Source of the DNA: Deltaproteobacteria bacterium | GTDB taxonomy: Bacteria > Desulfobacterota > Dissulfuribacteria > Dissulfuribacterales > QOAL01 | Length of the DNA stretch: 64,000 nucleotides | Assembly: GCA_026995935.1 (NCBI GenBank) | Contig: JALWNK010000023.1 | Span: 73,399 to 137,398, forward strand | Reading direction: 5' to 3' | Shown: positions 1 through 64,000 of the stretch, in pieces | How positions within the stretch are numbered: the stretch's first letter is position 1 | Layout: each line of letters begins with the position of its first letter | Program-made: the position numbers and the translations under genes | Notes under the pieces: model-generated | Told to the model about the DNA's origin: nothing | Database searches by the model: none | Seen by the model: only the letters and a program-made list of their open reading frames with translations

Positions 1-989
1 CGGATTTTTTCCGGCGTAATGTTACCTCCGCAGATCCTGGCCGCCTTTTCAGGGGAGTAGTCCTTGACAAAGGATTTGTACTTGGCGAAATCAACCTGTT
101 TCTTTTCCTTGCCCATGCGAAAAACAGCGTAGTTTTTAAGAAAATCTTCGTCGTAAAGATTTTCTTCCACGATCACATAGGCCATTGCGTTTAGAAGGGC
201 CAGATCTGTACCTGGGTTGAACTGTAGGTGAAGATCCGCAATCCTTGAGGTTGGAGAGACCCTCGGATCGGCATTAATGACCTTTACCGTGTCCTTGTTA
301 TCAAGCTTCCTACGCATAATGCGCCTGAACAGGACAGGGTGTGCCTCTGCGGTATTGCTTCCAATGATAAAAAAGCAGCTGGCCCTTTCGAAGTTGGTAT
401 AGCTGCCAATGGGCTCATCAGCTCCAAAGGACGTGATGTAGCCGCCAACTGCACTTGCCATGCAAAGCCTTGGGTTGCCCTCAACGTTGTTGGTTTTAAG
501 CCCCCCTCTCATTACCTTCTGGAATATGTAAGTCTCCTCTGTCAATGCCTGTCCCGAACCGTAGTATGCAACAGAGTCATTACCGTACTGTTTTACTGCC
601 TTTGCAAACTCCTTTGCCGCTATGTCAAGGGCCTCGTCCCAGGAAATTTCCTTGAAGGGCTGATCTTTTCTGGCCCTGTAAAGGGGTTTTTTAAGCCTTT
701 CAGGGTGGTTGTTGCCCATGAGTTTGTAAAAGAGCATGCCTTTCATGCAAAGATAGCCCATGTTGGTGCGTGACTTGGTAATCCCGCGAAGGGCAACGGC
801 CTTTCCATTTTTTACACCAAGCTCAAGCCTGCATCCAGAGCCGCACAGTCGGCACGTGCCCTTGTGCCAGCTGTCAGCATCTGATGCATGTGCCTCCTGC
901 TCATTTGAAAATGGGAGGTCTATACCAACATATGATGCCGCTGTGAGTGCGGCTGTTCTCTTAATGAATTCTCTTCTTGAAAGCCCCAT
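1..989 (-). CDS. napA: Periplasmic molybdopterin (bis-MGD) oxidoreductase catalytic subunit, NapA-like; only the N-terminal 329 codons are present and the gene runs off the left edge
   Basis: The ORF track omits it because there is no stop in the window. My reverse-strand translation from the ATG at 987..989 reads MGLSRREFIKRTAALTAAS (twin-arginine signal), then HKGTCRLCGSGCRLELGV...NMGYLCMKG (4-Cys FeS motif), NNVEGNPRLCMASAVGG and GSNTAEAHPVLF. These resemble NapA as I remember it, including the Cys Mo-ligand region. There are no in-frame stops to position 1, and a GGAGGG SD lies 6 nt upstream. Confidence 0.72.
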   Translation of the reverse strand, partial: MGLSRREFIKRTAALTAASYVGIDLPFSNEQEAHASDADSWHKGTCRLCGSGCRLELGVKNGKAVALRGITKSRTNMGYLCMKGMLFYKLMGNNHPERLKKPLYRARKDQPFKEISWDEALDIAAKEFAKAVKQYGNDSVAYYGSGQALTEETYIFQKVMRGGLKTNNVEGNPRLCMASAVGGYITSFGADEPIGSYTNFERASCFFIIGSNTAEAHPVLFRRIMRRKLDNKDTVKVINADPRVSPTSRIADLHLQFNPGTDLALLNAMAYVIVEENLYDEDFLKNYAVFRMGKEKKQVDFAKYKSFVKDYSPEKAARICGGNITPEKI

Positions 990-1003
990 ATTTTTCCCTC
1001 CTG

Positions 1004-1384
1004 TTACTTGTGGATAAAAAAGTGATGGGCTGGATGGCAGTCCCAACATTTCTTGTCAGAGGGCCTCTTTAGATACTGTGCATTATGACAGGCTGCACAG
1101 TTTGTCTCATCTGGTGAGGTCTTCAGGTCTTCGTAGGTCCCGTGACACTGAAAGCATTTCACATTGGCGATGCCGTGGACAGAGTCGTACCATTCCTTGT
1201 AGACCTCCGGGGTGGCATCCTTGTGACACTGGGCACAAGGAGTGAGTTTTTCTTGTGCAGATAGTTCAGGATGGACCCCCATTTTTGTTGAGGTAGAAGC
1301 CTTTTTAGATGTCCCTGCACTACAGGCAGAAGCCACGGCAACGGTAATTATAAGCAGGCAAAGCTTTAATATTTTACCTTTCAC
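1004..1384 (-). CDS. Tetrahaem c-type cytochrome lipoprotein (NapM-like small cytochrome)
   Basis: 126 aa with a signal peptide ending in the lipobox-like VASAC. It has four CxxCH motifs (CAQCH, CFQCH, CAACH, CWDCH). The start is GTG, with an AGGAGG SD 6 nt upstream. It lies 14 nt upstream of the NapA-like gene. Confidence 0.75.
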   Translation of the reverse strand: MKGKILKLCLLIITVAVASACSAGTSKKASTSTKMGVHPELSAQEKLTPCAQCHKDATPEVYKEWYDSVHGIANVKCFQCHGTYEDLKTSPDETNCAACHNAQYLKRPSDKKCWDCHPAHHFFIHK

Positions 1385-1406
1385 TTTTCACCTCCTAAAG
1401 AGAAAA

Positions 1407-1423
1407 GGCCGGTTAAACCGGCC
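1407..1423 (-). terminator. Intra-locus hairpin GGCCGGT-TTA-ACCGGCC followed by TTTTCTCTTT on the minus strand (terminator/attenuator-like)
   Basis: A perfect 7-bp GC-rich stem and a T-rich tail sit directly after the barrel gene stop (1432), about 10 nt before the SD of the next gene. Confidence 0.4.
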
Positions 1424-1431
1424 CTTTTCAG

Positions 1432-2871
1432 TTAAAAAGTAAACCTGAACTCGGCGTAGAAGAAGTCCAGGTCATCATCCTTGGTGAAGACCTGCTCTAC
1501 CACGTCGTCACCCCAGACGTGGCTGTAATAGAGGTCAAGCCCCATGCTTACCCCGTAAGCCTTGTAGATGTCCTTTATGAAAAAAGAGATATCCCACATG
1601 GTTCCAAGGCTGTCGTCATCAAAGCCACCAGCCGGCCTTATGGGTTTGTATCCGAATATATCAGCCCTTGTAGCACCAGAACCCTGGTACCAGGCATCAT
1701 CCTCTTCAGTCAGCCATAGTCTTGTTACATCCGTACGAACAAGAACATTGGGAAGAGGTTTAACCATGAGCTGACCAAAGCAGTATGTGGTATTCATGAG
1801 GTTAAACCATGGGGTCATGGCGTAGATACGAAGCGTAGGCATCATCATGAAGAAGGTGTCACGGTCATTGTCTGTTGGGTCGTCATCGCCAGAGCCTTGG
1901 AAATAGCCACCACGTACCCATGGCTGCCAGACTATATCCTCGAACTTGTATCCTCCTTCAAGGGCAACAGCGTAGGCGCTTTGATCATCTTTCCCCCATA
2001 CTCCTGTCTGGTAGTCACCCCAGACCAGAAAGTCAAAACTACCGGGGCCAACCTTTGGTGTTACGTATAAAATATGGCCGCCAAAGTTGTTGATTTCAGG
2101 ATCCTGGTTGGGAATACCCCTGTCGTCGTTGTAGTAGTAATAGAAGAGCTGGGCATCAAGGCCGGGAATGACGGAATCCTTCAGGGTAAAAACAGCAGTC
2201 AGAAAATCAATATCGTGGATCTTCTTTCCGTGCACCTCGTTTTCCATATAGTCCAGGTAGAATCCACCCTGGGTAGGCTCAAAGCCTGCCACGGTAAAGT
2301 TGTAGGCCTTGTCGTTCCAGGCGACCTGAAAACCGTCAAAGGAGCGGCCAACACGTGACCATTCGAATCCACCGATGAGCCTCTGGGATATTCTCAGTTT
2401 CCTGAGCCAGGCTAGACGCTTATTCTTTGGCTTAGTTCCATATTCGAGGCCGCTGTTGTACTTAAAACGGCCTATGGTAGCGCTCAGGTTTTCGCATCCA
2501 GGCATACGGCCACGGAGCCACAACTGGTCAATTCCAACCTTGCCCACGTCCCTTGCTCCATTGTTCTGGCCATAATAAAGGGCGCCTGTACCGTAGGATG
2601 CGTGTCTTGGAAGACCAAAAAACTGGGTCCAGTTTATCTCGCTGTATGCGTCGATGTTACTGGAGTTGAATCCAAATCCAAGCCTCATCTTGCTTGAGAC
2701 GAAGTCGTACTGGTCATCAATGGTGCTTGGCTTTTCAAAGGTTGACCAGTTTTCGTATCTTATTTCCTCTTTGAACTTGATATAGGCGTTTTTGTTGATC
2801 TTGTACGCATAGGCGTTGGCAGCCACAAGAAAGATGAGTGCCAACAAAGTCAAAAAAATAGGTCTTTTCAT
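1432..2871 (-). CDS. Outer-membrane beta-barrel protein (porin-like, family unassigned)
   Basis: 479 aa with a signal peptide (..LVAANAYA). Composition is Gly/Tyr/Trp/Asp-rich with an alternating pattern. The C-terminus AEFRFTF ends in Phe (OMP beta-signal). A GGAGGG SD is present. Confidence 0.65.
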   Translation of the reverse strand: MKRPIFLTLLALIFLVAANAYAYKINKNAYIKFKEEIRYENWSTFEKPSTIDDQYDFVSSKMRLGFGFNSSNIDAYSEINWTQFFGLPRHASYGTGALYYGQNNGARDVGKVGIDQLWLRGRMPGCENLSATIGRFKYNSGLEYGTKPKNKRLAWLRKLRISQRLIGGFEWSRVGRSFDGFQVAWNDKAYNFTVAGFEPTQGGFYLDYMENEVHGKKIHDIDFLTAVFTLKDSVIPGLDAQLFYYYYNDDRGIPNQDPEINNFGGHILYVTPKVGPGSFDFLVWGDYQTGVWGKDDQSAYAVALEGGYKFEDIVWQPWVRGGYFQGSGDDDPTDNDRDTFFMMMPTLRIYAMTPWFNLMNTTYCFGQLMVKPLPNVLVRTDVTRLWLTEEDDAWYQGSGATRADIFGYKPIRPAGGFDDDSLGTMWDISFFIKDIYKAYGVSMGLDLYYSHVWGDDVVEQVFTKDDDLDFFYAEFRFTF

Positions 2872-2915
2872 TTCCTTAACCCTCCTTTTAAAACCATTTT
2901 TTAAAAATAGAACAA

Positions 2916-2942
2916 GGCTGTGGTTCCCTATAGACCACAGCC
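2916..2942 (-). terminator. Hairpin GGCTGTGGT-N9-ACCACAGCC with a T-rich tail (TTGTTCTATTTTT) on the minus strand, downstream of the HAO-family gene
   Basis: A 9-bp perfect inverted repeat read directly from the sequence. It lies in the 103-nt gap between the hao stop (2975) and the barrel start (2871). Confidence 0.4.
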
Positions 2943-2974
2943 CGTTTGTTTTTGCTCCATCTGGAGCTCACCTA

Positions 2975-4339
2975 TTAAAGAGGACCCGTGCTCATTACAG
3001 TGCTTGGTTCCTCAATTTTGTTGTGTTTCATGCGATAGTTGTATATCTGCTGCAGATCTTTGTACATCTGGAATATCTGGAAGAATCCATGCCAGTGGGC
3101 GTAGTCAGGTCCGTTCATGGCAGCACCCTGACGGGCACGCCTTCCTGCATGGTGCCACAGGTAGTACATGATTTCCTGGAAGCCGTCAGCCCAAGGATCC
3201 TTTCCAAGAAGCCCCTTGGCAGCAAGCTCCTTCTTCATCTTAACTGCTCCGTCCCAGTAGAAGTTGTAAAGGGCAACGGCATCATCCAGGGTGTTGATCT
3301 CCTTTTGCATCTGTGTTGGACCGTGGCAGTTTGCGCACACCTTCCTCATGAGCTTGGCACCCTTTTCTCCGTTACCACGCTCGCCTGAACGGATCACGCT
3401 CTTTGGATGAACAAGATCCCATTTGAGTCTTTCATTTATATTGTGCGTAGTAGTCAGCTCGCCAATGCCGCTCATGTGGCAGGTTGCACAGGTTGGTGCT
3501 GTGTAGTCGCCAGGCTGCCATGCGTCAGGGGCGCTGTCCCATTCCCAGGTTTCTCCCTGGGTGGCAAATATCTGGCCATGTTTGCTCTCCATGTATATCT
3601 CAATATCAGGGTGGTCAGGGCCAAGGTGGCAGCTTGCACATGCCTCCGGCTTCCTGGCCTCCTCAACTGAGAACTGGTGCCTTGTGTGGCAGACTGTACA
3701 TGTTCCAATGGAACCATCAGGATATCTTGTTCCCACACCGCCTGGCCAGGTATTCTTGATGGGTTTGTGGTCAGGGCCAAGTTCAACCTGTCCGCCATGG
3801 CACATCTGGCAGCCTGCTGCACGTGAGGCCATATTGCTTGAGTTCGACCTGCTGTTTCCAATAAATTCTGCGCCTTCCAGGTGGTACATAAGATTCAAGG
3901 TCTTTTTCTTCTCAACCACTGGGAAGCTTGCAAGTTTTGCATGGCCGCTTTTCAAAAACTGCTCAACCTCTTGTGGGTGGCAGCGGGAACAGGTTTTGGA
4001 TGAGACCATGGGGGAGATATAGATGTTTGAACCCTTGATTCCTGAACACTGGCTTGCCATGGGTGAGCTCTTCTCCACCACGTGGCAGTCAAAACAGGAT
4101 ACAGAGGCATGGGCCATTTTCCCCTTTTTCCAGGATTCAACAATGCCTGGTGTCTTTTTAGAATGACATTCCACGCACTTTGCCGCTTCGGGTGACATTC
4201 CACGCTTTATAACCAGCTCCTTGTGGAGCTTGGGGGTGGAGTTTCCGGTGCTTTGCTCTGCAAATGCCACACTGCAAACCATGCCTAAAAACAGACTGGC
4301 CATTATCAGTGTGCCGGTTTTACCAACTAACTGTTTCAT
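2975..4339 (-). CDS. hao: Octahaem cytochrome c of the hydroxylamine oxidoreductase (HAO) family
   Basis: It has eight CxxCH motifs: [59 protein letters not shown]. Their contexts closely resemble HAO as I remember it. A signal peptide is present. I prefer the start at MKQLVGK (4339), which has an AGGAGGG SD, over the ORF-track start at 4375. Confidence 0.85.
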
Positions 4340-4376
4340 GTTAACCCTCCTTTTATTTTTTATTTTGGAATACAAA

Positions 4377-4928
4377 TTACTTGGCCTTCTTGGCTATTTC
4401 CCTGAATTCAGCCACAAGATCCCCGTGTCCTACCTCGTGGTGACAGTCCAGACAGGTCCGTTTGGTCTGGCCCACCAGATAGGTCTTGTGGGCCGTATAT
4501 GCCTTCAGTGGGATTCCAGGAGCAACCAGCTCTTTGTGGCACTCCTTGCAACCCGAATCGTAGGCGGCATGAACGTAAGGCCCTCTGTTTTTCCACAGGG
4601 TCAGCCAGTCTGTCTTTTTTCCCATCCAGTGGGCCTTGATATCGTGGAGTCCTGCCAGCGTCTTGGTCTTGAGATAATTGCCAAGACTGTCGTGCGGCAG
4701 GTGACAGTCAACACACCTTGCCCTTATGACACCCTTTGCATCGGTCCCGTGTTTGCCTGCTGCCCATGTCCTGTAGAAGGGATGCATCTCGTGGCACGAA
4801 TTGCAAAATTCAACCGTACTGGTAGATTGAACCTGTTTGGCTGCAAAAAAGGCTATAACAAGGGCCACAAGAAAGGCGATTATGCACGCTACCAAAACCG
4901 CCCCCCCATTATCTGTGATGATCCTCAT
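4377..4928 (-). CDS. Membrane-anchored tetrahaem quinol dehydrogenase, NapC/NirT/NrfH family
   Basis: One N-terminal TM helix ([21 protein letters not shown]) and four CxxCH motifs, including CNSCHEM (CxxCHxM), CVDCH, CKECH and CLDCHH. I prefer the start at MRIITDNGG (4928, GGAGGG SD). The ORF-track extension to 5036 covers AT-rich promoter-like DNA. Confidence 0.8.
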
Positions 4929-4997
4929 GGAAACCCTCCTGCTTTGAGTTTGTTGAAGGATAAGATAATTTTCAGCCTTAATTTTAGCGAAATTTTC

Positions 4998-5035
4998 TGT
5001 TACTGTGTTGTTAAATATGTTACTAAATTGTAACA
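4998..5035. promoter_or_regulatory. Cluster of TGTTA motifs: direct copies at 4998, 5009 and 5018, plus the palindrome TGTTAC-TAAATT-GTAACA (5018..5035)
   Basis: Read directly from the 197-bp divergent region between the napC-like gene and the cupin/kinase/regulator genes. A possible minus-strand -10 element, TAAAAT, lies at 4981..4986. Confidence 0.35.
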
Positions 5036-5125
5036 AATTTAACTTGCAGGGGTTTAAAAACCATCGGTACCAGGGAATAAGTTCATGTCTTTTTTGTTAA
5101 AGTGTTCATAATTTGGAGGTTAAGT

Positions 5126-5473
5126 ATGGCAATATTCTTTAGTTCGGAGGATTTGAATACAAAATTTCAGCCCCATCCCAAATTCAATGGTGTATCCATT
5201 GCAAAGATGGCTGGTGAGAGTGATGGTCTTAATCTGGGAGTGTCTCTGCTTGAAATTTCAGAGGGCGTGGAAATCCCTGTCCATATACACCATGAAAGCG
5301 TGGATTCCATTTACTGCTTGTATGGCCAGGGGCAAGTCTTTTACTCTGGCCAGTGGCAACCATTTAAAAAGGGAGATTACTGCCTAGTTCCCCCAGGGCA
5401 GGAGCATGGGGTCAGAAACGGAGACACGGGAAAAATGAGGCTATTCATAGTACACAGCCCACCTCTTTTCTGA
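5126..5473 (+). CDS. Cupin-domain protein
   Basis: The motif HIHHESVDSIYCLYGQG...PPGQEHGVRN is a two-His-cluster cupin signature. GGAGG lies 6 nt upstream of the ATG at 5126. Confidence 0.6.
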   Translation: MAIFFSSEDLNTKFQPHPKFNGVSIAKMAGESDGLNLGVSLLEISEGVEIPVHIHHESVDSIYCLYGQGQVFYSGQWQPFKKGDYCLVPPGQEHGVRNGDTGKMRLFIVHSPPLF

Positions 5474-5479
5474 GACCTC

Positions 5480-7027
5480 ATGTTCCAAAGGCTGGGGCAC
5501 AAGATATTATTCTGGATTATTGTTATCTTTGGCCTTTTCGGTACGATTTTTCTTTTATGGCAAGGCCACCAATATAAAAAGGCCGGGATTTCTCAGCTTC
5601 TTCAGCAGGCAAGGGGAATCTATCACTATGTGGTCCTGTCCAGACAGCTTATTTCCAGCTGGCACGGTGTCTATGTAAAGAAAGGGGATGAGTTCATAAG
5701 GATGACGCCCTCGGCATTCACCGGCCAGTTGGCATCCTTTTCTGGTACGAAGGCCCCCTTCACCTTGAAGGTTGCAGTTTTAAACAGCAAAAACCCTGAC
5801 CACGTTCCTGACGATTTCGAAAAATACGCCATTATGGAGATGACCAGAGGCCCCAAAAGGGAACTCTGGACATTAGAGTCTGATAAAGCGTTGTATCGTT
5901 TTCGCTACGCTGGACCTTTACTCTTTGAAGACGAGTGCAAGAGTTGTCATAGCAAGAGTCCCAGGGTGAAGATAATGGGCTGCATTTCCATTGGGGTCAA
6001 TGCAAACAATTTTTTTGAGGTTCTGGAAAGGGACCTGATTCACTATGTCATTTACATGTTTGGAGGCATTCTGATCATACTGACCCTTTTGTGGTTCATG
6101 CTTCGGAATTCCGTTTTAAGGCCCTTAAGAGAGCTCAGTGGTGCGGCAGAAGAGGTGAGAAGGGGAAACTTCAACGTGAGGGTAGACCTGGATGAGAGCC
6201 TTGAATGGCAAAGCGTTGGAGAAAATTTTAATAATATGGTTGAAGCCCTTGCCAAGAGGCAAACCGCCCTTCAGGAAGAGGCCGACAGTGCCATTGAACG
6301 TTTGAAGGCCGCCTACGAAGAACTTAAAAAGACAGAGAAGTATAAGTCGGATTTTTTCACCAATATAACCCACGATCTCAAGACGCCAATAACAGCCATA
6401 AAGGGTGCCATTACCATTCTTTCCAGAAAATGCTCTAATGAGCATGATCCTTATCTGGACATACTCCAAAGAAATGTAGAAAAGCTCTCTTCCATGGTTC
6501 AGGATCTCCTTGACTGTTCCAGGCTGGAAAGCGGTGAACTTGCCCTGCACAAGGAAGAGTACGATCTGGCTGAGGTCCTGGAGGATGCAATACTTTCTGC
6601 AATGCCCCTTGCCTGGAAGAAAAAGATCAAGCTTGACTATCATGTTCCTGAGGAACCATGTCTTGCCAGGATGGACAGGAAACGCATGGAACAGGTGATA
6701 ATAAACCTCCTTTCAAATGCCATAAAATTTTCACCTGAGGCAGATACAGTCCAGATCAGACTGATCAGGGACAATGACTTCTGGAAGATCATGATAGAAG
6801 ACAACGGCCCTGGTATTCCCGTTGAAGACAGGGACAAGATATTCAACAAATTCTTTCAGAGATCCGACGCCAAGGCGGACACTGGAATGGGCCTTGGCCT
6901 GGCCATAGCCAAGGGCATCATAGAGGCACATGGCGGCCAGATAGGGGTGTGTGACAGGTTGGAGGGAAGACGCGGAAGCTGTTTCTACTTTCTAATTCCG
7001 TGTCTGAAAACAGACAAGAGGGACTAA
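5480..7027 (+). CDS. Sensor histidine kinase with a periplasmic Tll0287-like (DUF3365) haem-c domain, HAMP, HisKA and HATPase_c
   Basis: Two TM helices flank a domain containing NSKNPDHVPDDFE...YRFRYAGPLLFEDECKSCH (CxxCH at 5936..5950). The H-box is FFTNITHDLKTP, with N/G boxes LLSNAIKFSP, EDNGPGIP and GMGLGLAIAK. Confidence 0.8.
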   Translation: MFQRLGHKILFWIIVIFGLFGTIFLLWQGHQYKKAGISQLLQQARGIYHYVVLSRQLISSWHGVYVKKGDEFIRMTPSAFTGQLASFSGTKAPFTLKVAVLNSKNPDHVPDDFEKYAIMEMTRGPKRELWTLESDKALYRFRYAGPLLFEDECKSCHSKSPRVKIMGCISIGVNANNFFEVLERDLIHYVIYMFGGILIILTLLWFMLRNSVLRPLRELSGAAEEVRRGNFNVRVDLDESLEWQSVGENFNNMVEALAKRQTALQEEADSAIERLKAAYEELKKTEKYKSDFFTNITHDLKTPITAIKGAITILSRKCSNEHDPYLDILQRNVEKLSSMVQDLLDCSRLESGELALHKEEYDLAEVLEDAILSAMPLAWKKKIKLDYHVPEEPCLARMDRKRMEQVIINLLSNAIKFSPEADTVQIRLIRDNDFWKIMIEDNGPGIPVEDRDKIFNKFFQRSDAKADTGMGLGLAIAKGIIEAHGGQIGVCDRLEGRRGSCFYFLIPCLKTDKRD

Positions 7028-7031
7028 ACGC

Positions 7032-7730
7032 ATGTTCAAGGCCAGGATACTGGTTGTTGAGGATGACAGGGACATAAGGACCGTGCTTATGGATCAGCTG
7101 CGTCTGGACGGATTTGAGACCGTTGGTGCGTCAACTGGCCAGGAGGTGCTTGAGAACTTCAGTTCAATTTCCCCTGATCTCATAATTTTGGATCTCAAGC
7201 TTCCTGACATTGACGGCCTGGTGGTATGTCAGGAGGTGAGAAAAAGATCGGACATTCCCATCATCATAGTGAGTGCCAGGGATTCCCTGCCTGATAAGAT
7301 CAGGGGGCTTGAGGTGGGGGCAGATGACTATGTCACAAAGCCCTTTGAATACCTGGAACTCGAGGCAAGGATTAGGGCGTGCCTGAGACGGCGCCAGGCC
7401 TCCTCTTCAGCTACAGAACCCATTGACCTTGGAAAACTCAAGATATACAGGCAAAAGAGGATGATAGAGGTGAACGGAAGGAGTGTAAAGCTTACGAAAA
7501 AGGAGTTTGAGCTCTTAAGCCTGTTCCTTGAGAACAAGGGCAAGGTTCTTAGCAGGGAGTATCTCAGCAGCCACCTTTGGCACAAAAAGGAGGTCTATCC
7601 CTGGTCTCGGGCCCTGGATGTGCACATCAGAAGACTCAGAAAGAAAATAGAGCCTGATCCGGCAAATCCAAAATACATACTCACCCACGCCGGAGTTGGT
7701 TACAGGTTCTCAACTGGAAAAGTGGACTAA
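7032..7730 (+). CDS. OmpR/PhoB-family response regulator
   Basis: The receiver domain has VVEDD and the acceptor DLIILDLKLPDIDG. The C-terminus is a winged-helix domain (LTKKEFELL...HAGVGYRF). Confidence 0.85.
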   Translation: MFKARILVVEDDRDIRTVLMDQLRLDGFETVGASTGQEVLENFSSISPDLIILDLKLPDIDGLVVCQEVRKRSDIPIIIVSARDSLPDKIRGLEVGADDYVTKPFEYLELEARIRACLRRRQASSSATEPIDLGKLKIYRQKRMIEVNGRSVKLTKKEFELLSLFLENKGKVLSREYLSSHLWHKKEVYPWSRALDVHIRRLRKKIEPDPANPKYILTHAGVGYRFSTGKVD

Positions 7731-7757
7731 AATCCAACCAGCCCGGATAGCGGTGTG

Positions 7758-10700
7758 TCAGTTCAAGGTGTCTTGCTGCTGATATTTTGCCCTGAGCCCT
7801 GGATATCCAAGTATCTGCATCACCTCTTGGGCAACATCTTCATGAAGGCTTGCACTGAATTCATCTGGAAGGGCAAGGTGGACTATGCCCTTGTTGTTGA
7901 TGCGTATGTCCAGGGTGACAGGTAGCTGCCCCGGAGTCCTTTTTAGAAGCTCCTTTAGCCTCTTTACCATTTCCGGCCTGACCCTGTCTTCCCGGATGTC
8001 TATTACAATGCCACAGGTCTTTTTGGCACAGACGTCTTCTAGAAGTTCCACCTTTTCCGCTATTATCTTGCAGGATGCCGACTCCTTTTCCTCTCCTTCC
8101 TTTTTAAGAAGGCCCTCTACGAATATGGGCTTTTCCGAATCTATTATCTCCTGAAACCTCGAGTAGGCCTCTGGAAAGCAAATCACCTCAACGGAGCCTG
8201 AAAGGTCTTCCAGGACAAAAAAGGCCATCTTGGTGCCCTTCTTTGTAAGCTTGTCCTTTTTCATCCTGACAACCCCTGCAAGGCCAAGGCGAGTACCCTC
8301 GGAAATGGAAGGAAGTGCGTCTGCGGTAACGGTAGGAAGCCTTAGGATGTCCTGGCGGAAGGCATCTAGCGGATGTCCGCTTATGTAAAAGCCAAGGGCC
8401 TCCTTTTCAAGGGAAAGCCTGTACATCTCATCCCACTCATCAACCTCTGGGATATTAAAGGAAGATGCCCCTTCAACAGGTGCCTGGGCGCAATCAAACA
8501 GGGATTTTTGCCCAAGACTCCTCTCCTTCTGCTTTTTATGGCCAAACTCCAGGGCTCTGTCCAGGCTTTCAAACAGCTGAGCCCTTTTAAGGCCAAAGCA
8601 GTCAAGGGCCCCTGATTTTATAAGGCCCTCAAGTACGCGTTTATTTACCTTTTTAAGGTCAACCCGTGAAACAAAGTCACCAAAGTCCTCAAAGGGGCCG
8701 TTTTCTTCCCTTTCCTTGATTATCACCTTGATGGCGCTTGACCCCACGTTTTTTACCGCTGCAAGGCCAAAACGAATCTTATCCCCTTCTATGGTGAAAT
8801 CCTCGCCGCTCTTGTTTATGTCTGGAGGAAGAACAGTTATGCTGCTTGAACGGCACTCTCCCAGGAATTTTACTACCCCGTCGGTATTTCCAAGCTCATT
8901 TGAAAGAAGGGAAGTCATGAAGGGTATGCGGTAGTGTGCCTTTAACCAAGCAGTTTGGTAAGAAATTAGGGCATAAGCGGCTGAGTGACTCTTGTTAAAG
9001 CCGTAGCCGGCAAACTTTGCCATGAGGTCAAATATGGTTTCTGCCTTCTTCTTGTCTATGTCCTTTTTGAGGGCACCCTCCATGAATCTTTCCTTCTGGG
9101 CCTCCATGACCTCAGGAATCTTTTTACCCATGGCGCGTCTGAGAAGGTCACCTTCTCCAAGGCTGTAGCCGGCAAGCTCCTGGGCAATTTTCATGACCTG
9201 CTCCTGGTACACTATGACCCCGTAGGTCTCCTTTAAAATGGGTTCAAGCTGAGGAAGCAGGTATTTGACCTCTACCTGGCCGTGCTTTCTCTTTACAAAG
9301 TCTGAAACCATGCCGCTTTCCAAAGGGCCTGGCCTGTAGAGGGCGACAAGGGCAATGAGATCCGTAAAGGTTGTGGGCTTAAGCTGCCTGATTAGGTTTT
9401 TCATCCCCGAGCTTTCAAGCTGGAAGACCCCGGTGGTGTCCCCCTCCTGCAGGAGCTTGAAGGTCTTTTCGTCATCCAGAGAAATGGTGGAAAGGTCTAT
9501 ATCCTTGCCGTAGTGCTCCTTTATGAGCCTTATTGTGGTATCGATTACCGTAAGGGTCTTTAGACCGAGAAAGTCGAACTTGATGAGCCCAACCTTCTCC
9601 ACGTCCTTCATGTCAAACTGGGTTACTGTCTCTCCCTCCTGACCCTTGGTAAGGGGCAGGTATTCCACCATGGGCTTGTCCGAGATGACTACGCCTGCGG
9701 CATGGGTGGATGAATGGCGGGGAAGCCCTTCTAAGGCTCTTGCAATGGTCAGAAGGCGTGCCACCTCCTTGTTGTTTTCAGAAAGCTCCTTGAGCTTGGG
9801 CTCAAGCCTGATGGCCTCTTCAAGGCTGATGTTGAGCTTGTCTGGAACAAGCTTGGCAATCCTGTCCACCTCCTGATAGCTCATGCCAAGTCCCCTTCCA
9901 ACATCCCTTATGACAGCCTTTGCCTTCATCTGGCCAAAGGTGATTATCTGGGCCACAAAGTCCTCGCCACCGTACTTTTCTGTAACGTACCTTATGACCT
10001 CATCCCTTTTGGCCATGCAGAAATCAACGTCTATGTCAGGAAGCGAGACCCTTTCAACATTGAGGAAGCGCTCAAAGAAGAGGCCGTAACGGACAGGGTC
10101 TATTTCCGTAATTCCCATGGAATAGGCAACAAGAGAACCTGCTGCAGAGCCCCGGCCAGGGCCAACGGGAATGCCATGCCTCTTGGCCCAGTTGATGAAA
10201 TCAGCAACGATGAGAAAGTAGGAGGCAAATCCCTTATCCTTGATGATCTCAAGCTCTTCCTCAAGGCGTTCCTGGTACCTTTTGCACTCATCTTCAGAAA
10301 GGCCAAGCTGCCTCTTTCTCCTTTCAAATCCTTTCCTTGCCTGCCTTTCAAACACCTCCTCGTAGGTAAGCCCCTCATCGATCTTGAAAAAGGGAAAGTG
10401 GTGTTTGCCCGTCTCGATTTCAACGTTGCACCTAGAGACAATCTCCTGGGTGTTTGATATGGCCTCCTCATGCCAGGAAAAGCGCGAAGCCATCTCCTCT
10501 GGAGGGGCAAAGTAGAGGCTGTCCGTGGAAAATCTCATCCTTTTTTTGTCGTTTACCGTCTTTCCTGTCTGGATGCAAAGAAGCACGTCATGGGCGTCTG
10601 CATCCTCCCTGTTGAGGTAGTGACAGTCGTTTGTGGCAACAACCGGTATGCCTAGTTTTTTCGAAAGGTCAACAAGGGCCTCATTCACCTCGTTCTGCTC

Positions 10701-11249
10701 AGGTATCCCGTTTTCCTGGAGCTCAAGGTAGAACCTGTCCTTGAAGATGCTTGCGTAGGTCTCTGCCAGGGTGCAGGCCCCATTTTCATCTCCCCTCAGG
10801 AATGCATGGCTTACCTCGCCGTGAAGACAGGCAGAAAGGGCAATGAGCCCCTGGTTGAATTCTGCCAGAATCTCCTTGTCCACCCTGGGCTTGTAGTAGA
10901 AGCCTTCAAAGTTAGCAATGGTTACAAGCTTCATGAGGTTTTTGTAGCCAGTGTTATCCATGGCAAGAAGCACCAGGTGAAAGGCTGCCTGGGACTGGCT
11001 CCTGGCACTCCGGTCCTTCCTGCTTCCAGGAGCCACGTATAGCTCGCAACCAATTATTGGCTTTATGCCCGCCTTTAAGGCGCCTTGGTAAAACTTTAGC
11101 ACCCCGTACATGTTTCCGTGGTCTGTAATAGCCACGGAGTCGTAACCATACTCCCTGGCTCTGGGAAAGAGGTCCTTGAGCCTTATGGCCCCGTCAAGGA
11201 GGCTGTATTCGGTATGGAGGTGAAGATGGGTGAAGCTTGTCTCTTTCAT
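7758..11249 (-). CDS. dnaE: DNA polymerase III alpha subunit
   Basis: 1163 aa. The PHP motif is HLHLHTEYSLLDGA. It also has the DnaE palm/fingers motifs (PDIDVDF, GLLKFDFLGL, FNKSHSAAYA) and a C-terminal OB fold. Confidence 0.95.
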   Translation of the reverse strand: MKETSFTHLHLHTEYSLLDGAIRLKDLFPRAREYGYDSVAITDHGNMYGVLKFYQGALKAGIKPIIGCELYVAPGSRKDRSARSQSQAAFHLVLLAMDNTGYKNLMKLVTIANFEGFYYKPRVDKEILAEFNQGLIALSACLHGEVSHAFLRGDENGACTLAETYASIFKDRFYLELQENGIPEQNEVNEALVDLSKKLGIPVVATNDCHYLNREDADAHDVLLCIQTGKTVNDKKRMRFSTDSLYFAPPEEMASRFSWHEEAISNTQEIVSRCNVEIETGKHHFPFFKIDEGLTYEEVFERQARKGFERRKRQLGLSEDECKRYQERLEEELEIIKDKGFASYFLIVADFINWAKRHGIPVGPGRGSAAGSLVAYSMGITEIDPVRYGLFFERFLNVERVSLPDIDVDFCMAKRDEVIRYVTEKYGGEDFVAQIITFGQMKAKAVIRDVGRGLGMSYQEVDRIAKLVPDKLNISLEEAIRLEPKLKELSENNKEVARLLTIARALEGLPRHSSTHAAGVVISDKPMVEYLPLTKGQEGETVTQFDMKDVEKVGLIKFDFLGLKTLTVIDTTIRLIKEHYGKDIDLSTISLDDEKTFKLLQEGDTTGVFQLESSGMKNLIRQLKPTTFTDLIALVALYRPGPLESGMVSDFVKRKHGQVEVKYLLPQLEPILKETYGVIVYQEQVMKIAQELAGYSLGEGDLLRRAMGKKIPEVMEAQKERFMEGALKKDIDKKKAETIFDLMAKFAGYGFNKSHSAAYALISYQTAWLKAHYRIPFMTSLLSNELGNTDGVVKFLGECRSSSITVLPPDINKSGEDFTIEGDKIRFGLAAVKNVGSSAIKVIIKEREENGPFEDFGDFVSRVDLKKVNKRVLEGLIKSGALDCFGLKRAQLFESLDRALEFGHKKQKERSLGQKSLFDCAQAPVEGASSFNIPEVDEWDEMYRLSLEKEALGFYISGHPLDAFRQDILRLPTVTADALPSISEGTRLGLAGVVRMKKDKLTKKGTKMAFFVLEDLSGSVEVICFPEAYSRFQEIIDSEKPIFVEGLLKKEGEEKESASCKIIAEKVELLEDVCAKKTCGIVIDIREDRVRPEMVKRLKELLKRTPGQLPVTLDIRINNKGIVHLALPDEFSASLHEDVAQEVMQILGYPGLRAKYQQQDTLN

Positions 11250-11282
11250 TTTCGTCCTGTACCCTTGAAAAACACAAAAAAA

Positions 11283-12836
11283 CTACTCCCACTCGATGGT
11301 TGCAGGGGGTTTTGAGCTAATGTCGTAACAGACCCTGTTAACCCCCCTGACCTCGTTGATAATCCTGTTGGATATTCTTCCAAGAAGATCATAAGGCAGC
11401 TTTGACCAGTCTGCCGTCATGGCATCCAGGCTGTCAACGACCCTTAATGCAACAACGTGATCATAGGTCCTTTCATCTCCCATTACTCCAACCGTCTTTA
11501 TGGGAAGAAGCACGGCAAAGGACTGCCAGACCTTCCAGTACCAGTCGGAAGCCTTCATCTCCTCAAGAACAATATGGTCTGCCTCTCTCAGGATATTCAG
11601 CCTTTCATGTGTGACCTCTCCGAGTATCCTGATGGCAAGGCCAGGCCCTGGAAAGGGGTGCCTGTTGATAAGCTCGTAGGGCATGCCAAGTTCCTTGGCA
11701 ACCCTTCTCACCTCGTCCTTAAAAAGCTCTCTGAGCGGCTCTATGAGATCAAGCTTCATGACATCTGGAAGGCCCCCCACATTGTGGTGGCTTTTTATGG
11801 TGGCAGAAGGCCCTTTGAAGGAGACGCTCTCGATCACGTCCGGATACAAGGTCCCCTGGGCAAGAAAGTCAACATGGCCTGTCTTTGAGGCCTCCTCCTC
11901 AAAGATTTCTATGAATTCATTACCTATAATCTTCCTTTTCTTTTCAGGGTCCTCAACCCCCTTTAGCTTTTGAAGAAACCTCTCCTCAGCATCCACGTAA
12001 ACCACGTTCAGGTCAAACTGCTTTAAAAAGGCAAGGACCGTCTCAGGCTCATTTTTTCTCAAAAGGCCGTTATTTACAAAGACGCACACCAGGTTCTTGC
12101 CAATTGCTTTGTGGATGAGAAGGGCGGTCACTGTGGAGTCAACCCCTCCTGAAAGGGCGCAGATGACCCTGCCGTTTCCCACTTTTCTTTTTATCTCCTC
12201 CACGGTGGTGGATACGAAGGATTCCATGGTCCAGTCCGGGGTGCACTTACAGACCCGGAACAGAAAGTTTCTTATGACATCCATACCTATTTCCGTGTGT
12301 GCAACCTCTGGATGAAACTGCACGCCAAAGATGGATTTTTCGGCATGTGCCATGGCGGCAACCGGACATGACGCGCTATGGGCAAGGACAATGAATCCTT
12401 CAGGTATCTTTTCCACCTTATCCCCGTGGCTCATCCATACCTGGTGGCCAGGCTCACCGGCAAGAAGGCCATGAAATATCTCATCTGTATCGTCTATGAT
12501 AAGGCGTGCGTGGCCATATTCCCTGTGGTCGCTTCTTTCCACCTGGCCTCCAAGGAGCAGGCTAGTAAGCTGCATGCCATAGCATATCCCCAGGATGGGA
12601 ATGCCAAGATCAAAGATTTCCGTACCAATCTTGGGTGCGTCCTCATCGTAGACGCTTGATGGGCCGCCTGAAAGGATTATGCCCTTGGGGGCCATTGCCT
12701 TGATCCTTTGAATACTTATATTAAACGGGTGGATTTCACAGTAGACCTGGGCCTCCCTGACCCTTCTTGCAATGAGCTGGGTGGTCTGGGAGCCAAAATC
12801 AAGTACCAGGACGTTCTGTTTGCTTGACGTTTGCAT
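11283..12836 (-). CDS. guaA: GMP synthase (glutamine-hydrolysing)
   Basis: 517 aa with a GATase domain (GICYGMQ), the PP-loop SGGVDS, and the conserved C-terminus KPPATIEWE. Confidence 0.95.
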
Positions 12837-12889
12837 AACTACCTCAAATGATTAATTTTTTTAATTAGAAATACGAAAAAGAAATCCAA

Positions 12890-14872
12890 GTGACGAAGAG
12901 AATAGTAACTGAAATCATGGAAAATAAAAAGGGCATAAAGTTGAGAAGAAAAATTGATTGTGGTAATGTGATTACCATGGATGACGATTGTAAACGGCCT
13001 GAAAAGGCCGATTTAGGACATGATAAAGAAGGCTGCAGCAAGGACTGTTCGTCTAAAAAGGAGACCGAGGCTGCGACCTGCCAAAAGCATATTTCCACAG
13101 AAAGACCGAGGAACGAGGATGAGTCTGAAAGGCCTTTTCCTTCCCAAAAGACCCTGGAGAAGGAGATAAGCGAATACCTTGCCAAGAAGTATGGCGGAAG
13201 GGTCAAGGTTATTTCCCAGATGGTTTTTCCAGGACAGACAAAGACAGAGGAGACCGAGCCCAGGGAAGATCAGGCCAAGAAAAAGGGCGCAACCATAAAG
13301 TTCGACATAAAGCCCAAGGAGCTTGAGGCCTATCTTAATGAATACGTAGTCAAGCAGGACAAGGCCAAGGCCATCCTTGCCACCAAGATTTGCACCCACT
13401 TCAACAAGATTTCCTATCTTGAAAGGCGGGGTAAGAATCGCCAGCCAGTGGGAAACATCAAAAACAACATCATCCTCATAGGACCAACCGGTGTTGGAAA
13501 GACCTATCTCATAAAACTCATTGCAGCAAAGCTTGGTGTGCCCTTTGTCAAGGGAGACGCCACCAAGTTCAGTGAGACAGGCTATGTTGGCGGCGATGTG
13601 GAAGATCTCGTGCGTGACCTTGTAAAAGAGGCAGACGGGGATATAGAAAAGGCCCAGTACGGAATCATATATATTGACGAAATAGACAAGATCGCCGCAA
13701 CAGATGGCCTCAGGGGGCCTGATGTATCTCGCTCTGGTGTTCAAAGGGCCTTGCTTAAGCCTCTTGAAGAGACAGAGGTGGATCTTAAGACTCCCCACGA
13801 TCCAATTTCCCAGTTGGAGGCCATAGAGCACTTCAGAAAGACAGGTAAGAGGATGAAAAAGACCATCAACACAAGAAACGTCCTCTTCATCGTAAGCGGT
13901 GCCTTCTCGGGTCTTTCTGAAATAGTCAAAAAGAGGCTTTCCAGACAGGGTATCGGTTTTGGTGCCGAGCTGGACGTGAGGGATGAACAGGAGTGGCTCA
14001 AAAAGGTAAAACCCCAGGACCTTGTGGAGTTTGGTTTTGAAAACGAGTTCATAGGAAGGCTGCCTGTTATTGCAGTCCTCGAAGAGCTCAACGAGGATGA
14101 CCTTTTTGAGATACTTAAAAATCCCAAGAGCCCGGTAATAGTCAGCAAAAAACAGGATTTCAGGGCCTACGGAATCGATCTAAAGTTTGAAGAGGATGCC
14201 CTAAGGCTCCTTGCAGCCCAGGCCTATCAGGAAAAAACAGGGGCAAGGGCACTGGTAAGCGTTATAGAGCGGGCCCTTATGCCCTTTGAAAAGGCGCTTC
14301 CATCAACTGACATCGACTTTCTTGTCGTAACTAGGGAGCTTGTTGAAGAGCCTGAAAAGGTACTTGAGGAGCTTCTAAGGAAACCGCACAACCGCAAAAG
14401 AATTCGTCAATATGAGGCCATCTTGGACCATGAAAAGAGGGCAATAATTGGCGGTCTTGATATCTCCAAACTGCCATCCTGGAAGGAGCAGGGCGTAAGC
14501 CTCAATGAAAACAGGAAGGAACTCATAGCGCATCTTTGCCTGAAGGATGACTTGAGCGTAGAGGAGGCGGCAGCCAATGTGCTGTTCTGGATTCAGCAGA
14601 TAAAAAGCTACGAGGCCTCCTTTTTTAACAGGTGCGAAATCGATATCAACCTGGAGGACGAGGCTGTGGACAAGATACTTGAGGCATGCAGGTTCGATCC
14701 TGCAAGCCTTTATACACAGTGTGAAAGGCTTACCAGCATACTCGAGTATGGCCTTACCCTCATAAGGGAGAGGACAGGACAGGCAGAATTCAACATTCCT
14801 TCAGACGCTGTGGAAAATCCTGAGCTTTTCATAAACCGTCTAATCCGTATCTGCTACGAGTCCAACAACTAG
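12890..14872 (+). CDS. ClpX-like AAA+ unfoldase paralogue with non-canonical N- and C-terminal regions
   Basis: Motifs present: Walker A GPTGVGKT, pore loop GYVG, Walker B IIYIDEIDK, and the ClpP-docking-type loop GIGFGA. About 140 aa of K/E-rich, Cys-containing sequence replaces the ClpX zinc-binding domain. There is an additional C-terminal tail of about 160 aa. The start (GTG 12890 or ATG 12917) is uncertain. Confidence 0.7.
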   Translation: MTKRIVTEIMENKKGIKLRRKIDCGNVITMDDDCKRPEKADLGHDKEGCSKDCSSKKETEAATCQKHISTERPRNEDESERPFPSQKTLEKEISEYLAKKYGGRVKVISQMVFPGQTKTEETEPREDQAKKKGATIKFDIKPKELEAYLNEYVVKQDKAKAILATKICTHFNKISYLERRGKNRQPVGNIKNNIILIGPTGVGKTYLIKLIAAKLGVPFVKGDATKFSETGYVGGDVEDLVRDLVKEADGDIEKAQYGIIYIDEIDKIAATDGLRGPDVSRSGVQRALLKPLEETEVDLKTPHDPISQLEAIEHFRKTGKRMKKTINTRNVLFIVSGAFSGLSEIVKKRLSRQGIGFGAELDVRDEQEWLKKVKPQDLVEFGFENEFIGRLPVIAVLEELNEDDLFEILKNPKSPVIVSKKQDFRAYGIDLKFEEDALRLLAAQAYQEKTGARALVSVIERALMPFEKALPSTDIDFLVVTRELVEEPEKVLEELLRKPHNRKRIRQYEAILDHEKRAIIGGLDISKLPSWKEQGVSLNENRKELIAHLCLKDDLSVEEAAANVLFWIQQIKSYEASFFNRCEIDINLEDEAVDKILEACRFDPASLYTQCERLTSILEYGLTLIRERTGQAEFNIPSDAVENPELFINRLIRICYESNN

Positions 14873-14883
14873 GAGAACCTTTT

Positions 14884-15264
14884 ATGGGTAACGAGAACAC
14901 GCCGGTCGTACTTTTGGTGGACGACAAGCCTGAAGGCAGGGAAGTTTTTTCTCAGATAGCCCAGGACTTTCCCTTTGAACTCATTGTGGCAGAAGATGGG
15001 CAGGAGGGGTTTGACTTGGCCCGGGAGCAGGAGCCCGATTTAATTATAATAAGGAAGAATGTCCCTGTCTTGAATGCCGAGTCGGTAAGCGTTCTGCTAA
15101 AGCAGTCTGCAGCCACAGACAAGATTCCCATACTGGTCATCTGCCCTGATTTTTCCCCTGAGGAACAAGAAAAGTTACAGGATGCCGGTTGTAACGACTG
15201 CATAAAGGACTTGCAGGAAGTTGAAATCGTGGTTTCAAAGCTAAAGGAGTGGCTTGCCCTATGA
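14884..15264 (+). CDS. Stand-alone receiver-domain protein lacking the phospho-acceptor Asp
   Basis: 126 aa. The VLLVDD acidic pair is present, but the acceptor position reads [11 protein letters not shown], with Arg57 (codon 15052..15054) where Asp is expected. The stop overlaps the hemB ATG (ATGA). Confidence 0.6.
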
Positions 15265-16247
15265 TGTTTCCAGAGTACAGGCCAAGAAGGCTCAGGCAGA
15301 CCGAAAGGTTCCGTTCACTGGTTAGGGAAACTTGTGTTTCCAAGGATCACCTCATATATCCTCTCTTTGCAGTACCAGGTAAGAAGGTAAAGGAGCCCAT
15401 CTCCTCCATGCCAGGTGTCTATCAAATGTCAGTGGATAACGTGGTGAAAGAGGCAAGGGAGGCCTTTGACCTTGGTGTTCCTGCCATTTTGCTCTTTGGA
15501 GTTCCGGAAAAAAAGGACTCCAAGGGCTCACATGCCTGGATAAAGTCGGGAATCGTCCAAAAGGCCGTTGAGGCAGTAAAAAAGGCAGTACCAGACCTTC
15601 TCGTGGTTACAGACGTCTGTCTCTGCGAATACACCTCCCACGGTCACTGCGGCGTTGTGGTCAAGGAGAAGAAGGGTATCTTTCGCATAGATAACGATGC
15701 CACACTGGAGCTTTTACAGAAGGCGGCCCTTTCTCACGCCAGGGCAGGCGCGGACATGGTTGCCCCTTCAGACATGATGGACGGAAGGGTAGGGGCCATC
15801 AGGGAGGTCCTGGACGATCACGGCTTTGAACATGTGCCCATAATGTCCTATGCAGTCAAGTATGCATCTAGCTTTTACGGCCCCTTCAGGGATGCGGCCG
15901 AATGTGCTCCCCAGTTTGGGGACAGAAGATCGTACCAGATGGACATAGCAAACAGCCGCGAGGCGCTCAGGGAGGCGACCCTTGACATGGAAGAAGGGGC
16001 AGACATACTCATGGTGAAGCCTGGAATGCCCTATCTGGATATAATCAGGATGCTTCGCCAGGAGTTTTCCCTTCCAATTGCCGCCTACCAGGTAAGCGGT
16101 GAATACTCCATGATAAAGGCTGCCGCTCAGAACGGTTGGCTCAACGAGGAACTCGTGGTCCGTGAATCTTTAATGGCATTCAGAAGGGCAGGCGCTGACA
16201 TAATAATCACCTATTTCGCAAAGGACTTTGCCCGAGCCAATTCCTAA
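15261..16247 (+). CDS. hemB: Porphobilinogen synthase (delta-aminolevulinate dehydratase), zinc type
   Basis: Begins [12 protein letters not shown]. The Cys-rich metal site is [14 protein letters not shown], with active-site regions MVKPG and YQVSGEY. AAGGAG lies 11 nt upstream of the ATG at 15261. Confidence 0.9.
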
Positions 16248-17490
16248 GGCCATCTGGCCAAGGGCCATCTCAAGTTTCAGACACAAGGGCTACAGGGTTT
16301 TCCTGCTTGGCCAGGCCCTGGCACTTCTTGGAACCTGGGTCCAGGGAACAGCCCAGAGATGGCTTGTACTTGAGCTTACCGGAGACCCATTCTATGTTGG
16401 TCTTCTTGGTGCCGTGGCCGGTCTTCCACTGCTTTTTTTCTCCCTTGCAGGGGGCATTCTGGCAGACCGCTTGCCCAAGGTCTCCTTTCTTGTTTTCATT
16501 CAGGCCCTTATAATGTTTCAGGCCATGGTATTCGGCCTTTTGATAGACCTCAGTCTCATCTCATTTCCTGCCATCCTGCTTCTTGCCCTGATCCTTGGAA
16601 CGGGAATGGCCTTTGAGGTGCCGGCAAGGCAGTCCCTTGTTTTTGACCTTGTGGGAAAGGAGGATATTACCAATGGGATTGCAGTTCACTCCGTTGCCTT
16701 TAACCTTGCAAGGTTCGGGGGACCGGCGCTTGCCGGTTTTCTCATGCAGGCAGGCCTCATGGCAGAATGCTTTTATTTCAAGGCGTTATCAGCATTTGCC
16801 GTAATTGCAGCCCTTTTCTATGTGAAAAGGATGCATCCTGGCTTTAACCGTCCCTTGGGAAAGAGGAGAGAATCCGCAAGATCTGACATTATGGAGGCGG
16901 TATCCTTCATAAGAAGAAAGCCCCTTCTTTTTATGATACTCCTAAATATCATGGGTTTTGGCATACTCCTTCTTCCATATTCAATACTTCTTCCATCTCT
17001 TGGAAGGGACGTCCTTGGTCTGAACGCCAAGTACTACGGGCTCATGTGTGCTGCAAACGGACTTGGTGCCCTTCTTGGAGCGGGCTTTGTGGCCCAGTTT
17101 GGTCATGCACGAAACAGGATGAAGTGGTGGCGTCTTGGTGCAATCCTCTTTCCTGCCTCCATTGTTGCGGTATCATTCAGCAGAAGCTTCCTGGATGCCT
17201 GCGTCATATTGTTCTTAAGCGGTTTTGTCATGGTGATATGCTCAACAAGCGCTATAAGCCTTCTCCAGATTCACTCTTCAAATGAGCTCAGGGGCAGGAT
17301 CATGGGGCTTTTTACTACATCCTTCATGGGCCTTTTCCCCTTTGGAAGCCTTATTCAGGGCAGGCTTGCCTCTGTTTTCGGTGTAAGACAAACCATTTTC
17401 TCATGCGGTCTTGCTGCCCTGTTCCTCACCGTTTTTCTCCTTTTTCTGAACAGAAGGGCCTCTCGTTTGCCCATAGAGCCTGATATGTGA
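16228..17490 (+). CDS. MFS transporter (EntS/MFS_3-like)
   Basis: About 12 predicted TM segments and an N-terminal [21 protein letters not shown] motif. The start is TTG, because no in-frame ATG is available near the N-terminus. Confidence 0.72.
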
Positions 17491-17506
17491 GGCCCTGGCA
17501 CAGAGA

Positions 17507-18013
17507 TTAGGGGCCTTCATTTAACCTTCTGTTTCCTGGCCTCGGCCTTGCTAGGAGCCTTCTGGCCTGTCGCGCAAATCTTTGTGAAAAAAGAAGGTAT
17601 CGCGCAAGCTCTCTGGGTGTAAATACCTGCTCTAGTCTCCTTAGTTCCCTCTGTGGTATGCGGGCAAGGGCCACGTTTGTTTCGGTTATCTCTGTCATGA
17701 GGCGCTTTAGCTGAGCATCCGACATAGAGCCTGTTTCAAGGGCGTCTTTCAGCTTTCTAAGGAGTCTCCTGCGTTTCATTATTAGGGTCTCCCTTTCATC
17801 GTCGAACCTTTTTAAGATATCAAAGACCCTCTGAGCCCTGTTGCCCTTGAGGTTTAACTCCTCCATGAGCTGCCAGTTTCTGAGGGTAATGAGCCGTTCC
17901 TTTATCTCCTTTGCCCTTTGATTCCCGTGCTGGAACACTCCGCAAAAGGCGGAACTGTTTGTGAAAAAACCAAATAAAACAAGGGCCAATACTGTAACAT
18001 TTATTACTTTCAT
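17507..18013 (-). CDS. Periplasmic helical Spy/CpxP-like (LTxxQ-type) protein
   Basis: It has a signal peptide and Arg/Glu/Leu-rich helical repeats. It lies downstream of a sigma/anti-sigma pair. I prefer the start at MKVINV (18013), which has a GGAG SD. Confidence 0.45.
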   Translation of the reverse strand: MKVINVTVLALVLFGFFTNSSAFCGVFQHGNQRAKEIKERLITLRNWQLMEELNLKGNRAQRVFDILKRFDDERETLIMKRRRLLRKLKDALETGSMSDAQLKRLMTEITETNVALARIPQRELRRLEQVFTPRELARYLLFSQRFARQARRLLARPRPGNRRLNEGP

Positions 18014-18086
18014 GTCTTTTCTCCTGCCTCGTAAATTCAAAATAGTTGTATTCCTTAATTTTACTTTTTAGACATTCCTCAAATAA

Positions 18087-18713
18087 TCAGGCCCTCTTGG
18101 GGGCAACCAACGAAACACTACCGGTTTTGTCTTTACTTGCCGGCCCTTTCATTTCCATACCCTGCTCATCCTGGCCTGCCTCATCGAGGACGCCGCTCCA
18201 GGAATCAGAAACACCAGTTAGAAGGTATGGATCTGTCAATTCATCATCATCCATGTCTGTCTTGGGGGACGCCGTGGCAATTTCGTTTGTTGGCAGATCA
18301 ACTTCAAAGGGGTCTGACTGGTCAAACATGGCCACAATATCTTGAGCGGCAGGAAACCTTGTTACCTTATGCGGTTGACCATGAAATAAGAAAAAAAGCG
18401 CCACTAAAGAGGCTGCCAAGGCTCCTGCCCAGGCAAAGGGCCGTGGAAAGAGGCCTTGATACCACTTTTTCTCATCGGGTCTTTTGATTTGTGAACGGAC
18501 CTCTCTTCTCATGTCCTGCCAGAAAGAGGGATCCATGTCTTTGTGAATGTCTTCCCTTAACTGGGAAAATCCTTGGCTAATACCATCCCACTGCCTTGCA
18601 CACCTCTTGCATTTTCTGAGATGTTCTTTAAGAGGCCCTGATGTCTCGAGACGTTCTAGTTCATGGTCTTCCAGATGTGTACAGGCCTTTTGCCAAAATT
18701 CTCTGCATTTCAT
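18087..18713 (-). CDS. Anti-sigma factor (zf-HC2 type, single-pass membrane)
   Basis: The N-terminus has the motif C..(x)..H..(x)..CKRC, and there is a central TM helix (AWAGALAASLVALFFLF). It overlaps the sigma gene stop by 4 nt. Confidence 0.6.
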   Translation of the reverse strand: MKCREFWQKACTHLEDHELERLETSGPLKEHLRKCKRCARQWDGISQGFSQLREDIHKDMDPSFWQDMRREVRSQIKRPDEKKWYQGLFPRPFAWAGALAASLVALFFLFHGQPHKVTRFPAAQDIVAMFDQSDPFEVDLPTNEIATASPKTDMDDDELTDPYLLTGVSDSWSGVLDEAGQDEQGMEMKGPASKDKTGSVSLVAPKRA

Positions 18714-19255
18714 GGTCTAAGCCCCCTTTGGGCCATTAGTGCCCTAAGCGCCTTTAATCCAAAATGAAAGTTTGTTCTTGCAGTCTTTTCCTTCATGTCA
18801 AGGAGGTGTGAAATTTCCTTGAAAGAAAGCCCTTTTAAGAGCCTCAAACCTACCACTTCCTGCTGTCGTGGGGGAAGCGACAGGAGCGCCTCTTTTAGAT
18901 GTCTCTTTATCTCTCTGTCCATCATTCTTCTTTCAGGGGTGACTTCCGTGCCTTTTGCCGTCCACGGCTCAAGGGCCAGGTGTTTTCTCCTGGTCCTCAA
19001 ATGGTCCCTTGCAAGGTTGACTGCTATCTTTAAAAGCCAGCCTCTGAAATTGTCCTTTTTTCGAAGCCTTTTAAGGTTGTTGAATGCCTTTATAAAGGCC
19101 TTTTGGGTCACATCCTTTGCATCTTCAACATCGAGTACCATTGACCTGACCAGGTAAAAAACCTGTTCCTGGTACCTTGTCATCAATGCTGAAAAGGCCC
19201 TTTCGTCTCCATCATGAAGCCATGCATTTATGAGGTCCGAGTCGTTTCCTGTCAT
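18710..19255 (-). CDS. ECF (group IV) sigma-70 family factor
   Basis: 181 aa. Region 2 reads VEDAKDVTQKAFIKAF...FRGWLLKIAVN and region 4 reads QQEVVGLRLLKGLSFKEISHLL. Confidence 0.85.
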   Translation of the reverse strand: MTGNDSDLINAWLHDGDERAFSALMTRYQEQVFYLVRSMVLDVEDAKDVTQKAFIKAFNNLKRLRKKDNFRGWLLKIAVNLARDHLRTRRKHLALEPWTAKGTEVTPERRMMDREIKRHLKEALLSLPPRQQEVVGLRLLKGLSFKEISHLLDMKEKTARTNFHFGLKALRALMAQRGLRP

Positions 19256-19360
19256 CTATGGTTAAGACGAAGAATACACCAGATGGTTTAAAGAAAAGTT
19301 CATGAAAATTTCAAACTAATTGAGAGGCTCAAAGAAGACCGCAGGTTCGTTGGTAGTAGT

Positions 19361-20470
19361 CTAGTAAAGCCTCCTCTTAAAAAGCATGCCTGCAATGGCA
19401 AGTGAGACGATCCCAATGATTGCCATGGGAACGTACTGGGTCCAGAGCAGGTCAAAGCCTGCTCCCTGGAGAAAGACAGATCTTACGATAACCAGGATGT
19501 ACCTCATGGGATTTAGCAGGGTGAAGTCTTGGACGAGCTTTGGCATGTTGGCGATGGGAGTTGCAAAACCTGAAAGGACCACGGCAGGCACAAGGAACAT
19601 GAAGGCACCCATGAGGCCCTGCTGTTGGGTAAGGGAGATGGAGGATATCATAAGCCCAATGCCAATGGCAGACAGCAGAAAGGTAAAGAGCCCGGAGTAA
19701 AGCACCAGGAGGCTGCCCCTTAAGGGAATGTCAAACCAGAAACAAGTCACGAATATAATGAAGCTGCCCTCCACTAGCCCAATTATTAGCCCCGGAAGGG
19801 ATTTCCCCACAAGTATCTCAAAGGGAGTCATGGGAGTAACAAGGAGCTGGTCAAAGGTGCCTGCCTCCCTCTCCTTGGCAACAGAAAGGGCCGTGACCTC
19901 CAGGGTGACCACTATGGTCAAAAGGGCAACTATACCTGGAATGATGAACCAGTGGGAATCAAGCATCCTGTTAAACCACGAGCGGACCACCAGCCGTGCT
20001 GGGGGCCGGCCCCTGCCGTTTTCAGCCGCCCATGCCCTGTTAAAGTCAGCTATTATGGTGTGGACGTAGTTCAGGGCAATAAGGGCGGTGTTGGAGTTTC
20101 TTCCATCAAGGATTACCTGCAGGTTACCTGAGCCTCCCCTCAGGATATCCCTTGAAAAATCCCTGTGAAAGTGAAGGACTATCAAGGCCTTTTTTAGGTT
20201 TATGACAGGGGCTATCTGGCCGTCTGACTCCATTGTCCCTATAACCTTGAAGACCCTTGAGCCCTGGAACCTTGCAATCACGTCCCTTGAGATCTGACCT
20301 TGGTCCTCATTGTATATGGCAACGGGAACGTCTTTAAGGTCAAAGGTAGCCGCATAGCCAAAGACAATGATCTGGGCAATAGGTGGAAGAATAAGCACCA
20401 TGCGGCTTTTCTTGTTCTTAAGTATCCCAATGAATTCTTTTATGGTGAGTGCAAGGATTCTTCTTAGCAA
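19361..20470 (-). CDS. ABC-2 type transporter permease (YbhR/YhhJ-like)
   Basis: 369 aa with an N-terminal cytoplasmic segment, one TM helix, a large periplasmic loop and a C-terminal 5-TM ABC-2 domain. Confidence 0.8.
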   Translation of the reverse strand: MLRRILALTIKEFIGILKNKKSRMVLILPPIAQIIVFGYAATFDLKDVPVAIYNEDQGQISRDVIARFQGSRVFKVIGTMESDGQIAPVINLKKALIVLHFHRDFSRDILRGGSGNLQVILDGRNSNTALIALNYVHTIIADFNRAWAAENGRGRPPARLVVRSWFNRMLDSHWFIIPGIVALLTIVVTLEVTALSVAKEREAGTFDQLLVTPMTPFEILVGKSLPGLIIGLVEGSFIIFVTCFWFDIPLRGSLLVLYSGLFTFLLSAIGIGLMISSISLTQQQGLMGAFMFLVPAVVLSGFATPIANMPKLVQDFTLLNPMRYILVIVRSVFLQGAGFDLLWTQYVPMAIIGIVSLAIAGMLFKRRLY

Positions 20471-20488
20471 GGTGCCTCCTGCTTGGCT

Positions 20489-21631
20489 CTAAATAAGTCT
20501 TTTGTGCGATTTTTTCCTTATTATCTTGAAAAACACCATGGCCATGCCTGCAAGCCACAAACAGTTAACTATGTAAATGGGCCATATGTTGCCTGCAAGG
20601 AACAGGCTCTGGAGAATGCTTACGAAATATCTTGCTGCAACAATATGGGTTATTATCTGAATGGGGTAGGGCATGGAATTTATGTCAAATACAAAGCCTG
20701 AAAGCATAAACGCTGGAAGAAAGGTGATTACTATTGCTATCTGTCCTGCAACGAACTGGCTTCCAGCAGCCGTGGATATGATAAGCCCAAGGGCAATTGC
20801 CGTCAGCATAAAGAGGGACGAGGCAAAGCCAAGGGCAAGGTAGGAGCCTCTAAAGGGGACGTGAAACACCACTATGGCGATGAATACGGAAAGAACCATG
20901 CCGCCCATTCCAAGAAAGAAGTATGGTATCACCTTTCCCAGGATTATTTCCTTGACCCTTACAGGGGTAACCAGAAGGGCCTCCATGGTACCGCGCTCCC
21001 ACTCCCTGGCAACCACCATGGAGGTGAGCATGCCACCTATCAAGGTCATGATTACGGCAATAAGGCCAGGAACGAGGAAGTTTCTGCTTCTTACTGCAGA
21101 GTTAAACCATATCCGGTGCTTTACCCTGATAGGCACCTTTAGGGCAAGGCCGTGGCTTCTGGCATAGGATACGAGCCATTTCATCCACACCCCAGTGATG
21201 TAGCCCTCAACTATCCTTGCCTGGTTTGCATCTACCCCGTTTACAATGACTCCTATGGGGGCCTCAGAGCTTGAAAACAAGGTCCTTGCAAAGTCGCTTC
21301 TCGTCCAAACAATTCCCATTATCTTTCTTTCAATAAGGGCCTTTTCTGCCTCCTGGATAGAGGGATAAAAGATTGGGTCAAAATATTCGGAATCCTGGAA
21401 TCCTGCCATGAACTCGTTGGCCTCAGGCCCTGGATGCTCAATCACAAGCCCCAAGGGCACGTGTTCTGCATCAAGGGATACGCCGTAGCCAAAAATAATC
21501 AGCAGTATGACTGGCAGAAAAAAGGCAATGCCGATGCTGGACGGGTCTCTTATTATCTGCTTGACTTCCTTTCTTATAAGGCCTTTAAGGCGCATCCTGG
21601 AAAGGCTGCTTTCGTTTCGTAAAGAAGTCAT
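20489..21631 (-). CDS. ABC-2 type transporter permease (YbhS-like)
   Basis: 380 aa and paralogous in architecture to 19361..20470. Confidence 0.8.
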   Translation of the reverse strand: MTSLRNESSLSRMRLKGLIRKEVKQIIRDPSSIGIAFFLPVILLIIFGYGVSLDAEHVPLGLVIEHPGPEANEFMAGFQDSEYFDPIFYPSIQEAEKALIERKIMGIVWTRSDFARTLFSSSEAPIGVIVNGVDANQARIVEGYITGVWMKWLVSYARSHGLALKVPIRVKHRIWFNSAVRSRNFLVPGLIAVIMTLIGGMLTSMVVAREWERGTMEALLVTPVRVKEIILGKVIPYFFLGMGGMVLSVFIAIVVFHVPFRGSYLALGFASSLFMLTAIALGLIISTAAGSQFVAGQIAIVITFLPAFMLSGFVFDINSMPYPIQIITHIVAARYFVSILQSLFLAGNIWPIYIVNCLWLAGMAMVFFKIIRKKSHKRLI

Positions 21632-21632
21632 T

Positions 21633-23402
21633 TTAGGCAGCCTCCTTCATCTCTATAAGGGTAATGAAGGTGTCTTCCATGGTGGGGTTTGTAACTCCAG
21701 GAGGATGATACCTGGACTTTAACTCCTCAGGGGTACCCTTTGCCAGTATGCGCCCACGCTTCATTATGACCACCCTGTCGCAGTATTCTGCCTCTTCCAT
21801 GAAGTGCGTTGTCACCATTATTGTAACGCCAGCCTCTGCCAGGGAGTTTATGTGGGCCCAAAACTGTCTGCGGGCCAATGGGTCAACCCCGGAAGTGGGC
21901 TCATCAAGAAAGATAATATCAGGTTCGTGCATGAGAGCTGCCGCAAGGGCAAGCCGTTGCTTGAAGCCCAAGGGAAGATCGCGGCTTATGCTGTTTTCCT
22001 CCTCCTTTAAATCAAATGCGTCAAGTGCCCACTGGACGCGTTCCGTCTGCCGTTTGCCATGAAGGCCATAGGCGCTTGAGAAGAAGTTGAGGTTCTGGAT
22101 TACGGTCAGATCCTCGTAGAGAGAGAACTTCTGGGCCATGTATCCGATTCGTTCCCTGGCCTTTGCCCGGGCCTTCCTAAGGTTTTTCCCAGCCACGTAA
22201 AGCTCCCCTTCAGAGGCAGGGAGAAGCCCGCACAGCATCCTGAAGGTGGTTGTCTTTCCTGCTCCGTTTGCACCCAAAAGGCCAAAGACCTCCCCCCTTT
22301 TTACAGTAAAGCTTATTCCGTTTACTGCATAGAAGTCTCCGAAACGCCTCTTGAGATTCTTCACCACAATGACCTCATCATCCGGGCTGCCGGCCACCTT
22401 CTTGTGGGTGATGATCTTGAACTTTACGCTTCTTCCAAGGCTTACCAGCCTCTTTTTCAAAAGGTAAATGAAGGCGTCTTCAAAACGGGGCTCAGACCCT
22501 TCAATTTCAATGTCCTCTGAAAGGTTAAAGGTCTTTCTAACATCCTGTGACCCCATTTCATCCATTATCACAAGGCGGATTTTCTCTCCCAGGATAAGCG
22601 CGTCTATGACCTCGTCCCTGTTGGCAAGCTCCCTTTGAATCTGCCTTTTCTTCCCCTTGGGCCCCTTCAGCATGAAGCAGTGACCGGAAAGGGGCCTGCT
22701 GAAACTTGATGGCACCCCTTGGCCAAGCACATGGCCCTCATGCATCAAGATGACCTCCTGGCACCTTTCTGCCTCGTCAAGGTATGCAGTGCTCAGAAGA
22801 ACACTCATTCCCTGCTCCTTGACCTGGGAGTAAACGATTTGCCAAAGCTCCCTTCTTGACACAGGGTCAACACCCACTGTGGGCTCATCAAGGATAAGAA
22901 GCCTCGGGGGCTTAATGAGGGTGCAGGCAAGCCCGAGTTTCTGTTTCATGCCTCCAGAAAGCCTGCCTGCAAGCCTTCCCATAAATGGGGCAAGGCCAGT
23001 CATTTTCATGAGGATGTCGTATCTCGCCTGTCTTTTATCAGGGGGGACGCCTAGAAGGTCTGAATAGAGGTCCAGGTTTTCCTGGACTGTAAGGTCCTCA
23101 TAGAGGCCAAACCTCTGGGGCATGTAGCGTATGTTGGCCTGTACATCCAGAAAGTCAGAGGTTGCATCAAAACCAAGGACCTTTAGGCTTCCCGCATCCG
23201 GGACGAGAAGGCCTGAGCAGAGCCTCATGAACGTGGTCTTTCCCGCGCCGTCCGGGCCTATGAGCCCTGTAACAATTCCTGATTTTACTTTGAATGAACA
23301 GTCGTCAAGGGCAACAATGGTCTTTTTGCCAGAGATGAAGTGTTTTCTGACGCCAGAGGCAACTATGCAGAAGTCGTCTTGCCTTGGCTGGGACTGGTCC
23401 AT
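21633..23402 (-). CDS. ABC transporter ATP-binding protein with two fused ATPase domains (YbhF-like)
   Basis: Two Walker A motifs (GPDGAGKTT, GANGAGKTT), two signature motifs (LSGGMKQK, LPLGFKQR) and two Walker B motifs (LILDEPT, IFLDEPT). Confidence 0.9.
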   Translation of the reverse strand: MDQSQPRQDDFCIVASGVRKHFISGKKTIVALDDCSFKVKSGIVTGLIGPDGAGKTTFMRLCSGLLVPDAGSLKVLGFDATSDFLDVQANIRYMPQRFGLYEDLTVQENLDLYSDLLGVPPDKRQARYDILMKMTGLAPFMGRLAGRLSGGMKQKLGLACTLIKPPRLLILDEPTVGVDPVSRRELWQIVYSQVKEQGMSVLLSTAYLDEAERCQEVILMHEGHVLGQGVPSSFSRPLSGHCFMLKGPKGKKRQIQRELANRDEVIDALILGEKIRLVIMDEMGSQDVRKTFNLSEDIEIEGSEPRFEDAFIYLLKKRLVSLGRSVKFKIITHKKVAGSPDDEVIVVKNLKRRFGDFYAVNGISFTVKRGEVFGLLGANGAGKTTTFRMLCGLLPASEGELYVAGKNLRKARAKARERIGYMAQKFSLYEDLTVIQNLNFFSSAYGLHGKRQTERVQWALDAFDLKEEENSISRDLPLGFKQRLALAAALMHEPDIIFLDEPTSGVDPLARRQFWAHINSLAEAGVTIMVTTHFMEEAEYCDRVVIMKRGRILAKGTPEELKSRYHPPGVTNPTMEDTFITLIEMKEAA

Positions 23403-23410
23403 GACCTTGC

Positions 23411-24466
23411 CTACTGGTTTTCTTTGGCTTCTTCGCAGATTTCAGATGGTCTTATTGGGCCTTTAAGTTTCTTGCCGGTTAGATCCACCTTGACCGTTGC
23501 GGGCATTCCAAGCCTTAGCTTGTTCTGGGAATTGCATACGTAGACCCGCACCTGGTAAACGAGCCTTGTTCGAAGATCAGGGGTTTCAACATTTCTGGGG
23601 GTAAACTCAGCAGTTGGGGAGATGTATCCTATCCATCCCTTGAATTCTTCGTCAGGGTAGCTGTCAACGTTAACGGTGGCCTTCATGCCAAGGGCGATCT
23701 TTCCAAGCTCAGGCTCTGGCACGTAGGCACGCACCCATAGTGGGTCGGTAAGGGCAAGGGTAAAGACTGGCCTTTCAGGAAAGGCCATATCTCCCGGCTC
23801 AAGTATCCTGTCGCGGATTATGCCCTTTGCCGGTGCATATAGCCTTGAATCCTTGAGCTTTTCACGGGCAAGTTTAAGGGCGTTTTTTAGCGATCCAAGC
23901 CGAGCCTCTGCAGCCCTTATGTCTTCAACTCTGGGGCCTTCAAGGGCCAGGGAATATATCTCTTTTGCCTCCTTAAGGGCAGCACGTGCCATGTCGAGCC
24001 GGGCCTGGGCATCGTCCAGCTGCTGCCTGGAGACGTACTTGGTTTTTGAAAGCTCCTTTAGCCTCTTAAAGGTTATAAGGGCATCTCTTACCGCAGCCTC
24101 TTCCTTCATGACCCTTGCATGGGCAGCCTTTATCTCCTGGGGCCTGGAGCCATTGTGCATTCTGGTGACAACCTGTTCCTGGGCGGCAACATCCTTTTCA
24201 AGCTTACCCACTGCTGCCTTCAGCCTGCTGTCATCAAGGGTTCCCAAAAGATCCCCCGCCTTGACCGTGGCCCCTTCGTCAACCAGGAGCTTTTCTATCC
24301 GTCCCTCGTCGTAAAAGGCAAGCTGCACCTGCCTGATATCAATATTGCCGTATATGGTAAGGACGCCGCTATTACCCCTGTTTTCTTCCCGCTGGTATAG
24401 GCGGTAAGCAAGCACTGCCAGCAAAACGACCACTATCAGAATAGCAATTCTCTTCTTTTTAGCCAT
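23411..24466 (-). CDS. HlyD-family membrane fusion protein (YbhG-like)
   Basis: An N-terminal TM anchor, a coiled-coil hairpin region and a beta-barrel domain. It sits immediately upstream of the ABC genes. Confidence 0.8.
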   Translation of the reverse strand: MAKKKRIAILIVVVLLAVLAYRLYQREENRGNSGVLTIYGNIDIRQVQLAFYDEGRIEKLLVDEGATVKAGDLLGTLDDSRLKAAVGKLEKDVAAQEQVVTRMHNGSRPQEIKAAHARVMKEEAAVRDALITFKRLKELSKTKYVSRQQLDDAQARLDMARAALKEAKEIYSLALEGPRVEDIRAAEARLGSLKNALKLAREKLKDSRLYAPAKGIIRDRILEPGDMAFPERPVFTLALTDPLWVRAYVPEPELGKIALGMKATVNVDSYPDEEFKGWIGYISPTAEFTPRNVETPDLRTRLVYQVRVYVCNSQNKLRLGMPATVKVDLTGKKLKGPIRPSEICEEAKENQ

Positions 24467-25832
24467 TTTTTGAATCCTTCTCCTCTGGCTGCCTTTTTAG
24501 CAAACCTTCCAGGGACCTTAGATCTGCCTCCCCAATGGTCCCGGAAGCGCTCTTTAGCAGAATCCTGGCCTTTAGATGGTTATAAAGGGCATGGAAGTAC
24601 TGCTTCTTTCTGAATATGTATTTGTCCGTCTGATCAAGGACATCTATTACATCCCTGGTTCCCACCTCGTAACCCTTGTTGGTGGCATCCATGGAGACCT
24701 TGGCGGATTCAAGGGCTAGGGTGGCGGCATCCACCAGGGCTACGCTGTCCTTGAGCCTGGAAAAGGCGTTTTTCGTTTGAAGGGTTACAACGTCCCTGAA
24801 ATGGTCAAGCCTGTGCCTTGCTGCAACCGCCTCTTCCTGTGCCCTTTGAACCTTTGCGCCTATTGAGCCGCCAAGGTAAAGGGGAAACGTGAATTTAAAT
24901 ACGCCATGGGCCTCCCGGTAAATGACATCGGGAAGGAACTGTCCGTTTGCGTAGTCTGCCACAGCCTCAAGGTCTATCCGTGGCCACCTGGCCCTCTTTT
25001 CATGTTCCACCCTCTGGGTTGCAAGAAGTAGTCTCTTGCTTGCCTCCTTGAGAATGGGCTGGTTGTCAAGGGCTGCCTGTATCCACTTATGCGGATCATC
25101 TGGGTCGGGCGGAACAGGGGTGAACCTTCGCACGTCGAGGATTTCTCCCACCTGGGTGTGGGTAACGATGGAAAGGTTTGTTCTTTTTACAGAAACGAGG
25201 TTTTTGGCCTGGATTACAGCCGCTTTTGCAGAATCAAGGCGTGCCTCAGCCTCCTTGACAGAGACTATGTCTCCTGTTCCCACCTTGAGGAAGGTCCTGG
25301 CCCTGTCAAGGACCTTCCTGTCAAGCCTGACCCTGTCCTTAGCAGCCTTTAACTGCGCCTTTGCATCAAGAAGATCAAGGTAGGCTATTGCCACCCTCCT
25401 GATTAATTCCTGTTTGGCAAAAAGGAGCTGGGCCTCCTGAGCACTGATAATGCTTTGCGCCATCTTTAGGCTGACATAGGCCTGCCCGTTAAATATTGGC
25501 TGAATGAGTCTTGCCCCGTAATTGTCCCCCCAGTAGTCTTTTTTGATATCCCTTGGGCCAATGCCCGATATGTTCTTGTCGTAGTATCCCTGGCCCATTG
25601 AGGCCTCAAGATGCGGCATAAGCTGGGACCGGGCAAGGGGTTTTTCAGCGAAAGATGCCTTGAGCTTTGCCTCAGCCTCTAAAACGAGTGGATCTTTCTT
25701 TACCGCATTGGTGTAGAGGCCCCAAACGGAGTCAAATCCGTAAGAGGTGTCAGCTAACAAGATTAAGAAGATAAAAAAAATTAGAAAAGTAAAATCAACG
25801 TTATTATAATGATACCTAGGTTTCATATGCAT
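24459..25832 (-). CDS. TolC-family outer-membrane efflux protein
   Basis: 457 aa with a signal sequence and two internal coiled-coil repeats typical of the OEP family. It overlaps the HlyD-like gene by 8 nt. Confidence 0.75.
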   Translation of the reverse strand: MHMKPRYHYNNVDFTFLIFFIFLILLADTSYGFDSVWGLYTNAVKKDPLVLEAEAKLKASFAEKPLARSQLMPHLEASMGQGYYDKNISGIGPRDIKKDYWGDNYGARLIQPIFNGQAYVSLKMAQSIISAQEAQLLFAKQELIRRVAIAYLDLLDAKAQLKAAKDRVRLDRKVLDRARTFLKVGTGDIVSVKEAEARLDSAKAAVIQAKNLVSVKRTNLSIVTHTQVGEILDVRRFTPVPPDPDDPHKWIQAALDNQPILKEASKRLLLATQRVEHEKRARWPRIDLEAVADYANGQFLPDVIYREAHGVFKFTFPLYLGGSIGAKVQRAQEEAVAARHRLDHFRDVVTLQTKNAFSRLKDSVALVDAATLALESAKVSMDATNKGYEVGTRDVIDVLDQTDKYIFRKKQYFHALYNHLKARILLKSASGTIGEADLRSLEGLLKRQPEEKDSKNG

Positions 25833-25991
25833 TTTTATGAATATATATTGGTAAAGTGGCCAAAGCTCATTAGGATGAATAAATTTATATAAATTTCGTA
25901 AACAAATGAATAAACAAAACTACTTCAACAAAACCCTTTTCCATGATAGGTAGTTTTAATTTCCAAATCAAGTCTTTTCCAAAAAAATAAG

Positions 25992-27752
25992 GTGTTAAGT
26001 AAATCACTTTTTCTTAAACTGCTACTAATTTGTCTTTTTTTTATCCTTATGATTGCCAATGCGGAAGGTTCCTGCCAGGTGGAGGTGCAGGTTGACGGTG
26101 TAGAGGGCAAACTGCGCCAAAATGTGCTTTCACTTCTTGAGGTAAACAGAGAAAAGGGCAAGGAAGGGCTTACCACTGTAAGGGTAAGGCATCTTTTCAG
26201 AAAGGGCTACTTGGACATAAGAAAGGCCCTTATGCCCTTTGGCTATTTTAACCCCCGTGTAGAAGGAAATCTAAAACAAGAGTCTAATTGGTGTCACTTC
26301 AAGGTGAGCTACAATATCCACAAGGGACCCCTGACCAGGATTTCAGATGTTGAGGTCAGGATAACAGGGCCGGGAAAAGGGGGTTTAATACCTTTTGTGC
26401 AAAAAACATCCATTAAAACAGGTGATGTCTTCAGGCAGAAAAAGTACGAGGACTTTAAGAAAAACCTTATCTTAAAGGCCCAGGCCCTTGGCTATCTGGA
26501 CGCTCTATATAAACGGCGTGAGGTAATCGTTGACCCAAAGACAAACAGGGCCAGGATCATTCTCCATCTCTTTACAGGCAAAAGGTACCACTTTGGACCC
26601 TTAACCTTTAAAAGGACCATTCTTTCACCGGTCTTTTTAAGAAGGTTTTCAGACTTCAAGTATGGAGATCCCTTTGACGTATCCAGGCTTGGAAGATTAA
26701 AAACAAGGCTTCTTGATTCTGACTATTTTAGGGACGTACAGATAGATTACTCAAGGGAAAGTGCATCTAGAGAAAATTTCATACCTGTAACCGTTACATG
26801 TCCCATGAAGAGGCCAAACGTATTCAGGCTTGGTCTTGGGTACGTATCCGATGTTGGGCCGAGGGTGAGCCTTGAGTGGCAAAGGCGCTACCTTGGAAGA
26901 ATGGGGCACCATTTAAGGAGCCGGTTCCAGATTTCTCCGGAAGAGACACTTATCTCAGGCGAATACATGGTTCCTCTTAAAAGGCCCTATAGCGACTACC
27001 TGTCTTTAAAACCCTTTATAGAACACTACGACACCAGTTCAAGAAACGGCTGGAAGTACAACGTGGCCCTCCTTTATTCCACAGCCTTGAAAAATGGCTG
27101 GAGAAGAAACGCTGGTGTTAACTTTGGTTACGAGGATTACACCACAGGGGGTGAGACCAAGGACAGCAAGGAACTTAGACCATTTGTCTCATGGAATAAA
27201 TCAGTTGCAGACAACGTACTTTATGCAAACAGGGGCTATTCCATAAAGCTTGGTTTAAGCGGAGAACTGGGAGGGTTTTTCGCAGAAAAGACATACTTGA
27301 GTTCTCTTTTAAACACCCGCTTCATAAGGCGTTTTGCCAGGGACTACCGGTTCATAGGCCGTTTAGAGACAGGTGCCATAATCACCTCAAGGGTGGACAA
27401 GATACCATCCTCGGCAAGATTTTACGCAGGAGGCCAGGGTAGCATCAGGGGCTTTTCTCTTGAGGAGCTTGGCCCCAAAAACTCAAAGACCGGGGACGTT
27501 ATTGGGGGCAGATACCTTGCAGTTGGAAGCCTTGAGCTTGAAAGGCACATTTACAGGCTTCTAAGCGGGGCCATTTTTCTGGACGTTGGTAATAGCTTTG
27601 ACCCAGACTACGAAAACAGGATAGAGGTTGGGACAGGTTTTGGCCTGAGGCTCAAGACCATACTTGGGCCAGTAAGGCTGGATTTCGGCTTTGGTGTAAG
27701 CAGGCCTTCAGTACCCTTTAAATTTTATCTGAGTGTGGGGCCGGACTTCTAG
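25992..27752 (+). CDS. Omp85-family outer-membrane protein, TamA-like
   Basis: 586 aa with a signal peptide, POTRA-like N-terminal repeats and a C-terminal surface-antigen barrel (RFYAGGQGSIRGF, ending ..LSVGPDF). It is followed directly by a TamB-like gene. Confidence 0.7.
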   Translation: MLSKSLFLKLLLICLFFILMIANAEGSCQVEVQVDGVEGKLRQNVLSLLEVNREKGKEGLTTVRVRHLFRKGYLDIRKALMPFGYFNPRVEGNLKQESNWCHFKVSYNIHKGPLTRISDVEVRITGPGKGGLIPFVQKTSIKTGDVFRQKKYEDFKKNLILKAQALGYLDALYKRREVIVDPKTNRARIILHLFTGKRYHFGPLTFKRTILSPVFLRRFSDFKYGDPFDVSRLGRLKTRLLDSDYFRDVQIDYSRESASRENFIPVTVTCPMKRPNVFRLGLGYVSDVGPRVSLEWQRRYLGRMGHHLRSRFQISPEETLISGEYMVPLKRPYSDYLSLKPFIEHYDTSSRNGWKYNVALLYSTALKNGWRRNAGVNFGYEDYTTGGETKDSKELRPFVSWNKSVADNVLYANRGYSIKLGLSGELGGFFAEKTYLSSLLNTRFIRRFARDYRFIGRLETGAIITSRVDKIPSSARFYAGGQGSIRGFSLEELGPKNSKTGDVIGGRYLAVGSLELERHIYRLLSGAIFLDVGNSFDPDYENRIEVGTGFGLRLKTILGPVRLDFGFGVSRPSVPFKFYLSVGPDF

Positions 27753-27755
27753 AAT

Positions 27756-30700
27756 ATGAGCGGAAAAATCCTTAAGGCAACCATAACGGTAATCGTTTTC
27801 ATAGCGCTTTTCTTTTTCTCAATCTTCTATACTGAAACCATGCCAAGGCTGCTTTTAAAGGCGGCAGAATCCCTTTCAGAAGGTTCTATAGAGGTTGACA
27901 AAACAACCGGGAGCCTTTCAAGGGGCTTTCATCTGGAGACCCTGGCGATTAAAGGCAATGGCTATTCAGTTAGGCTAAAGGATATTTCAATAAAGATTTC
28001 TCCCATGAGGCTCCTTGAAGGGACGCTATTTTTCGATTTTCTAGTGGCTGATAAGGTTTCTGTAAATGTTGAAAAAGAGACAAAGGATGCCGGAAATAAA
28101 CCAAAGGAAACGCAACAAATCCTTTTTCCTGATCTTTTTTTTAACGTTAATCTAAAAGATGCCAGGATTAAAAGTTTATTGATAAAGACTGGTAAAAACA
28201 GGGCCCCTTTGACCCTAAAGGATCTTTCGCTTTCCGCGAACATTGAAGATAAGACCATAAATATTAATTTTTTAAAGGGTAATTTTTTACCCTACCGGGT
28301 TGCTTTTCTTTTAGAGGCCAATGTTTCGGCATTTAGTCAACCTGCTGCACTTTCCGGCCGCATGGTTCTTAAAAGAAGGGTAAAAGGTGCCAGACAGACG
28401 GTTCTTGATGCCAATTTTAAGGGCGACCTCCGGCGTCTCTCTCTTACTGGTAAGATTAGAGGTGTGCCAGAGGGCACCTTTAATGGTCTCTTTTCTGATA
28501 TTCTTAAAAGGCCCAAGTGGCAACTACACGTTGACTTAAAAGGGATTAACCCCAGTTTTCTTGCCCCTGGGAATCCGCCAGCACTTATCCAAATAAATAT
28601 AAATGCAAGGCTTCATGGCGAGGAAGGAACTGTTTCGGGTTTGATACGCGGAAATTTCAGCCTTCCAAATAAGGAAAAGGGCACCTTTTTAGTAAAAGGT
28701 GGCTATGGCAAAGAAGGATTACAGATAGGAAAGGGCGTTATTTCAACGCTTGGGGGAAAGCTTACGGTCAGCGGAACCCTTTCTCAGGATTCGGGCTTTA
28801 GGGCCAAGGCGGCATTAGACAACATCCATTTGGATACGCTTCTATCTGGGATCAAGGCAAGGGTTTCCGGGGCCGTTAAGGCATCTGGAATTTTGGGCGG
28901 CAGAAAGGGGCCATTTGCAAATATCAGTATTGAGGGCGTTCATGGAAGGCTAAATGGCAGGGCGTGTGCCATGGGGGGAGACATTTTTTTAGATAAGGCC
29001 GGGATAGATGTGAAGGAAATGGAGTTTCACGCCCCTGGGACTTCCTTATCTCTAAGCGGTGTCTTAAAAAGGGCAAGCCAGGACATAAAGGTCGCCTTTA
29101 AGAGTAAGGACCTGTCTCTTTTTTATCCTGCCTTAAAAGGCGAGGTAAGGGTAAAAGCCCACGTTTTTGGAAAAAGAGAAGACCCGGGTGTTCATCTGTA
29201 TGCCCTGGGGAAAAAGATTTCATACCCCCAGGGAGGCCTTAAGGCATTTAAGGTAACCCTTGATTCAGACGGCCTTTTATCGTCTCAAATAAAGACAAGA
29301 GTCAAAGCCAATGGCATTTTTGCAAGGGATATTATCCTTAACACCCTGCAGGCATCTCTAAAAGGCACAAGGAGCAGACACTTAATAAGGCTAAGAACCA
29401 GGGGTGAAGGCCTTCACGCGGATATCAGTCTCTCCGGAGGTCTGGCCCGCGAATTTAAGTACATGGGCATGTTAAGGGAATTTAATATCAGGTTAGTTGA
29501 TTCAGGAACCTGGAAGCTCCTTAAACCTTCTCGCTTTTTAGCAGGCAGAGATGGATTTGATATTTCCCAACTGTGCCTGAAAAATGGCAAACAAGGGGGC
29601 AGACTCTGTATTAATGGGGCGATTGGGAAAAGACGCATGGGGATTGAGGTGGTCTCATCTTCCCTCCCCATTAGACCTATTTCTGATTTTTGGGGATACG
29701 GGTGTTCCCTTTCTGGCACCTTTGACTTAAGGCTAAGTTTTTTCAAAGAGGGGATGTCTTCAAAGGGAAACTTCTTTTTCAAGACAAGGGATGCCAAGGC
29801 CTTTTTTGAAAAGATAAACAAGACTAGGCCCCTGAAGCTTTCTGTAAAGGGGCATCTTTCAGAAAAAGGGCTTAGGACAGATGTCCTTGCAAGCCTTGAT
29901 ACAAAGACAGATCTTTCTGGCCATGTTATGCTTCCTGGATTTTTGCAAGGAAAGTCTGTGGCCAAAAAGCAGCCCATTGAGGGCATCTTCACCCTTTCAT
30001 CAAGGGATGTGTCGATAATCAATGATTTTTATCCAGGGCTCTTCGTATATAAAGGGAGTCTCAAGTCAAAGATAAAATTTTCCGGAACCACAGAAAATCC
30101 GCACCTTGAGGCAAGGGCAAGCATACTGGATCTTAAGGCCGAGTACCCTGAATATGGCCTTGTGATAAACCTTAAAAACGCCTCCTTAGCCTTAAATGAC
30201 CAACAACTTAATATCTTAGCACTCCTTGATTCTCCAGATGGAACCCTCAAGATAACGGGAAGGGGCAGGGTGGAATCAAAAGACCTTGACCTTTTCCTTA
30301 AGATAAGCGGAAAGGATTACAGGGCGCTCACCACTCCCTACCAGAAGATATTCGTTTCGCCTAAGCTGTCCGTCTTTGTGAAAAATAATCACATTAAAAT
30401 TGAGGGACGCCTTCTGGTTCCTCGTGCAAGGATAGAGGGATTTACCCTTTCCTCTTCTGCCATTGTTCCATCTGCAGATATCAAGATAGAGGGAGAGCAG
30501 GATAAAGGGAGCGGGGCAACCTCCAACGTCTACCTTGACGTCAATGTGGTCTTGGGAGACAACGTTAAGGTAAAGGTTTACGGGCTTGAAGGGCGCCTTT
30601 ACGGCAAAATAGGGCTTAAGACCTCCCCTTCAGGTGATTTACTTGGAACCGGAATCTTGTCCATCAAGGATGGTGTCTATAAGGCCTTTGAAACCAGGTT

Positions 30701-31202
30701 GAAAATAAGAAAGGGGAGGCTTCTTTACTTTTCAAGCCCCCTTGATAACCCGGAACTTGAGGTGGAGGCCGTTCGCAATGTGGATGACAGCCTTGTTGGA
30801 TTAAGGGTAAAGGGCAGGCTTAAGGACCCTGTAATTAAACTATTTTCAGATCCAGCCATGCCGGAATCTGAGATAGCAAGGTACCTACTTGGCGGCAAAA
30901 AGGGCAAAGGAGTAACAAAGGCCAGTGCCATTGCAGGAGGGGCAAATCTCCTCTTGTCTCGTCTTAGGCAAAGGCTCGGACTTCTTGATGAGATAAAGCT
31001 TGAGACCGGCCAGGCCTCTGATGACTTGGCGCTTATGGTGGGGACCTATCTCCGCCCTGACCTTTATCTGAAATTCATAAACGATTTTGAGGACAAGGTC
31101 ACAAGGTTCATACTGAGATACGACTATTCAAAACACATAGAAATAGAGACCGAGACAGGCGAATCCCCCTCCGCAGGGATATTTTTCAAGCTTGAAAGAT
31201 AG
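27756..31202 (+). CDS. Translocation and assembly module subunit TamB-like (DUF490 C-terminus)
   Basis: 1148 aa with an N-terminal signal anchor and a long beta-rich repetitive body. The conserved C-terminal region reads SRLRQRLGLLDEIKLETG...VGTYLRPDLYLKF. Confidence 0.7.
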   Translation: MSGKILKATITVIVFIALFFFSIFYTETMPRLLLKAAESLSEGSIEVDKTTGSLSRGFHLETLAIKGNGYSVRLKDISIKISPMRLLEGTLFFDFLVADKVSVNVEKETKDAGNKPKETQQILFPDLFFNVNLKDARIKSLLIKTGKNRAPLTLKDLSLSANIEDKTININFLKGNFLPYRVAFLLEANVSAFSQPAALSGRMVLKRRVKGARQTVLDANFKGDLRRLSLTGKIRGVPEGTFNGLFSDILKRPKWQLHVDLKGINPSFLAPGNPPALIQININARLHGEEGTVSGLIRGNFSLPNKEKGTFLVKGGYGKEGLQIGKGVISTLGGKLTVSGTLSQDSGFRAKAALDNIHLDTLLSGIKARVSGAVKASGILGGRKGPFANISIEGVHGRLNGRACAMGGDIFLDKAGIDVKEMEFHAPGTSLSLSGVLKRASQDIKVAFKSKDLSLFYPALKGEVRVKAHVFGKREDPGVHLYALGKKISYPQGGLKAFKVTLDSDGLLSSQIKTRVKANGIFARDIILNTLQASLKGTRSRHLIRLRTRGEGLHADISLSGGLAREFKYMGMLREFNIRLVDSGTWKLLKPSRFLAGRDGFDISQLCLKNGKQGGRLCINGAIGKRRMGIEVVSSSLPIRPISDFWGYGCSLSGTFDLRLSFFKEGMSSKGNFFFKTRDAKAFFEKINKTRPLKLSVKGHLSEKGLRTDVLASLDTKTDLSGHVMLPGFLQGKSVAKKQPIEGIFTLSSRDVSIINDFYPGLFVYKGSLKSKIKFSGTTENPHLEARASILDLKAEYPEYGLVINLKNASLALNDQQLNILALLDSPDGTLKITGRGRVESKDLDLFLKISGKDYRALTTPYQKIFVSPKLSVFVKNNHIKIEGRLLVPRARIEGFTLSSSAIVPSADIKIEGEQDKGSGATSNVYLDVNVVLGDNVKVKVYGLEGRLYGKIGLKTSPSGDLLGTGILSIKDGVYKAFETRLKIRKGRLLYFSSPLDNPELEVEAVRNVDDSLVGLRVKGRLKDPVIKLFSDPAMPESEIARYLLGGKKGKGVTKASAIAGGANLLLSRLRQRLGLLDEIKLETGQASDDLALMVGTYLRPDLYLKFINDFEDKVTRFILRYDYSKHIEIETETGESPSAGIFFKLER

Positions 31203-31205
31203 CTA

Positions 31206-32690
31206 TTAATCATCTTGTTTCTGCCAGCGGAACCGCGGTTTCCTGGTCATCTTCCAGAATTCAGGAGTGAAGAATATGGCAACTGTGTAAAGCTCCAACC
31301 GGCCTGCGAGCATGCAAAATATGAGCACAAGTTTTGCGGCAGATGGAAGATGCCCAAAGTTCCTTGAAGGTCCCACAAGGTGAAGACCTGGACCGATGTT
31401 GTTAAGGGTGGCAATTACCGCAGTAGGGCCAGTGACTATGTCAACACCAAGGGCAGTGACTGCAAGGCTTGCCCCGAGAAAAACCACTATGTAAATGGCA
31501 AAAAAACTGAGGATGCCTATCATAACATCCTGTGGGACCTTCATGTTGCCTAACTTTATGGTATCCACCTGGTGGGGATGAACCAGCCTCCTGAGCTGAC
31601 TCCTGGCATATTTAAAAAAAAGGAGGCATCTTACAACCTTTACCCCGCCCCCTGTGGAGCCTGCACATCCGCCTATGAACATCAGGGTTACCAGCAACAT
31701 CTTTGCAAAGGGAGGCCATTTGTCAAAATCAGCAGTGCCAAAGCCCGTGGTTGTCATTATGGATACCACCTGGAAGAGACTGTCTCTGAGATTTAGCAGA
31801 TTGTTCTGATAGACAACTGCGCCTGCGTTGACCAGGAATATGGTGGTAACACTTGCCAGCACTATGTACGTGTAAAGCCTGAATTCCTCATCCCTCCAAT
31901 AGATTTTCAGATCTCCGCTTAGGGCCCTGAAATGCAGGGAGAAGTTGGCTCCAGCAAGGAACATAAATACAACAATAACCAGATGAATATAGGTTGATTG
32001 GAAGTGGGCAATGGAAAGGTTATATGTGGAGAAACCCCCTGTTGCAAGGGTTGCAAAAGAGTGCGTGAGGGCTTCAAAGAAGCCCATGCCACCAAGCATT
32101 AGAAGGAGTACCTCTGCAACAGTCATCAATACGTAAACAGACCAAAGTATGCGTGCGGTATCCTGGATTCTGGGAGTAAGTCTGTCCTTTGTTGGGCCTG
32201 GCACCTCTGCCTGAAAGAGTTGCATTCCACCGATTCCGAGTAAGGGAAGTATTGCAAGAGTGAGGACAATAATTCCCATGCCCCCAAGCCAGTGGGTCAT
32301 GGCCCTCCAGAAGAGTATGCTTTTGGGCAGCACCTCAATGTCGGAGAGGATGGTAGAGCCTGTTGTGGTAAATCCAGACATGGATTCGAAAAAGGCATCT
32401 ACGAAGTTGGGAATGGAACCAGAAATAACATAGGGAAGGGCGCCCAAAAGGGCGAAAATAAACCAGCTGAAGGCAACAATTGCGAAACCATCCTTGAAAC
32501 CCAGATCCCTTTCTGGCTCGAAACAGATAACCAGGATAGTGCCAAGTAACAGGCCAAGCAGAGAACTGGTAAAAAAGACATGTGCAACACCATCATGGAA
32601 GTAGTAGGAAAAGGGAAGGGGTGTGAGCAGCATGAAAGAAAGCACGATCAAAAGCCTGCCCAAAAGATTCAATGCGCCCGATACTTTCAT
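31206..32690 (-). CDS. trkH: Trk-type potassium uptake protein, membrane subunit
   Basis: 494 aa, polytopic, with repeated selectivity-filter-like motifs (TTTGST, LATGGFST, MTTTGFGT, GCAGSTGGG). Confidence 0.85.
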   Translation of the reverse strand: MKVSGALNLLGRLLIVLSFMLLTPLPFSYYFHDGVAHVFFTSSLLGLLLGTILVICFEPERDLGFKDGFAIVAFSWFIFALLGALPYVISGSIPNFVDAFFESMSGFTTTGSTILSDIEVLPKSILFWRAMTHWLGGMGIIVLTLAILPLLGIGGMQLFQAEVPGPTKDRLTPRIQDTARILWSVYVLMTVAEVLLLMLGGMGFFEALTHSFATLATGGFSTYNLSIAHFQSTYIHLVIVVFMFLAGANFSLHFRALSGDLKIYWRDEEFRLYTYIVLASVTTIFLVNAGAVVYQNNLLNLRDSLFQVVSIMTTTGFGTADFDKWPPFAKMLLVTLMFIGGCAGSTGGGVKVVRCLLFFKYARSQLRRLVHPHQVDTIKLGNMKVPQDVMIGILSFFAIYIVVFLGASLAVTALGVDIVTGPTAVIATLNNIGPGLHLVGPSRNFGHLPSAAKLVLIFCMLAGRLELYTVAIFFTPEFWKMTRKPRFRWQKQDD

Positions 32691-32828
32691 TCAGTACACC
32701 TGCTGTAAGTTACGTGTGGTGTATGGAAGGACAGCACCTGGCGGATGCAAGCTGTCGGACAAGGCGTGAATGATTGGAGTAAAGAGTGAATCATAGGGGT
32801 TATAGAGTTTGGCTTCTATTCATCCTCT

Positions 32829-34187
32829 TCAATCTGCGCTTCTTGACTGGAAAAAGCTTTCCACCTTTTTTGCCGCGTCCTTTACAAAGAATATCACCAA
32901 ATTGTCACCTGGCCTTATGGTGCTATCCCCAGAGGGGATGGATGCCTTGCCTTCCCTGACAATGGCCCCTATAACGGAACCCTTGGGCAGGTTGAGGTCC
33001 TTTAGGGCCACGTTATCAAATCTCTTTGCATCTGGAACAGTCAGTTCTATGACCTCCGCATCTGAATCCAAAATAGTCGCAACAGAAACTATATCCGCCC
33101 TTCTTACATAGCTGATTATCATGTCTGCTGCCACCTGCCTTGGACTGAGGGTTACATCGATTCCAAGCCTGTCAAGCATGGGCAAAAAATCATGCCTCCC
33201 AACCTTTACAATGCATCTGGTGGTTCCATGGTGTTTTGCCATTAGGGATGCAAGGATGTTAGTGGTATCCGAATCGGTGACGGCCACAACAAGGTCTGCA
33301 GAGTCTATTCCTTCTTCCAGGAGGGTATGGATATCAAGCGGATCCACATTCAGGACAAGTGCGCTTGAAAGGTTCTCAGACAGAAATTCACAGCGTTCCT
33401 TGTCCGATTCAACCACCTTCACGTCAATATCCATTTCCTCGATCTGCCTGGCAGTAAGGTAGGCGATGTCCCCCCCTCCCAGTATAAAGACAACGTCTGG
33501 AATTTTGCTGGAAAAACCGAAAAGGTCTTCTACCTTCGATATATCGTCTTTCAAGACAACCAGATAAATCTTGTCCCCAGGCCTGATTGTATCTTCGCCC
33601 CTTGGGATAATGGTTTCACCTTGCCTTATTATGGCCACCATGACGTATCGGGCCTCAGTTGAAAGCCCTCCGATTTCGAAAAGTGTTTTCCCTGCAAAGG
33701 GATGACCATCGTTCACCACATAACCCAGAAGGTAGACCTGGCCATTTGCAAACTCTGCAGTGTCAAAGGCTGCTGAGACCTGGATGAGTTTGACAATCTC
33801 ATCAGCCATGGCCCAGTTGGGGCTGATAATAAGGTCTATTCCGAAGATGTCCTTGTCGACCAGAGAATCCGAAAGCAGTAAATCCTCGCTTCTGACCCTG
33901 GCAATCCTGACCTTAACCTGGTATTTGCTGGACATGAAACATGCCACCAGGTTTACTTCGTCACTGTCCGTTACCGCGATAAAAAGATCTGTCTTGGAGA
34001 TTCCCGCTTCTGCTAACAGACGGGCTGATGCACCGTTTCCCACAAAGGTTTGAATGTTTAGTTCCCTCTCCAGCCCCTTGATTTTTTCTTCGTCCCTGTC
34101 AATAAGAACGACCTCTTGGCCTTCAGAGGAAAATTTTTCACAAAGATACTGACCTACCTGACCAGCACCTACAATCATTATCCTCAC
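32829..34187 (-). CDS. trkA: Trk system NAD-binding subunit
   Basis: 452 aa with two RCK/KTN units (IVGAGQVG, ILGGGDIA). The start could be GTG 34187 or ATG 34178. Confidence 0.85.
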   Translation of the reverse strand: MRIMIVGAGQVGQYLCEKFSSEGQEVVLIDRDEEKIKGLERELNIQTFVGNGASARLLAEAGISKTDLFIAVTDSDEVNLVACFMSSKYQVKVRIARVRSEDLLLSDSLVDKDIFGIDLIISPNWAMADEIVKLIQVSAAFDTAEFANGQVYLLGYVVNDGHPFAGKTLFEIGGLSTEARYVMVAIIRQGETIIPRGEDTIRPGDKIYLVVLKDDISKVEDLFGFSSKIPDVVFILGGGDIAYLTARQIEEMDIDVKVVESDKERCEFLSENLSSALVLNVDPLDIHTLLEEGIDSADLVVAVTDSDTTNILASLMAKHHGTTRCIVKVGRHDFLPMLDRLGIDVTLSPRQVAADMIISYVRRADIVSVATILDSDAEVIELTVPDAKRFDNVALKDLNLPKGSVIGAIVREGKASIPSGDSTIRPGDNLVIFFVKDAAKKVESFFQSRSAD

Positions 34188-34242
34188 GCGCGTTCACTCC
34201 ATAAATTTGTTTTCTGGTAGTAGACTGGAAAAAAGATAAGAA

Positions 34243-34271
34243 ACTATAGGGAAAAACGGATCAGGCTGCAA
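34243..34271 (-). promoter_or_regulatory. Sigma-70-type promoter TTGCAG-N17-TATAGT upstream of trkA
   Basis: The hexamers and the 17-nt spacer are read directly on the minus strand, about 55 nt upstream of the trkA start. Confidence 0.4.
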
Positions 34272-34292
34272 GAAAAAGGTAACGACGCGACC

Positions 34293-35294
34293 TTAGAGGG
34301 CGGAACTCCAAAGTCTTGTCTTGCAGTATTCAACCATTCTTTGATCCTCAGGTGGCTCTATCTTTTCAAGGCCTTCTTCCCTTGTCATGACCCCCTGTCT
34401 CACCATGTTTGCTATTTCCCAGACGTAGGGATGAAACCTGTAGCGCTTTCTGTGGACAAAGTTGGCATATGCATTTAGCAGGCAGTTGGATGAATTTGGG
34501 TCGGTATCCCTTGGCCTTTCCCAGCCAAATGACCTGTTTTTTTCTACTATCTTCTCCTCGTTGTATTCTTCAAAGGCAAGGGGATGGACGTTCCAGGGAA
34601 AGAGTTTCTTTTTGGAAAAATCACCCTCTGATAGAAAATATTTAAGGATTTTTTTTCCGGCAACCTCCTTTAAGGGCTCAAGAAGGAGGTCCTGTGCAGC
34701 CCTTACAAATATTGCGTTTGTGCGCATGACTGAAGATTTTATTGGTGCCTGCCCGGGTGACCATCCAAAACCCACAAAGGGGATGGCCTTTTCAATGGCG
34801 GTCTTGAGCACTATGGATTTTACAAGACCGATGCAGGATGTGCAGATGGTGCTGGCCCTTTCCAGGGTCTTTGGTGGGTAAAGCTCCCTTTCAGCTGCTG
34901 CCCTGAATATCTTTTTCAGCATGCCCGGGTCTGGCCTGACAATAAGGCTGTCTACACCTAGGCTTTCACATACCTTGTTTATATTCCTGAAGGCCCCGCT
35001 TGATATGAAGGCATTATCAAATGTTAGTGCAAGGACCTCAAGTCCGTACACCTTTTTAAAAAGATAGAGGGTGTAAGTGCTGTCCTTGCCTCCGCTGTAG
35101 GCCATGATCACATCATAGGCACCTTTTCCAGCATGTTTTTCTATAAGGCCAAGGAACTTTTCCTTCTGCCTTTTTTTGAGCTCTTTGCTTTCCTCTTTTT
35201 TTCTGTCTTTCTGGCAGAAACTGCAAAGTCCATCTTCATTAAAGGAAATGCCTGGAAAGGTCTCTGGCAGAATGCACTTAACACATCTTCTCAT
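34293..35294 (-). CDS. PP-loop ATPase of the N-acetyl-sugar amidotransferase family (WbuX/WbpG-like)
   Basis: The N-terminus MRRCVKCILPETFPGISFNEDGLCSFCQ is a CxxC...CxxC ribbon typical of this family as I recall it. It is followed by the PP-loop AYSGGKDSTY. Confidence 0.55.
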   Translation of the reverse strand: MRRCVKCILPETFPGISFNEDGLCSFCQKDRKKEESKELKKRQKEKFLGLIEKHAGKGAYDVIMAYSGGKDSTYTLYLFKKVYGLEVLALTFDNAFISSGAFRNINKVCESLGVDSLIVRPDPGMLKKIFRAAAERELYPPKTLERASTICTSCIGLVKSIVLKTAIEKAIPFVGFGWSPGQAPIKSSVMRTNAIFVRAAQDLLLEPLKEVAGKKILKYFLSEGDFSKKKLFPWNVHPLAFEEYNEEKIVEKNRSFGWERPRDTDPNSSNCLLNAYANFVHRKRYRFHPYVWEIANMVRQGVMTREEGLEKIEPPEDQRMVEYCKTRLWSSAL

Positions 35295-35298
35295 GTCA

Positions 35299-36858
35299 TC
35301 ACCTGTTTGAAATTCTTTCTGATGCCTGTTTCTTTAGATCGTTTTTCTTGATCTTTCCGGTGGCAGTCTTTGGAAGGGCCTCGGTAATCACCATCTTGTG
35401 AGGCACCTTGAAGGCAGGAAGAAGCCTTCTACAGTGTTTTTTTATCTCCTGTAATTTGCAATTTGAGCCGGGTTTTAATACAACGAAGAGCCAGATGGCC
35501 TCTCCAAGGATATCATCCTCCACCCCTACAACGGCGGCTTCTGACACCTCTGAATGTTCCATGACGACATCTTCTATCTCCTTTGGCGCTATCCGGTGGG
35601 AGCCGCTTTTTATCATGTCGCTCTTTCTACTTACAATGTAGAAATAGCCATCATCATCCTGCCATGCCAGATCGCCAGTTCTAAGGCCCTCCGGTCTTAA
35701 CACCTTGGCCGTCTCTTCTGGGCTGTTCCAATAGCCTGCCATGATATTTTCTCCCCTTGCAACAATCTCGCCTGTCTGGCCCACGGGCACCTTTTCACCA
35801 CTTTCATCAAGAAGGGACAATTCCACACCCGGGATTGGAATGCCAATGGAGCCCGCCTTTTTGAGAAGGTCCGGGGGAGGAAGGTATGACAGTCTGGCCG
35901 AGGCCTCTGTCTGCCCATACATTATGTAGATGTTTACTCCAGGAAATGCCTCTTTAAGTCTTATTGCAAGGGCAGGGGACATGGGGGCCCCGGCCTGGGT
36001 TATATACCTTAGCTTTGGAAAGGAAAACTCGTGAAGGTTGGACCTGTGAAGCAAAATGGCGAATGTTGAGGGCACTCCTGAAAATCCTGTCACCTCGTTG
36101 TCTTCCATCTCCTTGAGGATCACGTTTGGATAGACCATGTTCTGGTTCACCACAAGGGTTGCACCTTGACATATGTGGGTGAGCATTATGGAATTTCCAT
36201 AGGAATAAAAAAAGGGAAGGACGGCCATGACCCTGTCATCCCCTGTTATGCCAAGATATTTTACAATGCTTTTTGTGTTTGCAAGAAGGTTAGAATGCCT
36301 GAGCATCACCCCCTTTGGCTTTCCGGTGGTGCCTGAGGTGTAGATGATCTGGGCAAGGTCACACGAGCTTCTGAAAGGTGGCTCAAGGGCGGAAGAGTCA
36401 TATTCCCAAAGGTCCTTAAATGTAATGCTATTATTAACCTTTTCGGAAGGGAACCCTTCCAGGGAGTTTGCCACCATGAATTTCAGCGTGGGTACATCTT
36501 GAAAGGTCTCTTTAAGGATTCTCAGGAAGCGTTTTCCAACTGCCAGCCCATCCATCTGGCAGTCATTTATGTGGTAGCTCAGGGACCTTGGGGTTGTCTG
36601 GGTATTTAGCCCCACGGAGACCCCGCCTGCCATCTGTATCCCAAAATAGGATGAGATGTACTCCACAGGGTCATCTGAGAGTATGCCTGCACGAAAGCCA
36701 GGTAGCGTTCCGCATGAGCTGATAAAGGCAGCTGTCTTTTCCGCCCTGTCTAAGAGTTCCCTATAGGAGGTGCCAGTTCCCTTATAAAGGATGGCTGTCT
36801 TATCAGGGTGGTTTTTCGCAACCCTTTGGAGCATGTGATATGTGAGCCTTGGTTCCAT
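35299..36858 (-). CDS. AMP-forming acyl/aminoacyl ligase (adenylate-forming enzyme)
   Basis: 519 aa with the motifs IIYTSGTTGKPKGV, YGQTE, GEIVARG, TGDLAWQDDDGYFYIVSRKSDMIKSG and a C-terminal TATGKIKK. Confidence 0.85.
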   Translation of the reverse strand: MEPRLTYHMLQRVAKNHPDKTAILYKGTGTSYRELLDRAEKTAAFISSCGTLPGFRAGILSDDPVEYISSYFGIQMAGGVSVGLNTQTTPRSLSYHINDCQMDGLAVGKRFLRILKETFQDVPTLKFMVANSLEGFPSEKVNNSITFKDLWEYDSSALEPPFRSSCDLAQIIYTSGTTGKPKGVMLRHSNLLANTKSIVKYLGITGDDRVMAVLPFFYSYGNSIMLTHICQGATLVVNQNMVYPNVILKEMEDNEVTGFSGVPSTFAILLHRSNLHEFSFPKLRYITQAGAPMSPALAIRLKEAFPGVNIYIMYGQTEASARLSYLPPPDLLKKAGSIGIPIPGVELSLLDESGEKVPVGQTGEIVARGENIMAGYWNSPEETAKVLRPEGLRTGDLAWQDDDGYFYIVSRKSDMIKSGSHRIAPKEIEDVVMEHSEVSEAAVVGVEDDILGEAIWLFVVLKPGSNCKLQEIKKHCRRLLPAFKVPHKMVITEALPKTATGKIKKNDLKKQASERISNR

Positions 36859-36866
36859 GCCTGAAG

Positions 36867-37115
36867 CTACTTTTGTTTTTTGCTTATAAAGGCCTCAAGA
36901 TTGTTTACAGAGTCCAGGTTTTCAGGTACAAGTTCCTCGTCTTCCACCTTGAAATCAAAGGTCTCCTCGAGCCATTCCACAAGCTCAAGAACGCCTGTTG
37001 AGTCTATGATTCCCTTTTCCAAAAAGGAATCGTCATCCTTAAGGTCCTCTCCGCCTTCTCCAAAGAGAAAGTTTTCAATGATAAAGTCTCTTACCTGTTC
37101 CTTTATGTCCGACAA
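36867..37115 (-). CDS. Acyl carrier protein
   Basis: 82 aa and acidic. The probable phosphopantetheine site is GIIDSTGVLELVEWLE. Confidence 0.7.
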   Translation of the reverse strand: MSDIKEQVRDFIIENFLFGEGGEDLKDDDSFLEKGIIDSTGVLELVEWLEETFDFKVEDEELVPENLDSVNNLEAFISKKQK

Positions 37116-39094
37116 TTTTCCCTCCTTACTACCTTGACATTGGGCAATCTCGATGGGGTTTTTATCTCAAAATTTGAGACAAACTTGTCATATAGTATCT
37201 GCGTGGACAAGATGCCAACAAATGCCATGTTTTCCCTGAATCCCTGTCTTGCATTTTTGCGGCATTTTGAAACAAGCTTTTCAACTGCCTTAGGCTTAAA
37301 AATGCCGTAATTTCTTATAGTTTCATCGGATATGTAATATTCAACGTAATCTGGAATCTCTTCTCCAAAAAAGCTCAAGATGTCAGGAGCCATGTATGGC
37401 TGTTTCCTGCGTCTTGTAATTTCTTGAGGAAGCTCGTTTTCAAACACCTTTCTAAGTATGTACTTTTCATCAAGTACCTTCATCTTCATGGTGGTGGGCA
37501 ACCTTGCTGCAAAGTCTGCAACATGGTGGTCAAGATAAGGGAAACGGCCCTCGATGGAGTTTGCCATGGCCATTCTGTCCCCCTGGGAAGAGAGCAGGTA
37601 GTTTGAAAGGAGAAGGGCGGTTTCCAGATACTGGGCCCTTGAAAACCAGTCAAGCCTCTTTAGATCCTGTTCAATCTCCCCTTCAAGAAGACTCACGGAA
37701 TCAGAGGTTTCATCCAGGAGGACGTTTCTTAGAAATTTGGGCAGGCTGCTGGTTGTCTTCCACCTTGGCAAGTGACTGTAAAAGGGGTCGTTTGGGTCTG
37801 CATCTGTTTCAAAGAAGCTTCTGGCAATGGCGGCAGACTTTGAAGGGGAAAGGGCAAGGTAGGGATAGAGGCGTTTAAAAAGAAGGGGGCGGCAGTTGGA
37901 ATCTGGATGTCTTGACACAAATAGTCTGATTTTTGTCTCTTTGAAGATGTCGTAGCCCCCAAAGACCTCATCCGCACCTTCCCCAGTGAGAACCACCTTG
38001 TACCCTGTGCTTTTAACCAGGCCCGAGAGCATGAGAAGGGGAACAGGAGCTGTTCGAAGGATTGGGCATTCACAGTGCCAGATTGCCCTAGGGAAAAGAT
38101 CGGCGATCTTTTTATACGAACAGGAAACCACGTTGTGCTCAGTGCCAAGGTGTCCTGCCAAAAGCCTCTGTTCCTCGCTTTCGTCATAGACCTTGTCGGT
38201 GAATGAAACAGAAAAGGTCTTTAGTGGGCTGTCCGTGTACCTGTGGATGATGTTTGTTATGATTGATGAATCAAGTCCGCCGCTAAGATATGCCCCTACA
38301 GGTACATCCGCCCGAAGCCTTATCCGCACCGAATCTATGAGAAGCCCCTTGAGTTTCTTGCAAATTTCCCCTTCCCCCTTGTTAAAAGGTGGTTTAAGGC
38401 CAAGAGGAATCTGCCAGTAGTCTTTGACTGTTATTTCGTGGTTTTTGTCTATTACAAGAAGGTGACCTGGCTTAAGTTGATTTACATCCTTAAAAGATGT
38501 CCTTTCTCCATGGGTTGACCAGAAGGTGAATATGTCTCTTATGGCCTGAGGGTCAATTTCCCGCTTGAGGGCGTTATCTGCGTTAAAAATGGACTTTATT
38601 TCTGATGCGAAGAAAAATCTGTCATTAAAGCGCGAGTAAAAAAGCGGCCTTATCCCATATCTGTCCCTTGAAAGGATGAGCCTGTCTTTTTTTAGGTCCA
38701 AAAGGGCTATTGCAAACTGTCCGTTTAGATAGACTGGGAAATCAAGGCCCTTTTCCTCGTAAAGGTGGACTATTACCTCTGTATCAGAGGAGGTTGAAAA
38801 GTGGTGCCCCTGTGTCTCAAGTTCCTTTCTAAGCTCAACATAGTTGAATATCTCGCCGTTAAATACCACCCATATGGAATCGTCTTCGTTTGAAATGGGC
38901 TGCCATCCGCCTTCAAGGTCTATAATGCTAAGCCTTGCATGGGCAAGGCCCTTATTTTTGTCCAGGAAGAAACCAAATCCGTCAGGCCCCCTGTGTTTAA
39001 GGGGCCAGATCATCCTTTCAAGGACTTTCTGCCCCTTTTCAAAGGGAAACCCTTTGGCTTTTCCAAGTATTTCAAAGCCTGCTATTCCGCACAT
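37103..39094 (-). CDS. Asparagine synthetase B-family glutamine amidotransferase
   Basis: Begins MCGIAGF (Cys2 nucleophile of class II GATase) and has the synthetase PP-motif YLSGGLDSS. 663 aa. Confidence 0.85.
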   Translation of the reverse strand: MCGIAGFEILGKAKGFPFEKGQKVLERMIWPLKHRGPDGFGFFLDKNKGLAHARLSIIDLEGGWQPISNEDDSIWVVFNGEIFNYVELRKELETQGHHFSTSSDTEVIVHLYEEKGLDFPVYLNGQFAIALLDLKKDRLILSRDRYGIRPLFYSRFNDRFFFASEIKSIFNADNALKREIDPQAIRDIFTFWSTHGERTSFKDVNQLKPGHLLVIDKNHEITVKDYWQIPLGLKPPFNKGEGEICKKLKGLLIDSVRIRLRADVPVGAYLSGGLDSSIITNIIHRYTDSPLKTFSVSFTDKVYDESEEQRLLAGHLGTEHNVVSCSYKKIADLFPRAIWHCECPILRTAPVPLLMLSGLVKSTGYKVVLTGEGADEVFGGYDIFKETKIRLFVSRHPDSNCRPLLFKRLYPYLALSPSKSAAIARSFFETDADPNDPFYSHLPRWKTTSSLPKFLRNVLLDETSDSVSLLEGEIEQDLKRLDWFSRAQYLETALLLSNYLLSSQGDRMAMANSIEGRFPYLDHHVADFAARLPTTMKMKVLDEKYILRKVFENELPQEITRRRKQPYMAPDILSFFGEEIPDYVEYYISDETIRNYGIFKPKAVEKLVSKCRKNARQGFRENMAFVGILSTQILYDKFVSNFEIKTPSRLPNVKVVRRENCRT

Positions 39095-39239
39095 TTATCA
39101 GTAGAATAAACTCTCTGTCTTTTGAAACTTAAATAGTAACTGAGAAAATTATACACCTTCTAGACTAATATTTCATGAGGTACCAATTGCTTTTGGTTCC
39201 TCTCTTTTAGAATTTATCGGCTGATTTATACGAATTTCT

Positions 39240-39698
39240 TCAGGGATTTTCGGTAATTGGCTGTCTTAATGCATAGGAGACCTCCTGGATGCTTCCGCTT
39301 AGCCCTGGGATTATCCTTATGGCCTTTATGGACAGGGATTTCCCGTTTTTGCCCTGCTTAAGGAGCCTTCCTTCAAGGGTGAGTATCTCGCTGGTGTATA
39401 TGACTTTTCCCCATCTTTCTTGCACATTGGGCATGATCACCGCGTCAAGAAGCCCTGTTTCATCTTCAAGGGTTGCAAAGATTATCCTTTTGCCAGAGCG
39501 GGTGGGAGGGGTATGAAAAAAGATGACAAGACCTGTCACCACTACCCTGCTGCCTGAAGGAAGACTTGAAAGCATAGAGGCAGGTACGGCTCCCTGCCTG
39601 GAAATATCTCTTCTTAATGCAGAAACCGGGTGAAAATGGCAGTACACCTCCATGAACGTGCGCTCAAGGAGGATCTTTTCAAGCCGCGTCTCTTTCAT
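39240..39698 (-). CDS. C-terminal OB-fold portion of the DnaE2/ImuC-like polymerase, in a different frame from the upstream body
   Basis: The 152-aa ORF begins ..LEKILLERTFMEVYCHFHPVSALRR and has an OB-fold-like SRVVVTGLVIFFH...IIFATLEDETGLLDAVI. These are the regions that normally follow the polymerase core in one polypeptide. Confidence 0.6.
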   Translation of the reverse strand: MKETRLEKILLERTFMEVYCHFHPVSALRRDISRQGAVPASMLSSLPSGSRVVVTGLVIFFHTPPTRSGKRIIFATLEDETGLLDAVIMPNVQERWGKVIYTSEILTLEGRLLKQGKNGKSLSIKAIRIIPGLSGSIQEVSYALRQPITENP

Positions 39699-42339
39699 GG
39701 AAACGTAAGCCTTGCGAGGTATCTACGGGGAGCCCGGAAAGCGCTCCGGAAAAGATTATGCCGTAACGGGCAGCCCTTGAAAGCCTTATCCTTGAGAAAA
39801 AGTCCTCCCAGCTCCTGAACCTGCCCCCTTTTTGCCTTTCCGAAACGATCTTTTTTGCACCCTCAATGCCTATTCCCCTTATTACGTGTAGAGGCACGCG
39901 GATACCATTGCCTTCCCGCCTGTATTCCCAGCCGCTTACGTTTACGTGGGGAGGAAGGGTCTTGAGGCCGGCCCTTCTCGCCTCGTTAAGTATCACAAAT
40001 GGCGGATAGGAGCCAACGTGCCCTGCGTTCAGGAGCCCGATGTAAAAGGCCAGGGGCTGATGGGCCTTAAGCCAGGCGCTTTGCCATGTGATGTGTGAAA
40101 AGGATACCGCATGGGCCTTGCAGAATCCGTAGGCTGCAAAGGCCGCTATGCGCTCAAAGACAAGCTCTGAAAGGGCCCTGTCCCTTCCCATCCTTTTTGC
40201 CCCCTCCATGAAGGCGGCCTTGAGCCGGCCCATCTCCCCCTTGGAGCGGTCCTTTGTCATGGCGCGCCTGAATGCGTCTGCATCAGAGTATGAAAAGCCA
40301 GCAAAGCGGTGCACTATCCTGAGGACCTGTTCCTGAAAGACAATTACCCCGCAGGTTGGGGAGAGGATGTCTGATAGACATTCGTGCAGTATGTCCGTCT
40401 CTTCAGCACCGTCTCGTCTTTTTATGAACCTGTTTACCATGTCTGACTTGACAGGCCCTGGCCTGAAAAGGGATATCTCTATCACGATGTCATCAAAGCA
40501 CCTTGGCTGGAGCCTCCCCACAAGGTTTCTCTGGCCAGATGACTCTATCTGGAAGACTCCCAGGGTATTTCCTGAGCAGAGAAGATCAAAGGTCCTTTTG
40601 TCATCAAGGGGCAAATGGTCCATATCTATGCTCATCCCTTCCTGACTGAGCACCTCTATGGCCTTTTTTATGGCAGTGTGCATCCTTAGCCCCAGAAGAT
40701 CCAGCTTCAAAAGGCCCAGGATGTCAACGTCATCCTTGTCGAGCTGGGCAATGGGAAAGCCCTTTCTGGAAGGAAAGACCGGGCTCCAGTTGTTTATATG
40801 ATCAGGAACAAGGATTACGCCCCCAAGGTGCACAGAGGCCTGAAAGGGAAGGCCCTCCATGGATGCGGCCACGCAAAGAAGGGCCTCTTCGTGCCTGAGG
40901 GGTGAATCCTTGAGCTCTGGCAGCCTCTCTATGGCCTCAAGAAGGGGAATGCCCCTAAGTGACCAGGGAAGACACCTTGAAAGCCTGTCTATTTCTTTAA
41001 GGGGATAGCCCATGGCCCTTGCCGCAAGCCTGACAGCGCCCCTCACCCTCATGGTGTGGACGGTTGATACCAGGGCTGCCTGCATCCTTTCACCAGAATA
41101 GCCTGTGCCAGAAGTGGCCACAGCCGGTGAAAATCGCTTAATGAGCCAGCTCGTTACCTCGTCCCTTCTTTCAGAGTCAAAGTCAATGTCTATGTCCGGA
41201 AGGTCGTTTCTTCCATCATTTATGAATCTTTCAAAGAGAAGGCCGTGTTTGATTGGGTCGGGGCCACCGTGAAGGAGATGGACAAGGAGGGAGCCTGCCG
41301 CAGAGCCCCTTATGGAGTGCCTTATCCCCCTTTTTCTGGCAAAGAGGCACACCTCGTTTACAAGGAGAAAGAAATCGCAAAGCCCCTTTTTCCTTACTGT
41401 TTCAAGCTCCCTGTCAAGGGCGGCAATGTAGGAAAACGGGGTGAGCGTGCCTTTTCTGGCAAGACACTTTAGGGCCCTTCTTGCAAGTATCCTTTCCGCC
41501 TCCTCCCTTTTCCTGAAACGAGGGGGATGAAGCCTTCCTTTTGGAAATGAAAAACCAGAGCACATACTTGCTATCTCACCTGAAGCAGGTATGGCCCCTT
41601 GGACTTCCATCTTCCTTGACATCTGCTCCTTTGATAGGAGAAAGAAGGAGTCGTTTGGAAGGGGACGGATGTCCCTGTGGTGATGCCTTCTTTGGACCTC
41701 AACAAGTATCTTGTGGACCTGGAAATCTCCCCTTTCAAGGTATGCCGTGTGATTTAGGGCAACGGCCCCTAAGCCAAGTTTTCGGGAAATTTCCATGAAA
41801 ACCAGGTTTGCATCCCTGTCTGAAGGCACGTTTTGCTGAAGGCAGAAGTAGAGGTTTCCTTCTCCAAATATCCTTTCAAGCAAAAGGACGCGCCTTTTGC
41901 ATGCGTCCATACGCCCCTTGGAGGCCTGTTTTCTTAAAAGAGAGCCGTGGCATCCGCAAATACAGACGATCCCTTTACCCAGCCCTTCCACCTTTTTGAG
42001 GAGAAGCGGGGAAGGGGGGCTTTGGGTGTTTTTCTGCCCCGCAAGCCCTGCTGAGATGATGCGGCAGATGTTTGAATAGCCTGAAAGGTCCTTTGCAAGA
42101 AGTACCACCCAGCCTGCGCCTTCAATCTCAATACGTGCACCCACTATGGGCTGCATCCCCTCTTTCAGACAACACCTGTAGAACCTGGCAACACCCCAGG
42201 TGTTCCAGATGTCCGTAAGGGCCACTGCCTCCTGCCCCAGGGCCCGTGCTCTCTTTACCAGGGCCCTTGGAGAAAATGTGCCGTAGAGAAAGGAGTAGGC
42301 GCTTGTGACATCGAGATTTACAAAGTGGTATTTCGACAA
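39679..42339 (-). CDS. dnaE2: Error-prone DNA polymerase DnaE2/ImuC-like, N-terminal 886 codons (interrupted gene)
   Basis: DnaE-family motifs are present: PDIDIDFDS, GLLKLDLLGL, GVFQIES, RPGP and FCKAHAVSF. The PHP region is degenerate. The start is TTG, 5 nt after the lexA stop. It ends at a TGA at 39679, overlapping the next ORF by 20 nt. Confidence 0.75.
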   Translation of the reverse strand: MSKYHFVNLDVTSAYSFLYGTFSPRALVKRARALGQEAVALTDIWNTWGVARFYRCCLKEGMQPIVGARIEIEGAGWVVLLAKDLSGYSNICRIISAGLAGQKNTQSPPSPLLLKKVEGLGKGIVCICGCHGSLLRKQASKGRMDACKRRVLLLERIFGEGNLYFCLQQNVPSDRDANLVFMEISRKLGLGAVALNHTAYLERGDFQVHKILVEVQRRHHHRDIRPLPNDSFFLLSKEQMSRKMEVQGAIPASGEIASMCSGFSFPKGRLHPPRFRKREEAERILARRALKCLARKGTLTPFSYIAALDRELETVRKKGLCDFFLLVNEVCLFARKRGIRHSIRGSAAGSLLVHLLHGGPDPIKHGLLFERFINDGRNDLPDIDIDFDSERRDEVTSWLIKRFSPAVATSGTGYSGERMQAALVSTVHTMRVRGAVRLAARAMGYPLKEIDRLSRCLPWSLRGIPLLEAIERLPELKDSPLRHEEALLCVAASMEGLPFQASVHLGGVILVPDHINNWSPVFPSRKGFPIAQLDKDDVDILGLLKLDLLGLRMHTAIKKAIEVLSQEGMSIDMDHLPLDDKRTFDLLCSGNTLGVFQIESSGQRNLVGRLQPRCFDDIVIEISLFRPGPVKSDMVNRFIKRRDGAEETDILHECLSDILSPTCGVIVFQEQVLRIVHRFAGFSYSDADAFRRAMTKDRSKGEMGRLKAAFMEGAKRMGRDRALSELVFERIAAFAAYGFCKAHAVSFSHITWQSAWLKAHQPLAFYIGLLNAGHVGSYPPFVILNEARRAGLKTLPPHVNVSGWEYRREGNGIRVPLHVIRGIGIEGAKKIVSERQKGGRFRSWEDFFSRIRLSRAARYGIIFSGALSGLPVDTSQGLRFHERDAA

Positions 42340-42344
42340 GGAAC

Positions 42345-42962
42345 CTACCCCCTTCTCCTTATTATGCCTGCAAGCCTTCCCAGGATGTGCACCCGTTTTG
42401 CCTCTTTTCCCTTAAAGACAAGGGGCTCGTAGGCTGGGTTTGCCGCATGGAGCTCCACTTTATCCCCTGTCTTTTTGATGATTTTGAGGGTTGCCTCAAG
42501 AAGAAGGCCCTCCACCTGCACCGCTGCTATCTGTCCGCTTTCAACATCCGAACAGGGCCGGATAACGGCAATGTCCCCATCCTCGATGTGGGCATCTATC
42601 ATGGAGTCCCCTTTAACGTAGAGACCAAAGCAGTCCTCATGGCCAAAGACAGAGCAGTCCACCTGAAGTTCTTCAAGAAGGTCGTCTTGCGCCTCAATGG
42701 GAATACCTGCGGCAATTCTTCCAAGAACAGGCATCTTTTTTGGGGAAAAGGGCCTGTTTACAGGCCTCCATGCCCTTTTCTTTCCTGGGATGGAGCTTAG
42801 ATACCCCTTTTTTTCAAGACTTCTTAGAATCCTGTGCACCCCGGAGGTGCTCTTAAGGCCGAAATGTTCGCATATTTCCCTTATGGAGGGGCTTATGCCC
42901 TCCCTTTCAATGTGCTTCTCTATGAAATCAAGCACCTGTTTCTGCCTTCTGGTGGGTTTCAT
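42345..42962 (-). CDS. lexA: LexA repressor
   Basis: From the ATG at 42962 the protein reads MKPTRRQKQVLDFIEKHIEREGISPSIREICEHFGL (wHTH). It has the cleavage site RIAAGIP (Ala-Gly), the catalytic Ser in GDSM and Lys in LKIIKK. The ORF-track TTG start at 42998 would put the operator and -10 box inside the coding sequence. Confidence 0.9.
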   Translation of the reverse strand: MKPTRRQKQVLDFIEKHIEREGISPSIREICEHFGLKSTSGVHRILRSLEKKGYLSSIPGKKRAWRPVNRPFSPKKMPVLGRIAAGIPIEAQDDLLEELQVDCSVFGHEDCFGLYVKGDSMIDAHIEDGDIAVIRPCSDVESGQIAAVQVEGLLLEATLKIIKKTGDKVELHAANPAYEPLVFKGKEAKRVHILGRLAGIIRRRG

Positions 42963-42969
42963 GCACTCT

Positions 42970-42998
42970 ATTATAGTGAACAAATGTTCACCTTTCAA
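42970..42998 (-). promoter_or_regulatory. Sigma-70 promoter TTGAAA-N17-TATAAT of the lexA-dnaE2 operon
   Basis: On the minus strand the -35 TTGAAA is at 42993..42998 and the -10 TATAAT is at 42970..42975, with an exact 17-nt spacer. Only 7 nt separate the -10 box from the lexA ATG. Confidence 0.6.
42976..42991. promoter_or_regulatory. Probable LexA operator GTGAAC-AAAT-GTTCAC (GAAC-N4-GTTC, Cheo-box-like palindrome)
   Basis: A perfect 6+6 inverted repeat fills the promoter spacer. The core matches the GAAC-N4-GTTC SOS box known from Gram-positive and some other lineages. Confidence 0.6.
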
Positions 42999-43042
42999 GC
43001 CCTGAAAGTTGATGAGCCTGCTTTTGCAGAAAGATGTTCTAG

Positions 43043-43969
43043 TTAAGAGACTGAAAGTATCAGGTTTATGAGCCTGTAAAGCACAGGCAGTGTAAGAAAG
43101 CTCAGGAAGATACCAGCTCCAACCAGGGCTGCCGTAAGCCTCGGTGAGAGATTGGCAAGTATGGCCAGGGCCCCTGCCGATACCATGGGAGGCATTCCTG
43201 CCTCAAAGACGGCCACCCTTGCTGGCTCTCCTCCCATTCCAAGCAACCTTACCATCAAAAGGGCAAAGGCCGGGGCTGCTACAAGCTTAAGGAATAGCCC
43301 CGAGGCTAAGGGACCAAGGGTGCCTGGCTCAAGCCGCAGCCTTAGCTGGTAGCCAACGGCAATCATCACCACTGGCACAAGGGTAGCACCAAGGCTCGAA
43401 AGGACCTGGTGTGCCACCTGGGGAAGCGGCGGCATGAATTTCAAGCAAAATACAAGTATCAAGGCAATAAATGGCGGAAAGGTGATAATTTTCATTAATA
43501 TTTCATGAAGACCAGGTGCAGTCTTACTCTCCTTGCCATAAATGGCAAGGACAAGGGAGCCATAGGTGGCAAGCCCCAGAAAAGAACCAAGCTGATCGTA
43601 GATGATTGCAAAGCTTACTCCATGTTCTCCAAAAAAGGCTCGTACCATTGGAATTCCAAGAAAAGAGGTGTTTCCAAGACATGCCATGAGTAGCAGGCAG
43701 CCTGTCACCTGGCTGTTCCATCTGTTAATCCTAGACATCAAAAAGACAGCCACTGCTCCAAAGGCCATCATTACCCATGGAAGAATGGCAACAAGGAGTA
43801 GCTCCCGACCAAGCCTCATGCCAGGAACCTTCAAAAGCACAAGGGCAGGAAGGGATACGTAAATGACAAAAAGATTCAGGCTGTTTGAAAAGTCATCAGG
43901 AAGCCTCCTGGTAAGCCTCAAGGCCATGCCCAAAAAGAGATATGCCAGTGTTATGATGAAGTTTTCCAT
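43043..43969 (-). CDS. AEC (auxin efflux carrier) family transporter
   Basis: 308 aa with about 10 TM segments. The N-terminal sequence FIITLAYLFLGMALR...SLNLFVIYVSLPALVL is typical of the family. Confidence 0.7.
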   Translation of the reverse strand: MENFIITLAYLFLGMALRLTRRLPDDFSNSLNLFVIYVSLPALVLLKVPGMRLGRELLLVAILPWVMMAFGAVAVFLMSRINRWNSQVTGCLLLMACLGNTSFLGIPMVRAFFGEHGVSFAIIYDQLGSFLGLATYGSLVLAIYGKESKTAPGLHEILMKIITFPPFIALILVFCLKFMPPLPQVAHQVLSSLGATLVPVVMIAVGYQLRLRLEPGTLGPLASGLFLKLVAAPAFALLMVRLLGMGGEPARVAVFEAGMPPMVSAGALAILANLSPRLTAALVGAGIFLSFLTLPVLYRLINLILSVS

Positions 43970-44133
43970 GGTGATAAAAACCCTTGAGCCGTCTTTGGTT
44001 CAGCAGATATTACTATCTGAAGCCGGCCAGACAAGGGCGAACAGGAAGAGATAAGTATATCTTGATGAATGTCTTTTCCCAAAAAGGTGTTATTATCCTA
44101 TCTGAATAAGCCCGCATTAGAAAGGACACAGAC

Positions 44134-45516
44134 ATGGCGCACGTATTAATAGTCGGCGGGGGAATGAGCGGCCTTTCCCTGGCCTGGTACCTGAAACAGT
44201 TCCAAAAGGGATGGGACATTACCATTTTCGAGGCAGATGAAAGGGTAGGGGGAAAGGCATGGACGGAAAGGGAAGACGGCTTTATCATGGAGCGTGGGGT
44301 AAATGGCGTTCTTGACAACAAGCCTTCGACCCTGGAGCTTGCCGCAGCCCTTGGTGTTACTCCCATTAGAAGCAACGACGCCTCCCGCATTCGCTTTGTG
44401 GTGAGAAACGGTCGGCTTGTGAGACTTCCTGACTCCCCAAGGGCCTTTTTCACATCTCCTGTTCTTTCTCCCTGGGGAAAGATGCGCCTTATGGGAGAAT
44501 TCTTTATTCCTCCTGGAGCTGAGGATAAGGATGAATCCCTTGCCGCCTTTGCCATAAGGCGTCTTGGGGATGAGGCCTACAGATACCTCATTGACCCCAT
44601 GGCATCTGGAATCTATGCGGGAAACCCAGAGCGTCTTTCCCTAAAAGCCTGCTTTCCAAGGATACACGAACTTGAAACAAGGTATGGAAGCCTTATTTGG
44701 GCCATGATAAGTCTTCAAAAAGAGGCAAGAAAGGCAAAAAAAACTGGGCCTTCTGCAGGGCCAGGGGGAGTGCTCACATCCTTTACTGGCGGAATGGAAG
44801 ACCTGGTAGACGCCCTAAGAAAGGCACTTACGGAAGAAATAGAGGTAAATGCTACGGTTGAAGGGGTAGAGTTCACAGACGGTAACTGGCAGGTTCAGCT
44901 TGCAGACGGAAGGGCCTTTTCCGGAACCCACCTTGTGCTTTCTCTTCCTGCCTTTGAGGCCGCACGGGTCGTAAGTCCCTTTTCTTCAAGGCTCTCCTTT
45001 CTTTTTTCAAAGATAGAATATCCACCAATAGCAGTTTGCGCCCTTGGCATAAAAAGGGAAAAGATGGAAAATCCGCTTAACGGCTTTGGCTTTCTTTGCC
45101 CCTTTTGCGAATCAAGAAAGGTGCTTGGCGGTCTTTGGGACTCATCCGTTTTTGAACACAGGGCCCCAAGTGGCTATCATCTTGTAAGGTGCCTTATTGG
45201 GGGCATGAGAAACAGGCACATACTTGAAAAGAGCGACCATGAAATAGCCGGTCTTGCCATATCAGAGCTAAAGGCCCTGACTGGCCTAAAAGGTGCCCCA
45301 GACCTTGTAAGGGTCTTCAGGTGGCAGCGGGCCATACCTCAATATCACGTGGGGCATCTGGCCCTGGTTGAAGAGATAGGACAGGGGCTTAGAAAGTTTC
45401 CCAACCTCTTTATCCGTTGCAACTGGATAGGAGGGGTAAGCCTAAACGACTGCGTTCTAAACTCAAAGATCCTTGCCCGGAAAATGGCAGAGGGGAAGGA
45501 TGTCAGCAGGTTTTAG
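44134..45516 (+). CDS. hemY: FAD-dependent protoporphyrinogen/coproporphyrinogen oxidase (HemY family)
   Basis: 460 aa with an N-terminal dinucleotide fold VLIVGGGMSGLSLAWYL...FEADERVGGK. The family-typical C-terminal region reads RWQRAIPQYHVGH. Confidence 0.78.
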   Translation: MAHVLIVGGGMSGLSLAWYLKQFQKGWDITIFEADERVGGKAWTEREDGFIMERGVNGVLDNKPSTLELAAALGVTPIRSNDASRIRFVVRNGRLVRLPDSPRAFFTSPVLSPWGKMRLMGEFFIPPGAEDKDESLAAFAIRRLGDEAYRYLIDPMASGIYAGNPERLSLKACFPRIHELETRYGSLIWAMISLQKEARKAKKTGPSAGPGGVLTSFTGGMEDLVDALRKALTEEIEVNATVEGVEFTDGNWQVQLADGRAFSGTHLVLSLPAFEAARVVSPFSSRLSFLFSKIEYPPIAVCALGIKREKMENPLNGFGFLCPFCESRKVLGGLWDSSVFEHRAPSGYHLVRCLIGGMRNRHILEKSDHEIAGLAISELKALTGLKGAPDLVRVFRWQRAIPQYHVGHLALVEEIGQGLRKFPNLFIRCNWIGGVSLNDCVLNSKILARKMAEGKDVSRF

Positions 45517-45547
45517 ACGTTAAGAGACCTGGGCCTTAAAAAGAGTA

Positions 45548-46753
45548 TCAAGTAAATATAGGTAGGGGTTCGAATTCTCCCTCTAAAACCTTCTGGCACT
45601 GACTTTGACTGCAGTTAAGGTAGCCCCTTAACACAGAGGAAAACATCTGCCTGAAATCCACTGTAAATTTGAGATTGCCGGAAGAGTCAAGGTCAGTCAG
45701 ACTTGGCTGCTCACCGTAAAGGCCTCCCTTTACTCCTCCACCAATTACAAAGTGAACAGATGCAGTGCCGTGATCCGTTCCCGAGCCATTGTCCTTTACC
45801 CTTCTTCCAAATTCAGATGTGGTCATTACTACAACACTTTCGGCTTCACCGCTTTTCCCCAAGTCATCGAAAAATGCACTGATTCCGTCCCCTACCTGCT
45901 GTAAAAGGCCAGGATGTACGGAAAGCTGATTCACATGGGTATCAAAGCCAGAAAGTGATACAACATAAATGCCTGTTCCAAGGCCTCCTTTTATGAGCCT
46001 TGCAACTGCTGGAAGGTCCTGGCCAAGGCTTCCGTCTGGATAATCTGCAGCATTTTCCCCCTTTTCCCAGGCATCCTGGATGGCGGCTGCACTTTCATCC
46101 GTTGCTCTTTCGATATCCTGAATAAAACGAAGCTCATCTCCCCCTGGAAAAACACCTGGTTCAAGCCTTGGCACATCAAGAAGGCCACTTTTTATCTCAA
46201 GGAAAACCCCTGGGTCTAAAAGGGCAATACCTGATTGATCCTCTCCCTTCATGATCAGGGAGGCGGAGTTTTTCATCTCTATACCCAAGGGATAAGCAGT
46301 TTGGGAAAACTCTTCCTCTTTGGTAAGTAAGTCCATGTATCTTCCTAGCCATCCCGTATATATGACTTCATCCGTGCTTGCCCCTTGCCAGATATCTGTT
46401 GAACGAAAATGTGAAAGGTCAGGCTCCGGATAACCAACACCAAGAACGATAGCGACCATGCCAGAGTCCCAAAGGCCCTTCAGGGCTTCAAGGCTTGGGT
46501 GGAGGCCAAATTTATCTGTAAGTGTGATAACGTGTTCTTTTGGTACTGATATATTTGGTCTTGCCTCGTAATAGCTTTTGTCAGCATAGGGTACAACCGT
46601 GTTTAGACCGTCGTTTCCTCCCTTAAGTTCAATAATCAATAGATTTTTTTTAGCACCTTCCGCATGTGTGCTTGACCTTGAAAAGCCTACGGGACAAAGG
46701 CAGTAGGCAGCAATGGTTCCGCCGCACAATTTAAGAAAGTTACGCCTTTTCAT
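45548..46753 (-). CDS. DUF1501 protein (Tat-exported, sulfatase/alkaline-phosphatase-like fold)
   Basis: Tat signal MKRRNFLKLCGG, then GGNDGLNTVVPY...RP, and a SHF motif (DLSHFRSTDIW). It is paired with a DUF1800 gene, as is usual. Confidence 0.72.
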   Translation of the reverse strand: MKRRNFLKLCGGTIAAYCLCPVGFSRSSTHAEGAKKNLLIIELKGGNDGLNTVVPYADKSYYEARPNISVPKEHVITLTDKFGLHPSLEALKGLWDSGMVAIVLGVGYPEPDLSHFRSTDIWQGASTDEVIYTGWLGRYMDLLTKEEEFSQTAYPLGIEMKNSASLIMKGEDQSGIALLDPGVFLEIKSGLLDVPRLEPGVFPGGDELRFIQDIERATDESAAAIQDAWEKGENAADYPDGSLGQDLPAVARLIKGGLGTGIYVVSLSGFDTHVNQLSVHPGLLQQVGDGISAFFDDLGKSGEAESVVVMTTSEFGRRVKDNGSGTDHGTASVHFVIGGGVKGGLYGEQPSLTDLDSSGNLKFTVDFRQMFSSVLRGYLNCSQSQCQKVLEGEFEPLPIFT

Positions 46754-46764
46754 TTTTTTCTCCT

Positions 46765-48156
46765 TTAGGAAAGTTGATACTCATCCATCTGTACAAGAAC
46801 CGCTACAAGGGCCTTTACTTGAGAAAGGACTTCTGGAGTCAAAGGGCTTGAGAGGGGAAGATTTCCATCAATTCCGGCAAAGTCCATGATGGCACCTGCC
46901 TGTTCATGGCTTACGCGCATAGGAAGGAGATCCTCAATCATAAGCAGGCAAAGCCCTTCAAGGTCTTTAGCCCTTTGTCCGTAATACTCTGCAAGTGAAG
47001 TGGTGTTTGATCCTGTTAACCCTGTTTGTTCAAGAAATCTTGATGCTAAGGCCTTCCTGTAAACAAGTGTTGATGAGCTTATCCATGCCTCATGCTCCTC
47101 CCAGCCTGCAACATTTGGTGGTTCAAAGGGGGGCTGACCTGTTAGGAAAAGGGCCTTTTTCATTACCCTTTCTCGCAGCATACCAGAGCCCATCTGCCTT
47201 ATCATGCCTATAAGGAGCTGAATAGGGCTTTTTATGTCAGCACCCACAAATATTTCATCCATGAAGTGACCGCTCTTTAAAAGGGTTTTCAGAACAGGCT
47301 CGAGATTGTAATCGTTTTCAATAAGAAGAGCTGCCAGCTCGTCTACTATCTCCTGGTCCTCCTTGAAATAGACGAAGTGGCGGTACAATTTTCCAGCAAG
47401 AAACCTTGCTGTCTCAGACCGTTGAAAGATTATGTCAACTATGTCATCTCCATTGAACCTGCCTGTCTTGCCATAAAAGGTCTTTGTTCCCCAGTCAAAA
47501 AGCCTGGGATTGAAATAAGAGGTTCCCTGGTCCTTGTGTATCTTCCAACCAGTAAAGGCCCTTGCAGCCTCCACCACATCAAGCTGGGTGTAGTTGCCCC
47601 TGCCAATGGTAAAAAGCTCCTGGAGCTCCCTGGCATAGTTTTCGTTAATGGACTTCCTTGTATTCTTTGTCCCGTCAAGGTAAACGAGCATTGCAGGCTC
47701 CTTGCCCACGGCCTTTGTAAGTTGCCTTATGTCTCCCACAGCATATTTCCTGAAGAGATTGTTGATGCTGAACATCCATCGTGGGTCCTTGACCTTGCTC
47801 ATCTGGACAACAAAATGGTTGGACCAGAAGTAGACCATCTTTTCCCTTATGGACTTGTCCTTTAGGGCAATATCAAGGGTAAACCCAAGGAGTTCGTTCC
47901 TTCGCTGTCTTTCTATTTCCTTGTTTTCTGGAGCGCCTGGAGGCTCGCTTACCCAGGAAAAGGGTTCAGGAAGGGGATCAAAGGCGAAAAGAGACTCTAC
48001 GGCCTCGTAAGGGGTAAGGGTGAGAATCTCATCGATTTCTTCAGGAGCAGGGTCCCCGATCCTTGTTCTTCTTAAAAGATGTGCAGCCCTTTTTCTGTCC
48101 CACGGGAGGTAATTGGTTGGAACGTATGGAGAAAGGTCCCTGAATTTTGATTTCAT
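46765..48156 (-). CDS. DUF1800 protein
   Basis: Contains the family motif AAHLLRRTRIG. I prefer the start at MKSKFRDL (48156). The ORF-track extension to 48282 overlaps the small lipoprotein ORF. Confidence 0.68.
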   Translation of the reverse strand: MKSKFRDLSPYVPTNYLPWDRKRAAHLLRRTRIGDPAPEEIDEILTLTPYEAVESLFAFDPLPEPFSWVSEPPGAPENKEIERQRRNELLGFTLDIALKDKSIREKMVYFWSNHFVVQMSKVKDPRWMFSINNLFRKYAVGDIRQLTKAVGKEPAMLVYLDGTKNTRKSINENYARELQELFTIGRGNYTQLDVVEAARAFTGWKIHKDQGTSYFNPRLFDWGTKTFYGKTGRFNGDDIVDIIFQRSETARFLAGKLYRHFVYFKEDQEIVDELAALLIENDYNLEPVLKTLLKSGHFMDEIFVGADIKSPIQLLIGMIRQMGSGMLRERVMKKALFLTGQPPFEPPNVAGWEEHEAWISSSTLVYRKALASRFLEQTGLTGSNTTSLAEYYGQRAKDLEGLCLLMIEDLLPMRVSHEQAGAIMDFAGIDGNLPLSSPLTPEVLSQVKALVAVLVQMDEYQLS

Positions 48157-48335
48157 GGCACAATCCTCCAGTGGCCAGGTATCCATCTTCCAGAAATGGC
48201 ATAATGGCCTGGGACCCACACACGCTGGCAGTGGTAACAAAGCCTTGGGTGAGCAGGCCTTGTCACAACCTTGGTGGTGCAAGAAGAAAGAAAGAGTACA
48301 GAAAGAATGAAAAGCAAGGAAAGAAATGTCCTCAT
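48153..48335 (-). CDS. Small lipoprotein with two WxPGHW/Y repeats
   Basis: 60 aa with a signal peptide and the lipobox LSSC. The repeats are RVWVPGHY and RWIPGHWR. GGAGGG lies 5 nt upstream. The stop overlaps the DUF1800 ATG (ATGA at 48153..48156). Confidence 0.5.
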   Translation of the reverse strand: MRTFLSLLFILSVLFLSSCTTKVVTRPAHPRLCYHCQRVWVPGHYAISGRWIPGHWRIVP

Positions 48336-48398
48336 GGTCCCTCCTGTCTGTTTTTTCAGGTCTTTTGTTCTGCTTATCTTTCAGACGAGGCAGGGACC
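48336..48398 (-). promoter_or_regulatory. Leader hairpin that pairs with the Shine-Dalgarno sequence of the small lipoprotein gene
   Basis: On the minus-strand RNA, GGUCCCUGCCUCGUCUG (48382..48398) can pair with CAGACAGGAGGGACC (48336..48350). That gives about 15 bp with two 1-nt bulges and a 31-nt loop. The 3' arm contains the SD. Confidence 0.35.
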
Positions 48399-48538
48399 AA
48401 AAGGTTTAAAGGACGTATGAATTTTTTTTGGAACTGCTCCAATGTCAGCTTGCTGATAAGGACGCCATTAGCAAAACCCTAAAAAGACTCATGAGGTTTT
48501 CTAGGTTGTTATGGATGCCAATGGCGCCTTTCAGGTAG

Positions 48539-50920
48539 CTAATCTATTTCTAAGAATCTCAGTCTCAAGGAATTAGTAACCACGGATACGGAACTTAGAC
48601 TCATTGCAGCGGCTGCAATCACCGGGCTAAGGAGAATTCCGGAAAAGGGATAAAGGACCCCGGCTGCAACAGGTACACCCACTGAATTGTAGACAAAGGC
48701 AAAAAAGAGGTTCTGCTTTATGTTCCTCATGGTGGCCTTGCTTAGTTTTATGGCCCTGACTATTCCCATGAGGTCCCCCTTTACCAGAGTGACACCTGCA
48801 CTTTCCATGGCCACATCAGTGCCGGTTCCCATGGCGATTCCCACGTGTGCCTGTGCAAGGGCGGGGGCGTCATTTATTCCGTCTCCTGCCATGGCAACTA
48901 TGCTGCCCTTTTCCTGAAACTCCTTGACATACCTTGCCTTGTCTTCAGGAAGCACCTCTGCAATCACCTTGTCTATATTAAGCCTGCCAGCTACATGGAG
49001 CGCTGTCTTTTCGCTGTCTCCCGTAAGCATTACTATTTTGAGGCCCTGCCTGTGAAGCTCCTCAATGGCCCTAGGTGTTGTCTCCTTAATGGGGTCGGAG
49101 ACACAAATAAGTGCCTCAAGCCTTCCATTAACTGCCAGGTACATAACGGTAGCACCCTGCTCCTGAAGCCCTTCTGCCATTGAAGCAGCATCCTTTAAGG
49201 ATATGCCAATGGACTCTATCAAGGCCCTGTTCCCTAGGGCGACCTCCATGCCATCAATTTGGGCCGTAACACCCTTACCTGTGTGTGATTTGAAGTCTTC
49301 TGCCTGAGTAAGGGGTATCCCCAACTCACGGCTCTTTTCTATGATGGCCGCGCCAAGGGGATGCTCGCTTCCCTTTTCCAGACTTGCCGCCAGGAAAATT
49401 GCGGTTTTGTCGTTTATACCCCCTAGGGTCACGACCTCGGTCACCTTTGGTTTACCTTCAGTAAGGGTCCCTGTCTTGTCAACCACCAAGGTGTCCACTT
49501 CCCGGAGCCTTTCAATGGCCTCTGCATTCTTGAAAAGTACGCCCATATTTGCTCCCCTGCCGGTAGCCACCATGATGGACATGGGAGTTGCAAGCCCCAG
49601 TGCGCAGGGGCAGGCTATTATAAGGACAGATACCGCTGCAACTACGGCATGCGCAAGGCGCGGTTCAGGCCCAACGGTAAGCCACACCACAAATGAGATC
49701 ATAGAGACAAGTACAACCGCCGGAACGAAGTATCCAGCCACCTTGTCCGCAAGGTTCTGAATAGGCGCCCGACTCCGTTGGGCTTCAGCCACCATGTTGA
49801 CGATCTGAGCAAGCAGGGTCTCGTTTCCAACCCTAAGTGCCTTCATGACAATGGTGCCGGTGGTGTTTAGGGTTGCACCAACTACCTTGTCTCCCTCCCT
49901 TTTGACCACTGGCAGCGGCTCTCCGGTTATCATGGATTCATCAACGCTTGTTGTCCCCTTTACAACTACTCCGTCAACTGGGATTTTTTCTCCAGGACGC
50001 ACCCTGAGAAGGTCTCCCTTCCTGACCTTTTCAAGTGGGATGTCCTTTTCTGATTCATCTTCTAAGACCTTGCGGGCGGTCTTTGGGGCAAGGCCCAAAA
50101 GGGCTTTGATGGCAGCTCCTGTTTGGCTCCTTGCCTTTAGCTCCAGGACCTGGCCAAGTAATATAAGTACGACTATTACTGCCGCCGCCTCGAAGTATAC
50201 ACCTACTGTGCCCTCGCTTGTCTTTACGGAGGCAGGGAAAATCTGAGGAAAAAAGGCGGCTACAAGGCTGTAGAGGTAGGAAACACCCACGCCCATACCA
50301 ATCAAAGTGAACATGTTGAGGTTTCTGGTAACTAATGAGTCCCATGCCCTTTTGAAAAAGGGCCAGCCGGCCCAAAGGACTACCGGGGTGGCCAGAAGCG
50401 CCTCAATAAAGTTGTATGTGCGCTCTGAGGCAAACCGTTCCAGAAAGCCCGGCGGGAAGAACATGTAACGCATGGCAATCACCACCAATGGTACGGTGAA
50501 TATAGCGCCAAGAATGAATCTTTTTTTCATGTCGTTATATTCTGTCAAGTCTTCTTCGTGGGCGGGTTCAAGGGGCTCAAGGGCCATGCCGCATATGGGG
50601 CATGAGCCTGGACCCTCCTTTCTTATTTCAGGATGCATTGGGCAGGTGTAGATTGCCTGCGTGTTGGACCGGGCATGGGTAGCCGTGCTGGTTTCATGAC
50701 CATCATCTTTAGACGTGTATCTTTCAGGTTCCTTTTTGAACTTCTCAAGGCAGGAGACACTGCAGAAATGAAACGTCTTTCCCTGGTGGTTGTATTTCAA
50801 AAAAACATCTTCCTCTGCTGTGCTCATTCCACAGACAGGATCCCTGTATGGACCATTCGGAGATGATAAACCTTCACAGTGTTGACAATGGTGATGGTTA
50901 TGACTTTTCATTTTTTCCAT
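48539..50920 (-). CDS. copA: Copper-translocating P1B-type ATPase
   Basis: 793 aa with the motifs CPC ([13 protein letters not shown]), DKTGTLT, TGES-type [12 protein letters not shown] and MLTGD. The N-terminus has a His run, a YHS/TRASH-like segment and a [14 protein letters not shown] metal-binding module. Confidence 0.9.
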
Positions 50921-51037
50921 TTTTTTACCCCCTTTAGAATAGGGAAAGCAGGTTAGGCGCAGGCGGAAGGCCCTTTAACTCTTTTAAAGGGCCCTCCGGT
51001 AGAGGTTAAACGAGTATGGTATCAGGTGTGTCTGTAT

Positions 51038-51655
51038 TTAGTGGGCCCACTCATGACCAGGGCCATATTGCCAGCCCATGAATCCTCCAAGGACGGTAGG
51101 CCCGTGCCCCATAAGACCAGGGCCAAAGTGTGGGGCCTGACTATTTATCTGCCCAGGGCCTGTGGCAGTATGGTTTCCGTTTCCATTGTGCATCTGCTGA
51201 AAGTATTCCCAGGAGGACCTTCTCCAAACGGGAATGCCAGTATCTTGTTCGCGGAGTTGGATGGTCTGGCCATACATGGTTGCCCTTGTAGCAACGATTC
51301 TTTTGGTGCCGTCAGACATGGTAAGAGCGTTGGCTTCAATTGTTATTGGCTCTCCAACAGATGGAAAGGCACTCCCATTGTTTTCCCAGTGCCAGGCTGG
51401 ACCCATACCAAATATCGTGATCATTTCCGTGCCTGTATCAACCTCTACGGCACCTCCAAGAAGACCCACGTTGGAAACCATACCTTTTACAGTAACCGGA
51501 TCTGCCTGAAAGACAGTTTCAGCTCCTGTGCCAGGGCCAAAGAAAGGCATTGATACAGGCGGGCCAAAACCAATGGCTGGACCCACTGACATAACAAGAC
51601 TACTAATTATTATGGATGCTGCTGCAAAAATGGCGCAGACAATGCTTGACCTCAT
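51038..51655 (-). CDS. Secreted Gly/Met/His/Trp-rich protein of unknown function
   Basis: 205 aa with a signal peptide and a GGAGG SD 7 nt upstream. The GPG-rich ends carry M/H/W residues (FGPGLMGHGP..GFMGWQYGPGHEWAH) around a beta-rich core. It lies inside the copper island. Confidence 0.5.
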   Translation of the reverse strand: MRSSIVCAIFAAASIIISSLVMSVGPAIGFGPPVSMPFFGPGTGAETVFQADPVTVKGMVSNVGLLGGAVEVDTGTEMITIFGMGPAWHWENNGSAFPSVGEPITIEANALTMSDGTKRIVATRATMYGQTIQLREQDTGIPVWRRSSWEYFQQMHNGNGNHTATGPGQINSQAPHFGPGLMGHGPTVLGGFMGWQYGPGHEWAH

Positions 51656-51661
51656 GCTTAT

Positions 51662-51735
51662 ACCTCCTTAGGTATCTTTGTTTAGATAAACAGGGAAAAA
51701 GAATGTTCTTAGGCGTGAGATAAACCTAAGGAGGG
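51662..51735 (-). promoter_or_regulatory. Anti-SD/SD hairpin between the Cys-rich ORF and the Gly/Met/His-rich ORF
   Basis: 51724..51735 (acctaaggaggg) and 51662..51673 (acctccttaggt) are inverted repeats with 11 perfect bp and a 50-nt loop. The 3' arm on the mRNA contains the GGAGG SD. The 5' arm starts at the nucleotide after the upstream stop codon. Confidence 0.45.
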
Positions 51736-52143
51736 TTAATTCAGAAGTATTGTTGTCTTAATGCACTTAAGCCTGAAATCTGGCCCAGAGGCTTGCATCA
51801 CAGGCTTAATGGAACTGGCTGGAAGTTTAGGCCAGATATCAAGGAACTTATTTAAGGAGACAGTGGCACAAGAAGTGCCTTGTCTGGGATTATCGAAGGA
51901 ATCTCCAGGAAGCGCCATCAGGGTTCCCGGGGCCACGTTACAAAAACACGTGTCTTTTCCCTGATTCCTGTCTGTTGTGTTCTTGCAATTACAACTGCAC
52001 TTACCAGGCTCACAGCATGAACAACAGCTTTGATGCCCTGGTTTTTTAAGGTTGACCTGACATGGCGCCGGAACGGACAGAAGGAGGCTGCCACTTAGAA
52101 AGAGGGCTGATAAAATTACGGCAACTACGGCTTTTGCTCTCAT
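51736..52143 (-). CDS. Secreted cysteine-rich protein (candidate periplasmic metal-thiolate binder)
   Basis: 135 aa with a signal peptide and 12 Cys residues. Ten of them fall within residues 28-68 (CQVNLKKPGHQSCCSCCEPGKCSCNCKN...DTCFC). An AAAGGAGGAAG SD is present. Confidence 0.5.
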   Translation of the reverse strand: MRAKAVVAVILSALFLSGSLLLSVPAPCQVNLKKPGHQSCCSCCEPGKCSCNCKNTTDRNQGKDTCFCNVAPGTLMALPGDSFDNPRQGTSCATVSLNKFLDIWPKLPASSIKPVMQASGPDFRLKCIKTTILLN

Positions 52144-52226
52144 GGCTTCCTCCTTTCTTGATTTATAAGATAAGAATAGTAACCATTATGTCAATAAATT
52201 TTTTATTTCTAAAAAAGAAGGGCATC

Positions 52227-52853
52227 TTACCGGTGAATTTCATCGTTCCTCATTGTGCGCCCTTGGCCAAGATCAAAAATTTCGTCCTTACCCGCATATT
52301 TTTTGAAAACGAACCTGTCAAGGAGAGAAATTTTTCTGATCACCTTTACTATGGCCTGTGTGTTTTCGATAATTATCTCAAGTTCCTTATATTGTTCTGA
52401 ATCTTCCTGGAAATCTTCTTGAAGCAGCTGCGCACTCCCTAAAATTACCTGAACGGGCGTATTGAGCTCATGGGCAATGGTGCCTGCCATTGCGCTTATG
52501 GCCTCCTCTTTTTCCCTTTGACGTTTCCTTTCCATGTCTTTCATGGCTCCAAGAACCACGGCAACCACGTTGAAAAAGAGGAGTTCCAGGACCTTGTCCA
52601 GGTCATCTGGGGAAAAATTCTGCCAATTCATGACAATGTGAGGGATGTAGAGACAGCTCACAGAAAGGGATGCAGCAAGGCCGCCTTTTACCCCGAACCA
52701 AAAGGCTGAAAGTATGATGGGAAGAAAGTAAAATTCCCTGAAAAGGAGATGGTGGTAGCTTTGCATCCTTCCAGTACTGTAGTGAAGAAGTGTCACCGCA
52801 AGGATGAGGAAGACGATGAGTGCTATCCTTGGCTTTTTAACTGTCTGTTCCAT
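52227..52853 (-). CDS. Membrane protein with a HisKA (DHp) domain but no ATPase domain
   Basis: 208 aa with about 4 N-terminal TM helices, then the H-box AMAGTIAHELNTPVQVILGSAQLL. Only about 80 residues follow the His. No N/G1/G2 boxes are present, and no ATPase-encoding sequence follows in any frame before the next gene. Confidence 0.55.
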   Translation of the reverse strand: MEQTVKKPRIALIVFLILAVTLLHYSTGRMQSYHHLLFREFYFLPIILSAFWFGVKGGLAASLSVSCLYIPHIVMNWQNFSPDDLDKVLELLFFNVVAVVLGAMKDMERKRQREKEEAISAMAGTIAHELNTPVQVILGSAQLLQEDFQEDSEQYKELEIIIENTQAIVKVIRKISLLDRFVFKKYAGKDEIFDLGQGRTMRNDEIHR

Positions 52854-52877
52854 CTTTTACTTTGCCGGTATAAGAGG

Positions 52878-53690
52878 TTAGAACCACAGTCTAATTCCTG
52901 CAAAGAACCTAGTGACATCCCTGGGCTCTCCATTCTTCCTTGCCAGGTCCCTCGATCCTCCAGTTAGGGTCTGCCAGGAAATCCCTAGGTAAGGTGCAAA
53001 TTTCCTGTTTATTTCATACCTAAGCCTTGCACTCAGGCCCAGATTATCAAAACCTGGTCCAATTGCCATGGATTGAATACGGTTAAAGGAAATGGAGGCG
53101 TCCAGACGGGGCTGTAGGGCTATTTTCTGTGTAATCCAAATGTCGTATTCGGCCTCAAGGTCAATAAGTACCTCGCCCCTATTTGAGACCCTAAGGTTTG
53201 TATCCACCTCAAAGACAAAAGGTGCCAGACCCTTAATTCCGATTACACCAAAAAATCTTTCGTCACTGTCAGGGCCGTAGGTGCCCTTGTAGCCTGCACC
53301 TGCCCTAAGGTTCCAAAACGGGGAAATAAGCCTTCCGTACATGACATCAAGCCTTTCTGTCTCCCCACCTTTTGAACTTCCTGAGTCATGTTCTCCTTCT
53401 GCCTCAAGCCAAACCCTTTGATAATCACCTCCGTACCATCCGGTGGCCTCGTAGGAAAAGACCTTCTTTTCCTCTCCTGTAAAAACGTACTCCATCCGGT
53501 CAATAAGAAAACGCCCATAGTGCATGGGTGGCATCGGCCCTACAGGGTAGGTTTGACAATTTCTTGTATTTTTTCTTGTATTTTGTGCTTTAAACCCCTG
53601 TTCCCATGTTTCTGTTTGGGCATAGGAATATGTTGTTAAAACCAATGTAAGGATCAAGGAGAAGAGAAGGATAGGAAACGTATTTTTCAT
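52878..53690 (-). CDS. pcoB: Copper resistance protein B (PcoB/CopB) outer-membrane protein
   Basis: 270 aa with a signal peptide, a beta-rich body and a C-terminal ...GIRLWF. It lies immediately downstream of the multicopper oxidase, which is the canonical pcoAB order. Confidence 0.75.
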   Translation of the reverse strand: MKNTFPILLFSLILTLVLTTYSYAQTETWEQGFKAQNTRKNTRNCQTYPVGPMPPMHYGRFLIDRMEYVFTGEEKKVFSYEATGWYGGDYQRVWLEAEGEHDSGSSKGGETERLDVMYGRLISPFWNLRAGAGYKGTYGPDSDERFFGVIGIKGLAPFVFEVDTNLRVSNRGEVLIDLEAEYDIWITQKIALQPRLDASISFNRIQSMAIGPGFDNLGLSARLRYEINRKFAPYLGISWQTLTGGSRDLARKNGEPRDVTRFFAGIRLWF

Positions 53691-53703
53691 GTCTTTTCTT
53701 TTT

Positions 53704-55464
53704 TTAGCATGCCCTTACCACCCTGAACATGCCGGTATGCATGTGATAAAGGATGTGACAGTGAAATGCCCAATTTCCAAAGGCGTCTGCATCCACCTCC
53801 ACACAAAGTTTTTCAGCAGGCTTTATGTTAACGGTGTGCTTTCTTGGCAGGAAGGGTTCACATCCGTTTTGCACCCTCATCCACATCCCGTGAAGATGAA
53901 TGGGGTGATCCATCATGGTGTGGTTAACAAAAATAATGCGAACCCGTTTCCCCAGGGGAAAGTCCAATAGATCCTCAAACCTTGAGCTCCATCTTTTTCC
54001 GTCCCATGCCCACATCTTCCAGATAAACCGTTCCATATTCCCTGTAAGGTGTATCTCTAAGGTCTTATCAGGGCTAGAGCTTGCCTGGGGATAAGGTTCA
54101 AGGGCCTTGAGATCAGCATAACAAAGGACTCGCCTGGTGGCACCAGAAAGCCCGGTTCCGGGGTTATCCACCATGCACTTTGGTCTGTTTACAACCATTG
54201 CGGCATCGGGACCAAAGGGATAGCTGCGGTGCCTTTTTGGACTGCATTGACCGCACAAGTCTTTCCCTTGTCCCATGTTCATCTTGTCCATCTGGCCATC
54301 CATTTTCATGTCCATGACCATGGCTTCCATCCCCCTTTCAAGGGGAGGTCTTCTTGGCGGTGCCTTAGCAGGCATATTTCTTGACCAAGTGAGGCTTGCA
54401 AGGCCAAATCCGCTTCTGTCCATGGCCTCTGCGAAAAGGGCGTACGGTCGTCTTTCCTCTGGTTTCACAATCACATCGTAGGTCTCTGCTACAGCTATCC
54501 TGAATTCATCCACCTCCACTGGTTCCACGTTTTGACCGTCTGCCTGCACCACGGTCATTTTCAAGCCGGGGATCCTGAAGTCAAAGTAGGTGGATGCCGA
54601 GGCGTTTATTATCCTGAGCCTCACCCGTTCACCAGGCCGGAAAAGAAGGGCGTGGTTTTCATCTGGCCCAAACCCGTTAATGAGATACGTGTAGGTTGCG
54701 CCGGTGATGTCTGCTATGTCCCTTGGATTCATGCGCATCCTTGCCCACATAGCCCTTGTTTTAAGGGTATTAAGGAAGCCTTTTCTGGAGATGCCATTAA
54801 CAAGGTTAAATATGGTCCTCTTTTGATAGTTGTAATACCCTTCCCACTTTTTTAGATGCATCAGCACCGCTTCCGGTTCTTCAAAGGTCCAGTCCGAAAG
54901 AACTACCACGTGTTCCCTGTGGTAGTGATAGGGTTCAGGCTCCATTGGATCGCATATCAGCGGACCGTAATGGCCAAGCTGTTCTTGGAGACCTGTGTGG
55001 GAGTGGTACCAGTATGTCCCACTCTGCTTGACAGGAAAGTGATAGGTAAAGGTCTCTCCAGGGTCTATGCCTGGAAAGACCACACCTGGCACGCCATCCA
55101 TCTGGTAGGGAATGATTATGCCGTGCCAATGGATGGATGTGGATTCATCCAGTTGGTTATTCACCTTTATGATGGCATCCTTACCCTCCTTTAGCCTTAT
55201 AAGGGGGCCAGGAAACTGCCCGTTGAGGGTGATGGGATAGCCTACATCCATACCCATCAAAAGGGGCTCTCTTTTGATAGTTATCTCGTAATAGACGGCA
55301 GAATCCGTCTCCTTTCCATGTAAGGCCATTATCCCCGGCCTTTTTGCAGAAAGGGAGGAAAACGGCGTCAACAGCATACTGGAGGCAGCGGTTCCTAGTC
55401 CGGCCTTTAGAAGGGTCCTTCTTTTTATTTTTGGTTTAGGCATGTAAGCATTCCTTTTGGACAA
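53704..55464 (-). CDS. pcoA: Periplasmic multicopper oxidase (PcoA/CopA type)
   Basis: Tat signal KIKRRTLLKAGLG. Copper ligand motifs are HWHG, WYHSH, HPIHLHG and HCHILYHMHTGM. There is also a Met-rich insert, MEAMVMDMKMDGQMDKMNMGQG. Confidence 0.9.
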   Translation of the reverse strand: MSKRNAYMPKPKIKRRTLLKAGLGTAASSMLLTPFSSLSAKRPGIMALHGKETDSAVYYEITIKREPLLMGMDVGYPITLNGQFPGPLIRLKEGKDAIIKVNNQLDESTSIHWHGIIIPYQMDGVPGVVFPGIDPGETFTYHFPVKQSGTYWYHSHTGLQEQLGHYGPLICDPMEPEPYHYHREHVVVLSDWTFEEPEAVLMHLKKWEGYYNYQKRTIFNLVNGISRKGFLNTLKTRAMWARMRMNPRDIADITGATYTYLINGFGPDENHALLFRPGERVRLRIINASASTYFDFRIPGLKMTVVQADGQNVEPVEVDEFRIAVAETYDVIVKPEERRPYALFAEAMDRSGFGLASLTWSRNMPAKAPPRRPPLERGMEAMVMDMKMDGQMDKMNMGQGKDLCGQCSPKRHRSYPFGPDAAMVVNRPKCMVDNPGTGLSGATRRVLCYADLKALEPYPQASSSPDKTLEIHLTGNMERFIWKMWAWDGKRWSSRFEDLLDFPLGKRVRIIFVNHTMMDHPIHLHGMWMRVQNGCEPFLPRKHTVNIKPAEKLCVEVDADAFGNWAFHCHILYHMHTGMFRVVRAC

Positions 55465-55526
55465 GCCAATAAGGCCAGAGAATGTTCCAGGCAGAATATA
55501 AAGATACTCAATTTTGAATTAACATT

Positions 55527-55555
55527 ATTATAATAAAAAAAATTTTAAAAGTCTA
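55527..55555 (-). promoter_or_regulatory. Candidate sigma-70 promoter TAGACT-N17-TATAAT upstream of pcoA
   Basis: The hexamers are read on the minus strand in an AT-rich intergenic region. The -10 box lies about 60 nt upstream of the pcoA start. Confidence 0.3.
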
Positions 55556-55685
55556 TAAACCTTGCCTGAAAGGATTTTTACAGAAGTAGAATCTTTACAA
55601 TCTAGCTAGAGAGCTACCTGGTTCATCAAGGGTAACGAATCAACAAAGCAACAGATGTTTTAAGGAATTTGAACCTGTGTATGGG

Positions 55686-55729
55686 AAGAAAAAAGAAAGG
55701 CCCTCTACGTCTTCACAGACGCGAGGGCC
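55686..55729 (-). terminator. Rho-independent terminator of the cyd operon
   Basis: On the minus strand the stem-loop GGCCCTCGCGTCT-GTGA-AGACGTAGAGGGCC is followed by TTTCTTTTTTCTTC. It lies 34 nt downstream of the small ORF stop. Confidence 0.65.
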
Positions 55730-55762
55730 AGTAGTCTGTAGGGGTCATATTTATAGGGATAA

Positions 55763-55855
55763 TTACAAAAGATCAGTCTTTTTTAGGAGCATGACAGATC
55801 CCTGAAGGGAAACCACGATTGTCACAATCCAGCAAAATATGAGAAGTCCCTGCAT
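55763..55855 (-). CDS. 30-aa single-TM peptide downstream of cydB (CydX/CydS-like candidate)
   Basis: It is too short for the ORF track. My translation is MQGLLIFCWIVTIVVSLQGSVMLLKKTDLL*. GGAGG lies 5 nt upstream, the ORF starts 12 nt after the cydB stop, and the operon terminator follows. Confidence 0.45.
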   Translation of the reverse strand: MQGLLIFCWIVTIVVSLQGSVMLLKKTDLL

Positions 55856-55867
55856 AGCATCCTCCTT

Positions 55868-57013
55868 TTAATAGTTTTCACTGGCCTCAGGACCTTCAAG
55901 CTCCTGGGCCTTGAGTTTCTTGCTGTCCATCTGTTTCCACACGTAGGCAATGTAGGCCAGAACCACAGGGATGATAAGGGCCACGTAAGTCATTGCAGTA
56001 AGGGTGTAATGGGAACTTGATGCATTAAAGATGGTAAGGCTTGACTGCAGGTCCGCCTTTGAAGGATAAAAGGGCGTATGATTGTAGCCTGCCGTGAAAA
56101 AGACAGCAAGGCCCACAAGAACGGTTCCCAGACCAGCAAACCAGATGCCGCTGTCCTTGTTCTGAAACCTTGCGGAATAAACGGCAAAGATGACAAGCCC
56201 TAGGCCAGTAAGTAGGATGATAAGAACAATGGGCATCTCTATAAGGTTTTTCAGGTACTTAAAGGGCATCATGGAGACAATACCCGTTGCCGGGTCAATG
56301 TTAAATCCATCCATGGTCAAAAGCCCTATAAGCACGATGAGCAGGAAGGGCAGGGAGGCCACGAAGTTTGACAGAACAGCGTTTCTTGTCCGGGTCTTAA
56401 ATGCGTCCATGCCAGAAAAATCGATATTGTTCAAGAGGTAAAGTGCTCCAAGAACCCTGGCGTTCAGCACAAGGAAGATGCCAAGGCTTACATTGAAGAT
56501 GTTCTGGGCAGCCTCAAGACCCCTCCAGGGAGTGGTCCATTTTACCAGGTTGTACTCGTTAAGAACGAAATTTGACCCTGTGAAAAAGGTGCCAACTGCA
56601 GTTCCAATAAGAAGTATTCCAACAACCCCGTTTATGAACAAAAATGCCTCGTAGACCGTGGGGCCAAAGAGGTTTTCCGGTTTCTTGCGGTACTCAAAGC
56701 TCACCGCCTGGACAATAAATGTAAAGAGTATGGCAATCCAGACCCAGTAGGCCCCGCCAAAGCTTGTGGCATAAAACTTTGGAAAGGCGGCAAAGAGGGC
56801 CCCACCGAAGAGAACAAGGGTGGTAAAGGTAAGCTCCCACTTTCTGCCAATGGAGTTTATTATCAAGGACTTTTCCGTCTCGTTTTTCCCAAGTTGCCAG
56901 ATAAGGGTCTGCCCCCCTTGGACAAAGGTGAGAAAGAGAAACAGAGAACCTACTACTGAACCAAGAAGCCACCATAGTTTTTGCAAAGTTGCCAGATCAA
57001 GGCTTCCTATCAT
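55868..57013 (-). CDS. cydB: Cytochrome bd quinol oxidase subunit II
   Basis: 381 aa, polytopic, and adjacent to cydA with a 1-nt gap. The sequence is typical of CydB (WWLLGSVVGSLFLFL, GGAYWVWIAILF). Confidence 0.9.
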   Translation of the reverse strand: MIGSLDLATLQKLWWLLGSVVGSLFLFLTFVQGGQTLIWQLGKNETEKSLIINSIGRKWELTFTTLVLFGGALFAAFPKFYATSFGGAYWVWIAILFTFIVQAVSFEYRKKPENLFGPTVYEAFLFINGVVGILLIGTAVGTFFTGSNFVLNEYNLVKWTTPWRGLEAAQNIFNVSLGIFLVLNARVLGALYLLNNIDFSGMDAFKTRTRNAVLSNFVASLPFLLIVLIGLLTMDGFNIDPATGIVSMMPFKYLKNLIEMPIVLIILLTGLGLVIFAVYSARFQNKDSGIWFAGLGTVLVGLAVFFTAGYNHTPFYPSKADLQSSLTIFNASSSHYTLTAMTYVALIIPVVLAYIAYVWKQMDSKKLKAQELEGPEASENY

Positions 57014-57014
57014 T

Positions 57015-58553
57015 TTATTTCACCTCCTTTGGGCCAATCTGTATCTGCTTGAGCATTATCTTTACCTCTGCGATGAGAAGCAGGGTAAAGGTAATGAGGA
57101 ACATAAAAAAGGTGAGCTTTACGTTGACAGGGGCTATGTCCGTTCTTGCAACCTTTACTGGCAAAAGCCCCTGGATGGCCCATGGCTGCCTTCCCACCTC
57201 TGCAACCACCCATCCTGCCTCACCTGCAATGTAAGCAAGGACAAAGAAGAGTATGCCAATGGGATAGAGCCACGTGTTTCTCTCTATAGTGCCCTTGGCG
57301 GTAAAGAAAAGGTAGAGAAGGAAAATGATTATCATGCCGGTTCCCACTGCAGCCATTATATGAAAGGAGTAAAAGGTTATTGATACAGGTGGCACTGCCT
57401 CCTTGGGCGAGTCAAGGTGGCCGTAACCAAGGAAATCTTTGTACTGATTGAACAGGGCCAGGGCATTTGAGGCCTTGGTAAGGTCACCGGCCTTTTTGGC
57501 TGCCTTGTACTCGGCAAGGTATTTAACCGCGCGCTTTCCCTTTTTGATCATGTCAGTGACGCCTGTGATGTTGTAATCCTTGTTTCCAAAGACAAGGTCG
57601 TTGATTCCAGGCACAAAGCTGCCTGCCTGACGATTTGCAAGAAGGGACAAAAGTCCTGGAATCTTGAATTCAACAACAAAGGGGTCCTGAAAGTCCCCAG
57701 GCTCCTTCATTCCGTTAACGATTCCAAAGGCAACGACAGGTGCGTTTTTCTGCCCATCCCAAAGGCCCTCCATGGCTGCAAGCTTCATGGGCTGATGCTT
57801 TCCGTCAATAAAGGCTGCTTCGTCCCCTGTAAAGGCAACCATGAGGGAGGCAATGAGGCCAAAGACCGAGGCCACGGCGATGCTCCTTTTTGCCATCTTC
57901 ACGTGCCTCCGTCTTGCCAGGTAGTAGGAAGAGATCGCAATTACAAAGAAGGAAGAGAGGGCAAATCCAGAGGTTGTGGCGTGGGTAAACTTACTGATAG
58001 CATATGGGGAAAGCACCACGTCAAAAAAGTTTTGCATCTCAAACCTTGCAGTATCCGGATTAAATGCCATGCCTGTTGGAAACTGCATCCATCCGTTTGC
58101 CACAAGGATCCACAGGGCTGAAAGGTTGGAGCCTATGGCAACCATCCATGTGGACAGGAGGTGGAAACCCTTTGAGACCCTGTTCCAGCCAAAGAACATG
58201 ACTGCAAAAAATGTGGCCTCAAGGAAAAAGGCCACGATTCCCTCAATGGCAAGGGGTGCCCCGAAAATGTCTCCCACCATCCAGGAGTAGTTGGCCCAGT
58301 TGGTGCCGAACTCAAACTCAAGGATGATGCCAGTGGCAACACCAATGGCAAAGTTGATACCAAATAGCTTCATCCAGAACTTGGTTAGTTCCTTCCACTC
58401 CTCCTTTCCCGTCTTGACATAGATGGTCTCGAAAAAGGCACACAAAAACGTGAGGCCCAGGGTCAGGGGCACAAAGAGCCAGTGGTACATGGCCGTAAGG
58501 GCAAACTGTGCCCGTGCCCAGTTGACCGTGCTAAGATCAATCTGTTCAAGCAT
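57015..58553 (-). CDS. cydA: Cytochrome bd quinol oxidase subunit I
   Basis: From the ATG at 58553 (GGAGG SD) it reads MLEQIDLSTVNWARAQFALTAMYHWLFVPLTLG, followed by GWMQFP, a Q-loop and EAGWVVAEVGRQPW. The ORF-track start at 58709 adds 52 implausible residues. Confidence 0.9.
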   Translation of the reverse strand: MLEQIDLSTVNWARAQFALTAMYHWLFVPLTLGLTFLCAFFETIYVKTGKEEWKELTKFWMKLFGINFAIGVATGIILEFEFGTNWANYSWMVGDIFGAPLAIEGIVAFFLEATFFAVMFFGWNRVSKGFHLLSTWMVAIGSNLSALWILVANGWMQFPTGMAFNPDTARFEMQNFFDVVLSPYAISKFTHATTSGFALSSFFVIAISSYYLARRRHVKMAKRSIAVASVFGLIASLMVAFTGDEAAFIDGKHQPMKLAAMEGLWDGQKNAPVVAFGIVNGMKEPGDFQDPFVVEFKIPGLLSLLANRQAGSFVPGINDLVFGNKDYNITGVTDMIKKGKRAVKYLAEYKAAKKAGDLTKASNALALFNQYKDFLGYGHLDSPKEAVPPVSITFYSFHIMAAVGTGMIIIFLLYLFFTAKGTIERNTWLYPIGILFFVLAYIAGEAGWVVAEVGRQPWAIQGLLPVKVARTDIAPVNVKLTFFMFLITFTLLLIAEVKIMLKQIQIGPKEVK

Positions 58554-58557
58554 TCTC

Positions 58558-58842
58558 TTACCTCCTCTGTTGTAATATTTGTTGTTGGTTGATGCCTTGT
58601 GTGGGTAAGCCTGGAGAAACGAGCAATTGGGAGACATGCTCGGCCTTTTCCGCGTCGCTGTGAAAGAACCTGTCAAGCATGTCTGGAAAGAAGAAGAGCT
58701 TGAATACAAAGAAGATTATAAAGAGCTTTATGGCAATTATCTTCCATAGGGTCTTGCCAAGCCCCATGGACTTCATACCCTGGACATAAAATTCCACGAT
58801 CCTTCCAGGAAGGCCCTTATTGCTCCCGATGTTGGATTGCAT
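58558..58842 (-). CDS. DUF4492-like small membrane protein upstream of cydA
   Basis: 94 aa. The segment RIVEFYVQGMKSMGLGKTLWKIIAIKLFIIFFVFKLFFFPDML matches my recollection of the DUF4492 family found 5' of cydAB. Confidence 0.5.
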   Translation of the reverse strand: MQSNIGSNKGLPGRIVEFYVQGMKSMGLGKTLWKIIAIKLFIIFFVFKLFFFPDMLDRFFHSDAEKAEHVSQLLVSPGLPTQGINQQQILQQRR

Positions 58843-59090
58843 TTTTTACACCTTTAACAATATCGTTTATCCTTATGGAGATAGGCGACTCAAAGACAAA
58901 GTTGATTATTAAGACTTTTTTTATCCGCGTGAATCCTGTCTGTCAAGTAAATTTTGAATATTTTCTCACTTGAAATTTTTTCGCATGTATATTCTATCAC
59001 ATATTCGTGTTTTGGGAATTGTTTGATAATGGTTTAAAATCGGACTGTCTGATATCGTTCATTTAAAAAAGCACAAAAAAAGGAGGAGAC

Positions 59091-59798
59091 ATGATCTCTG
59101 GCAAACTCTTTAGAAAGGTCGTGTTTTTGGAAATGGTACTGGTGTGTGTTTTTTTCTTTTCTGGGGCAGTTTCTGGAATTTGTCAGCAAAAGCTGGCCCA
59201 TGGCAAGAAAGGCCTCTTCCTTGATTTTGAAAACGTTCCCGCAGGGGCCCTTCCAGAAGGCTGGAAGGTAGAGGCCACAAGAAAGTACGGCCCCCTTGCC
59301 ACATGGGAGGTTGTTAAAGACAACACCGCCCCGTCAGGAGAAAAGGTGCTGGCCCTTACAAAAATAAACCATGGTTCTGGAAGTACATTCAACCTGTGCT
59401 GGACAAATGATGTCTCCTTCCAGGATGGCACCATAGAGGTGATGCTAAAGCCAGTTAGCGGCAGGATAGATCAGGGTGGGGGCATCATGTGGAGAGTAAA
59501 GGACAGGAACAATTACTACGTTGCCCGTTTTAACCCCCTTGAGGACAACTTCAGGGTCTACTATGTGGCAAATGGACACAGGATGATGGTGAACAGCGCC
59601 AGGGTTTCTCTTCCTGCTGGCAAGTGGCACTCAATGAAGATTGTGCAAAAAGGGGACAGGTACCAGTGCTATCTTAACGGCAAGAAGTACCTTGAAGGAA
59701 CAGATGACCATTTCCAGAAGGCTGGAGGGGTGGGCCTCTGGACAAAGGCAGATGCGGTTACCTCCTTTGATAACTTCAAGGTGGAGGCTGAAAACTGA
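59091..59798 (+). CDS. Secreted concanavalin-A-like/LamG-fold protein (DUF1080-like)
   Basis: It has a signal peptide and the pattern GGGIMWRVKDRNNYYVARF...GKWHSMKIV..GDRYQCYLNGK...GGVGLWTKADAVTSFDNFKV. A GGAGGAG SD is present. Confidence 0.4.
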   Translation: MISGKLFRKVVFLEMVLVCVFFFSGAVSGICQQKLAHGKKGLFLDFENVPAGALPEGWKVEATRKYGPLATWEVVKDNTAPSGEKVLALTKINHGSGSTFNLCWTNDVSFQDGTIEVMLKPVSGRIDQGGGIMWRVKDRNNYYVARFNPLEDNFRVYYVANGHRMMVNSARVSLPAGKWHSMKIVQKGDRYQCYLNGKKYLEGTDDHFQKAGGVGLWTKADAVTSFDNFKVEAEN

Positions 59799-59799
59799 T

Positions 59800-60840
59800 A
59801 TGCTGGCAACCAAAAACGTAAGGCTGGTCCTTGGGGTCCTCTTTTTTGCCCTTTTTAGTGCAGGCCTCATTTCATGCACAAACAAGGGACAGGATTCGGA
59901 AAATACCGTTGTGGTCTATGTATCAGAGGATCAGGTGTTTTCAGAGCCCATCCTAAAGGACTTTGAAAGGCAGACAGGCATCAAGGTGAAGGCGGTTTAT
60001 GATACGGAAGAGGCAAAGAGCACAGGGGTCATGAACAGGCTCATTGCCGAAAAGGACAACCCCCAGGCAGATGTTTATTGGGCAAACGAGCCCATAAGGG
60101 CCCAGGTACTCAAGGAAAAGGATATCTCTGCCCCCTATGTGTCAAAAAATGCAGAAACCATCCCGGATGTCTTTAAGGACAGAGAGGGCTACTGGACGGG
60201 TTTTTCCGCAAGGGCAAGGGTCCTTATTGTGAACAGGGAAGTAAAAAGTGAGCCAAAGTCCATATTTGATCTTGCATCACCTAAGTGGAGGGGAAGGGCG
60301 GTCATTGCCAACCCGCTATTCGGTACAACTACGTCTCACATTGCCGCCCTTTTCACAGTCTTTGGTGATGAAAGGGCAAGGGCCTTCATGGACTCCTTAA
60401 AGGGGAATGAGGTTGCCATTTCCACCAGCAACGGGGAAAGTGCTGACCTTGTGGCCTCGGGCCGGTATGCATTCAGCCTTGTGGATAGTGATGATGCCGT
60501 AAACCGGATAAGGCAGGGAAGACCCGTAAAGATGGTCTATCCTGATCAGGGAGAAAGGGGCCTTGGATGTTTCATTGTGCCAAATGTGGTGGTCATGATA
60601 AAGGGTGCACGTCACCCAGAGGCTGCCAGAAGGCTTATAGACTATCTGCTTTCACCACAAGTTGAAAGGAAGCTTGCCTTTGCAGACTGCGCCCAGATCC
60701 CCCTTCACAAGGGTGTAGAGATTCCTCCCGAGCTTAAGCCCCTTGACAGGATAAAGGTAATGAAGGTGGATTATGAAAAAGTCGCCAAAAAGATGCTTGA
60801 AATACAGCCGTTTTTGAGGAAATGGGCCGGGCTTAAATGA
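59800..60840 (+). CDS. ABC transporter periplasmic substrate-binding lipoprotein, Fe(III)/FbpA-like family
   Basis: I prefer the start at MLATKNVRLVLGVLFFALFSAGLISC (lipobox). The sequence VVVYVSEDQVF...VYWANEP is typical of the Fbp/AfuA class. It starts 1 nt after the previous stop. Confidence 0.65.
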   Translation: MLATKNVRLVLGVLFFALFSAGLISCTNKGQDSENTVVVYVSEDQVFSEPILKDFERQTGIKVKAVYDTEEAKSTGVMNRLIAEKDNPQADVYWANEPIRAQVLKEKDISAPYVSKNAETIPDVFKDREGYWTGFSARARVLIVNREVKSEPKSIFDLASPKWRGRAVIANPLFGTTTSHIAALFTVFGDERARAFMDSLKGNEVAISTSNGESADLVASGRYAFSLVDSDDAVNRIRQGRPVKMVYPDQGERGLGCFIVPNVVVMIKGARHPEAARRLIDYLLSPQVERKLAFADCAQIPLHKGVEIPPELKPLDRIKVMKVDYEKVAKKMLEIQPFLRKWAGLK

Positions 60841-62414
60841 TAAAAAGGCTTATACTATGGGCAGCGGCCTTGGTTCTTTTTATTTCCGGGGTGCTGCCTG
60901 TTTTGTCAATGTTTTATAGCAGCCTGCTGTTAGACGGTCATTTCTCCTTTTCAAACTACCTTCATATCTTTTCTTCAGAGCGTGAGTGGATTCTTTTAAA
61001 AAATTCCCTTACCCTGGCGTTTCTTGTCAGCCTGATAAGCCTTTTCTTGGGTGTTCCCCTCGGGCTTTTACTTGGAAAGGCGGACATACCGTTTAAGAGG
61101 CAACTGTCCCTGATCCTTTGCATCCCCATTCTTATCCCTCCCTACATTATGGCCGTCTCTGTAGATAACTGCCTTGGGCAAGAAGGCATCTTAAGGCTTT
61201 TCCTGCCTGGCTGGGTCTTGCGCAGCCTTTCAGACCACTACTTTGGGCTTGGGGGCTCGGTTTTTGTTCTGTCAACGGTTTATTTGCCTATACCCATGCT
61301 ACTAACCATCTGTCTTTTGAAAAACGTAAATCCTAGTCTTGAGGAAGCAGCGAGGCTTTGTGCAAAGTGGCCCCTGGTGCTAAAGGAGATCACCCTGCCC
61401 ATCATAAGGCCAGGGCTTACTCTTTCAGCGCTCCTTGTTTTTGTGCTTTGTCTCGGAGAGTTTAGTGTGCCGTCATATTTAAGATACCAGGTATTTTCTG
61501 TTGAAAGCTTTACCCAGTTTAGCGCAGTCTATGACTTTGGCTCGGCCACTGCCCAGAGCATGCCCCTTGCTGTCATAGCTCTCCTTCTTCTGGTTGCCGA
61601 ATCCCGGTACTCAAGAAAGAATCTCTTTCTTTCAACACCCCTTGTTTCAGGCACTAAGAGACTTGAAATAGCCCTTGGAAAATCAAGGCCGTATCTCTTC
61701 ATCCTGGTTTCCTGCCTGGCTTTTCTAATCGTCATCGTGCCCCTTTTGTCCCTGTTTTACAGCTCACTTGACTTATCCATTTATGAAGAGGCCATCAAGG
61801 TGGCAGGAGACGCCCTCTTAAGGAGCTTTTTCTATGCCTTTTTAGGTGCATCCCTTTTGGCCGTTCTTGGCTTTCTTTCCGCTTACACCATAAAAAACAG
61901 GCAGATCTGGTGCTGGAGGCTTGTTGACATGACAAGCCTTTTCCTTTTTGCCATTCCAGGCACCGTTCTTGGAATAGGACTAATTGCAACCTGGAACAAC
62001 CCATGGACCCAGTTTGTCTACTCAAGCCTGCTCATAATCGTCCTTGGATACCTCGCAAGGTATCACGTGCTTTCAAGCAGAATCATACTTTCTCAGCTCC
62101 ACCTGATTTCCCCTTCAATGGAAGAGGCTGCCCAGTTGGCTGGAGCAGGCTGGCTATCAAGGATGGTGTTCATCCTTGCTCCCCTTTCAAAGAGGGCAAT
62201 TATGGCTGCCTGGCTCTGCGTTTTTCTTTTTTGTCTAAGGGATACGGACATAAGCCTTATTGTTTACCCTCCAGGGTGCGAGACCCTGCCTGTTAGGATA
62301 TTTACCCTTATGGCAAACGGCAGCCCTGGCCTCATCTCAGGCCTTTGCATGCTCATGGTAGTTTCGGTTTTGGTTCCTGCCTCCATACTCTGGCATCTAA
62401 GGTGGCGCAGATAA
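60837..62414 (+). CDS. ABC transporter permease with duplicated transmembrane domains (FbpB-like)
   Basis: 525 aa made of two tandem BPD-type permease halves, each with an EAA-like loop (LEEAARLCAKWP, MEEAAQLAGAGW). Confidence 0.8.
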   Translation: MIKRLILWAAALVLFISGVLPVLSMFYSSLLLDGHFSFSNYLHIFSSEREWILLKNSLTLAFLVSLISLFLGVPLGLLLGKADIPFKRQLSLILCIPILIPPYIMAVSVDNCLGQEGILRLFLPGWVLRSLSDHYFGLGGSVFVLSTVYLPIPMLLTICLLKNVNPSLEEAARLCAKWPLVLKEITLPIIRPGLTLSALLVFVLCLGEFSVPSYLRYQVFSVESFTQFSAVYDFGSATAQSMPLAVIALLLLVAESRYSRKNLFLSTPLVSGTKRLEIALGKSRPYLFILVSCLAFLIVIVPLLSLFYSSLDLSIYEEAIKVAGDALLRSFFYAFLGASLLAVLGFLSAYTIKNRQIWCWRLVDMTSLFLFAIPGTVLGIGLIATWNNPWTQFVYSSLLIIVLGYLARYHVLSSRIILSQLHLISPSMEEAAQLAGAGWLSRMVFILAPLSKRAIMAAWLCVFLFCLRDTDISLIVYPPGCETLPVRIFTLMANGSPGLISGLCMLMVVSVLVPASILWHLRWRR

Positions 62415-62430
62415 AAGGGCGTGTTTAGAC

Positions 62431-63105
62431 ATGGCAGAAGTCAAGCTTAAATCCATTACCAAATACCTGGACGGACGCCTGGTACTTAAAGATATTGATC
62501 TTGAAATTGAAAAGGGTGCAAGGCTTGTGCTCCTTGGCCCTTCTGGGTGCGGAAAGACAACACTCTTGAGGCTCATTGCCGGCTTTATTGCGCCAGATGA
62601 AGGAGAAATTTTTATAAGTGGCAAAATGGTATCCAAGGCGGGGGAAATAGTTGTTCCCCCGGAAGAAAGGGGAATAGGTTTCGTCTTTCAGGACCTTGCC
62701 CTTTGGCCCCACATGAGCGTTTATAAAAACCTGGAGTTTGTCCTTAAGGCCCAAGGGATGCCCAAGGCAAAAAGGAAAGAGCGAATCAAAAAAATGCTTG
62801 AGATGGTGGGGCTTAAAGACCTTTCATCCAGGATGCCTGCACAGCTTTCAGGAGGCCAGCAGCAAAGGGTGGCCCTTGCAAGGGCACTTGTTTCAAGGCC
62901 CTCTCTTGTACTTATGGATGAGCCACTTTCAAGCCTCGATTGGGACCTAAGGGCACACCTTGCCAAGAGGATATGTAAGCTCCAGGAAGAGATCGGATTT
63001 ACCATGGTCTACGTGACCCATGACAGGGAGGAAACAAGACAGCTTGCTACCCAGGTTGTTGTCATGAAAAATGGTACCATTAAAGGAAATGGGGAAAAAT
63101 CTTAG
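62431..63105 (+). CDS. ABC transporter ATP-binding protein (short, no C-terminal regulatory domain)
   Basis: Motifs present: Walker A GPSGCGKTT, Q-loop, signature LSGGQQQRV, Walker B LVLMDEPLS and the H-loop THD. It is only 224 aa. Confidence 0.85.
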   Translation: MAEVKLKSITKYLDGRLVLKDIDLEIEKGARLVLLGPSGCGKTTLLRLIAGFIAPDEGEIFISGKMVSKAGEIVVPPEERGIGFVFQDLALWPHMSVYKNLEFVLKAQGMPKAKRKERIKKMLEMVGLKDLSSRMPAQLSGGQQQRVALARALVSRPSLVLMDEPLSSLDWDLRAHLAKRICKLQEEIGFTMVYVTHDREETRQLATQVVVMKNGTIKGNGEKS

Positions 63106-63284
63106 AACATATTTGTGCTTAAAAGCGGCCATTTTGGCAGGCCCAGTAGTTACAAATCCTGTAAAAAAAGTATGCGCTCTCTTTAAACTGCGACCTAGTT
63201 TTTTTTACAGACACATGCCCCTGTTGTGTAAAATGCTTATAGGGTATAATTAAAGGCCATAATCTTTCAGGTAGCCAGGAAAAA

Positions 63285-63710
63285 ATGATAGTTTTTGATC
63301 TTAAGTGTTCAAACAATCACGTATTTGAGGCCTGGTTCAAGAACAGCCAGGCCTTTAATGAACAAAGGGAGCAGGGTCTTTTGTCATGCCCTGTCTGTGG
63401 AGACTGCCATATTGAAAAGGCCCTTTCCCCAATCAAGGTAAAAAGAGCCAGCAGTCAGACCGGGGACGGGATCATAAGCCAGGAGGCCGTTGCACAAATG
63501 GTTCGCACCTTTTACAAAAAGGTTGTTGAGTCCAGTGAAGATGTAGGGACGAGATTTGCCGCTGAGGCCCTTAAGATGCACTATGGAGTCGTTGAGCCAA
63601 GGAGCATTCGTGGTGTGGCCACGGACGAGGAAGAAAAAATGTTAAAGGATGAAGGGGTCGAATTTTTCCGCATACCTGTACCTACAAAAAAGGAGGACAA
63701 GGCCAATTGA
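63285..63710 (+). CDS. DUF1178 zinc-ribbon protein
   Basis: The N-terminus MIVFDLKCSNNHVFEAWFKNSQAFNEQREQGLLSCPVCGD matches the DUF1178 pattern as I recall it. Confidence 0.55.
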   Translation: MIVFDLKCSNNHVFEAWFKNSQAFNEQREQGLLSCPVCGDCHIEKALSPIKVKRASSQTGDGIISQEAVAQMVRTFYKKVVESSEDVGTRFAAEALKMHYGVVEPRSIRGVATDEEEKMLKDEGVEFFRIPVPTKKEDKAN

Positions 63711-63772
63711 ATACCTTGGGTCAGGAAGCTGCAAAAAACAGTGCCAAGGACTGTCCCACGGACCAAAAGGCT

Positions 63773-64000
63773 GTGGTCCAAAGGGGCTGCAGGGTGGTAA
63801 TGGACTTTGTGGTGCGTCTTGTGTCGGGCAAAGTGGTTGATTCGTCTGAAAAAAGCGGAGGCCCGGCAAGCTTTGTCTGCGGAAAGGGGGATTTTCCAAA
63901 ACCGGTGGAAGAAGGAATCATAGGGCTTTCCCCAGGGGAGGTTAAGACCATAACCGTCCATCCCTTTTACGCCTATGGCCTGTATGACCCAAAGAAACAG
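63773..64000 (+). CDS. FKBP-type peptidyl-prolyl isomerase (SlyD-like), 5' part; runs off the right edge
   Basis: My translation in the frame of 63800 reads ..RVVMDFVVRLVSGKVVDSSEKSGGPASFVCGKGDFPKPVEEGIIGLSPGEVKTITVHPFYAYGLYDPKKQ. The start is uncertain (GTG 63773, TTG 63716 or ATG 63800). Confidence 0.5.
   Translation, partial: MVQRGCRVVMDFVVRLVSGKVVDSSEKSGGPASFVCGKGDFPKPVEEGIIGLSPGEVKTITVHPFYAYGLYDPKKQ

Follow-up and report, generated by a model that had tools for sequence, protein, structure and literature searches.

The first question raised by this locus, at the left end of the window (the whole 64-kb stretch analysed here), is whether one gene string may encode the reduction of nitrate all the way to ammonium. 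The second is whether the nap and hao genes in it form one fused unit or two units set side by side. The sequence-only reading had described five minus-strand ORFs, and all are present: an NrfH-like tetrahaem gene (4377..4928, 183 aa), an octahaem hao gene (2975..4339, 454 aa), a beta-barrel gene (1432..2871, 479 aa), a napM-like tetrahaem gene (1004..1384, 126 aa) and the 5' part of napA (1..989), which continues past the window edge. From the NrfH-like gene to napA the intergenic gaps are 37, 103, 47 and 14 nt, with the hao ATG at 4339; the identical 454-aa hao start is called on 13 public contigs. Beyond the left edge, where that reading had advised looking for napD, napG and napH, identical contigs carry the rest of napA, a 220-aa gene (X), and then napD, napG and napH. 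As many as 17 species-representative genomes repeat the order nrfH-like/hao/barrel/napM/napA/napD/napG/napH, at identities down to 53% for the barrel and 50% for NapM, so the arrangement is not due to chance. The gene string is real and conserved in uncultured hydrothermal sulfur bacteria. No further multihaem ORF was found within the 64-kb window.

By its sequence the molybdenum enzyme is a true NapA, of the monomeric Desulfovibrio type. The features first noticed in 1..989 are all there: a Tat motif (SRREFIK) and a 4-Cys FeS motif at the N-terminus, and a Mo-ligand region, GNPRLCMASAVGGY, which is identical to that of D. desulfuricans NapA and whose Cys aligns with the Mo ligand Cys140 of 2NAP. 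The full-length protein (802 aa on the identical contigs) scores 797 bits with D. desulfuricans NapA, the best of its solved relatives; other NapA reach 512 bits and Fdh 359. The NCBIfam NapA model is its top match, yet under the equivalog cut-off, as is every score obtained for NapA, NrfH, NapD, NapG and NapH. Together with napD, napG and napH downstream, these results place the Mo subunit with NapA rather than with other clades. The NapM-like protein has the four CxxCH motifs attributed to it, with a signal peptide and a Pfam class III cytochrome c match; its lipobox (VASAC) is non-canonical, so that its description as a lipoprotein is unproven. napM lies directly upstream of napA in all relatives (NapM identity 44-85%). 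The D. desulfuricans napCMADGH locus, source of the closest solved NapA (2NAP), is similar in having NapM, NapD, NapG and NapH and no NapB. It differs in that here a true NapC is not demonstrable, an extra barrel gene precedes napM and the 220-aa gene lies between napA and napD.

The control region was then considered. Upstream of the NrfH-like gene, a divergent promoter region contains an operator-like array of four GTWACA/TTAACA hexamers, 9-11 bp apart (4998..5043), which includes GTWACANNTTTAAC twice; the last hexamer is followed, 10 nt downstream, by a TAAAAT -10-like box. The two exact matches to GTWACANNTTTAAC in the window are both in the array, and three matches are found with at most one mismatch (0.35 expected). 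In the window locus the array stands solely at the head of the string; in Thermosulfuriphilus ammonigenes the motif occurs upstream of nrfH-hao and, separately, of barrel-nap. It is absent in 93 of the 119 loci searched, mostly distant-barrel loci. T. ammonigenes respires nitrate to ammonium according to the title of its species description (cited in PMC11896075). It encodes homologues of NapA (80% identity), Hao (72%), the NrfH-like protein (56%) and the barrel (57%), as well as of NapM, NapD, NapG, NapH and the two-component system described below.

The divergent unit, on the plus strand, begins with a small cupin-domain protein (5102..5473, Pfam Cupin_2; start probably at 5126, giving 115 aa), whose gene adjoins the kinase across the lineage (52-68% identity). 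Next come a sensor histidine kinase (5480..7027; Pfam Tll0287-like, HAMP, HisKA and HATPase_c), whose periplasmic Tll0287-like c-haem domain (CKSCH) is flanked by two TM helices, and an OmpR/PhoB-family response regulator (7032..7730; Response_reg and Trans_reg_C). The regulator co-travels with the kinase in relatives and is a candidate binder of the repeat array. Nap, nrfH-hao and a Tll0287-type two-component system are neighbours in five arrangements (the window lineage, L032, L033, L119 and L023), a homologous kinase adjoining nap and/or nrfH-hao in all five; in a sixth (L118) an unrelated HAO-family module (28% identity) occupies the same spot upstream of barrel-napMADGH. From these motifs and neighbourhoods, nap and hao are probably under joint regulation. 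Two junctions within the string carry hairpins. Between barrel and napM a terminator-like GGCCGG-TTTAA-CCGGCC followed by TTTTCTCTTT (coding strand, 1407..1423) has an equivalent in 18 of 18 loci examined. Between hao and barrel, a stem-loop of about 10 bp, GGCTGTGGT..ACCACAGCC, precedes a T-rich tract (2916..2942); a strong hairpin of varying sequence (dG -18 to -31) is present there in 18/18 loci. Separate transcripts could result from these terminator-like elements.

As first read from 2975..4339, Hao has eight CxxCH motifs of HAO type; a Sec signal and a Pfam Multi-haem_cyto match (PF13447, E=4e-33) are also present. Among solved structures it is closest to the Ignicoccus octahaem protein 4QO5, followed by N. 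europaea HAO. The epsilon-Hao signature, Trp in the Tyr position and Met eight residues earlier (PMC8940962), is present as the invariant residues W416 and M408. This signature answers the subfamily question left by the sequence-only reading and points to the reductive epsilon-Hao type; the protein is a soluble octahaem cytochrome c of the periplasm. We propose Hao as a nitrite/hydroxylamine reductase, reduction of nitrite being its probable role. In vitro, epsilon-Hao enzymes accept both nitrite and hydroxylamine for reduction and convert the nitrite to ammonium; Kuenenia HAOr, which is also Tyr-less, converts nitrite to NO (both PMC8042395), so that the product of Hao cannot be read from sequence.

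The NrfH-like/Hao pair might accordingly be mainly detoxifying or NO-/hydroxylamine-producing instead of acting as an energy-conserving ammonifying nitrite reductase: it would clear nitrite, NO or hydroxylamine arising from Nap activity, or yield hydroxylamine or NO whose conversion is finished by, for example, Hcp. The Hao subfamily is widespread among sulfate reducers not known as nitrate respirers. In a Desulfohalobiaceae genome (L034) the pair is found, with no nap nearby, amid genes for rubrerythrin, desulfoferrodoxin, a flavodiiron protein, cytochrome bd and Hcp, and this company of oxidative and nitrosative stress genes makes detoxification a real alternative. The Nautilia model likewise includes free hydroxylamine and Hcp (PMC3701875), and hcp belongs to the Deferribacter cluster (PMC6896113). 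The window cluster, however, contains no hcp, the quinol-linked NrfH partner reproduces the respiratory NrfHA arrangement, and ammonium is the in vitro product of epsilon-Hao. The close and repeated linkage to nap, with a common operator motif, also suits a respiratory pathway, and we consider a mainly detoxifying or NO-/hydroxylamine-producing role unlikely, albeit a serious contender.

The barrel has a signal peptide and a Pfam Alginate_exp match (PF13372, E=1e-21). A phmmer search against PDB sequences returned no match, and its AlphaFold2 model (pLDDT 90.8) was compared with known structures using Foldseek: AlgE came first (E 3.5e-20, TM ~0.64-0.74), then OprD/Occ channels, at about 10-12% sequence identity. 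The predicted fold is thus like that of the Pseudomonas AlgE and OprD/Occ channels, with the Alginate_exp family shared, but the genomic setting here is nitrate respiration instead of polysaccharide export. These nearest structures would fit a general porin, or an exporter of polysaccharide, that plays no dedicated part in the uptake of nitrogen oxides; small anions usually pass through general porins, and the majority of distant barrel homologues are not beside nitrogen genes. No alginate or polysaccharide genes occur near the barrel, however, and its subfamily (at least 48% identity) was found solely inside nap operons among the loci examined. The Thermodesulfatator nap operon has an Alginate_exp barrel too, a second and very divergent one, encoded between napA and napD. 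The commonest neighbours of distant homologues are SLAC1/TehA anion channels (in one case the neighbour is a Rieske-cytochrome b-HAO-like set), and eight invariant arginines are compatible with an anion pore. A general porin or exporter is in our view improbable, though not to be neglected. By synteny the barrel is part of the nap unit, and the modelled structure suggests an AlgE-family outer-membrane channel, which we propose for nitrate/nitrite.

The first gene of the string bears on how the locus was assembled. Its product has, as had been claimed, a single TM helix, which is N-terminal, together with four CxxCH motifs (CNSCH, CVDCH, CKECH and CLDCH) and CNSCHEM; it matches Pfam Cytochrom_NNT (E=7.7e-27). 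Its best NCBIfam model is NrfH (78 bits, cut-off 134), NapC models scoring 43-49 bits, and its CxxCHxM and the equivalents of Lys82 and Asp89 align to D. vulgaris NrfH (2J7A). As in D. vulgaris NrfHA, the small-subunit gene precedes that of the catalytic subunit; the latter is here an octahaem HAO-family protein with CxxCH at all haems, whereas NrfA is a pentahaem protein with CxxCK. The NrfH-like gene is immediately 5' of hao in all relatives with upstream sequence examined, except L027. Its closest homologues (44-57% identity), from T. ammonigenes, Thermodesulfatator atlanticus, the Desulfohalobiaceae genome and another MAG, are immediately upstream of hao, and the pairing is kept where nap is on the opposite strand, split off by the two-component system, or absent. 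These features suggest an NrfH-type membrane-anchored tetrahaem quinol dehydrogenase that would be the partner of Hao (the CycB/'HaoC' role).

It had been supposed that hao and the barrel gene sit between napC and napM; on that reading an ancestral napC-napM-napA would have been split by their insertion, and a single NapC/NrfH would feed both NapM/NapA and Hao. The single strand and the superficial napC..napM-napA order agree with this, as does Nautilia, where cycB/napC is near nap, hao is elsewhere and a shared role has been discussed (PMC3701875); the NrfH-like protein might also pass electrons to NapM. The identification of the first gene as a nap gene split from napM was nevertheless rejected on its NrfH hallmarks and on the company its relatives keep with hao whatever the position of nap. 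The barrel, moreover, stands ahead of napM with no hao upstream in L032, L043 and L044 (barrel-napM-napA is also the order in L118, and is seen in Thermosulfuriphilus and Thermosulfurimonas). With NapGH encoded in the nap unit, one dehydrogenase need not serve both enzymes, and we regard a split nap operon as very doubtful. A further reading is that Hao acts on sulfur compounds (sulfite, polysulfide, tetrathionate) and adjoins nap incidentally. Sulfur substrates have been proposed for HAO proteins of clade I in vent Desulfobacterota (Speth et al. 2022) and were left open by Slobodkina et al. for their four-gene locus (PMC5276818), and they suit hosts that live on sulfur. This reading is highly improbable given the Met/Trp signature, the nap linkage in the 17 genomes and in several independent arrangements, and the one operator motif ahead of nap and hao units alike.

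Contrary to the initial impression that such an architecture was uncharacterised, published work already describes nap and hao clustered on one strand: PMC5276818 in T. dismutans/D. thermophilus, PMC6896113 in Deferribacter and PMC5317091 in Caldithrix. An 11-gene nap cluster (PMC5276818; PMC9676032), arrangement L118, is known from Thermosulfurimonas dismutans, Dissulfuribacter thermophilus, T. marina and strain F29. Like the window locus, it unites on one strand a quinol-dehydrogenase module, an HAO-family multihaem cytochrome, an Alginate_exp barrel and napM-napA-napD-napG-napH, and next to these stand a Tll0287-type kinase and an OmpR regulator (identities to the window locus: NapA 78%, barrel 48%, kinase 42%, regulator 54%). 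Three genes (cytochrome c, FeS protein, NrfD) make up its electron-input module in place of the single NrfH-type gene, and its HAO-family protein is longer (543 aa, 28% identical) than the short epsilon-Hao type found here. That one cluster serves the reduction of both nitrate and nitrite had been suggested by its authors (PMC5276818); the barrel is labelled a periplasmic protein of unknown function (PMC5276818; PMC9676032). In Deferribacter autotrophicus/desulfuricans and Caldithrix abyssi, napMADGH runs on into the gene for an octahaem Hao, the proposed nitrite reductase of these nrfA-less ammonifiers (PMC6896113; PMC5317091). Unlike in the window locus, their hao is downstream of nap; as partners of Hao, Deferribacter has a small membrane protein, Hcp and a decahaem protein, Caldithrix has Rieske/cytochrome b, and neither an NrfH-type gene nor an outer-membrane barrel is reported for these clusters. 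The reverse-HURM systems of Nautilia profundicola (PMC3701875) and Campylobacter (Haase et al. 2017) combine a Tyr-less octahaem HaoA and a NapC/NrfH/cM552-family tetrahaem quinol dehydrogenase alongside Nap. Hao shares the Met-x7-Trp of epsilon-Hao, a likeness drawn from the published description of that signature. Nautilia haoA and cycB/napC are nitrate-induced, and haoA is unlinked to cycB (PMC3701875), whereas here the NrfH-like gene adjoins hao. The new features of the window locus are that the string includes an NrfH-type partner, that an AlgE-like channel is linked to nap and that a haem-sensor two-component system travels along.

Since the relatives of the NrfH-like gene are tied to hao, the barrel is tied to nap and nap has its own NapGH, the gene order indicates two modules, nrfH-like/hao and barrel-napMA-X-DGH, which are joined head to tail here and apart in related bacteria. 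The first would be a quinol:nitrite reductase of the 'reverse-HURM'/epsilon-Hao kind: the NrfH-type protein would oxidise menaquinol and hand electrons to Hao, which, having no cross-linking Tyr, would reduce nitrite (also hydroxylamine or NO) to ammonium. In the second, the barrel would admit nitrate/nitrite to the periplasm, NapGH would oxidise quinol, NapM would pass electrons to Tat-exported NapA for reduction of nitrate to nitrite, and NapD would serve in NapA maturation. The divergent kinase and regulator probably activate the whole string through the single GTWACA/TTAAC array, and the hairpins that follow hao and the barrel gene are probably partial terminators or stabilisers that tune relative transcript levels. 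Of the original proposal that one locus holds the entire route from nitrate through nitrite to ammonium, the true NapA and the physical nap/hao link stand, and the route itself is plausible. We therefore rather favour, with some reserve, the view that these bacteria carry a compact nitrate-to-ammonium island, in which two modules with the electron routes proposed above would share their control.

On gene content and order, the locus is a fusion of two modules, an NrfH-Hao module and a barrel-Nap module equipped with a NapGH of its own. The left end of the window holds five minus-strand genes arranged head to tail. They encode an NrfH-like protein (4377..4928; 183 aa, one N-terminal TM helix, four CxxCH motifs including CNSCHEM, Pfam NapC/NirT, i.e. 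Cytochrom_NNT), Hao (2975..4339; 454 aa, secreted, Pfam Multi-haem_cyto of the HAO family), an AlgE-like outer-membrane barrel (1432..2871; 479 aa, secreted, Pfam Alginate_exp), a NapM-like cytochrome (1004..1384; secreted, Pfam class III cytochrome c) and the first 329 codons of napA, a Tat-exported molybdoenzyme (989..1; Pfam Molybdop_Fe4S4 and Molybdopterin). From the nrfH-like gene to napA, the spacers measure 37, 103, 47 and 14 nt. The same-strand string of five genes described in the sequence-only reading was borne out: ORFs, CxxCH counts and Pfam families all agree with it. No further ORF with at least two CxxCH motifs was found elsewhere in the 64-kb window, and Rfam and tRNA scans of the window were both empty.

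The identical Hao protein recurs on 13 public contigs. On these contigs the order continues past the window edge with the remainder of napA (802 aa), a gene for a 220-aa secreted protein, napD, napG (with a Tat signal), napH and a gene for a CxxCxxCC-domain protein, so that napD, napG and napH all follow napA, left of the window. The order hao-barrel-napM-napA-napD-napG-napH is retained in 17 genomes that are GTDB species representatives (MAGs under the labels Deltaproteobacteria, Thermodesulfobacteriota, Desulfobacterales or 'Thermodesulfatator'), with the nrfH-like gene 5' of hao wherever the upstream sequence is available. Across the 17 genomes, identity reaches minima of 75% (Hao), 53% (barrel) and 50% (NapM), and the same string pattern occurs in five metagenome contigs. 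The interval between napA and napD measures 0.7-1.2 kb in all related loci. Its 220-aa secreted protein (15828..16487 in L001, one of the homologous loci compared) is 25-35% identical between species and often undetectable; Pfam and NCBIfam gave no match for it, and it does not resemble the unknown proteins at corresponding positions in Thermodesulfatator atlanticus (L033) and Thermosulfurimonas sp. F29 (L118). The CxxCxxCC (putative Zn/Fe-chelating) domain protein, encoded directly 3' of napH in the closest relatives (L001 18263..18922), may represent an additional accessory gene.

The molybdoenzyme is, by similarity, a NapA. Its N-terminus carries a twin-arginine SRREFIK and a 4-Cys [4Fe-4S] motif (CRLCGSGC...C). 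The segment GNPRLCMASAVGGY (CMASA context) is the same in D. desulfuricans NapA, and its Cys aligns to Cys140, the Mo ligand of that enzyme. Compared with the PDB, the full-length protein matched D. desulfuricans monomeric NapA over the whole chain with 797 bits, other NapA with ~512, Fdh with 359 and thiosulfate reductase with 104. The NapA model also came first in the NCBIfam ranking of the 802-aa protein, with 670.8 bits (Fdh-alpha 502), a score that falls under the NF010055 equivalog cut-off (904 bits); a possible explanation of this shortfall, our own, is a model dominated by heterodimeric NapAB-type enzymes. In the same operon NapD is recognised by Pfam, and NapG and NapH are the best NCBIfam matches, though under cut-off. 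Given the 797 bits, the identity of the GNPRLCMASAVGGY segment and the NCBIfam rank, the Mo subunit is therefore placed with NapA and outside the non-nitrate bis-MGD clades, as the sequence-only reading had proposed. A formate dehydrogenase or a sulfur/arsenic-type molybdoenzyme is ruled out by the bit scores, the NCBIfam rank and the Mo-ligand alignment. The NapM-like protein (126 aa, four CxxCH motifs, signal peptide) is encoded 14 nt 5' of napA in an operon that contains no NapB, a position kept in all relatives; a curated NapM model is absent from its NCBIfam and Pfam matches.

The tetrahaem protein had been taken for the NapC of the nap unit. This assignment did not hold: its homologues adjoin hao, and the NrfH model is its best NCBIfam match (78 bits, below the TIGR03153 cut-off of 134.2). 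TorC and NapC models follow at 43-49 bits, likewise under cut-off (for NapC/NirT, TIGR02161 with 49 bits and a cut-off of 311, NF007906 with 43 bits and a cut-off of 349). Aligned to D. vulgaris NrfH (2J7A_C), the protein has CxxCHxM (as CNSCHEM), plus K and D at the Lys82 and Asp89 positions, the haem-1 and quinol-site features of NrfH. Pairing with NrfA is absent, the gene 3' of it encoding the HAO-family octahaem protein. Its nearest homologues (44-57% identity) are each encoded directly 5' of a hao gene, without adjacency to nap genes. In Thermosulfuriphilus ammonigenes (L032), nap lies on the strand opposite to nrfH-hao, past the kinase and regulator genes; in Thermodesulfatator atlanticus, it forms a unit of its own. 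One MAG (L119) has kinase-regulator-nrfH-hao divergent from napMAGH, and a Desulfohalobiaceae genome (L034) has nrfH-hao without nap, next to rubrerythrin, desulfoferrodoxin, flavodiiron protein, cytochrome bd and Hcp. An NrfH-like gene also stands 5' of more distant hao genes (64-72% identity; five loci, L021-L025). Since NrfH-like homologues stand directly 5' of hao with nap either near or absent, the two genes therefore form a conserved unit. By this neighbourhood, the supposed NapC is the partner of Hao and not the product of a nap gene. The logic is that of the 'reverse HURM' proposed for HaoA-CycB of Nautilia (PMC3701875).

Hao itself has eight CxxCH motifs and matches PF13447 with 115 bits (cut-off 21.9). 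By sequence, its closest solved structure is the Ignicoccus octahaem protein 4QO5, followed by N. europaea HAO and the Kuenenia enzymes. The reductive, Tyr-less HAO type of Epsilonproteobacteria (epsilon-Hao) is described in PMC8940962, which quotes Haase et al. 2017, as having Trp in place of the cross-linking Tyr, with Met eight residues N-terminal to it. M408 and W416 of Hao have this spacing, and neither varies among 15 sequences, the most distant being a Binatia protein with 37% identity; the C-terminal 90 residues of these sequences contain no invariant Tyr. Alignments to N. europaea HAO (phmmer, and a profile of the 15 sequences) end at HAO residue 406, short of Tyr467, and the C-terminal 104 aa alone matched unrelated proteins among PDB sequences. 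To date, the characterised Tyr-less HAOs have been reductases: the four enzymes from Epsilonproteobacteria act on nitrite and hydroxylamine, and HAOr of Kuenenia converts nitrite to NO (PMC8042395). The subfamily is large, with 5635 proteins at E < 1e-10, many of them 65-75% identical, in Desulfobacterota and other phyla; no Campylobacterota entry is named among its 50%-identity representatives and cluster names. Public records of close homologues are often named 'beta-ketoacyl-ACP synthase', 'nitrate reductase' or 'ammonia-forming cytochrome c nitrite reductase subunit c552', names that look like propagated annotation errors.

To which unit the barrel belongs can be read from its relatives. 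Homologues with at least 48% identity always occur within nap operons. The order barrel-napM-napA-napD-napG-napH is found in T. ammonigenes, in Thermosulfurimonas sp. F29 and, without hao upstream, in two metagenome contigs (L043, L044). By gene order, the barrel belongs to the nap unit. A very divergent member of Alginate_exp is encoded between napA and napD in Thermodesulfatator; full-length BLASTP gave no significant match of it to the barrel described here. The barrel matches PF13372 with 77 bits (cut-off 25.2). Its AlphaFold2 model (pLDDT 90.8, pTM 0.86) has AlgE as top structural match, followed by the OprD/Occ substrate-specific channels. A role in alginate or polysaccharide export finds no context in the locus, which holds no polysaccharide genes and where the barrel is adjoined by hao and nap. 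The most frequent Pfam family among the direct neighbours of distant barrel homologues is the SLAC1/TehA anion channel (11 of 96), which suggests a pair of outer-membrane and inner-membrane anion channels. A 381-aa gene lies just 3' of distant homologues in ten loci (L057, L058, L064, L065, L067, L071, L072, L087, L098 and L102). The barrel family also has eight invariant arginines, and a metagenome scan for the barrel used a 10-sequence alignment as query. Together, the nap linkage, the AlgE/OprD fold, the SLAC1/TehA neighbours and the eight arginines point to an anion channel. For the nap-linked subfamily we infer an entry port for nitrate and nitrite; few precedents of outer-membrane nitrate/nitrite channels are known to us.

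Homologues of the barrel with at most 42% identity have Hao or NapA neighbours only in a Binatia locus (L035) and, loosely, in two soil metagenome loci (L112, L113), and therefore we claim no nitrogen link for the whole family, only an anion-channel theme. The Binatia locus (3853..8479) is a single string of genes for a Rieske protein, a cytochrome b, a 533-aa HAO-family protein and an Alginate_exp barrel, and is a second, independent link of HAO-family enzymes to the barrel family. In the two soil loci, where the barrel homologues are 32% identical, an HAO-like gene (31-34%) and a NapA/NasA-like molybdoenzyme (36%) are present within ~5 kb.

The distribution of regulatory elements bears on whether the two modules are read as one. 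Ahead of the nrfH-like gene, an operator-like array (4998..5043) consists of four GTWACA/TTAACA hexamers with 9-11 bp spacing, at -106, -95, -86 and -75, a layout conserved across the lineage. The operator core GTWACANNTTTAAC occurs in exactly two copies in the 64-kb window, both in this array; with at most one mismatch, three matches were counted in the window against 0.35 expected. The one-mismatch copy, TTTACACCTTTAAC at 58845..58858, lies far from the cluster and is probably due to chance. In T. ammonigenes, where the units are apart, the motif stands 5' of nrfH-hao and again 5' of barrel-nap (9843-9856, 20475-20488). It is found 5' of barrel-nap in the metagenome contig L043 (copies at 6852-6865 and 15133-15146), and, in Thermodesulfatator and the Desulfohalobiaceae genome, also 5' of nrfH-hao. 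Of the 119 loci, 93 lack it, mostly those of distant barrels. Its placement ahead of nrfH-hao and, in relatives, also of barrel-nap makes the array a candidate operator for the neighbouring OmpR-type regulator. A TAAAAT box follows 10 nt past the last hexamer; in our interpretation, hexamers and box would form a promoter layout of the PhoB/OmpR-activated kind. A sigma-70 promoter scan of the intergenic regions gave nothing useful.

Divergently from the string run a small cupin gene (5102..5473), first of the kinase unit and conserved only within the lineage (52-68% identity), a histidine kinase gene (5480..7027) whose product has a periplasmic Tll0287-like c-haem domain with CKSCH, and a response regulator gene of the OmpR family (7032..7730). 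A Tll0287-type kinase and an OmpR-type regulator adjoin nap and/or nrfH-hao in T. ammonigenes, T. atlanticus, Thermosulfurimonas sp. F29 and the MAG L119, and more weakly in L023, one of the loci with a more distant hao. The kinase is a possible sensor of nitrate, nitrite, NO or redox state; we know of no study of this kinase/regulator pair. In our reading of the motif's distribution, the nrfH-hao and barrel-nap units would share one regulator in the wider group.

Within the string, strong, GC-rich, terminator-like hairpins followed by a T-rich tract lie between hao and the barrel gene (2916..2942) and between the barrel gene and napM (1407..1423). Hairpins of -15 to -31 kcal/mol are present at both junctions in all 18 loci examined, with stem sequences that vary between species; that they are kept despite this change suggests selection on the predicted structure. 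The 47-nt spacer ahead of napM is taken up by its hairpin and a ribosome-binding site, leaving little room for a promoter. On the question of a single transcription unit, the hairpins at the junctions and the single operator at the head pull in opposite directions. In this lineage, the nap unit would have lost its own operator and be transcribed from the nrfH promoter, and the junction hairpins may act as partial terminators or stabilisers.

Nap and hao genes at one locus have been reported before, in T. dismutans and D. thermophilus (PMC5276818), in T. marina and strain F29 (PMC9676032) and in Caldithrix abyssi, with Epsilonproteobacteria and Denitrovibrio also pointed to (PMC5317091). An explicit 'nap-hao gene cluster' was described for Deferribacter autotrophicus and D. 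desulfuricans (PMC6896113). The F29 locus is the published '11-gene cluster', which contains genes for a cytochrome c, an FeS protein, NrfD, a 543-aa HAO-family protein and an unknown protein, then the barrel and napMADGH, followed by a regulator and a kinase of the same type as here. Its HAO-family protein is only 28% identical to Hao, whereas NapA is 78% identical; therefore, the site ahead of barrel-nap has received two different HAO-family modules. The nrfH-hao pair near nap in T. ammonigenes and T. atlanticus goes without mention in the available excerpts of the published account. In the literature, we found nothing that joins napCMADGH with hydroxylamine oxidoreductase, or T. ammonigenes with Hao and Nap. 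As far as we could find, the nap-linked AlgE-like barrel as a functional candidate, the Tll0287-type haem sensor system travelling with the set and the shared operator motif are undescribed.

The best-supported reading of the locus, judged from its genes, is a one-locus route from nitrate through nitrite to ammonium. This part of the sequence-only reading stands; the history and the wiring that went with it, a nap unit containing hao whose NapC possibly feeds both Hao and NapA, found no support. Activity, product, channel specificity and regulation at the locus are what we infer from gene content and context. A wider proposal, which we hold to be rather doubtful, would make the barrel a dedicated nitrate/nitrite channel and, with the Tll0287-like kinase, the OmpR-type regulator, the GTWACA-N2-TTTAAC operator, Nap and NrfH-Hao, part of a previously unrecognised self-contained island for dissimilatory nitrate reduction to ammonium (DNRA), whose Desulfobacterota Hao would be physiological ammonifying nitrite reductases.

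The locus bears on a debate over the function of HAO-family proteins, which abound in Desulfobacterota. Speth et al. 2022 listed those of Desulfobacterota as without known function and proposed sulfur rather than nitrogen substrates (PMC9213671). The locus and several independently shuffled versions of it are strong contextual evidence that the epsilon-Hao-like subfamily, at least, works with Nap. Hao with Nap would supply the missing step in the nrfA-less nitrate ammonifiers of hydrothermal vents. The parts are testable, since T. ammonigenes, cited as a nitrate ammonifier in an excerpt of PMC11896075, is cultured and has the same genes; they include a candidate operator, a candidate haem-based sensor and a candidate nitrate/nitrite outer-membrane channel. 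The outline of DNRA would be unchanged; what would be altered is which organisms perform it, and with which parts.
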